DNA of 64,000 bases. Source: Blepharisma stoltei ATCC 30299 (Eukaryota > Protista > Ciliophora). The position numbers were made by a program, and so were the translations under genes. This document shows, piece by piece, positions 1 to 64,000 of the stretch (within the stretch, counting starts at the first letter, position 1; every line of letters starts with the position of its first letter). The notes under the pieces were generated by a model, which made no database searches, was not told the DNA's origin, and saw nothing but the letters and a program-made list of their open reading frames with translations. The stretch lies in NCBI GenBank assembly GCA_965603825.1, contig CBFDEM010000046.1, positions 1-64,000 of the forward strand, given 5' to 3'.

Positions 1-3000
1 ACACCCAACCACCCTAACACCCAACACCCAACACCTCAACCAAACACCCAAACACCCTAACACCCATCACCCTAACACCCACACCCTAACACCCTCACAC
101 CCTAACAACACCCTAACACCCTAACACCCTAACACCCAAACACCCCTAACACCCTAACACCCTAACACCCTAACACCCTAACACCCTAACACCCTAACCC
201 CTAACACCCTAACACCCTAACACCCTAACACCCTAACACCCTAACACCCTAATCACCCTAACACCCTAACACCCTAACACCCTAACACCCTAACACCCTA
301 ACACCCTAACACCCTAACACCCTAACACCCTAACACCCCTAACACCCTAACACCCTAACACCCTAACACCCTAACACCCTAACACCCTAACACCCTAACA
401 CCCTAACACCCTAACACCCTAACACCCTAACACCCTAACACCCTAACACCCTAAACCCTAACACCCTAACACCCTAACACCCTAACACCCCTAACACCCT
501 AACACCCTAACACCCTAACACCCTAACACCCTAACACCCTAACACCCTAACACCCTAACACCCTAACACCCTAACACCCTAACACCCTAACACCCTAACA
601 CCCTAACACCCTACACCCTAACACCCTAACCACCCTAACACCCTAACACCCTAACACCCTAACACCCTAACACCCTAACACCCTAACACCCTAACACCCT
701 AACCAACACCCTAACACCCTAACACCCTAACACCCTAACACCCTAACACCCTAACACCCTAACACCCTAACACCACCCTAACACCCTAACACCCTAACAC
801 CCTAACACCCTAACACCCTAACACCCTAACACCCTAACACCCTAACACCCTAACACCCTAACACCCTAACACCCTAACACCCTAACACCCTAACACCCTA
901 ACACCCTAACACCCTAACACCCTAACACCCTAACACCCTACACCTAACACCCTAACACCCTAACACCCTAACACCCTAACACCCTAACACCCTAACACCC
1001 TAACACCCTAACACCCTAACACCCTAACACCCTAACACCCTAACACCCACCCTAACACCCTAACACCCTAACACCCTAACACCCTAACACCCTAACACCC
1101 CTAACACCCTAACACCCTAACACCCTAACACCCTAACACCCTAACACCCTAACACCCTAACACCCTAACACCCTAACACCCTAACACCCTAACACCCTAA
1201 CACCCTAACACCCTAACACCCTAACACCCTAACACCCTAACACCCTAACACCCTAACACCCTAACACCCTAACACCTAACACCCTAACACCCTAACACCT
1301 AACACCCTAACACCCTAACACCCTAACACCCTAACACCCTAACACCCTAACACCCTAACACCCTAACACCCTAACACCCTAACACCCTAACACCCTAACA
1401 CCCTAACACCCTAACACCCTAACACCCTAACACCCTAACACCCTAACACCCTAACACCCTAACACCCTAACACCCTAACACCCACACCCTAACACCCTAA
1501 CACCCTAACACCCTAACACCCTAACACCCTAACACCCTAACACCCTAACACCCTAACACCCTAACACCCTAACACCCTAACACCCTAACACCCTAACACC
1601 CTAACACCCTAACACCCTAACACCCTAACACCCTAACACCCTAACACCCTAACACCCTAACACCCTAACACCCTAACACCCTAACACCCTAACACCCTAA
1701 CACCCTAACACCCTAACACCCTAACACCCTAACACCCTAACACCCTAACACCCTAACACCCTAACACCCCTAACACCCTAACACCCCTAACACCCTAACA
1801 CCCTAACACCCTAACACCCTAACACCCTAACACCCTAACACCCTAACACCCTAACACCCTAACACCCTAACACCCTAACACCCTAACACCCTAACACCCT
1901 AACACCCTAACACCCTAACACCCTAACACCCTAACACCCTAACACCCTAACACCCTAACACCCTAACACCCTAACACCCTAACACCCTAACACCCTAACA
2001 CCCTAACACCCTAACACCCTAACACCCTAACACCCTAACACCCTAACACCCTAACACCCTAACACCCTAACACCCTAACACCCTAACACCCTAACACCCT
2101 AACACCCTAACACCCTAACACCCTAACACCCTAACACCCTAACACCCTAACACCCTAACACCCTAACACCCTAACACCTAACACCCTAACACCCTAACAC
2201 CCTAACACCCTAACACCCTAACACCCTAACACCCTAACACCCTAACACCCTAACACCCTAACACCCTAACACCCTAACACCCTAACACCCTAACACCCTA
2301 ACACCCTAACACCCTAACACCCTAACACCCTAACACCTAACACCCTAACACCCTAACACCACCCTAACACCCTAACACCCTAACACCCTAACACCCTAAC
2401 ACCCTAACACCCTAACACCCTAACACCCTAACACCCTAACACCCTAACACCCTAACACCCTAACACCCTAACACCCTAACACCCTAACACCCTAACACCC
2501 TAACACCCTAACACCCTAACACCCTAACACCCTAACACCCTAACACCCTAACACCCTAACACCCTAACACCCTAACACCCTAACACCCCTAACACCCTAA
2601 CACCCTAACACCCTAACACCCTAACACCCTAACACCCTAACACCCTAACACCCTAACACCCTAACACCCTAACACCCTAACACCCTAACACCCCTAACAC
2701 CCTAACACCCTAACACCCTAACACCCTAACACCCTAACACCCTAACACCCTAACACCCTAACCCCTAACACCCTAACACCCTAACACCCTAACACCCTAA
2801 CACCCTAACACCCTAACACCCTAACACCCTAACACCCTACCCCTAACACCCTAACACCCTAACACCCTAACACCCTAACACCCTAACACCCTAACACCCT
2901 AACACCCTAACACCCTAACACCCTAACACCCCTAACACCCTAACACCCTAACACCCTAACACCCTAACACCCTAACACCCTAACACCCTAACACCCTAAC

Positions 3001-3702
3001 ACCCTAACACCCTAACACCCTAACACCCTAACACCCTAACACCCTAACACCCTAACACCCTAACACCCTAACACCCTAACACCCTAACACCCTAACACCC
3101 TAACACCCTAACACCCTAACACCCTAACACCCTAACACCCTAACACCCTAACACCCTAACACCCTAACACCCTAACACCCTAACACCCTAACACCCTAAC
3201 ACCCTAACACCCTAACACCCTAACACCCTAACACCCTAACACCCTAACACCCTAACACCCTAACACCCTAACACCCTAACACCCTAACACCTAACACCCT
3301 AACACCCTAACACCCTAACACCCTAACACCCTAACACCCTAACACCCTAACACCCTAACACCCCTAACACCCTAACACCCTAACACCCTAACACCCTAAC
3401 ACCCTAACACCCTAACACCCTAACACCCTAACACCCTAACACCCTAACACCCTAACACCCTAACACCCTAACACCCTAACACCCTAACACCCTAACACCC
3501 TAACACCCTAACACCCTAACACCCTAACACCCTAACACCTAACCTAACACCCTAACACCCTAACACCCTAACACCCTAACACCCTAACACCCTAACACCC
3601 TAACACCCTAACACCCTAACACCCTAACACCCTAACACCCTAACACCCTAACCCTAACACCCTAACACCCTAACACCCTAACACCCTAACACCCTAACAC
3701 CC
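1..3702 (+). repeat. Telomeric repeat array (CCCTAACA)n, about 460 units, chromosome end
   Basis: Direct: an uninterrupted 8-mer tandem array with scattered indel variants, most degenerate in the first ~150 nt. CCCTAACA is the heterotrich (Stentor/Blepharisma) telomere unit. Confidence 0.99.
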
Positions 3703-4659
3703 AACTCGAAAATGAATGAAAAATTTAATTGAATTCTATTTATAAAAAATTGCTATCGCAAAATAGAAATAGCGGTACAAATTAATTAATATACTAAATA
3801 AATCTTAAATAATTATTAATTTTTTATATAAGCTCTTATTTTGCTAAACTAGGTATTCGATTAAAAATTTGAATAATCATATAAACTAAATTTTCAAGCG
3901 TTTAATAATAATAATAATTTGAAGTATAAGAAGCGATTTTTTAAATGCTATGAAGATTTTCTTTGCAATTATAACTAAAATGATTCTTAAAGCAATTTCT
4001 TATCAAAGTTCTATTAATGGCACTGCAGTGTTATAATGAATTTAATAAGAGGATTAGCTGCTCTGTAGTTAGACTTGATTGAAATTTAAGTTAAGAGTCA
4101 CTAGAGTTTATTTTAGCAAAATCGGTTGCTCATAAAGGTGTCGTCTGAACAGCCAGAGCGAAGCTTATCTTAATAGTTAGGGCTGTTAAATAGCAGAAGA
4201 AGAATACAATTAAAAATCCAATAAGGATTATATTTCTTAATCTATTTACAAGATAAATAAAATATATCTTTTAGAATATATATTTAGGAAATTATGCAGA
4301 ACCTTATAGAAAATCCTGATTTATATGATTATCTCTCTTTTTCAAAAAATTTACATAAGAAATATTGAGGATTATTGATCTGCTCATTTGAAAGTTATAT
4401 TGTCGTTTAACTTGACTTTCAAAGTTTAGCACAGAATATATCTAATAATTTAACAGAATATTAATAAATTGTAAATGGTTATTCCTAATTACTCTTTCTT
4501 ATCTTCTATTTCGAATAAGGACAGGACTTATAAGCTTCCAAATATTCAAATACACAAGCGGGAAAATAAATTTCAAACTAAACAAATACAACTCAGCAAT
4601 ATAATAATAAGGTTTCCCATTTTTAGTAAAAATAAAATCACCTAGATATAATTTCATAA

Positions 4660-5120
4660 AGGATCCGCTGGAGACCTTCTGCTTCGTTTGGAAAAACCAA
4701 AACATTTAAATGGCCCTGACTGTATCATGCATTGGCATCTGACATCTGGAAAAACGCTCAACACTATCAAGCTAGATTGCCAAAACTTAAGCCTAGACTA
4801 CGACTATGAATGAAGGTGCTTCGCTGTCAGCTGTTATGATAAAGATTTATGACAAGTCTACTAAAAACGTCATCTCTAATTTAGTCTCATGAATAGGCGA
4901 ACTGCTTGGCCATGTGAACCATATTCATTCGGTGAAGTTTCTCGTGGTAATATGATAGTCAGTGGAGGGTAGGATAATAATATTTTACTATGGGATATCC
5001 GAAGTCCACTTTAGCAAGACAAATGTATGGCCCTCAGATACCTGGAGACTCAATAGACTTGACCTCAAACTTGATATTGGCTGGCAGGTATTAGCAGCTT
5101 TGGAGGGTTTATGATGCGTA
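4660..5120 (+). pseudogene. Degenerate WD40-repeat gene
   Basis: Piecewise translation gives IRWRPSASFGKTK..MHWHLTSGKTLNTIKLDCQNLSLDYD..KIYDKSTK..LLGHVNHIHSVKF..GNMIVSGG*DNNILLWDIRS..MYGPQIPGDSIDL. GH...WD repeat signature, several frameshifts and a TAG at 4970-4972. Confidence 0.75.
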
Positions 5121-5237
5121 CTTGATTTAGAATATCTATTGCTTTCTAATCAATTCAATGCGAAATCACTTGAGGCAGCCTAGAGCTTCCCTAAGTTACA
5201 AATACTTAATTCCTTATTTTTAAGTTGAATTTCCATA

Positions 5238-5621
5238 GTTTTCGGCGAAGCGTCTGCTACGCTCACAGCCGCATCAACCCTTGCAGGCACAATCTATGTT
5301 TCTTGCACTGATGAGACATCAACTTACAATACTTATGCATGTCAAGTAATTGATGGACTCAACGCAAACTCAAACCCTGGTTATGCTGCATACGCAAATA
5401 GCACAGCAAGCACAAGTTCCACTTTAACTGTGTCAGGTCTAACTCAAGGAACTCAATACCAATGCTATTTCACTGCTTGCAACAACTACCCACTTTGGCC
5501 TTCTTGCATTGATTATTCAACTAGCAGCTCATTGGTCTCAGTATCTATCAAAACTTTAACTACTGACGATGACGCTGCAATGCTAGGCTTATTGGCAGCT
5601 TTCCTCTTAATCTTTAAGTGA
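5238..5621 (+). pseudogene. 5'-truncated copy of the C-terminal end (FN3-like domain plus GPI-like tail) of the giant surface-protein family
   Basis: 5283-5618 aligns without gaps to 15581-15916. There is no in-frame ATG between the upstream TAG (5181-5183) and the homologous region. Confidence 0.9.
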
Positions 5622-7587
5622 ATTCTTTTCTTTCTAAAACACCTCTTATTATTAGTAATCAAATTATATTATTAGTACCATTAGATAGAACTAAATTCAG
5701 CTCGGCTCAGGTTTGCATTTAAATTATTAAGTCTTTACTATTGATATTAAATTGAATAAACCTAAAAATGCAGGCTCAACAATTCGTATTTTTTCCTTTT
5801 ACTTTGCATATTTTTATTAGGTGCTTTTTATTAAGCTTCTAATTTTACTCGGGTCTGATTATTGCCTTAAAACTTTTTAATTTAATATTAAATATATTGC
5901 CAGAAGAGATCCTACAGAGTATCAACTTTTTTGGATTTATAAATTTAAATTTTTTATTTGAAGTGAAGAACATTAAACTAAATTAACTATGCAATTTATT
6001 AGACTATATTTTTAATCATTTTAATATGAACAAAAATTTCAATAATAATTTGCATAGACAAATAGGGCATTTAATTTTATTAGGAATTTATACTAAAGAA
6101 AATACTTTTCTCTCTCCTAATATTTATTAATATCTTAATAGTTGACCAGACCGTTCGGAGTATTATGAAGTCAATTGATAATTTTATTAATAAATTAAAA
6201 ATTAAAATTCCACTAAATTAAATTAATTCTGAGTAAAACTTTAATTTGCGACGAAAAAGCAAATTTGTAATAATAAATATCAAGTAAGTTATTCTAATTT
6301 ACATTACTAACTTTAAAATCACTTTTAAATTAAAAAATAATCCATATAGTCAATGCTCGCATTAATTTCAACTTACCTAACAATAAATTATATAAAATCT
6401 TCAATTTTTACAGACTATATTCTAATTGCAGAATTGGAGATTAATTCTTTCACATATTAATCTATCTTGATGCTAATCTCTCTTTCATTTTCCAAAGCAT
6501 TGTCAAAAAACTCATATTTTTAACAAATATCTCTTATAAAAAAATATATAGCGGATAATATGATTCAAAACCTTTAAATATGACTTGGCTCTGATTTCTC
6601 ATTAAAAATTTTAAAGAAATGCGTGGAATAGTTGTTCGAAAAACCCTAATTGTGGCTTAGTCATATTTTATTTATTTATTAACTTTTACCGTTTCCTAAT
6701 TAAGCATTTCTCTATTTATTATTCAAAATAACTCCATAAAACTCCAAAAAACTTTCACTTCAAATCTCAATAAAAACTTGAAATCATAACAACCAAAAAC
6801 AACAACAATTATCCATCTTCAACAGAAAATCTTCCAGCAATAGTCCTCTCCATCAACAGAAGCTATTTCTCTAGAATTTTTGATGTAAAAACCGATTCGC
6901 ACATTCCTCAGCCGAGATCGTCTACCAAGAAAATTCCTGTATTGCTTTATGTACCTAGAATCCTCCACATTCCTCCCACAAAGTTTTCTAAGCTTCCCGC
7001 CTCTATGAGATGCTTAACTATTAGGTGCGAAAATGCGCCTTAAAAATTAATTGTTTTAATTATTAAAGGCTGCAAGAATCATATAATTTTTACAACATGG
7101 CCAAATAAAATTCTGATGCTATGATCTGGTAATTCAGAAAACAATTAGTGCATCATTTTTGTGAAAATTTTATTAGTTTCCTTTCATGAGTGGATGAATC
7201 CCTCAATGAATCATCGAATACATCAATTTCACTCCCTCCTTTAAATTCTCAATCAAGCAATAGCAATCTATCAATCTCTGAGTTTGAAAAATAATTAATT
7301 CGAGAATCAAGCCAACTCTAATTCTTATATTAATTAAAGAAGTGAGATTATTAAATTAATTATCAAAGATATAATTTTACAAATCATTTTATCATTCATA
7401 TAAATATAAAATGGTGCTTTTGTAAAGATAACAATCCATATATGTGCTTTGCTTAGTAAAAATATCAAAGTTTATATTTTTAAATTCTGATCGATAGAAA
7501 TAAAAATAGTAATTTATTTAAAATGTCCTAATTTTAGTAATTCACCATTTCCATATTACTTATTTTAAAACTCCAGCCATTAATAAA

Positions 7588-8184
7588 ATGGAAGGAGCCA
7601 ATAAAAGAATCGACAGAGCAATGATTAGTCTAGATCGCTTAGAAGAGAACTATAAACGAACTTCAGTTGGCTGTCTAGTGGATTATCTTTACAGTAATGG
7701 ACATACTCCAATAGAGGAATTAATTGAGTATGTGAAATCCAAACGTGATGGAATGGCTACAACCAGAGGCAAAAAATTCACCAAAAATGCCTTTGAAATC
7801 GTTGACTTCGCTCTGAGTTGGTACCCAAAAATATTTAGATTAGACGATCATTATCACTATTTTTTAAATGTGACGGTTACATAGGAAGAAGAAGCTTTAA
7901 AGCACTGGGAGCATTTCAAAGAAGGAAGCAAGCAAAAGGCAAAAATTTCGAAGCAGAAATATCGAGCCCGAATTTTGGAGAAGACCCTTAAGAAGGAAGA
8001 AGATAAGAAAAGGTTTAGAAAAATTAAAAATCAAATTGAGAGCGACATAAAAGGTTCTCTCAAGGACTATTCTGTGATTACTAAAGCCTACATGATTCTT
8101 CTGTCTGATGATAAAGAGAAGGTCGATAGCTTGAAAAAATGCATAAGAGATGCCTATATATCTCTAATAAGGCCTAGATCTTAA
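7588..8184 (+). CDS. Hypothetical basic protein, ~193 aa; 2 exons (7588-7869, 7885-8184)
   Basis: Two in-frame ORFs are joined by removing the 15-nt intron 7870-7884. Ends in TAA. No recognisable family. Confidence 0.75.
7870..7884 (+). other. 15-nt spliceosomal intron GTGACGGTTACATAG
   Basis: GT...AG with A at -6; removal eliminates an in-frame TAG. Confidence 0.8.
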
Positions 8185-9445
8185 TTTCTGATTAAAAAGG
8201 GACTTGAAATAAATGTTATTGCTTCGTTTATTTAGCTGTAGACATGGAGGTATTCATTTCAATTGTGCAGGTAGGTAGTACTTTACTTAATTGTTCTGCT
8301 TTTTACAATTTTACACTTCTAAAAATTTAACTTTTGTCGTATGTTGAGGGTTAAAAATTGGCTTATCTAAATATGCGCCATTTATAAGCCCAAAGAGACG
8401 TTCTGATTGAAAATTAAATTTTAAATTTCTTGAATCTTTTGAATTTTGACTGCATTTTAGGCATCTATAGCTTAGTCTTGTTTTAAATAAGTGATTTCCC
8501 TCTAATTTACCTTTGCACTCGACTTTATGTTGATAAATTTTTTTTTGGTTCTTGAAGAGGAGACTACTGGAAAGGAACCTCCCTTCAAGGTCCTAAGATT
8601 TTTTCCAGCTCAGAAGATGCTTTTGGAATACTCTAGAGTGCTTTTTCAATAATTCCATCACCCTTTTACTTATAATATATAAATGAAAGGCAAGCTGCTT
8701 TGAAGTATATTTAAAAACACTTTACTCAATTTTACAAATAATTTTAGTTCTTAATTTATCTAATTTCTTTTAATCATGCTCTTATTGTCTATGCGAGCCT
8801 ATAAGCCTAAAAATCCTCATGCCATTTATACAGTTTTCTGGCCAGTTCTTATAAATTTTAGACAGAATTTCTTCACTTCTTCAATTTCTCGATGAATAAG
8901 CCTTCAGAATTAAACTCCTGCTTAAACTAATGCACATTTGGCTTAGCCTTTCTTTTGATATCAATTATATCGACCTACAAGTTCTTCTTAAAAACTTATG
9001 ATTTTGTGATGATTTTTAGCCCAGCTCAGATGCTCGATTTTTCAAATTTTTTTTAACCGATGATGTTGCTTTTGCTAATAGATTCTTACTTATGCCACTT
9101 ATGCTCTTCTGTCTTGGATCTGCTCGATGAATTTGAACTTGGATAGCTTTTCTTGTAATTTTCTACTAGTAATTGCTTGATAACTCTTCATCATTTCCTG
9201 TTTTATTGACGAAATTTCATCAAAAGACTTTCAATACGATTAGCTTCTTATCAAACTCGCCGCCGGGCTCAGGAGCTAAGTTTTTGGACCCGTCATCTTT
9301 ATTATTATAATTCTGCTCCCGACCCCTGTAATACTCCATTTTAACTAGAAGAAGTCACTTTGCGGCGAAAAATCGATTTTTTTAAAATTTTTTTTTTAAA
9401 AGTTTCCCTCGTTTATTTGAGGTATTCTTGCATAAAAAGCTCACT

Positions 9446-12400
9446 ATGAAAAGTCTTATAAGCTTTATTGCTCTTATTGGACTGGCTTCTTGTGTTTCAA
9501 TAGGATCCAAGGACAGTACGCTTGATCCTGGTAGAATTGTTTGGCCAAAAGAAACTTGGGTAAGTTCACCAATTGAGTTGGGCAGAGCTAATTCAGGTCT
9601 GACAGCTACTATTACTTTTAACTTCAGACCATCAACAGCTCTGACCAGCGGCTACGTTGAAATCATTCTCCCAAGTGGATTATCTGGCACTCTTACAGCA
9701 ACAAAGACACTTTCAGCAAACACTGATACCAGTGCTTCTTTCCCTCTTGTTTTACCTTCAGGAGCTGCCGTATATGGCCCATTTGGCATTCTTACTAGAA
9801 CATCTTCATCAGGTCAAATTATTGATGCAAACTACGTTTTCGGTTGCATTGCTACTACGGCCTCTGTGACAAGTTCATCTACTCTTACAGTCACAACAGT
9901 TTCAGGAGCTACAAGTCCAGTTATTTCAACTACTGATGGCATTTACTTCGCATTTTCTCTTACTCAAAGTTTCTGGAGACATGATCTAATTGAAATCATC
10001 CCAGATTCAGACTGGTCTTTTGCTTCAAGCTCAGTTTCTTGCTCCTCTTCAGATGTCACTAGTGTGACCAACCAGCTCTACGGATATGATGGCACTCATA
10101 ACCTTCCTTGTGCATTGGCAACTTCCAGCTCTGACACAATTGGCCCTCAATATACAAGCACAGGCTCAAAGAGTGTTTATATATACGGAGTTGATAAAGA
10201 TGTTATCATAGCAAGCTCCCTTTCCATCAAGCTTAAAGTCTCAACATTCACTCTTCCTGGCTTCGTGAAATCTTCCTCAGCTAATACATGGACTGTCAAG
10301 ATTTGGAGGTTTGGCACTAATAATTTACTTGCCAAATACTCTGGAAGCGGTCCAGTTACAACAGCAGTAGGCGCCGTAACTGTTAGTTCATGGAAATCTA
10401 AAAGCGGTATTGACGAGAGCATTGTTCCAGCTTCCACAACCCTATTCTCCACTGTCACATTCACCAACGCTCACGCAATTCCTAATGGTGGATCTGCTGT
10501 CATTACTTTTACCAGTGTCGATATTTCAAAAGACTGGTGGGCAGATGTAGATGCCACCGATACTTCAGGTGCCAAATGCTTCATGTCGTCCTCAATTTCT
10601 GCTACCTGTGCAAATACTGATTCAACCAAGGTAACAATTTCTTTCACTGCTGCTCTTGCGGCATCTTCATCAGTATCTGTGACTTTGTTGACTGCTTTAT
10701 CATCAGGTGCAAAGATTTCCTCAATTGTTACTTACTACACAGGAACAACCCAAATTGACGCTCTTGCAAGCTCATACTCATGGCCTCTCAGCTCTACTAA
10801 TAAAGCACTTGGCCACTTCTCATATCATGCATATGCAGATGCTTCAAATAACTACCCAGATATTGGCGACGCATCTCCAACTGTGACAGCTGGATATTTA
10901 CTCGGAGCTGACAAAACCAGTGATCTCTACTGGGAAATTTTGCCTAATGCAAATGTTAACTGGGCTATAGGCACAAGCATTTCAGTGAACCTTCCAATAT
11001 CTTCATCTCTTTCATACACTTCTTCTTATATAGCTGGGGATGCCACTGTCTACGATTTGGTAGATCCTTTTACAAGCGCTGCAGCTCTTTCAACGACAAC
11101 AACTGGAAGAACCTACTCACAGAGTGGAAATGTTATCACTGTTTCATTTACAGCAGCCCCAACTGCATCTAATTACCTCGTTTTTGGATATTCAGGAAAC
11201 TCAGCTTTACCTTATGTTCGCTCAAACTTGGCCACTTTTTACGAATGTTGGGCCAAGGCAACAACCAGCACAACTATTGAAGTTGGAAACTCTGTTTTCT
11301 CTGTCCTAGATACTGACTATGCAAATGCAGGCATCCTCACAGCACCATTATGTCTTAGTACCGTTGGCGCTATACCACTTATGACCACTTTTATCGCGAA
11401 GTTGATGGCTATGGATTTCTCGTCTTCAACTAATGTTTTCACCCTTGAAGTGACCATTGCTGGCGGTGCAGACTTAGGAACTGGCTTAGCTGATAAAAGC
11501 GATCTTCCTTGTGATGCAACAGTTGACGGAGTAACTTGCACTTTGACTAAAATTAACAGTGGAGCAGACAGTCTCATCACAATTAAAGGACTCGGTACTT
11601 TGGCAAAGGATGATTCAGTCTCAATCTATATCGCAAAAGGAGCAATAGCTGCTTCAACATCCTTAACACCTACCACTGCAGTTTATTACCAAACATCAGC
11701 AGACTCTAACATTAAAAATTACCTATTCACAAGTAAAAAGGCATCTGCTTATACCACAGCAGCAGCTGTAGCATTGACTGCTGCAACCTCAACAACTACT
11801 TGGACCATCGGTAGTAGTCAAACTCTTGCAATCACTGGCGCAGATGTGAATGCTAACACAGCCACTGGCACTTATATTGGAATTGGCTTACCTGCAGGTT
11901 TCACCTTATCTGGATCTGCAATTACAGCTGCTACCAAAGCTCCTACAAAGACTTATATGGCAACTATGAGCGATAAATACTCAGTTGGAGGGTTCATTAT
12001 GGGTATTGATGATGGAGACTACGGTCTTTCAACAGGTGGATCTGCTATGTCAATAACGAATATTGTAGCACCAGGATATGCTGGAGCTACTAACGGAAGC
12101 AACAGCATTCATTTCAACGTATTTGTTGCAGCCAATGTTGGAGCTGCTTGCACAGCATCTGATATATCGAAAATTACTGGCAATACAATTAGTGTCGGAG
12201 CGATTACTGATGTTTCATGCAGCTCATCAGCCTCTTCATTAAGAGGGCCTGACTCTGTTGACTCAACTATGACTGTAATAGTTACAGTTCCAGATGCTGT
12301 ACCTAAGAATGGCATAGTAACTCTTACTATGGATACCAACTGGTCATATTCTTCTGCAAGTTGTACAGTCACAGGAATGACAGGAACTTGCGTAGCTGGC

Positions 12401-15400
12401 ACCTCTACTGTAATAACTGCATCAGCAGATTTTTCAGCTGGAGCTATCACTGTCCTATTCTCGCACGTACTCCCACCTACTTCAGGCTCAACTGCAACCT
12501 GTGTTAGCGCAGTGACAACTCAAGATGCTAACAGTAACTACATTGACTCTGGATCATCACTCACCCAAACTATTAATCTTGCAGCTGCTGGAAGTGCAGG
12601 CACCTCTACAATCACTGCAACCGCATTTCCAAACTTTGTTGGAGCTGCTAGTGTTGACATGTATCTTTCATTCACTCTTTCTAAGCAACTCCCAGCTGGC
12701 AGTGTTATAAGTATTTCACCTGGCGGTGTCGGTTCATGGCTCAAATCTGGAGACATCAAGGACTACTGCTGGTCGAATCTTGCATACTCAGCATGCACTG
12801 TTACAAGCTCAAATGTCCAAGTCACCCTAGTAAACAGCTTATCATCTGGATCAGCAGTCCAACTCTATTTGGACAGCGCCATTACTCTCCCAAGCAGTTC
12901 TGGTGCAACTTCAACTGGCTTCCAAATCTCAGCTACGTGGAGCGACGTGAGTATTATTTCAGACAGCAGTCCAGGAACCGTTTTTACAGTCAATGCAGCT
13001 CCAGCAGGTGCAGTAACACTCACCTCTGTGAAAATTAACAATGTTAATAACGCTGGCGAGGCAGCGAACTATCTCTTCAGCTTCACAAGCAACCAAGCTG
13101 TTGCCAGTGGAGACTACTTCATCATCCAATTCCCAAGAGACTTTGACGCTTACCTTGGAGACGCAGATAACACTTATCCAGACTGCTTCCCTAATGATTG
13201 GTATCTTACCTGCAGCTCTACTGCTCTTGGAAGTGTTGCATGTGCTGCTGACCATTGGTATCTTAAAGTCTCTGGTGTGTCTAAAACAGCAACTGCTTCA
13301 AGTAGCTTAGATCTCACAGTCAATGGAATCAGAAACCCAGATTCTGGAACCACAGGATACTTCAACATTTGGCATTATGGTTCAACTGGAACTGTTAAGG
13401 CCTATGTTAACTCAGCTATTAGCGTGACCACCTTAGACCCAGTAGCAAACTCAGTAACACTTAAACCTGTAACCGTCAGTGGACAATTATTATCTGGATC
13501 ATCCACCTATTCATTCGACTTCTACAGCGCTGGCACCTTCAGCAGTAGTTATTCCTTCGAAATTCGCTTCCCACCACAATTTAACCTTAAACTCGCCAAC
13601 TCAGGAACCACAGCTTGCACAACCAAATACTACGACGACTCAGGAGCTGCAAACACTGACTCAACTGTTGCCGTTGATTGGAGCTCAGGAACTACTTCTT
13701 GCACCGCAGATGTTGTCACTGGAAGAGTGACTCTTGCCATTCCTTCAACTGTCACTAAGACATTTGCATCAACTGACAGAATAAGAATCAATTTAACTGC
13801 TATTAGTAATGCCCAATGGGGACTCAGCAGGTCTGACTCTATGTGGGACAACAAGGACACCTCAGCCTTCGGATCTTTCTCCCAATGGACTAACAGATTT
13901 AGTGTAGCCGCAATCAAAACTACTGACTCCACAATCAGTGCTAAAAGCTATGACATCCTCAATGCAGCTTATCTCGGTCTTAACCCTGTTGCCACTGCTG
14001 TTGCCGTCAACTCATACAACCCAGCAAACGGAAATAACAAGATTCAGCTGACCCCAGGTACCCAAAGCCAAGATATCCAAATCGTAGTAGATCCTTCATG
14101 GCCAATGAAGTCCAAATCATTGAAATTGACTGCAGCTTCAAACTCAAATTATCCTGACAGCGGAAACCTCGAGTTCACTTCAGTTCACCATGGCTACATT
14201 GTTTACCAAATGACCAAGACAATAACTTTCAGAGTTTCAGCAAAAACAGGCACTTCACAAGGACTTTATTATATCAATTGGTCTCCTTCAGAAAGCAGAC
14301 AGCCAGGCGTTTCAAGTGACCTGTACTGTGCCCCATTAAGTGTTTTGGTTGAGGTATGCACACCTTCATCCACCATTACTCCAACAGTTGCAGTAATTCC
14401 AACTCTTTACAAGTCACATAAGAGCATCCCAATTGCAGTAACCCTTGCTAGATCCCCTGCCACAGACATTACTATCACCCCATCTACCACTTCAACTGGA
14501 ATCTCGTTTAACCCAACTTCCCTTAAGTTTACTAAGGATTCTGATGTCAAATACTTTGAAATCACTGTTTCATCAACCTATGATTCCACTCAAGCATCTC
14601 CAGTAATTGCATTCTCCATTTCAGGAACTGATGCAGGCGCTTATGGAGCGATTGCTTCAAGAACAGTTACTGTTTCATCCACAGACTCAACAGCCACACA
14701 GCCGACTATCACCATTCAGCAAGGCACTATCACTGGAAACTCAATTACTCTGACTGTCACTTCTCCACAAAACGGAGTTCTATATTGGGGATTCTCCTGC
14801 AAAGGAACAAGTACTCCTACATTCGCTGAGCTCGTTGCAATGGCTGCAGATCTCGTTTCTCCTACAAATGCAACTTATTCTTACCAGGAATTGAAAGATA
14901 TGGACTACGAAGACACTGAGACAGATATTGACTCGACTAAAGGTGACACTGATATCAACTCTTTCTTCAGAAGAATGCACGCTAAGCATTGTGCTACTTA
15001 TTACACCAATGCCCAGGTCATCTACACTGGCACTTCAGCTCAAGTAGTGCTCGATAACCTTATGGGAGGAACAGACTATGTTTTCACTGCTTATGTTGAT
15101 AACAGACTTATTGAAAGCACTTCAAGCTACACTGCAGTGACCAGCTCATTCAGTACCTCTGCACTCCCAAGTATTACAACTACAAGTGTTTCCTTCTCTG
15201 GATCTGTCGCCCAAAGCAGCAGTGACAACATTAGAAATGTGCTGGCTAAAAACATGGGAGTCAACCCATCATGGCTAACTTTAGCTACTTACACCCCTCC
15301 TACTTCAACAAGATACCTTCAAGATTCAACTGGAACCTCTACTTTCATATACAATGTGCTTTACGACAGAGCCCTCTCAGCAAGCTACCCATCCAATACA

Positions 15401-15919
15401 ATTGCTAATAACCTTGCTGGAACCCAAGCTACATCTGAGTTCGCCAGCTTGTACAGTTACACTACTTCAGCCTATGCCACAGCAACTGCATCAACTGGAA
15501 CCACTCCTTCATGGACTGTAGCTCCAGCCTCTTCTACAGTTGGAGAAACATCTGCTGCTTTCACTGCAACCTCATCCCAAGCAGGCACAATCTATGTTTC
15601 TTGCACTGACGAGACATCAACTTACAACACTTATGCATGGCAAGTAATTGACGGACTCAATGCAAACTCCAACCCTGGCTATGCTACATACGCAAACAGC
15701 ACAGCAGCCACAAGTGCCACTTTAACTGTATCAGGTTTAACTCAAGGAACTCAATATCAATGCTACTTCACTGCTTGCAACAACTACCCACTTTGGCCTT
15801 CTTGCATTGATTATTCAACAAGCAGCTCATTGGTGTCAGTAACAATCAAAACTTTAACTACTGACGATGGCGCAGCAATGCTAAGCTTGTTGGCAGCTTT
15901 CTTCTTAATCTTTAACTAA
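9446..15919 (+). CDS. Giant (2157 aa) Ser/Thr/Ala-rich secreted, probably GPI-anchored surface protein with beta-sandwich (Ig/FN3-like) modules
   Basis: ATG at 9446 (the track's TTG at 9428 is not used). N-terminal signal peptide MKSLISFIALIGLASC, no internal TM segment, C-terminal small-residue plus hydrophobic tail DDGAAMLSLLAAFFLIFN. No intron is needed. Confidence 0.9.
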   Translation: MKSLISFIALIGLASCVSIGSKDSTLDPGRIVWPKETWVSSPIELGRANSGLTATITFNFRPSTALTSGYVEIILPSGLSGTLTATKTLSANTDTSASFPLVLPSGAAVYGPFGILTRTSSSGQIIDANYVFGCIATTASVTSSSTLTVTTVSGATSPVISTTDGIYFAFSLTQSFWRHDLIEIIPDSDWSFASSSVSCSSSDVTSVTNQLYGYDGTHNLPCALATSSSDTIGPQYTSTGSKSVYIYGVDKDVIIASSLSIKLKVSTFTLPGFVKSSSANTWTVKIWRFGTNNLLAKYSGSGPVTTAVGAVTVSSWKSKSGIDESIVPASTTLFSTVTFTNAHAIPNGGSAVITFTSVDISKDWWADVDATDTSGAKCFMSSSISATCANTDSTKVTISFTAALAASSSVSVTLLTALSSGAKISSIVTYYTGTTQIDALASSYSWPLSSTNKALGHFSYHAYADASNNYPDIGDASPTVTAGYLLGADKTSDLYWEILPNANVNWAIGTSISVNLPISSSLSYTSSYIAGDATVYDLVDPFTSAAALSTTTTGRTYSQSGNVITVSFTAAPTASNYLVFGYSGNSALPYVRSNLATFYECWAKATTSTTIEVGNSVFSVLDTDYANAGILTAPLCLSTVGAIPLMTTFIAKLMAMDFSSSTNVFTLEVTIAGGADLGTGLADKSDLPCDATVDGVTCTLTKINSGADSLITIKGLGTLAKDDSVSIYIAKGAIAASTSLTPTTAVYYQTSADSNIKNYLFTSKKASAYTTAAAVALTAATSTTTWTIGSSQTLAITGADVNANTATGTYIGIGLPAGFTLSGSAITAATKAPTKTYMATMSDKYSVGGFIMGIDDGDYGLSTGGSAMSITNIVAPGYAGATNGSNSIHFNVFVAANVGAACTASDISKITGNTISVGAITDVSCSSSASSLRGPDSVDSTMTVIVTVPDAVPKNGIVTLTMDTNWSYSSASCTVTGMTGTCVAGTSTVITASADFSAGAITVLFSHVLPPTSGSTATCVSAVTTQDANSNYIDSGSSLTQTINLAAAGSAGTSTITATAFPNFVGAASVDMYLSFTLSKQLPAGSVISISPGGVGSWLKSGDIKDYCWSNLAYSACTVTSSNVQVTLVNSLSSGSAVQLYLDSAITLPSSSGATSTGFQISATWSDVSIISDSSPGTVFTVNAAPAGAVTLTSVKINNVNNAGEAANYLFSFTSNQAVASGDYFIIQFPRDFDAYLGDADNTYPDCFPNDWYLTCSSTALGSVACAADHWYLKVSGVSKTATASSSLDLTVNGIRNPDSGTTGYFNIWHYGSTGTVKAYVNSAISVTTLDPVANSVTLKPVTVSGQLLSGSSTYSFDFYSAGTFSSSYSFEIRFPPQFNLKLANSGTTACTTKYYDDSGAANTDSTVAVDWSSGTTSCTADVVTGRVTLAIPSTVTKTFASTDRIRINLTAISNAQWGLSRSDSMWDNKDTSAFGSFSQWTNRFSVAAIKTTDSTISAKSYDILNAAYLGLNPVATAVAVNSYNPANGNNKIQLTPGTQSQDIQIVVDPSWPMKSKSLKLTAASNSNYPDSGNLEFTSVHHGYIVYQMTKTITFRVSAKTGTSQGLYYINWSPSESRQPGVSSDLYCAPLSVLVEVCTPSSTITPTVAVIPTLYKSHKSIPIAVTLARSPATDITITPSTTSTGISFNPTSLKFTKDSDVKYFEITVSSTYDSTQASPVIAFSISGTDAGAYGAIASRTVTVSSTDSTATQPTITIQQGTITGNSITLTVTSPQNGVLYWGFSCKGTSTPTFAELVAMAADLVSPTNATYSYQELKDMDYEDTETDIDSTKGDTDINSFFRRMHAKHCATYYTNAQVIYTGTSAQVVLDNLMGGTDYVFTAYVDNRLIESTSSYTAVTSSFSTSALPSITTTSVSFSGSVAQSSSDNIRNVLAKNMGVNPSWLTLATYTPPTSTRYLQDSTGTSTFIYNVLYDRALSASYPSNTIANNLAGTQATSEFASLYSYTTSAYATATASTGTTPSWTVAPASSTVGETSAAFTATSSQAGTIYVSCTDETSTYNTYAWQVIDGLNANSNPGYATYANSTAATSATLTVSGLTQGTQYQCYFTACNNYPLWPSCIDYSTSSSLVSVTIKTLTTDDGAAMLSLLAAFFLIFN

Positions 15920-16309
15920 GCCCTTTTCTTTAAAATTTCTTATTTAAAATAGCATTTTTACTCAATATTTAAATAAAGTATTCGTTTTTTTTGACGAGCA
16001 ACTAACTTCTTATTTTATTTTCTTAAAGTATTTTATAGGATATTGATGAGTCTAAGTCTCGAATGCCAATTTTGTATGAGTCAAAATTTTTGAATTTATT
16101 TGTTTTTTAATTCGAATTATTGCTTGCGCTTTATTCTTGATTTAATATTTTGAAGTGCTTTAATACTTTTTAGAATCATATGGGCATTATTTTATAGCAT
16201 CTTGGCATTTAGCAAGTTGTTCATAATGGCTTCCACAATCAATCGCAAGTGTCCGAAAATAGTCTAAGAGCATTTATTTCTAAATATTCAATCTATTACA
16301 GCATATTAA

Positions 16310-16738
16310 TTAACTACTTCTTAAATTACTGAAAAATGGTTTAAGTAAAGGATGAGCATATTGAAGATGCAAATGAGCATAGCAGCGCTTAGAAAATTTC
16401 AAGCCACACAATCTGCACCTTTTTTCAAATCTATTAATTACATTCAGGAGCTTATTTGATACAATTATTTCTTCTATGTGCTTTACTAAATTATGCAAAT
16501 AATACTCCTCTCTGTGCAAGAATCTCACCGAGCAATATGAGCACCTTGGGTGGTCCGTTCTAAGATGATAGGAAAGCCTTTTAGTGGATTTCTCAGTTTT
16601 TGAGCAAATCGGGCAGACTGGAGTGAAATTGTGGAACTTCGCCATGTGGGCTCTTGCTTGCTTGAACCCTTCGAAGTGAAAGTTGCATTGTGGGCAGTTC
16701 CCTTCATAATTCTCATCAATTGACTGTGGGCCGTCCAT
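16310..16738 (-). CDS. C2H2 zinc-finger protein (4 fingers), 142 aa
   Basis: CPQC..H..H, CPIC..H..H, CSYC..H..H and CRLC..H..H spacing; TAA stop. Confidence 0.85.
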   Translation of the reverse strand: MDGPQSIDENYEGNCPQCNFHFEGFKQARAHMAKFHNFTPVCPICSKTEKSTKRLSYHLRTDHPRCSYCSVRFLHREEYYLHNLVKHIEEIIVSNKLLNVINRFEKRCRLCGLKFSKRCYAHLHLQYAHPLLKPFFSNLRSS

Positions 16739-16818
16739 ATATTTATAGCCCCTTTAGCTATTTCAATGCATTTTTAAATTAAACAAATTACAATAAAAAT
16801 TCAGCTAATGTTATCATA

Positions 16819-18805
16819 TTAAAATCCTTGAATAATTGCTTTCTTCAAGGGATATAAAAGTCCTTTAGCTTTCATCTTGATCAAGCGTGCCCTTTTCAGA
16901 TGTTTGCATTCCCCTATGCATTTTCTGTTATCATGCCCAGCCATGGCCCGAATATATTCCATTCTCAAGTGTGGCGGAATTGACTCTAAATCTGGGTATT
17001 TTTTTAACACTCATACAGCAATGTTTCCGTCCTTATCAAAATACTCTTGTTCGTTTTCTTCCAAAAGGTTCTTTTTATTGGAAATTCTTTGAGATTTATT
17101 CTTCCCTCCTAGAGGAATTGCGGATTGTTTTTCAGTTGATTTTTCGTTTTCAAAACCGTTTGAAAAAGAGCTGTTGCAATGGTCATGGTCATTATTGTTG
17201 CTTGGGCTCAAAAAGGATGATAAGAAGCTTTTGCGTCGCTTTTGGTCTGATGAGTTGGCTATATCTAAAGCAGACTTTAAGTTAGGATCTAGCATGGCTT
17301 GCTGATTAGTTTGTCCTGGAATTTGTAGTGTGTTCCCATCATGAGGATTTTTCATTTTTGATGATCCATTTCACCCATATGATGGCGTGTCTTCTGGACT
17401 TCTCCTTCTCGAGCTTGTTCCAGAGGGGATTTTTTTGAGTATTGATTTATTTGGCTCCATCAGCTCAACTGTATAATCGATTTTTTTTAGATTATATTTC
17501 CTTATAAGAGACTCTTCATCAATATTTTTATATTCAAAACTGGCCCCACCATGCTCCTGTCTTCACTGCTGCTCTATCTGTGACAGCTTTTCTTGAGCAA
17601 CAATTCCGCTTAGCTTAGCTAAATATAGCTCATTTCCTAAGGCTTTCAATTTTTCATTTGCTTGCTCAAATCCCTGTTTAAACTTTTCACTTTCTTCAAG
17701 TTTCCTATACAAGTTTCCCAGCTCAGCTTTATTTTTCCTTTCTTTGTCTTCAATTTCCACAATTTTCTCCTTATATTTGGCTATTGAAGCTTTGGATTGC
17801 TCCAACTGGAGCTGCAAGTCTTCCGTATTCGCTTTAAACAAGTTTATCTGCTGCTTATAATTTAAAATTTTGAGCTCTTTTTCTTTCAATAAATTTGTCA
17901 ATGCATCATACTCATTTAAATCCACGAATTTTATATCAGTCTGCAAAAACTTATCGATCTTTGACCTATTAAAATTTACTTTTCGATTCAGATGTGTGCT
18001 GATTTCGTTTTGGATGACTTTTATGCCCTGCTCAATGTCTTGTACGTAGTGAACAATATTTATATCCAAAATATCAGGGGTTTCGGAAGGACTTGGAACA
18101 TCAGTCAGCATCAAGCATAACGAGTCATGCAAATCATTGAGTTTCTGTGATAAAACCCCTTGAGAAATTTTCTGGAATCGGTTAGCAAGTCGCTTAAACA
18201 CTTCAAGCTCCAAACTTGGCTCTTCTTTAACTGGAAGAATGATACTTGGGGTTCTCTCTATTGCTAATTCATATGTTTGGGTCAGCTGCTCCCTGGTTCG
18301 CTTTTTAGGAATAATTTCTGGCTTAGGGGCTTCAGACCTATTGATGATTTTTTTATAAGCCCTTGTCAGCCCAACTAAACCTCGGACCAGGGTGTTTCCA
18401 ATTCTAGCGTCCTGTTGTTTAAGTAAAATTGACAATCCTTCTAGGTAGTTTTTATAAGCTGAGAATTCTTTTAGGCCGGTTTCTGGGTCATTTCGATCCA
18501 GAAAGTTATAAGTTTTGAGTTCGATTTCTTGCTTATCCAGCTCTTCTTCAAGCCTTTTTAATTCGTCTCTTTGGAAAGATGGGTTTTGAGGTTTCTGGAG
18601 ATTGAATGAAAAAGAATGGGACGCTGAATTTTCAAGAGAATTTTCAAAGCTGTCTTTTGAAATATGGTTTATTCTGAATTTAATCTTACATTGAGCTTTT
18701 ATGGCTGCTGCTTTGTCGGGTAGATCTAGCTGTTAGCGAGTGATTTATTGCTTTTGGGGGAGAAATGCTTGTTCTTATGTTTATACTTGGAAGTGCTTTT
18801 TTCAT
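16819..18805 (-). CDS. Coiled-coil protein, ~656 aa, with a C-terminal Cys/His motif; 1 intron, 3 in-frame TGA(Trp)
   Basis: ATG at 18805 and a 16-nt intron at 18674-18689. Track ORFs 17563-18435, 17011-17355 and 16819-17010 are in one frame, separated only by TGA. C-terminus contains GHDNRKCIGECKHLKR. Confidence 0.8.
18674..18689 (-). other. 16-nt intron GTAAGATTAAATTCAG
   Basis: GT...AG with A at -6; removal joins the ATG 18805 exon in frame to the long ORF. Confidence 0.8.
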
Positions 18806-19100
18806 AATAATAAAATTTAATTATGAAAAACAGAGTCTGCTTCATTTGCTTAAATAATATAAAGTAAATTTAACTTTAAATATATAATAAGAATGGGAAT
18901 ACTAATATAAAAAGGTCAATAAACTTTTAAAATAATTTAGATTTGGATAATTTTTATTTTTACTTTGCCAAAGAATATTTTGAATACCACCAAATAAATA
19001 GACTTTTGTGAATAACTATTTCGCAAGCTGCTTATTTAATTTTAATCTAAAAACTTTAATGATCACTATTAATGTTTAAATCATATAATATCACCATAAT

Positions 19101-22100
19101 ATGAGTTGCTTGACAAAAAGTCTCTCAAGATTCCAGGTTCTTTTTATAGCTCTACTTTCGTTAACCATACTATTTTGGCTTCTTGTTGCTTATGTTGACA
19201 TACAGAGCTTTTTAACTCTAGAAGCCGATGATACCGAAATGTTGGGTGAGCTTAACAAGCCTAATTCGTTTCTGAATAAGACAGAAAGAGAACATAATTA
19301 TAAGCCTAATTTCAAAGAAAAACAAGGAGATGAAAAAAATTACACCAGTCCAGATGAGAAAAATCACCTTAGTGATAGCAATTTCAAAAGGGACTCTGAC
19401 ACAATTTATGATCAGAAATCCGAAGCAAACTTAAACGAAACAGCAGTAATAGATTCAGATTTAAGCCAAATTGACTCTAAAAACAAAAATCTTGGCCCAA
19501 ATAATGATAAAGTCAGTCAATCCAATTATGAAGGAAATCCTCTTATTGGCCAACTTAATAATTCAGGGTTATCAGATATTCCAAAAAATTATTCTGCTGG
19601 GTCAGGGGAAGAGCAAAATCCTATTCTTGATAAAGATAATTTTTTAAATTCTGACCAATTTATTGCAAGTGAAACTGAAAATTTTGACCCTCTTAGTGCT
19701 CATAAAAAAGATTCTAGCAATAAAAATATTTCTTTAGAAATCGACTATGAAATCATTAATAAAGAGCCTGATAACACTATTTCTGATGGACTATCAGAAA
19801 TGAATCATTCGGACTCCAATGTTACTCAAAAAGAAAAAGACTTAAAAGATTTAAAAAGCTATTCTGTTGAAATTTCATCAGAATATTTAACACCTAGCCT
19901 TAAAATCAAAAATCCAAATATCCAATGCGTTCCATCTATTTATGGCTACACAAGAGATCAAGCAAAATCTAGATTCCCATATGGTAGTAAAAGATCGTTT
20001 GGCTGCGGAGAAAATTTCAGCACTTTTACGCTGAAAGACAATTTCCTCTATTTCAACTGCAGCCCAGGACAATACAATCTAGGGAATGCTCCTGAAAATG
20101 AGCTTCTTGGAAATGTCCCATTTATTCAAACGTGAGTCCACTACACAACTCCTGTGAACTTAGGAAAGATCGAATTTGGCTTTACAAAATGCCAGGAAAC
20201 CAAAAAACAAGCATTTCTCCACAACAAATTATCAGATTATGCTTCAAATAGGGCTCAAGAAAAGCGAAAATCCATAGAAAATAGCTTAAATCTAACATCG
20301 TCAAAGCCTTTAACAGTCTTAACAGTGGTATTTGACTCAGTATCCAGGCAGCACTTCTATCGCATACTAACCAAAACAGTAGATTTTATGAATCAAAATA
20401 TAGCAAAGGGGAATTTTTCAGAAAAATTCGCTATATATGATTTTCAAATTGAGCATGCCAGCGGGGAAAACACTTTGCCAAACATTGTCCCTTTGCTTCT
20501 TGGAAATTCATATGATGATCATAAGGCAAAAGTGAAGGGTTTTACCTTGACAACTCAAGCTCAAGAGAGTTGGCTAAGAGTTCAAGAAGAAGATGCGCTT
20601 TGAAAACACTATGAAAGACAAGGCTTTGTGACTATGTTTGGTTGGGAAACCAAATGGGATTATTTATCATTTATGGTCGGTAGAAAAGTTTTTGCTGACC
20701 ACGTTGTAAGTAGCCTTTATAACGCTGCATGGACCCAAGTCGGCTTTTGTGACGTCTGCGATGGAGCCCGGTGCATCGGTAACCAATATTCCCATCAGTT
20801 TCTATTTAACTATACCAAAGAATTTATTAGAAACTACAAAGACCATAACAAATATTCATACATACATTTTTCACATGGCCACGAATGGACTGGCTCTGTA
20901 ATTCGGTCAATTGATGAGGACTTTGTAGCTTTTATTAAGGATGTGCTAGAATATTACGCAAATAATCACGAGGACTTAGTGTTAGTTCTGGCGTCCGACC
21001 ATGGGATCCACTTAGGATCGTGAGACTCTATTGAAGAAGGAAGGATTGAGAATTTGCTGCCTTACTCTTTTGTGATAACCAATAAAGAAATTTTGGAAAA
21101 AATAGGAAAAGATACCCATGAAATTTTGAGTCACAATACCCAGCATATTACAAGTAAATTCGATATGCATTTGACGTTAAAATATATGGCGAATGTCCCA
21201 TATGAGATTATTGAAAAGGACTCGCCGAAATATATCGAACTGAAAAACAATAAGCCTAAGCTGAAAACAGCTGTCTCCTTATTTGTGGAGAAAATTGATG
21301 ATAATCGTAATTGCGAAGATATAGGAAATCCTGTTTATTGGTGTACGTGCTTGAAATATGAGGAAAAGAAAGTTGATGGGCTGGAAGATCTAATTATTCA
21401 TATAGGAAATCAAGCTGCTTATGAGATTAATGGACGAATTAAAAGAGAATACATGCAAAAATATTGCATCTCTCCAATGGAATTCGAAAAGGCCATTTCT
21501 GTTGAGCATACTCCTATAAAAGGAGTTTCTGAGCCTGATACTGGACTCTATAAAATAAAATACCCTGTGAAAGACCATCCAGACTACTTTTTTTCTGTGC
21601 AGGCTGTCGCAGTCCCTGAAAAAGTATTTTATAAATTCGAAAAGAAGAATGTAGAAAATGACTGATTTCCTATCTCCTTTATCTCTACAAATGGACAACA
21701 ATATAAAGTCCAAGTGCAATATATAGCCAGAATTAACGAGAAAAACGACATCTGCATGGAAATGGAAGCGTCAATTGGCGGAAAAATTTCTTTTTGTGTT
21801 TGTCAGAAGCCAAAAGACTATAAATTTACCCCAGATCTGGAGGAAAGCCAAACCAAATTGTATGAAAAACTTGTTGATTCAGTTTCAGTTGTGGTTGGAA
21901 AAAACAAAGCCTCCTGCACAGAAGCATGCAGAGATGAGAATAAGTTGTGCCTTGAATGGGGGTTACAAATTGTAAATCAGTATCTGTTGCTAATGCAGCC
22001 ATGGAAAGACAAAAACACTTTTAATGTTGTGATAGAGAAAAGGTCTATTGATTTCAAAAGTATAAAAATTGAGAAGTTTGAACATGGAGAAGTCCCAGGG

Positions 22101-22226
22101 CTGAAGCACCAAAATAATACTTTTACCTTTGTCCAAGCTGATTGAAATATATTGAGATGTGATTCTAGAGCGGAAGATGTTCAGCCAATATGTTCATGCT
22201 TGAAGTATCCTATAGAAATAGATTAG
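19101..22226 (+). CDS. DUF229-type (alkaline phosphatase/sulfatase superfamily) type II membrane protein, paralogue 1, 1041 aa
   Basis: Five track ORFs in one frame joined by 5 TGA codons. N-terminal TM, Asn/Ser/Asp-rich stem, motifs FDSVSRQHFYR, HGHE, SDHG, TSKFDMH and C-x3-G-x4-WCxC. TAG at 22224-22226. Confidence 0.85.
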
Positions 22227-22575
22227 TAATCGCTTTAAAAAGTTTTATTCATTTGATATTTAGTTTTCGCGCTTTCTTTTTATTAAGCCACGCAAGTAAT
22301 TTTAGCCCGTTAGAAAATATTATGTGAAATTATTTGGCATAATAAATGCAAGTATGTAAATGGGTGAATATAATAATGCTTATTTTTAGTGATTTAAGCA
22401 TTACTAAGCATTTAATTTTTGTCATAATATCAGCTGGATTGCCAGGTATCTAAAGGATTTTTATAATTGTTTTCAATTGCAAATTTCTTTATAAAAATAC
22501 TGTTTATTTATATTATCAGAATCCTAAAAAATAGTTCATTAATTTTGGAGATTTTCAGAACTATGGTAATTAATT

Positions 22576-25500
22576 ATGCTCTATTCATGGAAAAAAGCCT
22601 TAAAGCTGCAAGCTTCCTTTTTAGCCTTCTTTGTAGCAATCATTCTCTTTTGGATGCTCGCTATTTATGTTGATGTGCAATCAATTTCAGATACTGAAGA
22701 AAATGCTGCCGAAGAGCCAGTTTCTTCTGAGTTCTTACAATTCTCGAATCCAGACCGGCGCGAAAAGACTTCTCCAGAAATTTCTTTTGATGGAAATCAA
22801 AACAAAACTGAAAATTCTGAAAATGTTTATGCCGAACTCATTCAAAATTTCAACTCCACTTTTAATAAAACCTCACAGGAAATCGAGTCATCAAGTCCAA
22901 ATATGCAAGAGCATAGCCAAAATAATATAGAAGAAAACAGAGAAAAGGAAGCATCTAAAGGTAACGATTTTTTAAGCAATAAGCTTATGAACATATCTTC
23001 CAGTCAAATGATAAATAAAAGTTCATCTACTGAGGAAGAGAATATGAAAAGCCAAAATACCGAGACTAACAAATCATCAGAATTCGATTATTCAGGGCTT
23101 GCTGAAGCTGCTGAAAAAAATGAAACGCAAAGTTTGAGCAATTTTAATACTTCAGACCATTTTAATTTTCAAAACAATTCTGCAGTTATAGGCATAGAAG
23201 ATAATGAAGAAAAAAAATTATTGAATAAAACAAAAAATAATGCTGGGATAGCTGACAGCAAAGACAATAATGCTACATCTTTAAGTGTCCTGGCAGATAT
23301 AGCTGAAGTTAATAGTATGACTTCTTTTAATTCCAGTCTTCCTTTGAAAAATGAATTCTCAGAAATTCAAAAGGATACGAGCCCTTATAGCATTTCGCAG
23401 CCAGATGCATCTTTGAGTGAAAATAAGCAAGAAGAGCCAGATGAAACGCACATTGAAATTACATCAGAGCAGCTTTCACCAGGTGCTATCATCAAAAACC
23501 CAGAAATTAAGTGTAAGCCACATATTCTTGGACTCACAAAAAAGCAGGCTTCAACTATTTTTAGGTTTAATAAAAGAAAATTTTCCTGCGGAGATGACTA
23601 TGATATTTTCTCTTACAAAGATAATGCAATAAGAATGGACTGCGCTTTTCATGGAAAAGCAGAATTTAGCTTGGGAAGCCTTCCAGAAGTAGAAACCATT
23701 GGATCTGCTCCAAGCAGCCAAAGTTGACATGAATACAGCTCTCCTACGGATACAGGAGGCTCTGAGTTTGGATTTGCAAAATGCGGGGAATCCAAAAAAC
23801 AAGCTTTTCTCCATAACAAGTTTTCTGAGAGTGCCTCACGCAGGGCTCAAGAAAAGAGAAAATCCATAGAAAGCAGCTTAAATCTCACGTCTTCTAAGCC
23901 TTTGACAGTCTTAACTGTTGTCTTTGATTCAGTGTCTAGACAACACTTCTATCGCATTCTAACAAAAACGGTAGATTATATGAACCAAAACATTGCCAAA
24001 GGCAAATTTTCTAAAGAATTTGCTATATATGATTTCAAAATTGAGCACGCAAGCGGCGAAAACACATTGCCTAATGTCGTTCCTCTTCTCCTTGGAGAAT
24101 CATATGACAACCACAAAGATAAGGTAAGAGGTAGCTCCCTATCAAATTCCGAAAGATTCAAAAGCATTCAGCAAGAGCACTCTATATGAAAGCACTTTGA
24201 AGATCAAGGCTTTGTGACCATGTTCGGATGGGAAACCAAATGGGATTATTTATCCAAAATGGTAGGCAGAAAGGTTTGAACTGATCACGTGGTTAGTCGG
24301 CTTTATTTTGCCGCTGCCAATCTATTTGGGTTTGCTGAAGAGAGCGACAGAGAGCGGTGCATTGGCAATCATTTCCAGCATCAATACCTCTTGAACTACA
24401 CCAAAGAGTTCATTAGGAATTACAAAGATCACAACAAGTATGCATATACACATTTTAGCTCTGGGCATGAAAAGACTGGGTCTGTTATCAGAACTATGGA
24501 TTCTGACTTAGCAAGCTATATAAATGATATTTTAGAGTATTATTCACAAAATGAGGAAGATTTAGTTTTAATTTTGACTTCTGATCATGGATTGCATGTA
24601 GGCCCTTGGGATACATATGAAGGAGGCAAAATTGAAAATTTGTTGCCCTACTCATTTTACATATTAAATAAAGAGCTTATAAAAAAACTTGGGAAAAATA
24701 CTCATGAGACTCTTACCCATAACGCTGAGCATATAACTAGTAAATATGACATGCACGTCTCATTAAAATATCTTGCATACACTCCATATCAGAAACACAT
24801 CAAAGACACTCCTCTCTATAACAGCCTTAAAAGCAAGCCGCTGCTTAAAAAAGCAGTTTCAGTGTTTATTGAAAAAATTCCTGACAATAGGACATGTGGT
24901 GACATAGGAAACCCTAACTATTGGTGTGCCTGTCGTAATTTTGAAGATAAAAGCGTCACAGACTATGAAGAATTGGCAGAGAGTGTTGGGCAGCTTGGGA
25001 TCTCGCAAATCAATGAGAGAGTCGCAAGAGATAAAATGCAGTATTCTTGTGCCTCGCTAGAGCTTGGCAAGGTCATTGGCATAAAGCATGAGCCAATACC
25101 TGGACTCTCATATTTATACAGTGGGATCTACAGCCTTAACGTTACGATAAAAGAGCACCTAGGCTATATTTTTACTATTCAAGCCATCGCAGTCCCTGAA
25201 TGGGAATATGGGAAATATTCTAGGAGCCCATTTGAAGGCGAAATTTTTAAGATGTCTGATATAAAATTTAAAGACCAACAATTGAGGATACAAGTGCAAA
25301 GTATAGTAAGGGCTGATGAAAATAATGATTATTGCATAGAGCTTGGGAAAGGGCTTATAGGGGGGAAAATTTCCTACTGTGTATGCAAAACACCTAAAGA
25401 CTATGAAATTGCTCCAAAAACAGGACATTCTGAGAAGAAATTTTATGAAAACGTTATGAAATTGGTTTATCCAACTATAGGAAAGGAAGGGACCTCATGT

Positions 25501-25812
25501 GATGAGACCTGCAAAACAAAAGACCGAGACTGCCAAGAGTGGGGGTTACAAATTATGAATAATTTTGATCTTTTAAGTCAACAGTGAAATGGTGGAGTAA
25601 GTACATATTCAATTGCTATGGACGGCGGATTTAAAGACTTCAAGAAATTACAAATAATGGGGGTGGACAGAGGAGAAATGCCTGGGTTGAGAAAAATAAA
25701 TAAAGAAACTAGGTTTGTACAAGGAAACTGGACTGATCTTTATTGCGATTCTAAAATTTCAGACATAAGACCAATTTGCTCGTGCTCACGCCATCAAGTT
25801 GAATTGAGGTAA
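22576..25812 (+). CDS. DUF229-type type II membrane protein, paralogue 2, 1078 aa
   Basis: Four in-frame TGA codons (23725, 24187, 24277, 25585). Same motifs as paralogue 1; tandem duplicate. Confidence 0.85.
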
Positions 25813-26051
25813 AATAATATATAAACTTTTTTGCAAAGGAAACATAAATGATAAGATAAATTCTTTATTTTTTGTAATATAACTATCTATGCTTGATTAG
25901 TCAGCAACTCACACAAGACTAACAATTTTTTTATAAAAGATTATAATTACTAATTTTCTTAAATGGTTTTATGAAAAAGTATGAATTTACATAAATAATT
26001 ACTGAGTTTTTAATAGTTCATCAACAAAAACCAACTTATTAAGATAACTAA

Positions 26052-26649
26052 ATGGAAGGGAGGAGTGAATACGACTACCTTTTCAAATTAGTAATTGCTG
26101 GTGACTCTGGGGTTGGGAAATCATGCTTATTGATTCGTTTTTCATATGACTCTTTCACAGAGAGCTACATCACAACAGTTGTGTCGATTTCAAAGTCAGA
26201 ACTTTAGACTTAGGAGAGACCTCAGTTAAATTAAAGATTTGGGATACAGCAGGGCAAGAGCGATTTCGCAATATTGCAACTACCTATTATAGAGACGCTG
26301 ATGGATTCATGATAGTTTTTGACAAAACAGACCGTGATTCCTTTCAAAATACAGATGGGTGGATGGATGAAGTTAATCGTCACGCAAATGAGCACGCCAT
26401 CAAGATGCTGGTGGAAACAAATCAGATCTGTGCAATCGTGATCAGATTACTATAGAAGAAGCTGAAGAGAAAGCCAAGAGATATGGCATCCCATACATTG
26501 AAAAAAGTTCAAAGATCTCGTACCATGTCGATTTAGCTTTCACGACGATTGCTAGAGAATTAATAAAGCAAAGACAAGCGTTTGGAACCCCTCTCGTCTC
26601 TGAGCCTGCTCAAAAGGTCAGTTTGGCAACAGAGATAGAAATGCAATAA
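26052..26649 (+). pseudogene. RAB1: Rab1-like small GTPase with two 1-nt deletions and no C-terminal Cys motif
   Basis: [30 protein letters not shown]...WDTAGQERFR...NKSD. Frameshifts at ~26181 (TV[G]VDF) and ~26413 (LV[G]NKSD), ETSAK changed to EKSSK, and a TAA before any CC. Confidence 0.85.
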
Positions 26650-27112
26650 ACCATAACTGATACTGATAATTCTTATAGTTCTTTTAAATTATACTTTTAG
26701 AGCTCTTTTTGATACCTCTCTACTCTGCCGCTCCTTTTCAAAATAAGGCTCTTGCTCAGGTTGTCTAATTTCTTTCATCCTTTTCAGATCATCTTTAAAA
26801 TTTCATTAGAGCTTGCTTCTGAAAATTCTATTGTGAGGGCAACCTTATTTCCGCATATAACACAAGAATTCGCTTAAAGGCTTTTTATAGTTGTCTTTCT
26901 CTTATTTTAATATTAATGGTATTTTTATAAATTATTTAGTCTTCTTTTTACAATTATTTAAGCTTTACAAATAATTTTTTTTAAAGTTTAATTAACTTAT
27001 TTTTGAATATTCTACGTAGCCTACTCCCGCTCTTTTTTTCCTATTGCTTTTTTATTTTTTTAAGCTTAGTAATTGGATAACATAAGCAGCGAAAATTGTT
27101 AATTAGTTTGAA

Positions 27113-27814
27113 TTATTTTTCATCAAAAGTTTCACTATAAGCAGCTCCTTCTAGAGACAGAAGCTTATCAATGAATTCTTTTGTAAATTGCTCATATTTT
27201 TCATCTCATCCGTGCAGTTCATTAAACTTCACAGTTTTCAAAGCACCTTTCTCTTGCTTTTCTGTTTTATCAAGAATCATGCCAAATTCTTTATCGTTCT
27301 CATAATATTTTTCTTCTTCTAGCTCGGCTTCTGATTCATTTTTATGATATCTTAAAGTGTGTTGGGATGAATTAAGTGGCATTATTGAATTGTTTTTCGA
27401 AATTTCATCAATACTTTCATCAAAATTGCAATTTTCTAAATCTATTTCATCATTTATTGTCAGTATTTTTTCTTTTAGGGTGGGATAATTATCTGTGTTT
27501 AGTTCTTTGCTTTCGGGTTCTAACTCAATTTTTTGGCACTGTAAATGCTCAAATAGAGATTTTGGTATTTTTCTTGCTTTAAAGATCGGTCTATCCACAA
27601 TTTCTTCTTCTCTATTAAGAAGTCTGATGCAGCTTCTAATTTCAGTCATAAAGAAAAAGGGTTCAGGGATTGTAGCTTTCTTTGAATGAGATTTAAAAAT
27701 ATTGCCATTTGGAGCAGCTTTAAGCATTTTATTTCTATTAGTTTCTTCGAAATCATTGATAATTGGCGCAGAAGACTTTCGCTTGTGGAAAAATTGAGAA
27801 AAGTCTTTTTGCAT
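27113..27814 (-). CDS. Hypothetical 233-aa protein with a TPX2/FAM161-like microtubule-binding motif
   Basis: The track ORF ends at TGA 27206 and reads through to TAA 27113-27115. Motif TIPEPFFFMTEIR...FKARKIP. Confidence 0.65.
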
Positions 27815-28292
27815 GTTTATTTAATTTATCTAAAATCTTAATTGAATTTTGTTTTCAATTTTATTTCAAATATTTATATATTATTCGCATAGATTCAAAA
27901 CCTAATAATTTTGATTGTTATAATCAAGAGAAGTGTTGATCGGCAAAATTTAAAATAAATCAGCCACTATAAAAATGGTATTGCGAATTCCAATACAATT
28001 TATGCGCTATTTTAAAACCATAATAGATTAAAATCAAACCTTTAAACATATAATATAGCCAATAGGATCTGATGCCAGAAACGCAAAGCAATTGAGCAAA
28101 ACTGCTACTGCATCAGTATAATAATTCATGGCTAGAATATTACATTTAGCCAAATTTTTTTATAAAAGTTAAAACCTTTGAATATTTTCAAACATAAAAA
28201 AGAGCGAATTTCACGTTTTTAGAACTTCGTAATTATTTAGTTAAACCTTTCTATCTGTTGATTTCTCAACAGAATATGGCGAATTTAATAAA

Positions 28293-29198
28293 ATGAAGCT
28301 TTTCTTACTTACAGCTTTAGTTGCTCTTGCTTTGTCAGGGCCAGCTATTGTCCGTGACCCATCATCTCCTATTTTAACTCAAGAAGACATCGACTTCATC
28401 AACCAAAACCAAGATTCATGGACAGCCTCACTCGATTGGGTTGGCTCAATGACCTACGAAGAAGCCCAAAAATACGCTTCCACTGAAATCAAGCCAAGAG
28501 AGTTTCCAGAATACAACTGGGGAGCCATCCTCGATAACTTCCAAGCCCCAGCAAGCTTCGACTCAAGGAATCAGTGGCCATCTTGCATTCATCCAATTCT
28601 TAACCAAGAACAATGCGGCTCATGCTGGGCTTTTGGAGCCACTGAAGCCCTTTCAGACAGACTTTGCATCGGTTCTAAAGGATCAATTAACGTCGTCCTT
28701 TCTCCTCAATATTTAGTTGACTGCGACCATCTGAACTTAGGATGCAATGGAGGCAACCCAGACCTTGCTTGGAGCTTCATGAAATCCAAAGGAGTGCCTG
28801 CATATTCTTGTGTTTCATACACAGGCGCTAATGGAAAATGCCCATCCACTTGTGATGACGGATCTGAATTCCAATTCTACAAAGCTGCAAGTGTTAATAC
28901 TTACAGTGGACCATCTTCAATCCAAGCTGCTATTCTGGCTGGAGGTCCAGTAGAAACAGGATTTTCCGTTTATCAAGATTTTATGTCTTACAGTGGTGGT
29001 ATTTATAAGCATACGACTGGAGACTATCTTGGAGGGCATGCTGTAAAAATTATTGGATGGGGTAACCAAAATGGAACAAATTACTGGATTTGCGCAAACT
29101 CGTGGGGAACTAGCTGGGGTCTACAAGGATTCTTCTGGATTGCCTTTGGACAATGTGGAATTGATAGTCAAGCTGTTGCAGGAAGCCCTTCAGTTTAA
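28293..29198 (+). CDS. Cathepsin B-like papain-family (C1A) cysteine protease preproenzyme
   Basis: Signal peptide, QEQCGSCWAF (catalytic Cys), GGHAVKIIGWG (His), ANSWG (Asn), GCNGG. Confidence 0.95.
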   Translation: MKLFLLTALVALALSGPAIVRDPSSPILTQEDIDFINQNQDSWTASLDWVGSMTYEEAQKYASTEIKPREFPEYNWGAILDNFQAPASFDSRNQWPSCIHPILNQEQCGSCWAFGATEALSDRLCIGSKGSINVVLSPQYLVDCDHLNLGCNGGNPDLAWSFMKSKGVPAYSCVSYTGANGKCPSTCDDGSEFQFYKAASVNTYSGPSSIQAAILAGGPVETGFSVYQDFMSYSGGIYKHTTGDYLGGHAVKIIGWGNQNGTNYWICANSWGTSWGLQGFFWIAFGQCGIDSQAVAGSPSV

Positions 29199-30078
29199 GA
29201 TAACAAATATTCATTTTTATATGTTCAAGTTAATTTAAATTCTATTTAAAATAATTAGTTTTTAGATATCGTAACAGGTAATATCAATTGCAAAAGTTAT
29301 TAAATAGGCTTTATACAAAGCAAATGGTCAGATGTATCTGTTACCATATTTATAGTTCAAGCCAGAATTTTAACTTATTAAATCAGTATGAGATTCATAT
29401 TCATAAAACGGCATCAATATACTAATGGAATGTGCTCAAAAATTAATAATAAAACAAAGAATAATAAAAATTATATAATTTAAGATGAATATTCTTAATT
29501 AAAAGATACAAATACAGATAAAAGCTAATGCATTATGTAATTTTAATATAAGTTGAATTATAGTTTTCAGAATCTGTTATATGGCAAAACAGTTCTTTGT
29601 AATAGATATAAATATTATTACTCTCAAGACGAGATTGAAATTTGCATAGGTTATTACCTTGTGAATAATTATTACTACTAGTCTTTTAGCACTGTGAACC
29701 TGCATTCAGCTCTTTCGTAAAATGCTGTATGTGAATAGCCAGTTAATTTTTAAGGACCTATCAATCTCAATTTAATGCTAAGCTCAGCACTATTAATTTT
29801 AGCACAGCTTTCCTATTGTTTTGTAATACTTATTTTGATAGAAAAGGAAACGGAATTATTTAAAAATGCAGGCTTAAATTCGAAATTTAAAAGAATAAGC
29901 GAAGATTTATAATAGCCTGAAAAAGTCTTTCTTAAAAGAAATATCGAAAACACCCGTTTTAAGAAAAATTAATAAAATAAAAACTAAAATCCTTTTAAAC
30001 TTTAAAGCATAAAATTGATGCATAAATCTAAAAGGAAGAGAGTTATTATATGGTTTTCCAATAATATATTTTTTAACT

Positions 30079-32717
30079 ATGGAGACCAAGAATTGCTTTA
30101 AGCAGAGCTGTAAGCATGAAGCTGAATATGTATGCAAATCCAATACTCCTGAATCTTATTTATGCAAAAGACACTTCGAGGAGTATGCTTCGAGCAATAG
30201 AGATCATAATTTTGAGCCCCTTTACTTACAGCCAGCTGAAGGGACAAGAGAGGCAATCATTAATATTCTTGAGAAAACAAAGCACAAGCAAGAAAGTTAA
30301 AGAAAAAGTATATAGATTCCTTCAGTAATTCAAAAAAAAATTTAAAAGATATCTTGGAAGCATTGGATTGCGATTCATTAAAAATAAGCAACTGCATCGA
30401 GCTGATTTCTCAGGCTCGAAAAATATCAAAATTGGAGAAAGACCCAATTTTAAAGCTGCTGACCTTACGCCCTGAAAAAGCTATTAGAAAAGCGAAAAAG
30501 ATATTTTCAGCTGAATCAGAGCCATTTAGCAGCATAAAATTATTTGCTGGAATGAGCAAAGAAATTGAGAAAATTATTGAAAGCTTCATCCAAGACAAAA
30601 TCGAAACTTTTCTAGACCAAAGACTCCTAAAAATAGAAAAAAGTTTAGAAGAGCATGATAAAATTATCAATTTGGAGAATGATCGGTTTGAAAAGGTAAA
30701 AGATTCTTTGTCAAGCCTGAAAAAGGAGCATAAAAAGAGTATAAGAAAATTGAAAACTGGAGACAAGAGACAGAACTTAAAACGGAAAACGAAATGAGTT
30801 CATTTATGACTCAATTTCGTAGTATTACTGAAGATCTTGATAAAAAAATATCGAGTATCAAATTATCAATGCAAGCCACCAATAATATTACTCCAAATAT
30901 AGAAAATAGCTTATTAAATACTCAAGAAATAATGGATAAAAACAAAATTTATTCGATAAAGGAAATACCATTGAAGTAGAGCAAGATTTCAGAAGAATTT
31001 GCTCAATATATGAAAACCGCCCTTCAGATCCCTCACTAGTTCAAGCTTATCAAGATTATAGCACTGCTCATGCGAGATTGACTTATCTTTATTATTACGG
31101 CTCTTCTACAGAAGAAGAGCCTTTTAGCAGCGATACTGCTTTATACATTTATGATACTGAAAACGAAAGAGAATTTAAGACAGAATTACTTCTTCACTCA
31201 TGAGAGAGCAAAATGTTTTCTAGTCACAAAAGACTTATTTTTTCAAATATTAAAAAATGTTTTAAATTTGATAGTATAGATGCGATTTAACTATAAAATT
31301 AACGTTTATAAAACTCAATCTTCAAAATTATAAATTAGCAAGAGATTTAAAGAGATTAGTTTGAATTTTTTTTAATATATTAATTCGTTCACGGATGGTC
31401 AAGCTTAAAATACCACACCCTTGACTACAGCCCTACCTCATCTGCATTCTGCCTATCATTGGATGTATTAAATATTAAATATCTGTTGCTTATATGTAAA
31501 TTTAAGGTCGAACCATGATTTGCAGTAGATTTATTATATGTCTTATACTTATAAGTATCGCTTTAATAGCTTATATATCTCTAGTACATTTTAATTGGCT
31601 TGCTTAATGTAAGAAGATAAGATATTTTTAGTTCAATCAAAAAATCAGTTTAATAATCCCAAAAGGAACTTTACGTAATAATAGATTAGCAAATAGCATA
31701 AATGGCTGTATGAGAGATGAGAAATGAGAAATGAGGATGAGAGAGATAGGACACGACTTCGTTTAAAAATTGCATATTTAATTAATAATAATTTCTGCCT
31801 TTGATAATATTTTTACTAATTACTGCTATACGATCTATACTTATTAATTTTCTAAATTTTTTTTATTAATATATAAATGGCGTTATGCGTTTATTAATCA
31901 ACTTATTTTTATTATAAATTTCTAATTGCATGACAAATTATGTAATAAATACAATAATTTAATTCATTAGTTCTATATTAATATTAATTACCTAAGTTCA
32001 ATGACTAAATACATATATGTGGGTGGGGTGGATTTTATGTTTGACGAAACGGAGAACGAAGAAGTTAAGAACACCCCTGTCAAGTGATATCTGCATAGTT
32101 CCGATTCCAAATTGTGGGTTATTTTGTTATGACAATTCAAAATCCTCCCCTGTTTCATTTCTAATTCTTGGCGATTGAACGGTTCGTAGACTGCCACAAG
32201 GAACTTCTTCTAATTATTCATCAGCTGTCTTTTTAATTGGAGTGTTTATTGCTTTGGAGGAAAAATTAAAGATAATCCCATAGCTGTATCAGAAAGGTAT
32301 GATATGGAAAAAAATATATGGGCTGAATTAAAGCCTATGCCATGGTCTGATGATTCCTGCCATGCTGTGATGTATAATGGAGGTATTTTTATTTCTGGAT
32401 ATGAGAAACAAAATCTTTTGCGATACTCAATTGATACCGAAACTTTAAGGGTAATTCCTTTCCAATTTGGGGAAAAGAAAAGAAAGATCTTGATAAATTT
32501 AGATAGGTTGTACGTAATTGAAAGTTTTAATGGATTTATCTACGAAAGCCAAATTGGAGATGAGTTTATGTGGAAAAAGATAGGTAGATCGATACTCGGG
32601 CGCTTTTGCAGACAAGTTTATTGATCGTATAACAAAGGTGCGATATACATAAAAACATCTTCAAAGGCGAACTATAGATTTATATTGAATCAAAACACTA
32701 TGTCTCAGCTTTTGTAG
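30079..32717 (+). pseudogene. Cys/His-motif + coiled-coil + Kelch-repeat gene, frameshifted and split by an 876-bp insertion
   Basis: N-terminal CFKQSC..YVC..LCKRH, a coiled coil, then Kelch blades (SVYCFGG..SERYDMEKNIWAELKPMP; IFISG). Frameshifts near 30295, 30765, 30950 and 32233. TAG at 32715-32717 after TGA readthrough. Confidence 0.8.
31189..32064. mobile_element. IES/MITE-like insertion: TTA direct repeats (31186-31188, 32065-32067) enclosing terminal inverted repeats CTTCTTC...GAAGAAG
   Basis: AT-rich non-coding block. Excision leaving one TTA gives continuous EFKTEL|RTPLSSDICIVPIPN in the host gene. Confidence 0.75.
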
Positions 32718-34007
32718 GAAAAATAGAAAGTAGATATAATAATATTTCTTAGAATAATTAGGTTACATTTATAATGCTTATTTATTTTATTTTTCATCAG
32801 ACGAATATATAAAAATACTGATTTGGATTATTAATAAGTCCATTTTGATTTAAACTTTGAGATTCATAGGGTATCTAATTTTATTTGGTATAAAGTGAAT
32901 TTATTAGCCAAGTGATTAAATTGCCTAGATCCTGGAGAGCATGGTTTCCTTAATTGTAAAACAAGCAGCACTTAAAAATATTATTGAAGAAAATAATGAA
33001 TTAATTATATGTCAAAATAGCCATACAAATCATCCTCCAGGTGAGCGATTCAAGTGTGGCCTTAGAATGAAGAAGGGCTTAAATGAGGCTTAATTCATTG
33101 CGATATTAGAATAAAAAAATATAAAAGAGAATGATATAATTTACTCAGACACGTTCTATCAAGAAACCATTAGTAACTTTTCATTAATAACAAAAAGGAA
33201 AATATCAATTAAATTTTTTGAAGTTTTAATTAAAAGCAGTTCTATTTATCACAACTGCACAAACAGCAACTTATAAAGTTAATCTGGGAAGATTATTTAC
33301 TCCCCTCATTCTTGATCAAAAATCAATTTAATCAATAGTAGATTAAAAATTCTGGAAAATTAATTATTATTTACTGCTAAATTTATATTAAAATTGTTTC
33401 TAATAAAATAATCATTCGCTAGTAACAAGATAACATGCACCATATTATAAATTGCTTATAATTGCATAAATGATTTTAAACTAATATCTACAAGATTCAT
33501 TATTATTAAATATATGCAGTTTGATTTGAGCGCATGCAGAAGAGTTTAAAATATGAAATTCATTTCAATAAAGCATGAAGAGCAGGACTATATCATTTTT
33601 AAGGTTTTCATATAGCCATTTTGTAAACTATTTTATAGAAACAACTTTGTTTTGAAATATGGCTAGTGATTTTATTTAAGGTTAATACTTAAAATATCTA
33701 ATGATGTATTAAGAAAATTAGAAATCATTGTTTTGTGGCCAAATAGCTATATAGTGTCTGCATTCGCTGCCTCCCTTGCTATAAAGACTGCTCAAGATGG
33801 TGACATCAATAGATTAATGGCTTTAGTGGATAATGATTAAGATCTTAATATTAGCAGTATCTCTCAATTAAAGGTAAAATCTAAATAAGTAAGGGAAAAA
33901 TCTATAAATAAGTGCTTATTCTGCAAGCAAGGCATTTTTAAAGTAACCGAATCCATTTAAAGATATCTATTTTCCATTTCTGTAGAATTATATAAATTTA
34001 TTAGGAG

Positions 34008-34946
34008 ATGTCTAATATAGACCAAAGCGTTGAATTTCAAACTGAGCCCTTTTCAAGTATGGATGAAAAGCTATCCCAAACCTGCATAATAAATTTTGAA
34101 GAGTCAATTGAATACTCACCAAAAAATATTAATAAAACAAAAGGTTCTATCAGAAATTATCTTTTAGAGCTCAGAAATGAAAGCATAAAATTCAAAGAAA
34201 TGCTTATAATAAAACCAGAAAATATTGAAATTTGTTCGATTGAAGAATTCTCTGTTAAAGGTGATTCTTTATATTTTCCGATGAAAATTATTAAATTTTC
34301 GGGTGAGTTTTATTTTCTTAAGCCTATAAGAAGTGAAAAAAAAATATATGGAGTTCATTTAGAAGTTTATTATAGATCTAGACTTAGATATAGCAGCATC
34401 GCTAAATGCATCGGATATGTGAAATGAGAAAAATCAAAGTTTATAATTATTCAATACTTTTCGAAAACTCTTGACCAGTTCTTATCTGAGAACTTATCTA
34501 TTTGCGATAAAATCACATTAATTATCAGTTTAACAAAAGGTTTGCTATTTTTGCATATGAAAAATTGTGTCAACATGAATATTACGCCATGAAGCATTTT
34601 TGTCGATGAAGATAGAAATGCGTATTTTTTTGATTTAGAGTGTGTTATGAACCTCAATATGGAGCCTCAGAGCAGCTTGGTTTATAAAGAGCCAGAATTC
34701 TCTGCACCTGAAGCTTTGGATGGGAAGCGCAGTTTTGCATGTGATATTTATTCATTAGGATTACTATTTTATTATATATTGACAGGAGGACCATACAGTG
34801 AATATATCGGAATGGAGAATTTGCCAAATGGATTCGAGGATTTAATAAAAATTATGATAAATTCGAATCCAAATAAAAGGCCTGATGCTTATTATATTAT
34901 TGAAGAATTAGACAGAATTCTGATAGATATTAAGTCAAGCAGCTAA
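34008..34946 (+). CDS. Protein kinase-like protein, probable pseudokinase, 312 aa
   Basis: Two in-frame TGA codons join the track ORFs. KGLLFLH, FSAPE, DIYSLG and NPNKRP are retained, but HRDLKPEN reads NMNITPWS and DFG reads DLE. Confidence 0.75.
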
Positions 34947-36130
34947 TCTATAATTTCCCATAAGCTTTAAGCTAAATAATTAAAAATGGCTTTTATTTAT
35001 TAATTCTTTATTTTTTATAAAATTTTATAGAATCTTAATTTTAAAATTATTTAATTGAACAAAACATGATAATTAATTATTAAAAGGAGTTTCTGTGCAA
35101 TGTTTTACTGTAATAATGACTATTAATACTCTATGATTTTTGGATCAGCACAAAGCTGGATAAATATTTAGATTGCTAAAACGTAGAAATAAGTTTTTGA
35201 GGTTGCTATATTGACAAACGATTGAAATAATTTAAAATAATTCCTTTCTTTGCTGGCATTAAAGATACAATGGCAGCGAGTTGCATTTAAATTACTTGAT
35301 TGGTCGTTAATGCAAGAAATTTTTAAATTTTTTTGAAAAATGCTAAGTTAGGCATCATTTGCTCTAGAGATAACCAACAGAGTTGATTTTTTTGATTACT
35401 TATCATAAAGGAGATGAGCAAGTCATACTTGTTTTAAACCTGAACCAGAAAATCCAGAAAACTTTTCATAAAATATAAGCAGAATTATGAGGCTTAAACA
35501 CAACTAATGAACTAAAGCCATATGAAATCAACTGGAGAATATTCCTCACAGTCTGAATTATCTTTCGCAAACTCGGAAACCAAAATTTCAGAAATATATT
35601 GATATTATATTTTATAGAAACACAAACAATGATTTGAAAAAAAGGAAATAAAGAAGCTAAAAGTAGTGAGGATGATTTTACAAGCGCCAATGCTAGAGCT
35701 AAGATGATTAAGCCTAAGAATTTCATAAGGAGAAAACAAATTGAGGATATTTGGTCCATAAGAAACTGGCAGAAATAATTAAAAGGAAGTTCCTCTTTGA
35801 TAAGAGATATCTTGATGAGTCTAAGAATGAAAAAGAGATGATAAAAATAGTTTGACAGAAGATTATCACTTCCAGAGTTGCTGTTGAAAGAACCAAAACT
35901 ACTAGAATCTCCAAAAGCTGAAAATTGATGGCTCAATGATGGTAAAGCCAACACTCTCACGATAAATTCCGAAAGAAAAATAGCTATAAAAGCAAATTAA
36001 AGTTTTCATTCATGAAATCCAATATTCTTACATAAATTTCTTAAAGTAATATGCCAAAATCAGACTAAAATTTTGTATTTTCCATCTCTTTTATTTGGTA
36101 AATTTATACAAAAACTCTTCAATTTAAAAT

Positions 36131-39112
36131 ATGTATTCCAGAGAGGACGGTAAATATTTTGAAAAACTCCATTCAAAGCCATGGTTTTTCGCAGGAAAAG
36201 TCCCAGAACTCCGCTACTCCTACTCAGCTTCAGGCCTAACTCCTTCATTATACCCAGTTCACCCCCGATCTGTAGTTCCAGGCTCAACCGAGAGATTAGC
36301 CAGGCTGCAATTCAAGCCTTTTCCAAATGTGGACCTGCCAAGTATTCCAATCACATTTCAAGAATTTCGTGAATACCAATTCTTAAGAGACAATGAAACC
36401 TTGGTAACCGTTGAGCACTGTGATTCCTGTGAAACCCACTCAGGCACAACCCATCATGACCCTCAGCAGTACTCCTCTTTAGCCCATACTTTGGCTAATA
36501 CAATTCTAGCGAGGTATCCAGGGGTAAAAGTCCTTCTCAAGCCGCGCTCGAAGCTTGGCTTTAACAGTCAAAGAATCGGAGCATTTGAGGTACAAGTTTG
36601 CAGTAAATCCAATGGTTTGCTTACTAAAAACACGCTACATTCAAAATTACAGACCAAAAAGTGGCCAGAAGTCCAAGAAATCGTAATGAAATTGGCCAAT
36701 TTTTTGCCGAGATGCAAGCTTTGTGTGACTGTTTATGACTGTGAAAATGGGGAAAATAGACTAAAAGATATAAAAATTTCTTTAAGACCAAAAGATATTT
36801 CTCTACAAATGTCTCAGACTATGAGACCCAAAAGTGCTAGCTACACTACATTTAGGCCTACAAGTGCAATTTCAACTATGTCTCTGAGGACAATAAAATT
36901 CTCAGCAAGAAGAAATGCGAAAACTAATATGAAAAGCCCCAGAAAAGACAATGGGAAATGCATTGAAGAAATAAGTAATAAAGACGGGGTATGCCAATTT
37001 TTAAATATCCCTAATAATATATACGAAATTGAGGTCATTGAAAATAATGAATATAACTCTGCGGCGAGGATTATCAATACTTTTGAAGAAGCAATGCAAA
37101 ATTCAAGCATAAATATATATATTGGTCTGAAACCCAGAAATCTATGCAAGTTAACAGTAACTCTTCGCGACCAGGAGCTAAAAAGTGACGTGCCATATGC
37201 TAAAGTCAGAATTTTTAAAGAAAATGGGGAAAGTTATAACCTCTATGAGGTATCCAGAGGAAAATACGAAAACTCAGTGCCTAAAGGAAATTATACTTTA
37301 AGCGCATCTTTAGAGGAATTTCAAGAAATTTCTAAGCCGATTCAAACTAATAAAACAGAAATGACTATTATTGAGACTATGAAATTGAAGGAACAAAGAA
37401 ATGTCCAGATCATGACTTTTAATGCAATTACAGGAGAAGCATTAGGAGGGGTGCTACTAAAGCTAAAAACAAGCAAAAATAGGCCTTCTATTGAAGGCCT
37501 CACCAAAACAGGCAGTTTTACCTACTCCTTAAACGAAACCGGGATATTTAATATTTCTACCAACAAGCTCGGCTACCTTGATGCCAGTATTATTACACAT
37601 ATATCAAATAAAGGCAACGTCTCTATATCAATTGGCCTTGTCCCCGCCTCATACGCTAGTAAAACAGCAGTCGTTTTTTCATGGGCTCTATGCAGCGACG
37701 ACTTAGAAATCCAAGCTTTTAACGAAGAATGCTCATTATCATATAAAAGCTCAAGAGGCAAAGGCTGCGAATTTTTCGACTATTTAAAATCCAATGGAAT
37801 AGCTACGATAATTATTGATAACGATTGCAAGAATTTGAGAATTTTAGCGCAAGCTTTGACTAATGAACTTATTGGAGGAAATGATGCACCGATACTGAAT
37901 TCAGGGCTGTCTGTTAATGTTTATCAGAAAAAGGAGCAGATCAAAATAATCCCAAGCCCAGCGAAGGGGCAGTGGTGGGATATTGGGATTGTTACAGAAA
38001 ATGATTTTATAGAGACAAATATTTTTTCAGACGTAAAAATTTCATATTGAAATCAATATCTTGACGATTTTTCAGCATTAATTGACTTAGTTAAAGCTGC
38101 TGGGACTATTTCTTCATGCTTTAATTATACGAAATATGGGATTGAAAAAAGAAATAGGAATTTGGAAGATAAATTTATATCACCAATTGAATTTAATAAA
38201 ATTTTGTCAAATATAATATCTGAAGATGCTTTAGAATATATTGCTCCAAGTTTCGTCACCTCGCAAGGCATCAGCTTAAACCAGCTTAAGCTACGATACA
38301 GCCGCTATAAAGGTATAGCCTCTCCTAGGCTTCAAATAAGCCAAACCTCAATTGAAGAATACGCAGAAATAATCGGAATGAGCACTGCTGATAGTGATTT
38401 ATTATGAATCGCAGAGGATGCTGTAAATGCTTCAATTCCTGATGAATGAATCCCAATCCATGACCATAAATGAAACATTAAATATAGAAACCGTGAAAAT
38501 GGCGACATTTTAGACGAAAACCCTAATAACGAGTATTACAGAAATCTCTATTCTGAGTACAAAATCCGCATGGCACGAGAAAAAGCCCAGCGCGAACAAG
38601 AAGAAGCAGAAAGGCTTCTAGAAAAGGAGCGACAAATGAAAGAGCTCGAAGAACAAAAACAAAGAGACTTGCAAGCTCTAAAAGAAAGGCTAGGAATTGC
38701 TGAATGGGACCAATTTATTGAAGAATTTAAAAAAGAATGCAAAGAGCTGTATGAGCTTGCAGAACAAAAAGTAATTTATAAGTAGATTTCTAGCAGCCCT
38801 GAGGAGAAAGAAAGCATTGAGAAAGAGATTAATGATGAAATTATAGAAAAAGCAAAAGGGTATATGGGGAAGCTGAATGAGATTAGAGATGTTGTTAGTG
38901 ATGAGAGCACTTTGGAAACAATTAATAGAAGCATTGAGGTAATTAGTCAGATGCATCAGGAGTTCTTGAGGAGCTGCTTACCAGAAAGAGAAGAGACAGA
39001 GAATCAAAATGAAGGGATTTCTGAAGAGTATCCCATTGAAGATGCAGGTCATAAGAAGACAAAGAGCTCAAGCAGCAGCTCAAGCGACAAGCACAAGAAA
39101 TACGATAAGTAA
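36131..39112 (+). CDS. ~988-aa multidomain protein: Rdx (SelW/T/H-like) CxxC domain, Ig/prealbumin-like repeats, CEP164-type WW module, coiled coil
   Basis: Four TGA codons (38048, 38405, 38447, 38471) and intron 38771-38785 join four track ORFs. Motifs VTVEHCDSC..RIGAFEV..LHSKL..KWP and EEYAEIIGM..DLLWIAEDAVNASIPDEW..NPNNEYYRNL. Confidence 0.8.
38771..38785 (+). other. 15-nt intron GTAATTTATAAGTAG
   Basis: GT...AG with A at -6; removes an in-frame TAG. Confidence 0.85.
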
Positions 39113-39243
39113 ATATATAAAATTGAACTCAAGAAAATTTAAATGATCATTTAATATTTAATTTTACACAAGATAAAAAGTATTTCAACCTTCTAATTTA
39201 TCAAAAATAAAAAGCCAATTATCTATAAACATCATGGAGGCTA

Positions 39244-40412
39244 TTAGTTTACACTTTTAGGGGCGTTAAGATAAGATATAATTTCTTCCCACCATGCGCT
39301 GTTATTTTTTTCACGAATCTGAGGAATTGCTACTAAAATCGCTCTCTTCAATCCTTCCCTCTCTGTCCCTGTTTCTGCTTCCAGAGCAGCAGTCCTCAGC
39401 ACATAGCAGCCATAAGGATTCTCCAGCACTGTTTGCATACTCCCTCCTCTTATCAATTCATTAATAATCGCACACCTCATTCTTTCTTCTTTCATGCACT
39501 TATTCATCACATTTGACGAATATTCCTGTATACAAAGCTCTAAGGCCTTCCCTTTTATACAATTTATGATTGATAAGGAGCATTCTTCTTGCATATTATC
39601 AATCATATGCTGAATCACATAATTTCCATATTTGTCTTCTATTAGCATAATAGCTTGTTCTAGCAATTCATTGAAAATCTGAGAGTCTTTGACGCATTTC
39701 TTCATGATAACGTAGCCAAACTTGTTAGTTGCCAATTCTCTGGCATGTCCTATAATCTCAGTAATAATAAAATGATGATTTTCTCGTTCACAAAGCACTT
39801 TAATCACAAGAGATGAATTTTTAGTCATAGAAAGTTCCAATATATGGCCTTTAAATGCTTCCTCATATATGGCTACTTCTTCAGGCAAGCTTGCAAGTCT
39901 AAGTATCCTCTGCAAAGGAAAGCATCCTTGTAGATTATTAGAGATTGAGATAAAATCGTCTTTCATTGCATAGAAAAGAATTAATCTTTGCCATGGGGAA
40001 CAGCATTGAAAAAGGGTCTGACACATACTGTTCCCATGCTGGACTATCATAAGTTCTCCTAAATATGGAGAAACGACATCAATGATCAATCAATTTGTTC
40101 AGGCAGGCTATTTACAATGAGTTTCTGTGCCCATTTGCTTCCTGATTTGGACCTGCATAAAAAAGGAATATTAGGGATCGTGAACTCGATATTAGGGTTT
40201 TCGGGCTCAATATTTTTGCCATAAGATTGAGGAGGTTTTTCGTAGACAATCTGGATTAAGCCCTGAGAAATAGGGGCATGCATAAACTCTGGATGAGAAC
40301 TGCTAAAGTTAGGATTAGGATTGTTATTGCCGTTACAGCTTTGGTTTATGAAATCATATGGAAAGTATCCACTATTTTTAGCTGTGATGTCTAGTCTAAT
40401 TTTATGTTCCAT
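39244..40412 (-). pseudogene. Pumilio/PUF protein paralogue A with a single 1-nt frameshift (pseudogene or sequence error)
   Basis: Eight PUF repeats, colinear with paralogue C from the MEH start. The frame breaks at ~40088 (EQID/IIDVVSPYLG). Confidence 0.7.
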
Positions 40413-40677
40413 TAATTTATAGATTATAGAAATGTAGCTATATAAAAAATATTTAGAACAATTAGGTTTAAGATGAATTTGAAGACTGATAAATTTGACT
40501 TATAGCCGAGCGATTATAGGCAATTCTTTGAGCGCCAGCTGATAGATTGGGCATAAAATAATTAGCTTTTAATCTTATTTTTTATTTCAAGAGTTTGGCC
40601 TCTTAATGAATTCCGCATGAATCATTTGAAAAATTATATATTTTTCAGAGTTTATTTAGGAACATTAATTAGCATAC

Positions 40678-41667
40678 TTAGCGAAGATAAGATAAAATTT
40701 CATTTCATCGTGGCTTATAATTTTTCTGCTCAGTCAGAGGAATTGCTGCCAAAACCGCTCTCTTTAATCCTTCCTTCTGATCTAGCTCTATTTCCAGCGC
40801 AGCAGTCCTCAAAAAATAGCATCCATAAGGATTATCCAGCAATACTTGCATTCTCTCTACACTTTTCAGCTCATTAATAATCGCACGTCTCATTCTTTTT
40901 TCTTTCACGCACTTATCCATCACATTTGACGAATATTTCTGTATACAAAGGCCTAAGGCATGACCTTTTATACAATTTATGATTGGCAGCGAGCATTCTT
41001 CTCCCCAGTAATCAAGCATATGCTGAAATGCGCAATTGCCATATTTGTCTTGCATTAGCGCAATAGTATTATCTAACAATTCATTGAAAACCCGAGGTTC
41101 ATCGATAATTTTTTTTATTACCATTACACCTAATTTGTCAGATGCCAACTCTCTGACATGTCCGAGAATTTCACGGATAAAAAATTCACGATTTTGTCAC
41201 TCAGAAAACACTTGAATCGCATGAGATCCATTATTAATCATAGAAAGCTCAAATATACGACCCTTGAAAGCTTGCTGGAATACAGCTTCTTCTTCTGGGA
41301 ATCTTACAACCCTTATTATATGTTGCATAGAGCGGGTCCCTTTACCAATTTTAGAGATTGAAACCATCTCGTCTCTAATTGTATTAAAAAGAAACAATCT
41401 CTGCTCGAAGGAACATCTATCGAAAAGAGTTCTGCACATGTAGGACCCATAGTGGTCTGACATAAGTTCTCCTAAGTGTGGAGAAACGACCCTAATAATC
41501 TGATCAATTTGTTCAGGCCGGCAACTTGCAACAAAATGCTGTGCAGTCTTGCTACCGGATTCAGATCGGCATAGGAAAGGGATATTTTCAATCGTGGTTT
41601 CAAAGTCAGGGCTGTTCGGGTTGGATTTTTCGCTATAAGAATGAAGTAGATTTTGGTAAAACTGCAT
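40678..41667 (-). CDS. Pumilio/PUF RNA-binding protein paralogue B, 329 aa
   Basis: Two in-frame TGA codons (41197, 40705). The second gives PR-W-NEILSYLR, matching PRWDEILSYLS (TGG) in paralogue C. TAA at 40678-40680. Confidence 0.85.
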
Positions 41668-42372
41668 TTTATAATAAGAAATATACCTTATTTTACAATT
41701 ATGAATTGCAAACGCATAATCGAGATTTATTGCACTAAATTAATGCGAAACAAATTTAACTGTTTACAGTAATATGGGCCAAACTTACTAATCATAGTTA
41801 ATTTTTCTAAGCGATCCAAAGGTTTTTGGAAAATAAGCGCAATAAGCAATAATTGGAATTGGATAGATTTTTCCTTATGCAAATATAATTTTAGGTAGTC
41901 ATCTTAGATTTATTTTGAATAGAATAAATCAAAAATTTCTTTGCCCTAAGTTCAATTTCAAATAATATATTAGGCCTCTTCATAGCATACTAGGGTGTAT
42001 TATGTTCATATTATCATAGCCTTGCCTCCTTATTTTTCATTAAATTCTTAATAAAAAGCATATAAGACTTTTTTAGCGCTCTTCAAGTAAATCCTGTAAA
42101 GTATCTGATATTTAATTATTACTTTATCCTTCCACTCTTACTTTCGCATTCCCAGCAATGCCGAAATCATGATATATCTTTATCTAAATCCCTTATATTT
42201 TTAACATATTAAAATGCAATTAAAATCTTTTTTACCTCGCATTCTAAGCAATTGGCTTATATATTTTTATGTTAAATAATTTGCTCACTCAAGCAAAGAA
42301 TCTTGTTCCAGACAAATCTATCCTTATACATGAGCCAAAAAACTAATCATTTAACCATAATTTCTATTAAAA

Positions 42373-43401
42373 TTAATCTAGGCGAGCGTAGATTGCTTCT
42401 AACTGTGTGATTTCTTGAGGACTTCCCATAAAGCATGGAGATCTCTGATGAATGTGCTCTGGAACTGTGTCTAACAACCTTCTTCTTCCATCAGTAGCTT
42501 TTCCACCTGCAAGCTCCATAATAAAGCTCATAGGCAAAACCTCATACAAAAGTCTTAATTTACCTTTAGGAGACTTACTATCGGCAGGGTACATGAAAAT
42601 ACCTCCGTATAGTAACGTTCTATGGACATCTGAAACCATGGACCCCACGTATCTCAAAGAATACGGGCTTCCATCTTCAGGGTTTTTGACTGAATTTACA
42701 AATTCCGTGACAGCTGAATCCCAGTACAGTGAATTTCCTTCATTAACTGAATAAATGTGCCCTCTCTCTGGAATCTTCATATTTGAATGTGTTAAAATGA
42801 AGTCACCAATGGAATTGTCCAGGGTAAAGCAGTCCACTTTGCCGTTTTTCACAGCCAAAACGAGCTGAGTCGAGCTTCCATAAATGCAATACCCAGCAGC
42901 CTCAATTTCGACACCACTTCTCAAGAAGTCTCTTGCTGAAACTGGAGCATCGATATTTGGCCTTTTCCAGATGGCAAAAATGGATCCAATGGAGACATTG
43001 ACGTCAATATTGGAAGACCCGTCCAGAGGGTCGAAGGCAATAATGTACTTTCCTGAGTCCACGTCGTCCATGATGTAAATTTTGTCTTCTTCTTCACTGA
43101 CCAAGGCTGCGATTTTGTTTGAAAATCTCAATGAGTTGATGAAGATGTCGTTGGCGATGATATCGATGGGCTTTTGCTGCTCTCCTTGGACGTTTGAGGA
43201 ACCAGCGAGGCCATAGAGGGAGACAATGCCGGCTTTCCTTACTGCATTGCTGACGAACTTGCAAGCGAGCATGATTGAGTTGAGGATCTGTGTAAGGTCA
43301 CCTTTGGCCTCTGGGTGACGTCTCTGGTCAGTCATAATGGACCGAGTCAAGGTGATTGGGTTTGTGTCGATAGGAATATGTATCTCCTTTGTCTCAGCCA
43401 T
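42373..43401 (-). CDS. FBP: Fructose-1,6-bisphosphatase class I
   Basis: SEE, FDPLDGSSNID, YSVNEGN, RYVGSMVSDVHRTLLYGGIF and GKLRLLYE motifs. Confidence 0.97.
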   Translation of the reverse strand: MAETKEIHIPIDTNPITLTRSIMTDQRRHPEAKGDLTQILNSIMLACKFVSNAVRKAGIVSLYGLAGSSNVQGEQQKPIDIIANDIFINSLRFSNKIAALVSEEEDKIYIMDDVDSGKYIIAFDPLDGSSNIDVNVSIGSIFAIWKRPNIDAPVSARDFLRSGVEIEAAGYCIYGSSTQLVLAVKNGKVDCFTLDNSIGDFILTHSNMKIPERGHIYSVNEGNSLYWDSAVTEFVNSVKNPEDGSPYSLRYVGSMVSDVHRTLLYGGIFMYPADSKSPKGKLRLLYEVLPMSFIMELAGGKATDGRRRLLDTVPEHIHQRSPCFMGSPQEITQLEAIYARLD

Positions 43402-44268
43402 TATTTTTATAAAGACTATCCATCTTATTTGATTTTATCATTAAAGTGTTAAGACTTCTAGAAATTCCTTTTCAGTGAACATTTGCCTGGATTAGATCAG
43501 AATATCAATATAATTTTATTAAGGTTACCTTAGTTTTTGAATTAAAAGTAAAAATTATATTGTATTTTTTGGAACACCTTTAAGTCAGCTTGATAAATAT
43601 ATAAGCAAATTAGCGATTCCTTGGATTAATAGCTTTTAAATGGGCTATAGTTCAAAATTTAATATAATCCACTAAAGCATTTACTGGGTTTACTTAATTC
43701 ATAATTGTTCATTAAGAGGAAAGAAAATCTTATAAGATGATATTTTATTATGTAATTAGATTAGGATTATTATATGAGTTCTATGTCAAATGATTAAGGT
43801 TTATCTTGCTTCTAAAGTTTAATAGGGCTTTAGTTTATAAATTTGCAGTAAGACAAATTTTATTTAAGTAATTTTTATTATTCCTATCAGAATACTAATG
43901 AAATCAGAAAAATTGATAGTCTATAAGACTCTGGAAAATTCAATAAGCTTAACTAAGCATAGCGCACGCTTGGTTAAATTTTAGGCAAGGAAATATTTGA
44001 AAAAGGGGAAACTTTAATATAAATTATAATTAAGTGAAATTATGGCTTTATATTCTTCCTTGTAAATGGTGAATATAATAAAGATTCCAAGTAAATTTAT
44101 AATTAAATATTAAAATGCAGTGATTTTATCTTAGATTTATAGGAATTTGCTAGGGAATTCGCATAAAGAATATTTAAAAGAAAAAAATTCTCCTCATCAT
44201 CAACTTTTTATCGATATTTAAAAATTAAAAGCTAAACATCTAAATATCAGGGACATTAATTAGTATAC

Positions 44269-45420
44269 TTAACTAAGATAAGATAAAATTTCATCCCATC
44301 GCGGCTTCAATTTTTTCTGATGAATCTGAGGAATTGCTGCCAAAATCGCTCTCTTCAATCCTTCCCTCAGCTCTACCTCCGCTTCCAGCGCAGCAGTTCT
44401 CAGAACATAGCAGCCATAAGGGCACCCCAGCAGCACTTGCATTTTCCCTCCACTTATCAGCTCATTAATAATCTCACGCCTCATTCTTTCTTCTTTCAGA
44501 CACTTTTCCATCACATTTGACGAATATTTCTGTATACAAAGCTGGACGACCTTTCCTTTTATACAATTTATGATCTGGAATGAGCATTCTTCTTGCCAAG
44601 TATCAATCATATGCTGAAGTGCATAATTTCCATATGGGTCTTGCATTAGCACAATAGCTTGTCCTAGCAATTCATTGAAAACCTGAGGGTCATTGACACA
44701 TTTTTTTATGACGCATAAGCCAAGTTTGTCAAGTGCCAGCTCTCTAACATGTCCTACAATTTCGCGAATAATAAAATGACGATTTTTTAGTGTACCGAGT
44801 AACCCTTGGACCACGTGAGATGCATTTGTCTCCATAGAAAGCCTCACGATATGGCCTTGGAACGCTTTTTGATATACAGCTTCTTCTTCAGGTAAGCTTG
44901 CAAGCCTAATTACAGTCTGCAAAGAATGGGTTCCTCGAGGATTTTTAGAGACCGAGATAAGGTCGTCTTTCATTGCATTTAAAAGGGCCAATCTTTGTCC
45001 GGAGGAACAGCTTTGGAAAAGGGTCTGGCACATGTAGTTCCCATAGAGGTCTGACATAAGTTCCCCTAAGTATGGAGAAACGACTTCAACAATTTGCTCG
45101 ATTTCTTCAGGTCGGCTTTTTGCGATGAACTGCTGTGCCCTTTTGCTTCCTGATTTGGATCGGCATAAGAAAGGGACATTTGCGATCGTGAACTCAAAGT
45201 CAGGGTTATTTGGGTCAAATTCTTCACTATAAGATAGAGATGGCTCTTCGTCAAGGATTCCACTTAGACATTGAGAAACTGAGGCATGCATAAGCTCTGA
45301 GCGTGAACTGCTGCGGGTAGGGTTGTTAGTGCCGTCTCAGCTTCGACCTAGAAAATCATCTGGAAAGGATCCACTATTATTATTAGTTGGAATGTCCAGT
45401 CTATTTTTTCTATGTTCCAT
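44269..45420 (-). CDS. Pumilio/PUF RNA-binding protein paralogue C, 383 aa
   Basis: ATG at 45420 (MEHRKNRLDI, matching paralogue A MEHKIRLDI), one TGA, and eight PUF repeats including YGNYMCQ, YGNYALQ and YSSNVME. Confidence 0.9.
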
Positions 45421-45940
45421 TAATTTATTAGATAATAGAAAAGAGACTATATATGATAACAAGAATGGTTAGGCTGAAGATCAGTTTTGGAGATTGGATA
45501 ATTTTTATCTGATTAATAAGCAATCCTTTAAGTGTCAGCTGATTATAGGGCATAAAACAGGCATATTTTGATAAAAAGTTAGCTAATTGCATGGACTACT
45601 CTTACAAAATCCTATCAATAATAATATTGTTTTGTGAAAGATAAATATTTGCATCACGCTTGAATTACAATATGCAACTTTTAAAATCTAAAGACACTTA
45701 ATCATCATAATTGGTCACTTCTTCCATAGATGATTTTTCCTCAAGTGTATTCAATCCATCTCTATAAAACTACAAAATACTTTATTTTAATTATTAACAG
45801 AACTTCATTAATCATATACCAAAATTCTATCCATAATTTTAGTCAACTTATACATAGATTTTCTGCCTTATCTCTTTTCTTTTCTTTAAATTTCTCTTAT
45901 TAAGTAGAGTCTGCTCTCCATAATTCTTGTTGAAAGAATA

Positions 45941-47383
45941 ATGAATACTTCTGATGGAAATGGTGATAATGAACTTTTAAGGGAAAACGCACCACTTAAA
46001 AATACATTTTTTCTCGTTATACTTACCATAACTGCAGCAATCGGAGGCTTTCTATTTGGCTACGACACAGGGATTATCGGCGGCGCAAATCTTTATATTT
46101 ATGACGATCTAGGCTATGACACTCCTATTGTATTAGAAACAGTTGTCAGCTTAACAGTAGTCGGCGCTGTCTTTGGAGCTGTAGCTGCAGGTCCTTTTTC
46201 TGACAAAAAAGGAAGGAAACCTACAATTATTGTAGCGGATGGTGCTTTTATAGTAGGAGCTGTGCTAATGGCCTGCGCTCCTAGTGTCTGGGTACTTATG
46301 GTAGGCCGATTTATTGTAGGATTAGGCGTGGGGTCTGCAGCTATGGTAATTCCTGTCTATTTAGCTGAGTCAGCTCCTAGAGAACTGAGAGGGACCATTG
46401 TAAGTGTTAACGTCTTGTTTATAACTTCAGGACAATTAATTGCATACTGCATCTGTCTAGCATTAGGCGACCATTGAAGGTGAATGCTGGGTCTTGCTGC
46501 TTTCCCTGCTGCAATACAAGTCGGTGGAATGCTCTTTTTGCCTGAAAGTCCAAGGTTTTTATACAAAATTGGGAAAACTGAAGAAGGACTTAACACTTTG
46601 CTAAAAATAAGGCTGAACTGGCGGCATAGGAAATATGAATTTATAGAAGACGAGGTCAGAGGTATAGTCGAGTCCTTAAAAGAAGAAGGGAATTATTCCT
46701 ATAAAGATCAATATAGGCTATTATTTAAAAACTGCAAAAGGTCAGCAATGGTAGGAATTGGGCTGCAGTGCTTACAGCAGCTTTGTGGAATTAATACAGC
46801 CATGTATTATGGTCCTCAAATTATGCAGGTCGCAGGGTTTGACTCCTCAGGAAGAGCAGCTATTGTGGCTAGCCTGCCTATAGCCTTTGCGAATATGGTC
46901 GGAACTTTTATATCGGTCGGGTATATAGATAAGCTGGGGAGAAGATCCACGCTACTTTATACGATTCCGCCGATGGTCTTTTTCTTGCTGTGTCTGGGGA
47001 CGAGCTTTGTATTTATCACCTTTATGGACGCGGGGGAAGTTGTGCAGTATTTAGCTGTTTTTTCGCTGCTGGTATATATTTTGTCGTTTTCTGTGGGAAT
47101 GGGAACGTGCCCTTGGATTGTGAATTCGGAAATTTTTCCGTTAAATTTAAGAAGTGCAGCCACAAGTGCGTCAACGACTGCAAATTGGGTTTCGAACTTT
47201 ATTGTTTCGATGACTTTTGCGTCTGCTATTTCTTTTTCTGCTGGGAGAGTAGGAGTTTGGGTCGTTCTGGCTGGATTCGGAGTTCTCAGCTGGTTCTGGG
47301 TGTATAGGCTGCTTCCTGAAACCAAAGGGAAATCCTTGGAAGAGATTTTGACGATGTTTCAAACAAGAAAAGAAGTCGACTAA
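45941..47383 (+). CDS. MFS sugar-porter family transporter (H+/myo-inositol type), 480 aa
   Basis: GGFLFGYDTG, SDKKGRK, GRFIVGLGVG, AESAP, PESPR, QQLCGIN and PETKG. The conserved WRWMLG motif is encoded TGA-AGG-TGA-ATG (46475-46486). Confidence 0.95.
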
Positions 47384-47424
47384 GTGAACTGGATATATTT
47401 TACGTTATCGAAAATAACTTATAA

Positions 47425-47721
47425 ATGGATAATTTATTAAGTATTTCTGACTGCTATAAAGCGTGCAATGAAGAGTTCTCGGTCGCTAACCCTAACCGAC
47501 TCTTCTGCAAGAAAGGATGCGATAGTGACGAAAAATTCTTGGAATGCAAATCAGAATTCTGTCCTGGACTATGCATAAAAAGTGAACTAGGAGAAGAAGA
47601 CAATAAACATGGAGGCTGGTCCAAGCTCTTTTCAAGAGCTCCTGGTTCCCGCCCTGATGACTGCCTGAATGCTTGCTTTTACGGCTGCACTCATAAAGAT
47701 GAAGAAGAAAATGATGATTAA
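47425..47721 (+). CDS. Small 10-Cys protein (98 aa) with repeated CX3C motifs
   Basis: Clean ATG...TAA ORF after AAA context. CYKAC, CKKGC, CPGLC, CLNACFYGC; no signal peptide. Confidence 0.75.
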   Translation: MDNLLSISDCYKACNEEFSVANPNRLFCKKGCDSDEKFLECKSEFCPGLCIKSELGEEDNKHGGWSKLFSRAPGSRPDDCLNACFYGCTHKDEEENDD

Positions 47722-47974
47722 ATTTAATGTTAAAAACGCATTATTAGGGGCAAAACCTTGACATTTCTTATTTTTTTTGTAAGTAAATAAATTTATAACT
47801 GATTATTTTTTGGCAATGAGGCCAGCTTTAGGCGACTTTCATTTAAAATAAAAGAGTGCTCGTGATATGAAAATGAAGAATTTGTATAAAAATATGCTAT
47901 TAATAAAAGATAATTAAAGTCGAATTAATAGGAGTTAGTTAATTGCAAAAGCATGTATAACATAGTCTCTAAGA

Positions 47975-48914
47975 AAACCTAGAAACACTATAAATTCTAA
48001 ATCCGGACTGGCTTGATAGCCTCTCAACCTATTCTATTGTTCTTGCCTTGGAATTTGTGTAAGCTACCATATGAACATCGAACCACCTGTCCTGCTGGCA
48101 TTGAGAATCCCCTAACCAAAATTGGGTCAATAATTTTTTAAATTTTTTTAGGCTCCAATGCTTTTCTATAATATCGAAAATCTGTTTTCTTTCATCGTCG
48201 TTTTAGTCTATAAGAGTGTGCTTAATTGTAATGGAATCAATGCCTTCAGGAATTTGCTCTAAGAAACTCCTGAAATTACGACTACTCTTTCTTGTAAACT
48301 ATTTTTCTCGGTATTCTTTTCGGCCTTTTCAGTTACTTCTTTAAGATCAAAAATGGCTCCAGCAATAAAGGATGAATTTTGCAGAGCTCTATTATAAATG
48401 AGCCATCCTCTGCACCTATGTCTAAAATCTTATGGACATTCCTGATTCAATTCTCCTAAAAGTGGAAATATCCCTTAGCACCAGAGAAATCGCTCTAAAG
48501 GAGCTAATTTCAAAATGGTCATGAAGTCTTGAAATAATACTAAAATCCTAGGATTTCCTTTGATATATTCAAAACATCGGGATCCAAAGTGAAGCTCATG
48601 TGCTGACTTGCTTTCTATTAAAGAATCAGTGAGAGAGCAGATCATTTCATGATCTTATGGGGGCTGCTAAGCCATTTAATCATAGGAGTTATAGAGCTAT
48701 TACTAGAGTTGAGGAAAGCTCAATATTCTACCATTCGTGAGTTTCAAGTCTATAAGTGAAAAATCTAAAGGCTCCAAGACCTAATAAGAGCCTTTTCAGC
48801 TTTTCTATGAGAATCGGCGTTTGGGATGCTAGTTCAATGTGCTTTGGGGTTGGCAGAAGACTAGCAATTTTTAGCTCTGTTGCTGAATAAAGCATTATTA
48901 ATAGTAGATTTCAT
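47975..48914 (-). pseudogene. Degenerate class I O-methyltransferase (COMT/ASMT-like) gene
   Basis: Piecewise: ATELKIASLL..EKLKRLLLGL (dimerisation domain), KILDIGAEDG (SAM motif I), GAIFDLKEV, SFLEQIPEGIDSITIKHTLID*NDDE, WFDVHM, SGFRI. Many stops and frameshifts. Confidence 0.75.
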
Positions 48915-49615
48915 AAAATAGTTTAGAAACTTTGTTTAGGTCTTTGCCCTATTTTTTAATTGTTCAAAAAGGACATTCACAATTTTATAGGAAATTAACA
49001 ATTTTACCTATTTATTTTTTTAAATTGTTAATAAATAACTCAAAGCCTTTCCTTAAACTTTAGTAAATATGTAGGATATCAAATGATAAAATCAAATAAT
49101 CGTAAAGAACTAAAGGCAACCTCACTTTCAGTCAATATCCTGCAAAGATTTTGCCCTGAGATTGATTGATATGCTGTGAGATCATGATGATATTGGACTT
49201 CTTAAGATGAAAGACAAGAATCCAATGGTCAAATTCTTGCAAGAAGCAATAGATCTGAGGCACGAAGTTGACTATAAGCTGTGTATGCCCATTTTTAAAA
49301 ATGAAAATGGACCAAAAAATTCATTATTAGACTTTTACTGTGCTTTATTAACAGCATTTTGCATATGAGAGTAATTAACTTGTCCAAAGAAAAATTGAAA
49401 ACTTTAGCCATATCATTACGCAAGCTATAAAGCTTTTTGTGGAAAAAGAGGTAGTAGTGCAAACATTAGAATTTTTCTCTCTTGATAGCTAATTTTATAG
49501 CAAATCAGTAATTATACCCTTTATTACAAGCTATTTTAATTTTCAATTACTCCTTTTATGTCTTATAAGCTATAATTTTTTGTAAAATAACTAAAATATT
49601 AATAAATTAGTAAAT

Positions 49616-50515
49616 ATGCTGGATATAGGGAGGCAAGATCTAAATAGCCGGAAATTATTCATAGGCGGCCTCGCTCCACACACAACAAAAGAGGACTTGC
49701 AAGCCCACTTCTCTCAGTTCGGGTCTGTCCAGGATTGTGTCTTAATGATTGATAGATCAACAGGGAGATCACGATGCTTTGGATTTGTCACTATGAAGGA
49801 CAACGAATCCACTGACCGAATCCTTGCAGAAGACCAAGAAATCGGAGGGAAAAAAGTCGACTGCAAGCTCGCTGTCCCACGAGACCAAAATACCAGTGTT
49901 CCCACTACCACCTCTTTTCGTACGAAAAAGGTTTTTGTCGGTGGTCTGCCTCCAGACGTGACCCAAGAGATTTTCAATTGTTTTTTTGAGCAATTTGGAG
50001 AAATAGAAGACAGTGTTGTAATGTTTGATAGAGAAACAGGAAGACCGAGAGGGTTTGGATTCATCACTTTTACTAATGAAGAGAGTGTTGAAAAGGTTAT
50101 ACAGAACAGTGAAAGCAACTATATTAATGGGAAATGGGTCGAGTGCAAAAAGGCTATGCCTAAGCATAATCAGCCTGATGAACGTTATGCTAATTACCAG
50201 TATACAAACCAGAATTATTATAACCCACAGTATACAACCCAGCCCTACACAAACCAAATGTACTCTAACCAAATGTATCAAGGCTATATGATGTATCCTT
50301 ATTATAACATGGCTGGCTATCAGCAGGGGTCTGCATATGACCCCTATTGGCAAATAAATCAAGGCTATGGGCAGCAAAACTATAATGAGGGACATGAAGA
50401 ACAAAGCAAACAGAAATTTGTGGACGATTTATTGGATGAAGGAAGAAACGAAATCAACCAGCAGCAAAGGTAGATTTTATATAGTGAGAATCACAGGAAA
50501 AAGACAATTAACTAG
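49616..50515 (+). CDS. Two-RRM protein of the Musashi/hnRNP A1/DAZAP1 type with a Tyr/Gln/Asn-rich tail
   Basis: KLFIGGL, RCFGFVTM, KVFVGGL and RGFGFITF. Ends at 50473 unspliced, or at 50515 if the 15-nt intron 50470-50484 is spliced. Confidence 0.9.
50470..50484 (+). other. Probable 15-nt intron GTAGATTTTATATAG overlapping the stop codon
   Basis: Matches the intron consensus seen elsewhere in the window; not required for the ORF. Confidence 0.55.
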
Positions 50516-50964
50516 AGGGAAGTTCATTAACAGACTAAAAGGTCTTTAATAAATGTAGCTATAAGCTGATATATGGGTTGATTTTATTAGCAACCACAAT
50601 TTAGTTATTTGGCAATCTCTAATTATCTAGGAATATTATTTTGATGACGCTTGTGTCATCGTGGCATTTAGGTCTTATTTTTTCTTTTTTCCAGCATTTT
50701 TATCAGATTTCTAGTTATTTATCTTTCTCACCTATTCCTATATCTTCCACTTCCATTCAGCGTAAAATCAAAAATTTATAAAATTATGAAAAGAGGGGCA
50801 TCTCTTTCCAATGTTGATATCAATTACTTCAAATTTTTAGTTATTCCTAATTTCTCTTTACTTGTAATTTATCCAAAAAAATCCATCATTTTTCATATTA
50901 TTCTTTTTTATATGCTATATGTTTTAGCATATTTGCGATATATTCTATTTAAATACAGTGCTAT

Positions 50965-51927
50965 TTATAAAGACTTGCCGTTCATCCATACTCCTTCTTT
51001 CTTTTCGCCTGTGGGCAAAACCATAGTTCCTGACTCTTCAAGCCTCCCATCTTTCCATTTCCCATAAAACTTCCTCCCATCTGCCCACTCCAAAACTCCT
51101 GGGCCATCTTTCTTATCGTCTTTATACACCCCATGAAACACCTTCCCATCAGGCCATGTAAATTTTCCTTCCCCATTCATTTTATTGTCCTTCCACATCC
51201 CCGCATAGCTTTTTCCATCAGGCCAATGGTAAGTCCCTACTCCATGTATATTATTTTTCCAAAACTCCCCTTCATATCTCGACCCATCAGCCCAAAAAAA
51301 TTTTCCATGGCCTTGTTTATTTCCTTCTCTGTACTCTCCTTCATATTTCGCGCCATCAGGCCACATTTCGATGCCATTTCCATCCTGTTTGTCGTTTTTT
51401 CAATTTCCATCATATTTTGCTCCATCTAAATGCATATAAACTCCTTTTCCATGGGCTTTATTATTAAGCCATTCACCTTCATAAACATCTCCATCGCTAT
51501 GAATTAGCCTTCCATAGCCGTTGGGTTTGTCGTCTTTTCAGTAGCCTTCATATTTTGCGCCGTTTTTTGTATAGTGAATTCCTCGGCCTTCTCGCTGGCT
51601 GAGGGATAAATTTCACTCCCCAATGTAGATAGAACAGTCAGGAAGCTTGACTGGCGGCTTTTTGGTTACATTTTCTGTTTGTTGGGAGCCATAATTAAAA
51701 GGCTCAAGCATAGACTCAGCTTTACGGGAAAATTCGTTCATAAGATCGGAAGATTCTTGGATTAAAGATTTTCGTAAAGAGTAGCCTCTTCAAGCGGCTT
51801 GGATTTTTATTACATACGGCAGTGTTTTGCGGGAGCTCAGGTTTTTCTTGACGGATTCTATGTCGAGCTCTTTGAATTCGCCTGCCAGTTTATAGTCTCT
51901 GATGCATGCTGTACAGACTCCTCCCAT
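50965..51927 (-). CDS. IQ-motif + MORN-repeat protein with N-terminal acylation signal, 320 aa
   Basis: ATG at 51927 (MGGVCTAC). IQAA[TGA]RGYSLRK, then YxGxW..HGxG repeats; four TGA codons all fall at consensus Trp positions. Confidence 0.92.
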
Positions 51928-52406
51928 TTAAATAAAACTCAAGAATGAATCTTTTAAACGCCAATGTTTGATATAATATAGATGGATATTGAGATATTAT
52001 TATTTTGTAAAAATATTTTACCAGAATAATCCCTATCATAATTATCTTTAAAAATTCTTTATATTTTGATAGAAAATTGGAGAGCATTCATGATAATCGT
52101 GTGTCTAGACTAATTTGCAGTTAATTATTCTTTAGCCAAAAAATTATAATAAAGAGATTAGAACATTTTTGGGGAAAAAATATCATCAGAGAGCCGATTA
52201 ACATCTTAAAGGCTCGTAGTACAAAGGAAGTGGGAGCATGCTTTAATTAATACTCTAAATAAAAACAAATCTGCGGCCTGTCATTTGAATGACGAAATCT
52301 TATTTCAGTGCTTTTTTATCTGTTGTTATTTTGGAACTTACTCTTTTATTTTATTTTTCGATAATTTTCCATAATAAGTTCACTAAAACTAGTTGAATAA
52401 ATAATA

Positions 52407-53537
52407 ATGGGATATCTGACTGAGGAATCAATAAATACCTTAAAGAACCATAAGTATAAGGGAAGTCCAACCACTCCACTGATGAAGCTTTTAGATAAAA
52501 TACTGTGGAGTCCCCTTTCTAAGTTTATTCCAAATTCCATAGCTCCGAACATGATCACACTTCTCTCGACCATTTCCATTATGCTCGGTGCCATTCTCTC
52601 CCTATTCTATAACGATATGCAATTTGGGAAGAACTCTCCTCTTTGGGTATGGCCAGTTGCTGGTCTATGCCTATGGCTGTATGACACCCTCGATAATTTA
52701 GATGGATTACATGCTAGAAGGACAGGACAAGGGTCTCCATTAGGGCAGCTAATGGACCATGGTAACTATTATATAGGACTTGATAGCAGCTTCAATACTT
52801 TTGCAGTATCATTCTTGATTTTCCAATGTGTAGGCCTGCATGGTACAAGTGTATGGATTCCTGTGATAAATATTTCAGTTCAGTCCATCTTTTTCTACGC
52901 AGCCTGGGAAGAAAACTACGTAGGCTCTTTAAGAATAAACCTTGGGTCTGTTGGAGTTGACGAATTCGCGTATATTCATATTTTGCTGTTTGTTATTACC
53001 TATTTTGTGGGCTATGACTTCTTTGAGACTGAATTATTCTCTGGATTCCCTATAAAAAATTTTTGCGGACTATACATTTGCTTTATGTATTTTTTATTTA
53101 GATTTCTCTACAGTGCTATCTGCTACACCGCTAAAACCCTGAAATTTACCAAGTCTTTAGCTCCATTACTTAAATGGATCCCTATGTTCCAAGTTTATAT
53201 TGGGACCGCTTTGATTTACCAGACTGTGGCTTATAGTAAATATACATTATTATTTATTATTGACCAGTCTACACTATTTGGAGTTCTCAGCGTATGGATG
53301 ATCATTTGCAATGTGTCCAAAGTGAATTTTAGCTCATTCCGTATCGATACTTCGCTATATCTGCTGTATGCTATTTTAGTATACTCCGGGATTGATTTCT
53401 TTAACCAATTTGAGGTCCATTTAGTAGTTACATTTGCTTTCGTTATTTATATCTGCTATTTCTTTTCTTCATTGGTTTTAGAAATTGCGAATTATTTAGA
53501 TATTCCAGTTTTCACAGTTAAACAGAAAAAATCTTAA
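52407..53537 (+). CDS. Choline/ethanolamine phosphotransferase (CDP-alcohol phosphotransferase), paralogue 1; 2 predicted introns
   Basis: APNMIT and [26 protein letters not shown]; the motif is restored by removing 52762-52776. Multiple TM helices. Confidence 0.92.
   Translation: [376 protein letters not shown]
52762..52776 (+). other. 15-nt stop-free intron GTAACTATTATATAG
   Basis: Matches consensus; removal restores DHGLD spacing. Confidence 0.9.
53087..53101 (+). other. 15-nt stop-free intron GTATTTTTTATTTAG
   Basis: Matches consensus; same position as in the paralogue. Confidence 0.75.
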
Positions 53538-54464
53538 CTTAAAATAAGGATCTTTAGGCTAACTCTGAGTAGAGTGTGTCATGTTTTTAATAATTAGTGT
53601 AGTCATTTTTTTAATAATTAATGCAAATTTTTCCATATCATGACATTAATATTTATGATATTTTAGCTTCTGAACATAAGCTTTAATTGCAATTCAAATG
53701 TAAGCTTTTTAAATAAATTTAAGAAGCACTAAACTATTATAGCTTATATTATTTATTTCCTTTCGGCTGTGGCTTTAGAAATCGCTAACTATTATGAGAT
53801 CTCTATATTACAGCTAATAAAAAATCAGCTTAATTTAAGGTTCATTAAAATTCATTTCTAATCAACAAATCTTCTATTATTATTTTTCTCTCCTATATAT
53901 CAGAATTCGACAGATTTTTTCTAAATTTTCGTTTCCTAAGCATATCTTCAATGATAAGCATTCCCTTAAAGTCTTTAATCTAATGCACTCAAATTTTCAG
54001 CTTGGTCTGTATTTACTAAGAGCTGGCTTCCTAATCAAAATTATTTAGATATCGAAATGAATGTATAAATTAATAGGAAAAGAGAGATCAGAAGAAATTC
54101 CTTTGAATTTCAGCAGTCTATTTTTTTAAGTGCCATAGTAATTTATTATTTCCCAAATTAATAAGTTTGAAATAATAATAGATTTTATATGAGCCAAAAA
54201 AAGTAATTTTCGCTTAAATCTTAAAGTGCTTTTAGTCAAATAAAACTTCGACTATTTTCAGTTTATTGATGCTTTTAAATTAATCATGTATAGAAAGAAT
54301 CTATTTCTCTGAGCAATTCGCCAATGTACGAGAGTGAATTAATATCTCATAATAGCTGGTTGCTTATTAGCTTAAGGAAATTTGTTTATTATGGATTTAT
54401 ATTCTCCTTTAATTTGTTGAAATTTGCCATAATAAATTCCTGAAAATTAGTCGAATAAATAAAA

Positions 54465-55595
54465 ATGGGATATCTGACTGAAGAATCAATTAACACCTTA
54501 AAGAACCACAAGTACAGAGGAAGTCCAACCACTCCGCTGATGAAGCTTTTAGACAAAATACTATGGACTCCGCTCTCTAAATTTATTCCAAATTCCATAG
54601 CTCCAAACATGGTTACTCTTTTTTCAACAATTTTTATTATGATTGGCGTCATCCTCACGCTGGTCTATAATGACCTGCAATTTGGGAAAAATCCTCCCCT
54701 CTGGGTATGGCCAGTCGCTGGATTGTGCTTATGGCTATATGATACTCTTGATAACTTAGATGGCAAGCATGCAAGAAAAACTGGGCAAAGTTCACCATTA
54801 GGGCAACTAATGGACCATGGTAACTATTATATAGGACTTGATAGCAGCTTTAACACCTTTGCAGTGTCCTTCCTAAATTTCCAATCAGTAGGGCTGCATG
54901 GCACAAGTATATGGATTCCTTTGATAAATATTTCAGTCCAGTCCATATTTTTTTACGCAGCATGGGAAGAAAATTACGTAGGCTCAGTAAGGACAACCCT
55001 TGGATGGCTTGGGGTTGAGGAATTCGCTTACATCCACGCTATACAGTTTGTTTTCACTTTCTTTGTGGGCTATGAATTCTATAATACTGAACTAGTAGCC
55101 GGATTTGCTATTAAGGATGCTTATGGATTATATCTTTGCTTCATGTATTTTATATTTAGATTTATTTATATCGTATCCAGGTATATTAATAAGACATTAA
55201 GATTTGCCAAATCTTATGCTCCATTGCTAAAATGGATTCCTATGATCCAAGTTTATATTGGGACCGCTTTGATTTATCAGACAAGTGTCTATAGTAAGTA
55301 TGCCTTACTATTTATGATAGACCAGTCTGTGCTCTTTGGGGCTCTCAGTGTGTGGATGATCATTTGCAATGTGTCTAAGGTGAGCTTTAGTCCATTACGT
55401 ATAGATACTTCTCTCTATCTATTGTATGCTATTTTAGTATATTCTGGGATTGATCTCTTTAACCAATTTGAGATCCATTTAGCAGTCACATCTGCGTACG
55501 TAATTTACATGTGCTATTTCTTTTCTGCGTTAGCTTTAGAAATTGCCAATTATTTAGACATCCCAATATTCACAGTCAAAAAGAAAGTAACTTAA
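54465..55595 (+). CDS. Choline/ethanolamine phosphotransferase, paralogue 2; 2 predicted introns
   Basis: Colinear tandem duplicate; [26 protein letters not shown]. Confidence 0.92.
   Translation: [376 protein letters not shown]
54820..54834 (+). other. 15-nt stop-free intron GTAACTATTATATAG
   Basis: Identical to 52762-52776. Confidence 0.9.
55145..55159 (+). other. 15-nt stop-free intron GTATTTTATATTTAG
   Basis: Matches consensus; homologous to 53087-53101. Confidence 0.75.
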
Positions 55596-56035
55596 CTAAA
55601 AATAAGGTTTATTAGCTTAATTATTATTGTGCCGTGGAAAATTAATCATAGAGCAATAAAGAGAAAAGAAAATATATAATTATATAGCCTAGGCATTATG
55701 AGCATATAAGTGATTTCTATAAGTTAGCTCTTTGAGCTTCAAAAAACTTGGCAAGCTTTTTAAATTGTAAAATCAGCCTTAAATTTAAATTACTATTCAA
55801 ATGCAAGAGTTGAAAAAAAATGAGTAACAACTGTATCTCGTTTTTAATTTTAATTAAAAAATATTGTTTAGGTATATAGCCGGGAACAGGCTATAGACTT
55901 GCTAGCTATCTTTAAAAAAATATTGAAAAATATAATTTTAATAGTATTTGCTGGTAACAGAAAAATTAAAAACTCTAATTACATGTATCAACAAATTTTA
56001 TCGCCTAAATTATTTTACTCTAAAATAGGATTAAG

Positions 56036-56491
56036 TTAAAATTTCCTATCAAAATATCTGAATCTTTCTAACTCCTTCAATTGTGCCTGATAATCTCCTA
56101 TTGCAGCTTTTAATATTTTTTCTATTTGTAAATTTGTTTGAAAAATTTCAATTATATTTTGGTTAAGCTTTCCAAATTCATTAGCTTTTTCTTCTAATAG
56201 GTCTAGCTGATTTTTCATAGAATTTAAATGGTCTTTGAATGGTTTCATGAGTTTTTCTAATCGAAAAGCAGTTTTTGTGTACATTTTTTCTATCACAAGT
56301 TCTTGGTTTGGTCTAGATAGACTTTACATGAAGATTTCAAGCTCTTTATACCTAAAGGGTAGAAATTTTAAAGTATTGGAAATAGATTCTGAGTATTCTT
56401 TAGCTTTTCTGAGACTTTCTTCAAATCTGACATAAGATCCTTGGACTGCTGAGTAGATTTTATTTGCGTTTTGTGGTAAAATAAAATCCAT
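56036..56491 (-). CDS. Small coiled-coil protein, ~146 aa, 1 intron
   Basis: ATG at 56491. Removing 56313-56327 eliminates an in-frame TAA and joins the track ORF 56036-56296. Confidence 0.65.
56313..56327 (-). other. 15-nt intron GTAAAGTCTATCTAG
   Basis: GT...AG with A at -6; removes an in-frame stop. Confidence 0.75.
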
Positions 56492-56778
56492 GTGCTTTCC
56501 TTATTTGTTTATTTGATAAGAGTAGGCATAGTAATTACTAATAATTATTGCTTTTGTAAAATATATTTTAAGTTATAAAAGCTTTAAAATCAAGAGCTTC
56601 TATAACAATTAATATTTTTCAATAAATCTTAAGCTAAGCCTTATTAGCAAAGTATTATCCTTATAAGCAATATTTCTAGTTGCATATCCCTACCAGCACA
56701 TAAAATCTCATCCTAATCCAAAGACATCCTTCAATGCTAATACTCCTATAATTAATTATTACAATCATTTTAAAGAAT

Positions 56779-58359
56779 ATGGGCGTGCTATTCGTTGCGT
56801 ACTGCATATTTGGTACTCTTATGCTCCTTATTCTCTTTTTCAACTACACAATAGTCAAATACTACACTGACACAAGTGAACACTATCATTTAGCCACCGT
56901 CGTCACAGTCCTATCTCTATCAATCACTTTATTTTGTGTCCTCCTAGTTCCAATAGATATTCTGATTGCATCAGGACGAGTAAAAGATATAAGTGATATA
57001 GACATCCCTAAAGAAACAGTCAGAAACATATTTTTATCTTTATTTTCTATCATGCTCTTACTAGCTTTTATGCTGATACCTTTTGCGTATTTTTATGGGG
57101 AAGAACAGTTTGATGAAATTGATTCTGATGGAAACGCGTTATGTGAAAAAATCTGTGAAAGCATGAAATATACAGCCAGCTTTATGCTTATTTGTGCTGT
57201 GCTGGTTATTGTAGGACTCATTTTTAGGCCAGAAAAAGATGAATGGGGGCAGGGAAAAGAATGAATCAGGCAGCTTTTTGATGTGGAACATGTAGGAGAG
57301 GCTGCTATTTCCTTTACAGTGGCATGCTTAACACTAGTAGGACTTTTGCTTTGGTGTTTTTATACTGCGTTTGGCATGGCTGCTATGCCGTTTACATTAA
57401 TTAAAGGCAAAAAGAGCCTTGAAGAGGCTAAAAATGAGCTTGAAATGGATATTGGCGACGTCAGAGACAAAATCAGAGAAATTGAGCTGAGATCAGCCAA
57501 AAGTAACACAAGAATGACAAGAAAAGAAAAACGCGACAAAGCAAAACTCGAAAAAATGCAAAAAAAACTAATGGCAAGATCCTCAAAAATCTCTGAAAAA
57601 CAAAAAGACAGCTCCCAGCTCCTATCTAGATTACTGAAATTTTTAACGCCTTTCCGAGTCATGCTGGGCGTTTTTGCTTTGATTTTCTCCTTGATTTTCT
57701 TTTTTTCCTTATTTTTTGGGGCAATTGACAGACTTATAAATTCTGACTGTGGATTTTCCTGTGGATTTATTACGTCTTCCTCATCTATTTTTAATCCTCT
57801 TGATTCTCTCCTTGTCTATTTATCTACAATGTTCCCTCTAGACTATCTGATTTTTGGCTTATTAATCCTTTATATATTTATTGCAAGCATTTATGGAATT
57901 GTTCGCTGGGGTATCCGTTTTCTATGTGTATCAGTAGCTCCTATATAGGTTTTCACAATAAAAAAGAAAAGAACAATGCCCCAAGCTCTGCTTGTAGCAT
58001 CAATTATAATGATGCTTGTGGTGCTTGGCATTTCTGTAGCCATTTTAACAGTCGTCCCAGCTTATACTACATTTGGCTCCCAAAAATTTGTATCAGACGG
58101 CAAAACTGTGGAGTGCTCCTTAGAAAATTTCAACGAAAACGAGTGCGTGATGTCCAATATTTCCAGCTTTTTTAATAGGTATTTTATAGTCAGAATTTCT
58201 CTGTCCATCCCGCTGTTTTCAGCAGTCGTTTATTTGATGAACTGGCTATTTATGGCAGTTTTCATCGTATGTGGGATCTCAGCAGCCATGCAAAAGCCTT
58301 CTTCGTCCTTTGAAGAAGAGCTGGAGATCGAGGAGGAAGAAGAAGAGACATTTATATAA
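56779..58359 (+). CDS. LMBR1-family membrane protein (LMBRD1 lysosomal cobalamin escort-like); 1 TGA, 2 introns
   Basis: LVPIDI, IPFAYFYGEE, YTAFGMAAMP, CGFSCGF, FNPLD, FPLDY, RTMPQALL and PAYTTFGSQ. TGA at 57262; introns 57934-57948 and 58179-58193. Confidence 0.9.
57934..57948 (+). other. 15-nt intron GTAGCTCCTATATAG
   Basis: Matches consensus; removes an in-frame TAG. Confidence 0.85.
58179..58193 (+). other. 15-nt stop-free intron GTATTTTATAGTCAG
   Basis: Matches consensus; FNR-YFIVR-ISL becomes FNRISL. Confidence 0.65.
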
Positions 58360-58382
58360 TAATTCATATAAATTTAAATAAA

Positions 58383-61145
58383 ATGACCTCAAACCAGGAT
58401 GTTGTAGCAACCACTTTTGCCATTTCCCAAAAAGAAAAAGAGCTTAAACAGAGGTTTTTCAATAACCAAAGGACAGTCACCCAAAAAACTGAGCCAAAAA
58501 TAGTCCAAGCGCCCGACCCAAAACTCCACAATTTTCTAGATGACATGCAAAATGTCCTGCAGCAGCAAACCAAAGGGACAATGGCTGGGGATCTGCTAAA
58601 AAAACAAGCTGCGATTATGCAAGAGCAAGTCGATATTATTAAAGAAGACAGAAAAAACTTGCAAGAAGTAATACAACATCTTGCAATTAATAATACAAAA
58701 GAAAGCCAAGACCCTAGGAAAATGATGGCAGAGCTCCTAGCACCTCTAAGCAAGCAGATTTTAGAGGTAAAAAATTACTATGAAGAGACCAAAATTGCAG
58801 CCAAAGGCATCACTGAACAAGTCACAAATTTAAAATCTGCAATAAGCGAAAAAAGAAATACAGGGAAACTGCAGAGATCAGTGGAATTAAGCATTAATAA
58901 GTATAATAATCAGAAGAGCCAGTTTCAGAATAAGGTAAAAGAAGCTGAAATGATGGTAAATGAAGTAGAAGAGGCCGCACAAGAGAATTCGTTAATAAAT
59001 AAGTGCCAGGATGGGATTAGATACTTGAGAGAACAGATAAAGGCAGTTAAAGATGATACTTTGACAGTAGAAAAAGAGTTGCAGGGGAGGTATAAGAGGA
59101 TAATGGAGCAATGCCAGACAATAAAAAATTTGCCGACTGAAATGTTTTTGCAGGAAAAAGATTATAGAGGAGCTGTAATGAGGATTCAGGAAAGACTGGG
59201 AGGGGAGTTTAATTATGATGAAATTTTGGAGGAAATTGAAAATTCAGTTGCGGTTAAAAATACGCTGATGCTGGAATATAGACAAGGCACGCCGACTTAT
59301 CCCAAGCTGAAAAAGGTGAATATTTCGCCGGAAAGAGAAAAAAGTGGGTATCAGGGGCAGCAGACCTTGAAAAAGAAGCAGACTGAGCTACATCCTGCAC
59401 CTTTTGGAGGCAAAAGAACATTTACTATCAAGCCAAACAACTTAACAAATCTGCCAACAGTGCCTCTTAAACCGCCTTCTCCTGTTCCTATAAAAACAAA
59501 ACCGCCCTCCTTTATAAAAACAGCTCCAAAAATGCCTGAAACCCAAAAATCAAAAGAAATTGAGCCAGTCAAAAAATTCGAATTGCCTTCATTTGCCTCA
59601 AAAATCCCTACCGAGGTTCAAACCGAAGAAGTAAAGCCAGACCCCAAGCCAGTTCCAGCTGCTTCTAAATTAAACCAAACTAAAATCGCTGGCCCAGAAG
59701 CCTTAGAAAATGATTTATACTCAGGGCTAAAAAGCCAAGAAACCCAAAACCCTCCTTTACAGTCCTTAGAAAGCCAAACGACAGACGCTGTCACAAAATT
59801 CGTCCTAAACCAATTACTGTCAAAAGAAAAGCTTCATCTGGAAAAACCCCAAGGAAACAAAGCAAAATGGCTGGGGGTTGATGGAATCAGCGACCTCGTA
59901 AAGCAAAATTTATTAATAGACTCCTTTACAATCGAAAAAGTCGGCCAGCAAGTACTAGAAGAAGAAATAGAAAAAATGCGAACGAAAAATACTAAAAAAG
60001 AAGACTCAAAAAGAGACGAGTCCTATGCAGACGATTTTGAAGAATATAATGAGGATTCTAAAGACCCAGCCAAAGAACAGAAAGTTGAAATTCCAAAAAT
60101 ACCAATAAAGAAACCGGAGGAAAATAAAAACAATACGCCAGTTTTAGAGCCTCCAGAAAGTGGTGATATTGAGTCATTATTAAACCCGCGGCTGCTTGGT
60201 ATGATGAGTGCAGCGGCTGTGCAGCATTATATAACTGCTTTAATTGAGTCTGGCCACCTTGGTCGTGCCCATTCTATTTCTCCACCAAGTTTATTTGATA
60301 GAAATTCCACCCCTCCTACACAGATTTTTAATCCTCCAGTGCAGACCCCTATGACGAACCAAAATCAGTCAGATTTTACGATTTTGCCTCCACAAATTCA
60401 GACAAGAATAGAAATCCCTGAAGAGCTGAAAGGATTTTTTAATACACCTATAGGAGAACAGTTATTAAGAATAATTAAAGAAAATAAAAGCCAGACTCCT
60501 CAGCAGATTTTAGAAGAATGGGTCAAGCGCTATATGGCGAGTCCGAGAGACCCTTTTACCCCTTTGAATTTGCAGTACCCACCGAGGCAAGAATTTAATC
60601 ATGATAATAGGGAAAAAAGCATTTTTGGGGATATTTTTGCAAGCCAAATGCCAAAGCCTCAGTTTAATGCAGAAAAAGAAGAGAATGTGATTAAAAAAGA
60701 GTCCATGGCGCCTAGGAGGGTTTTTGATATCCCGATTTTGAACTTGCAAAAAGCTGTGCCAAGCAGCCCTGGAACTCTTGCATTTTTGCTATCAGAATCT
60801 GAGTCGTCGTCTGGGATTTCTTCAGGATCTGTAGGTTCTGAGCTCTTTTTTTCAGAAAATCCAGGGTTTTTGAGTGGGTTTATTGACTTTGTGAAAAAAT
60901 CAAGGGAAATTGAAGAAGGGCAAGTTCCTGGGAGTTATGAGACTTCTGAAGGAGAAGTCAAACACCCAGAAATAGAAGGACTGTCATCAGGAGAAATTCC
61001 TTCTGAGGTGCTTTTGCCTAGCCCTCTTGGAATTGATAGAAATTGGGATAGAGTAAGAATTTCCACTTCAGATTTATTGTCAAATGAAGAAACCTTTGAG
61101 AAAAGTGAAGGGGAATTTGACCCTGCAGCAATTTTCAGCATTTAA
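58383..61145 (+). CDS. 920-aa coiled-coil, Pro/Lys-rich protein with C-terminal SEGE-type repeats
   Basis: Single long ORF. N-terminal coiled coil, low-complexity centre, and EEGQV/SEGEV/SSGEI/SEGEF at the end. Confidence 0.85.
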   Translation: MTSNQDVVATTFAISQKEKELKQRFFNNQRTVTQKTEPKIVQAPDPKLHNFLDDMQNVLQQQTKGTMAGDLLKKQAAIMQEQVDIIKEDRKNLQEVIQHLAINNTKESQDPRKMMAELLAPLSKQILEVKNYYEETKIAAKGITEQVTNLKSAISEKRNTGKLQRSVELSINKYNNQKSQFQNKVKEAEMMVNEVEEAAQENSLINKCQDGIRYLREQIKAVKDDTLTVEKELQGRYKRIMEQCQTIKNLPTEMFLQEKDYRGAVMRIQERLGGEFNYDEILEEIENSVAVKNTLMLEYRQGTPTYPKLKKVNISPEREKSGYQGQQTLKKKQTELHPAPFGGKRTFTIKPNNLTNLPTVPLKPPSPVPIKTKPPSFIKTAPKMPETQKSKEIEPVKKFELPSFASKIPTEVQTEEVKPDPKPVPAASKLNQTKIAGPEALENDLYSGLKSQETQNPPLQSLESQTTDAVTKFVLNQLLSKEKLHLEKPQGNKAKWLGVDGISDLVKQNLLIDSFTIEKVGQQVLEEEIEKMRTKNTKKEDSKRDESYADDFEEYNEDSKDPAKEQKVEIPKIPIKKPEENKNNTPVLEPPESGDIESLLNPRLLGMMSAAAVQHYITALIESGHLGRAHSISPPSLFDRNSTPPTQIFNPPVQTPMTNQNQSDFTILPPQIQTRIEIPEELKGFFNTPIGEQLLRIIKENKSQTPQQILEEWVKRYMASPRDPFTPLNLQYPPRQEFNHDNREKSIFGDIFASQMPKPQFNAEKEENVIKKESMAPRRVFDIPILNLQKAVPSSPGTLAFLLSESESSSGISSGSVGSELFFSENPGFLSGFIDFVKKSREIEEGQVPGSYETSEGEVKHPEIEGLSSGEIPSEVLLPSPLGIDRNWDRVRISTSDLLSNEETFEKSEGEFDPAAIFSI

Positions 61146-61936
61146 ATAATTTTTATAATTAGAAAATTTAAATCTTAATTATTCTGATTTTCGAGATTAT
61201 AAATGGCTTAAATAATTATGTCTAAGTGTAGATTTTCGCTTATAAAATTGCCAGTATGGTTACGAACTGGCCATATAGGCTGATTATTAAAATTATTTTT
61301 ATTCATTTATATATATAAATAATAACTATTGTTCAATATAATAATACCTATAAGATGAATTTCTAGATTCCCTAATTAATAGTGGACGCTTTCTCTTTTT
61401 TCGCTTTAAGTACGTTGGCCATTTTAAGCCATAATTAAACATGAAGTCTTGGCTTAGAGCTGGTCTTCTGGCAGAAACACATGAATTATTCTTAAAATAA
61501 TTTTTAAAATTTTCTATCGGTTTTGCTTGCTATAAATTATTACAACAAGCACTTTTGCATGGTAATTTATTTCTCGTATACAAATTAGCTTGAATAATTA
61601 AAGTTTATTAATATAGAATAATATCAGCAACTTCTCAGCACTCCAATTAACTAATATTTTGCTTATTTAAGGTGGCGTAAATATTTCGATGATTTAATTA
61701 ATATTATAAACTTGGAAATTGAATTTTTATAACAAAAAATTTTTACACCCGCAATTATTTTTGAATCAAGCTTTGAAAAATTTTATATTAAAAAAAAATG
61801 TTAAAAAATAAGTTTTTCAAGACAAAAATGTTCGCTTACGTCATCTCTTCATCTTTTAAATATTTCAACTTATATCTTTACATTAAAGATTTTATGGTGT
61901 GTGTTCATTATATATATAATTTTTTTTATCAGCATT

Positions 61937-63073
61937 ATGGGAAACTGTTGCAGTAACCAAAGCGGAGACATGATGGACTCTCAATTACAGATTTCGCCCT
62001 CGCACTTCCAATTTAACTACATTATCGGCCGAGGAGGCTTAGCAAAAGTCTGAAAAGCCATGCGCTGTAACTCCAAAAAAGAATTTGCTATAAAAGTTAT
62101 GCCAAAAGTAAAAGTTTTGGCACGAAGTTCTATAAATAGCATCCTCAACGAGATGTCTTTCTTAAGCACATTGAGGAGTCCAAGCATTGTAAACATGCAT
62201 TATGCCTTTTATGACAGCGAAAATTTATATTTAGTCCTTGATCTTATGCCTTGCGGAGATCTTAGATTCCATTTGTCTCACAGAAAAAAAAAATTTTCAG
62301 AAAATCAATCGAAATTTTTAATTGCCAATATTGTGAGGAGCTTGGTATTTATCCATGGGGCTCATGTAATTCATAGAGATTTAAAGCCAGAAAATTTATT
62401 ATTTGATGAAAAAGGGTATCTTCACTTAACAGATTTTGGAACGGCAATTAATTATGATGAGAAAAATGGAAACTGGATGGGCGGGACTCCACAATATGCA
62501 GCCCCAGAAATGTTGTTGAGAGAAGAACAAACGATAGCAATTGATTATTATGCCTTAGGTGTTATATTATATGAGCTGATGACAGGCAAAAGGCCTTATG
62601 AAGGAAAAAACTGAAAAGAAATGAATGAGCTTATGAAAAATGAATTTACAGTAAAAGAAAGCGACCTACCTGCGGGATGGTCAAGTGATGTATTGGATTT
62701 AGTGAACAATGTAAGAATTACTTAGTTACTGAGAAAACAGCCAGAGATGAGATTAGGATTTAATGGTCCGGAAGAAGTAAAAAGTCACCCATGGCTAAGA
62801 AATATTGATTGAACAGAAATTTCTAATGGATTAACAAAAGCCCCATTTCTTCCAAACTCTACAACTTCAAATTTCAACCATTTTGTGGAAATGTCACTTA
62901 ATGGTAATGAAGATAAAGAAGCATTGCACAGAAGTAAAGATTTGCTTAAAGATGAAGTAACTCATTCACTTTTTTCGGGATTTTACTATAATGAGCTCGC
63001 GCAATACTCAGGATCAGTTTCTAACCCAGATCTACCTCTTTTATATCAGTATAGTCCTAAATCAAAATTGTAA
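61937..63073 (+). CDS. AGC-group Ser/Thr protein kinase with MGNCC acylation motif, ~373 aa
   Basis: ATG at 61937. IGRGGLAKV[TGA]K, FAIK, HRDLKPEN, DFG, APE and RLG..VKSHPWLRNID[TGA]. Three TGA codons and intron 62711-62725. Confidence 0.92.
62711..62725 (+). other. 15-nt intron GTAAGAATTACTTAG
   Basis: Removal eliminates a TAG and restores DLVNN-LLRKQPEMRLG. Confidence 0.9.
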
Positions 63074-63389
63074 TTGTGTAGCAAAATGCTATAATATGCA
63101 CTTATAATAATTTTTTTTAAAAAAGCTGATAAATTTCGCTTCATTAATTAGTATATTGATATTTTCCCTGTGATTATCTCATAAAATAAGCTTATAGACA
63201 AGAATGATGGGTAGGGGTCGCTGCTTTCTAAATAACAAATTTCATTTAAAAATTACACATTTATTCGCCAAATACTTAATAAAAGACTTTTGCATCAGAC
63301 TTTTTTATCTCCAAACAATTAGCAGGAATACCCAATAAGCAAGCTTTAAGATCTCTCTTACATTTTATTTACCAAATATTAAATTTTAT

Positions 63390-64000
63390 ATGTCAGAAGT
63401 TAATTCTCAATTAAACGCTACTAAGAGGTCCAGCATATTTTCATTCGGCAATGAATCAGTGCGATTAGAAAACGAAATAAATCATTTTACTCGAAAACTT
63501 GAACACGAGCGAAGACTATCTCTTTTACTTGACAAAGACTTGAAAGAAATAAAGCAAAATATCGCAAATATCAAAAAAAATAAAAATCAAAAATTCAGCA
63601 CCATCAAGGCTCAAGACAAGGTAAAAGCTTTAGAAATCAGACTTGAAGCCGTAAATAAGCAACTTGGAGAAGTCAGAAACAAAACCCGAAAGCTTATAAA
63701 TGAAATTGACTGTATGAGAAAAAACGCTCAAGGCTACCATACAGGAAATTTAAGCGCAAAAAAAGAATTAGAAAGAGCGCGATCCCAAATTATTGAGACA
63801 AACAGAGTATCTTCTGAGCTACAGAAAACAATTGAAAAATATAATGAAAATATATTAAGCACACACAGCAAGTTTGAAAGCAACCGGGATATTTTAGCCG
63901 AAAGCCTCAGCTTAATGAAATCTAATTATTTAGAAGACAAAATCGAAGGGACTAAATTCAGACAAGGCTTCACTGTGAATTTCGCTCAGCCAATAGCAGA
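63390..64000 (+). CDS. Coiled-coil protein, 5' part (runs off the window); possibly outer-dynein-arm docking complex (CCDC63/114)-like
   Basis: ATG at 63390, open frame to the window end. INHFTRKLEHERR..LD, KALEIRLE and LINEIDCMRK. Confidence 0.7.
   Translation, partial: MSEVNSQLNATKRSSIFSFGNESVRLENEINHFTRKLEHERRLSLLLDKDLKEIKQNIANIKKNKNQKFSTIKAQDKVKALEIRLEAVNKQLGEVRNKTRKLINEIDCMRKNAQGYHTGNLSAKKELERARSQIIETNRVSSELQKTIEKYNENILSTHSKFESNRDILAESLSLMKSNYLEDKIEGTKFRQGFTVNFAQPIA

Follow-up and report, generated by a model that had tools for sequence, protein, structure and literature searches.

The window analysed here (64,000 nucleotides, the first 64 kb of contig 46) starts at a telomeric end of the macronuclear (MAC) genome of Blepharisma stoltei ATCC 30299, with 433 CCCTAACA units occupying positions 1–3699. 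The published MAC genome is a HiFi-based assembly of 64 telomere-to-telomere contigs with CCCTAACA telomeres, in which UGA encodes tryptophan (PMC9942806), and the genes of the window stay open only when TGA is read as Trp. The MAC genome searched in this work amounted to 41.46 Mb in 64 contigs. About 27 kb from the end of the MAC contig, an AT-rich block of 876 bp interrupts a pseudogene of a Cys/His-rich, coiled-coil and Kelch family.

The host family is large, with more than 113 copies in the genome related to the piece upstream of the block, many of them located a few kb or less from contig ends and some organized as 3-kb tandem arrays. An intact paralogue of 596 aa is collinear with positions 30079–32660 of the window, the alignment needing four frame changes besides the block, and the locus is also collinear with a paralogue of 600 aa. 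The 5' part of the pseudogene (30079–31188, plus strand) corresponds in tblastn searches to residues 4–363 of the 596-aa paralogue (L004), distributed over three frames. It is composed of a Cys/His-rich N-terminus (30079–30294), a coiled coil (30294–30940) and a linker (30949–31188), and its frame changes near 30294, 30740 and 30945 are each located in an A-rich run. The 3' part (32068–32717, plus strand) is collinear with residues 373–569 of the same paralogue and contains linker and first blade (32068–32235), a one-base frameshift in a T5 run near 32232, and Kelch repeats up to the stop codon; its C-terminal piece matches Kelch_1 (PF01344) with 23 bits, over a cut-off of 20.1. All four frameshifts sit in A5 or T5 runs, and a tiny intron, sought at each of the four, accounts for none of them. 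Since many paralogues in the same HiFi-based assembly retain ORFs of about 600–890 aa, the frameshifts of the host are probably real. The public annotation of the locus consists of four fragments, three in the 5' part (73, 116 and 69 aa) and one in the 3' part (137 aa).

The two halves of the host were searched separately. The upstream and downstream pieces have matches separated by 15–33 nt in 14 paralogues, and 15 paralogues read through the insertion site in one ORF. Therefore, the gene was once contiguous exactly at TEL|RTP, a contiguity that a preliminary description of this locus had expected of intact paralogues. The same description held that the element splits a gene, which is correct in that a once-contiguous Kelch-family gene is interrupted, but the host is not otherwise intact, given its four further frameshifts and its four annotated fragments.

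The block is delimited by two TTA direct repeats, the left one (31186–31188) being a putative target-site duplication that is also the Leu codon of ...KTEL, and the right one lying at 32065–32067. The sequence between them (31189–32064) has a GC content of 0.256 (0.23–0.28 by another estimate) and carries perfect 7-nt inverted termini, CTTCTTC at 31189–31195 and GAAGAAG at 32058–32064. The coding sequence ...YDTENEREFKTEL extends to 31188 and resumes with RTPLSSDICIVPIPNCGLFCY at 32068 in the same frame (TGA = Trp), and removing the block with one TTA preserves both the frame and the register of the paralogues. The direct repeats, the inverted repeat and the in-frame fusion are thus all present as first described. 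Around the break in homology there are six in-frame pairs of 3-nt direct repeats that could serve as boundaries, and a terminal inverted repeat is found only at the TTA pair. In the whole window, a perfect 7-nt terminal inverted repeat within a 3-nt direct repeat occurs at a rate of 1.4e-4 per pair; with six candidate pairs, the chance of finding TTA together with a 7-nt inverted repeat at this locus is therefore about 1e-3. The boundary pattern exceeds chance. Both terminal 7-mers are common in the region, GAAGAAG occurring 23 times and CTTCTTC 14 times in 64 kb, and a generic repeat finder did not include the 7-mer within its top 25 inverted pairs.

The block was also located in GCA_914767885.1, a second published assembly of the contig that was reached through the annotated 137-aa fragment of the host. 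Inserted segments apart, it is collinear with the window, which identifies it as the MAC+IES assembly. This assembly defines 32 true IESs between 4.2 and 39.3 kb of the window. Seven of them are BogoMITEs: a canonical pair of 388 and 385 bp with 97% mutual identity, and five copies that have diverged. The block is not among these 32 IESs and is found inside an uninterrupted MAC segment of 3.9 kb, where the single apparent difference is located at an IES junction. Both public assemblies carry it. Under the operational definition in the literature, the block counts as MAC sequence and not as an IES, since it belongs to the MAC backbone of the MAC+IES assembly; the retained or partly excised IES of the preliminary description would be a less probable reading. 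Its presence in the MAC reference implies that somatic DNA retains it for the most part or entirely.

Bogo is a pogo-family transposon and BogoMITE its non-autonomous derivative, their cut-and-paste insertion being accompanied by a TAA/TTA duplication, and about 8,000 BogoMITEs are removed as IESs. The Bogo TIR spans about 30 bp and is made of CTC, a poly-C run and TCCGTGAGCGAACAAAA, with a TAA/TTA duplication (PMC9942856), so that the TIR and the target duplication given in the preliminary description agree with the published ones. The left terminus of the block (31189–31213, plus strand) resembles a decayed Bogo-type TIR, in which CTTCTTC takes the place of the poly-C run and is followed by TCATGAGAGAGCAAAA. 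The agreement reported earlier for TGAGAGAGCAAAA at 31201–31213 was recovered against the published TIR, with matches at 11 of 13 positions. As a background, we considered every 40-mer preceded by TTA or TAA outside the telomere and this locus (n = 7131). Aligned in anchored fashion with the 30-nt TIR, the left end obtains a score of 4, a value reached by 2 of the 7131 background sites (mean -10.4 +/- 4.3), and the internal motif outranks all but 15 of them. The TCATGAG variant of the left end is also present in true BogoMITE IESs located 10 kb away, and in nhmmer alignments this end pairs with the inner TIR motif of BogoMITE.

A second TIR-like motif is found in inverted orientation at 31379–31404 (minus strand), with TCCGTGAACGAA at 31384–31395; it corresponds to the inner-right motif of BogoMITE plus GGTCAA. 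Outside the telomere, the window has its best ungapped TIR-core match (15 of 20 positions, minus strand, 31379–31398) within the block, at this motif, and TCCGTGAACGAA is identical at all 12 positions to the GAACGAA variant of the neighbouring true BogoMITEs. Allowing one mismatch, 38 12-mers of this type are found in 41.5 Mb, which implies about 8e-4 for a stretch of 876 bp, before correction for the choice of the 12-mer. The TIR core is not enriched in the MAC genome (28 matches compared to 20 for a control, and 38 compared to 68 for a reversed control). Between the two TIR-like motifs and collinear with them, nhmmer detects internal homology to BogoMITE at 31283–31348 (plus strand, profile positions 147–224). 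The profiles were built from three, and then from seven, true copies of the same contig. Their best match in the 64-kb window lies at 31249/31283–31348 on the plus strand, with an E-value of 0.19 when the window is searched and of 0.0027 when only the block is, while a second AT-rich match in the window scores nearly as high as the best one of the block.

Together, these features delineate a segment of 216 bp (31189–31404, plus strand) that can be read as a BogoMITE-derived sequence, heavily decayed and internally deleted, and that is directly followed by a third TTA (31405–31407). In semi-global alignment to a canonical 388-bp BogoMITE (L085:20700-21087), this segment scores 41.75, compared to 21.8 +/- 5.1 for the null distribution, and none of 1500 GC-matched sequences reaches this value, although the p-value is optimistic because the limits of the segment were chosen after the motifs had been seen. 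In reverse orientation, the segment scores 28.5 and does not stand out.

The rest of the block is more difficult to assign. The AT-rich middle of about 625 bp (31408–32032) has no match among the 32 neighbouring IESs or the other BogoMITE relics found, and it is possibly a nested insertion or decayed filler. At the right terminus (32033–32064, minus strand), where CTTCTTCGTTCTCCGT is read on the minus strand, CTTCTTC is followed by GTT and by CTCCGT at an offset consistent with the TIR, after which the match is poor. The poly-C run is replaced by CTTCTTC at both ends of the block. The anchored TIR score of the right end is 1, which 15 of the 7131 background sites reach, CTCCGT being the only intact motif, and the last 50–80 nt of the block give no significant alignment to the tail of BogoMITE. 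The Bogo likeness of the right end, also put forward in the preliminary description, is weak.

Using non-circular local alignment, the 876 bp score 47 against BogoMITE, a value equalled by 16.8% of GC-matched MAC segments (p 0.17). BLAST of the canonical BogoMITE against the MAC genome retrieves two other loci and not this block, BLAST of the block retrieves no relatives in the MAC genome, where it is single copy and where the relatives sought for the insert are therefore missing, and sensitive blastn against TIR-bearing loci yields AT-rich noise only. The block contains no tRNA and no Rfam family, its ten ORF pieces have no Pfam match, and the searches of the MAC genome for DDE_1 and HTH_Tnp_Tc5 matched solely at other loci. 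A right-end peptide in another frame, FDETENEEVKN, recalls the family motif YDTENE..EEVK and was considered as a duplicated coding stub; it was rejected with an HMM of the YDTENE..EEVK block built from 15 paralogues, in which the true copy scores 18.6 bits and the right-end piece is outside the top 25 matches of the window.

A scan of about 300 kb from other MAC loci with the BogoMITE profile recovered clearer relics. The one on contig 35 (413.9–414.1 kb) reaches 61 bits with nhmmer, the one on contig 2 (102.1–102.8 kb) is in two pieces about 500 bp apart, and further relics are located on contig 18 near 379.6 kb and on contig 36 near 68.4 kb. MAC-resident BogoMITE remains are therefore rare, but not unique. 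They share with the block their decayed Bogo-type TIRs, in which the poly-C run is eroded by C-to-T changes to a mixture of C and T, and their location in somatic DNA, and the contig 2 copy is likewise split by about 500 bp. In contrast to the block, they are better preserved: at about 5 bits with nhmmer, compared to 15–61 bits for the others, the block is among the most decayed relics.

The closest known counterparts are the BogoMITE elements (rnd-1_family-0) described as "MITIES" (Seah et al., 2023; PMC9942856), of which canonical copies are found on the same contig. Both BogoMITE and the block have TTA/TAA flanking repeats and a terminus in which TC(C/A)(G)TGAG.GA.CAAAA follows a run of pyrimidines. 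Further in, both carry a TIR-like motif in inverted orientation, and their internal sequences are collinear and homologous over about 70–100 nt. In contrast to the germline-limited BogoMITE, the block resides in MAC DNA, it carries CTTCTTC instead of poly-C, its right TIR is barely recognisable, and it has diverged far beyond the 70–97% identity seen among the neighbouring BogoMITE copies. The lengths do not agree either, as the BogoMITE unit measures about 388 bp (about 308 bp in diverged copies), whereas the block measures 876 bp and its alignable part 216 bp.

On balance, we favour a transposon-type insertion in the germline, at a TTA of one subtelomeric copy of the Kelch family, of which the left quarter is a strongly decayed BogoMITE and which is now part of somatic DNA. 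That the block contains a decayed BogoMITE is very probable, whereas the view that the whole 876 bp constitute one Bogo-type unit, mainly supported by the TTA repeats and by the 7 nt common to both termini, is about evenly balanced. We grade the two in this way because the limits of the 216-bp segment are post hoc, the alignment of the whole block has a p of 0.17, its tail is unaligned, about 625 bp are without match, and BLAST misses the block. The Bogo-related ancestry proposed in the preliminary description is therefore upheld for the first 216 bp, through the left end, the inverted core and the collinear internal homology, so that about a quarter of the block is demonstrably BogoMITE-like.

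Under this favoured reading, a cut-and-paste insertion in the germline would have duplicated the TTA, and the interior of the element would have later grown or been replaced. The rest of the block would most simply be a later nested insertion or a replacement within the element, closed by another terminus of weak Bogo likeness whose outermost 7 nt are shared with the left end; the whole 876 bp may also have moved or grown as one unit. The element could either have been deleted as an IES at one time and then have lost its excision, or have inserted into a copy that was dead beforehand, so that its removal was never required. In the first case, excision might have ceased when the C-rich ends decayed through C-to-T changes, or through a maternal retention that removed the matching scan RNAs. 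Because the host is dead anyway, as its four extra frameshifts indicate, nothing selects for removal. The block was initially presented as a fossil of the transition from transposon to IES; a relic in somatic DNA does exist here, but a more apt wording is that a relic of a MITE or IES persists there today.

The strongest alternative is that the block is a still working IES of high retention, cryptic or partly excised, in which the excisase cuts at the two TTA in some MAC copies and the reference displays the retained form. There is precedent for such sequences, with 10,048 candidates of median retention of 95% reported in MAC DNA, for which TTA/TAA are common boundary repeats that were proposed to reflect an intrinsic preference of the cut site (SI of PMC9942856). 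As in the block, the cryptic or partly retained IESs can be MAC-reference sequence, bounded by TTA and located within a gene. Moreover, intact TTA repeats and an intact 7-nt inverted repeat around a decayed interior are the pattern expected from selection on, or recognition of, the ends, and the right junction of the block reads TTAA. Nevertheless, the block is carried by both public assemblies, no form lacking it appeared in the data consulted, and its excision would restore nothing in a host gene that is already dead. The lengths of known cryptic IESs peak at 72 bp and not near 900 bp (SI of PMC9942856), so that the block is much longer than their mode, and it differs from them also in its recognisable MITE remains. 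We therefore regard current excision of the block as unlikely.

It is still less probable that the Bogo likeness arose by chance and that the block is a non-transposon filler at a break, or what remains of a rearrangement between paralogues in a fast-changing subtelomere. The alignment of the whole block is indeed not significant, most of its sequence has no assignable match, the words at its termini are frequent locally, and the host family has many members, often in subtelomeric and tandem arrangement and many of them broken. However, three independent Bogo-like features are found collinear and in the right orientation within 216 bp adjoining the TTA, the flanks meet at the same position of the paralogues and in the same frame, and the HMM test did not bear out a duplicated coding stub at the right end. 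Lastly, an unusually long spliceosomal intron, such as that from GT at 31215 to AG at 32069 (855 nt), is hardly credible even though this GT...AG pair keeps the frame, as the ends of the block itself are CT...AG, B. stoltei introns are predominantly of 15–16 bp (PMC9942806), this splice, the only in-frame GT...AG, would add nine residues absent from the paralogues, the RNA-seq-guided annotation has four fragments and no such intron, and the host has four other frameshifts.

BogoMITEs have been described as germline-limited elements that are tolerated because they are deleted from the somatic nucleus (PMC9942856). With respect to the favoured germline insertion, the block would be a minor but real exception to this removal, and a decayed copy kept in the soma would represent another end-point of the path from invasion to decay, namely fixation where the host sequence is expendable. 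By itself the block changes little, because the same authors have emphasised that excision forms a continuum (PMC9942856). A broader and distinctly more tentative idea is that the block and the better relics on contigs 35, 2 and 18 are former MITE-IESs whose excision was lost and which became heritably somatic ("somatised"), with a preference for expendable DNA, subtelomeric pseudogenes being an example. If this were true, the common erosion of the poly-C run in the TIR may mark a sequence needed by the excision machinery, and the retained and excised BogoMITEs, taken together, would amount to naturally occurring mutants from which IES recognition could be mapped in an early-branching ciliate. 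Comparing the retained relics with the thousands of excised copies could thus indicate which features of the ends are needed for excision.

Among the true IESs of the window, one of 89 bp is located 28 bp upstream of the ATG of the host, and another one, of 65 bp, is found at 33968–33973.

Positions 33297-33321 of the window, ~580 bp past the stop of the pseudogene (the frameshifted Kelch-family copy), read TTA followed by CTCCCCTCATTCTTGATCAAAA. This sequence is identical at 18 of 22 positions to the TIR of a 545-bp IES family (L085:6667-7211, in a piece of the MAC+IES assembly collinear with the window; TIR CTCCCCCCATCCTTGATCGAAC), which is distinct from BogoMITE, and it is the single match to this TIR within the window. 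This stretch of MAC DNA looks like the relic of a solo TIR.

Relics of BogoMITE, the non-autonomous derivative of the pogo-family transposon Bogo, also reside elsewhere in the MAC genome, at ~413.9-414.1 kb of C35 (L045:1321-1519), at ~102.1-102.8 kb of C2 (L055:1494-1571 and 2085-2191, with ~500 bp of other DNA between the two pieces), and at C18:379596-379613, C36:68378-68453 and C53:361453-361554. Some of these relics are well preserved (nhmmer scores of 61, 28 and 24 bits). Partial matches to HTH_Tnp_Tc5 were found at C22:297129-297266 (L052) and C58:752048-752176 (L053), two loci that share 74-78% identity across >2 kb. Partial Bogo-transposase-like matches have been mentioned for the MAC genome (PMC9942856), and these two loci may be among them.

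The pseudogene is flanked by true IESs: one of 89 bp at window position 30050/30051 (L084:7658-7746, in another collinear piece of the MAC+IES assembly), 28 bp upstream of its ATG, and one of 65 bp downstream of the locus at 33968-33973 (L084:11672-11736), containing the palindromic motif GCCCGAGGATGGCGC, which is common to other IESs too. In all, 32 IESs occupy ~35 kb of the subtelomeric region of the window, and four of them fall within 700 bp of MAC sequence at 35344-36031 (L084:13116-15103), three being diverged BogoMITEs of 308, 373 and 329 bp. Several IES families of the region carry C-rich TIRs, the sequences of which diverge past the poly-C run.

The host family of the pseudogene, with a Cys/His-rich N-terminus, a coiled coil and Kelch, comprises >113 copies in the whole MAC genome. 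It is enriched near telomeres, with copies at the ends of numerous contigs (such as C39:4667, C24:4965, C13:5954, C36:5326, C47:3076 and C62:3730), and also forms tandem arrays (C30:118971/121886/124887 and C19:47-57 kb). Many members have short ORFs and are probably dead.

Two 376-aa ORFs whose starts are nearly identical also lie in tandem in the window (52407-53537 and 54465-55595). For the second copy, the product of the simple ORF (54465-55592) had no entry in the protein records, indicating that the annotated model of this copy differs. The first 3.7 kb of the window (1-3699) are a telomere tract of 433 CCCTAACA units with occasional variant units.
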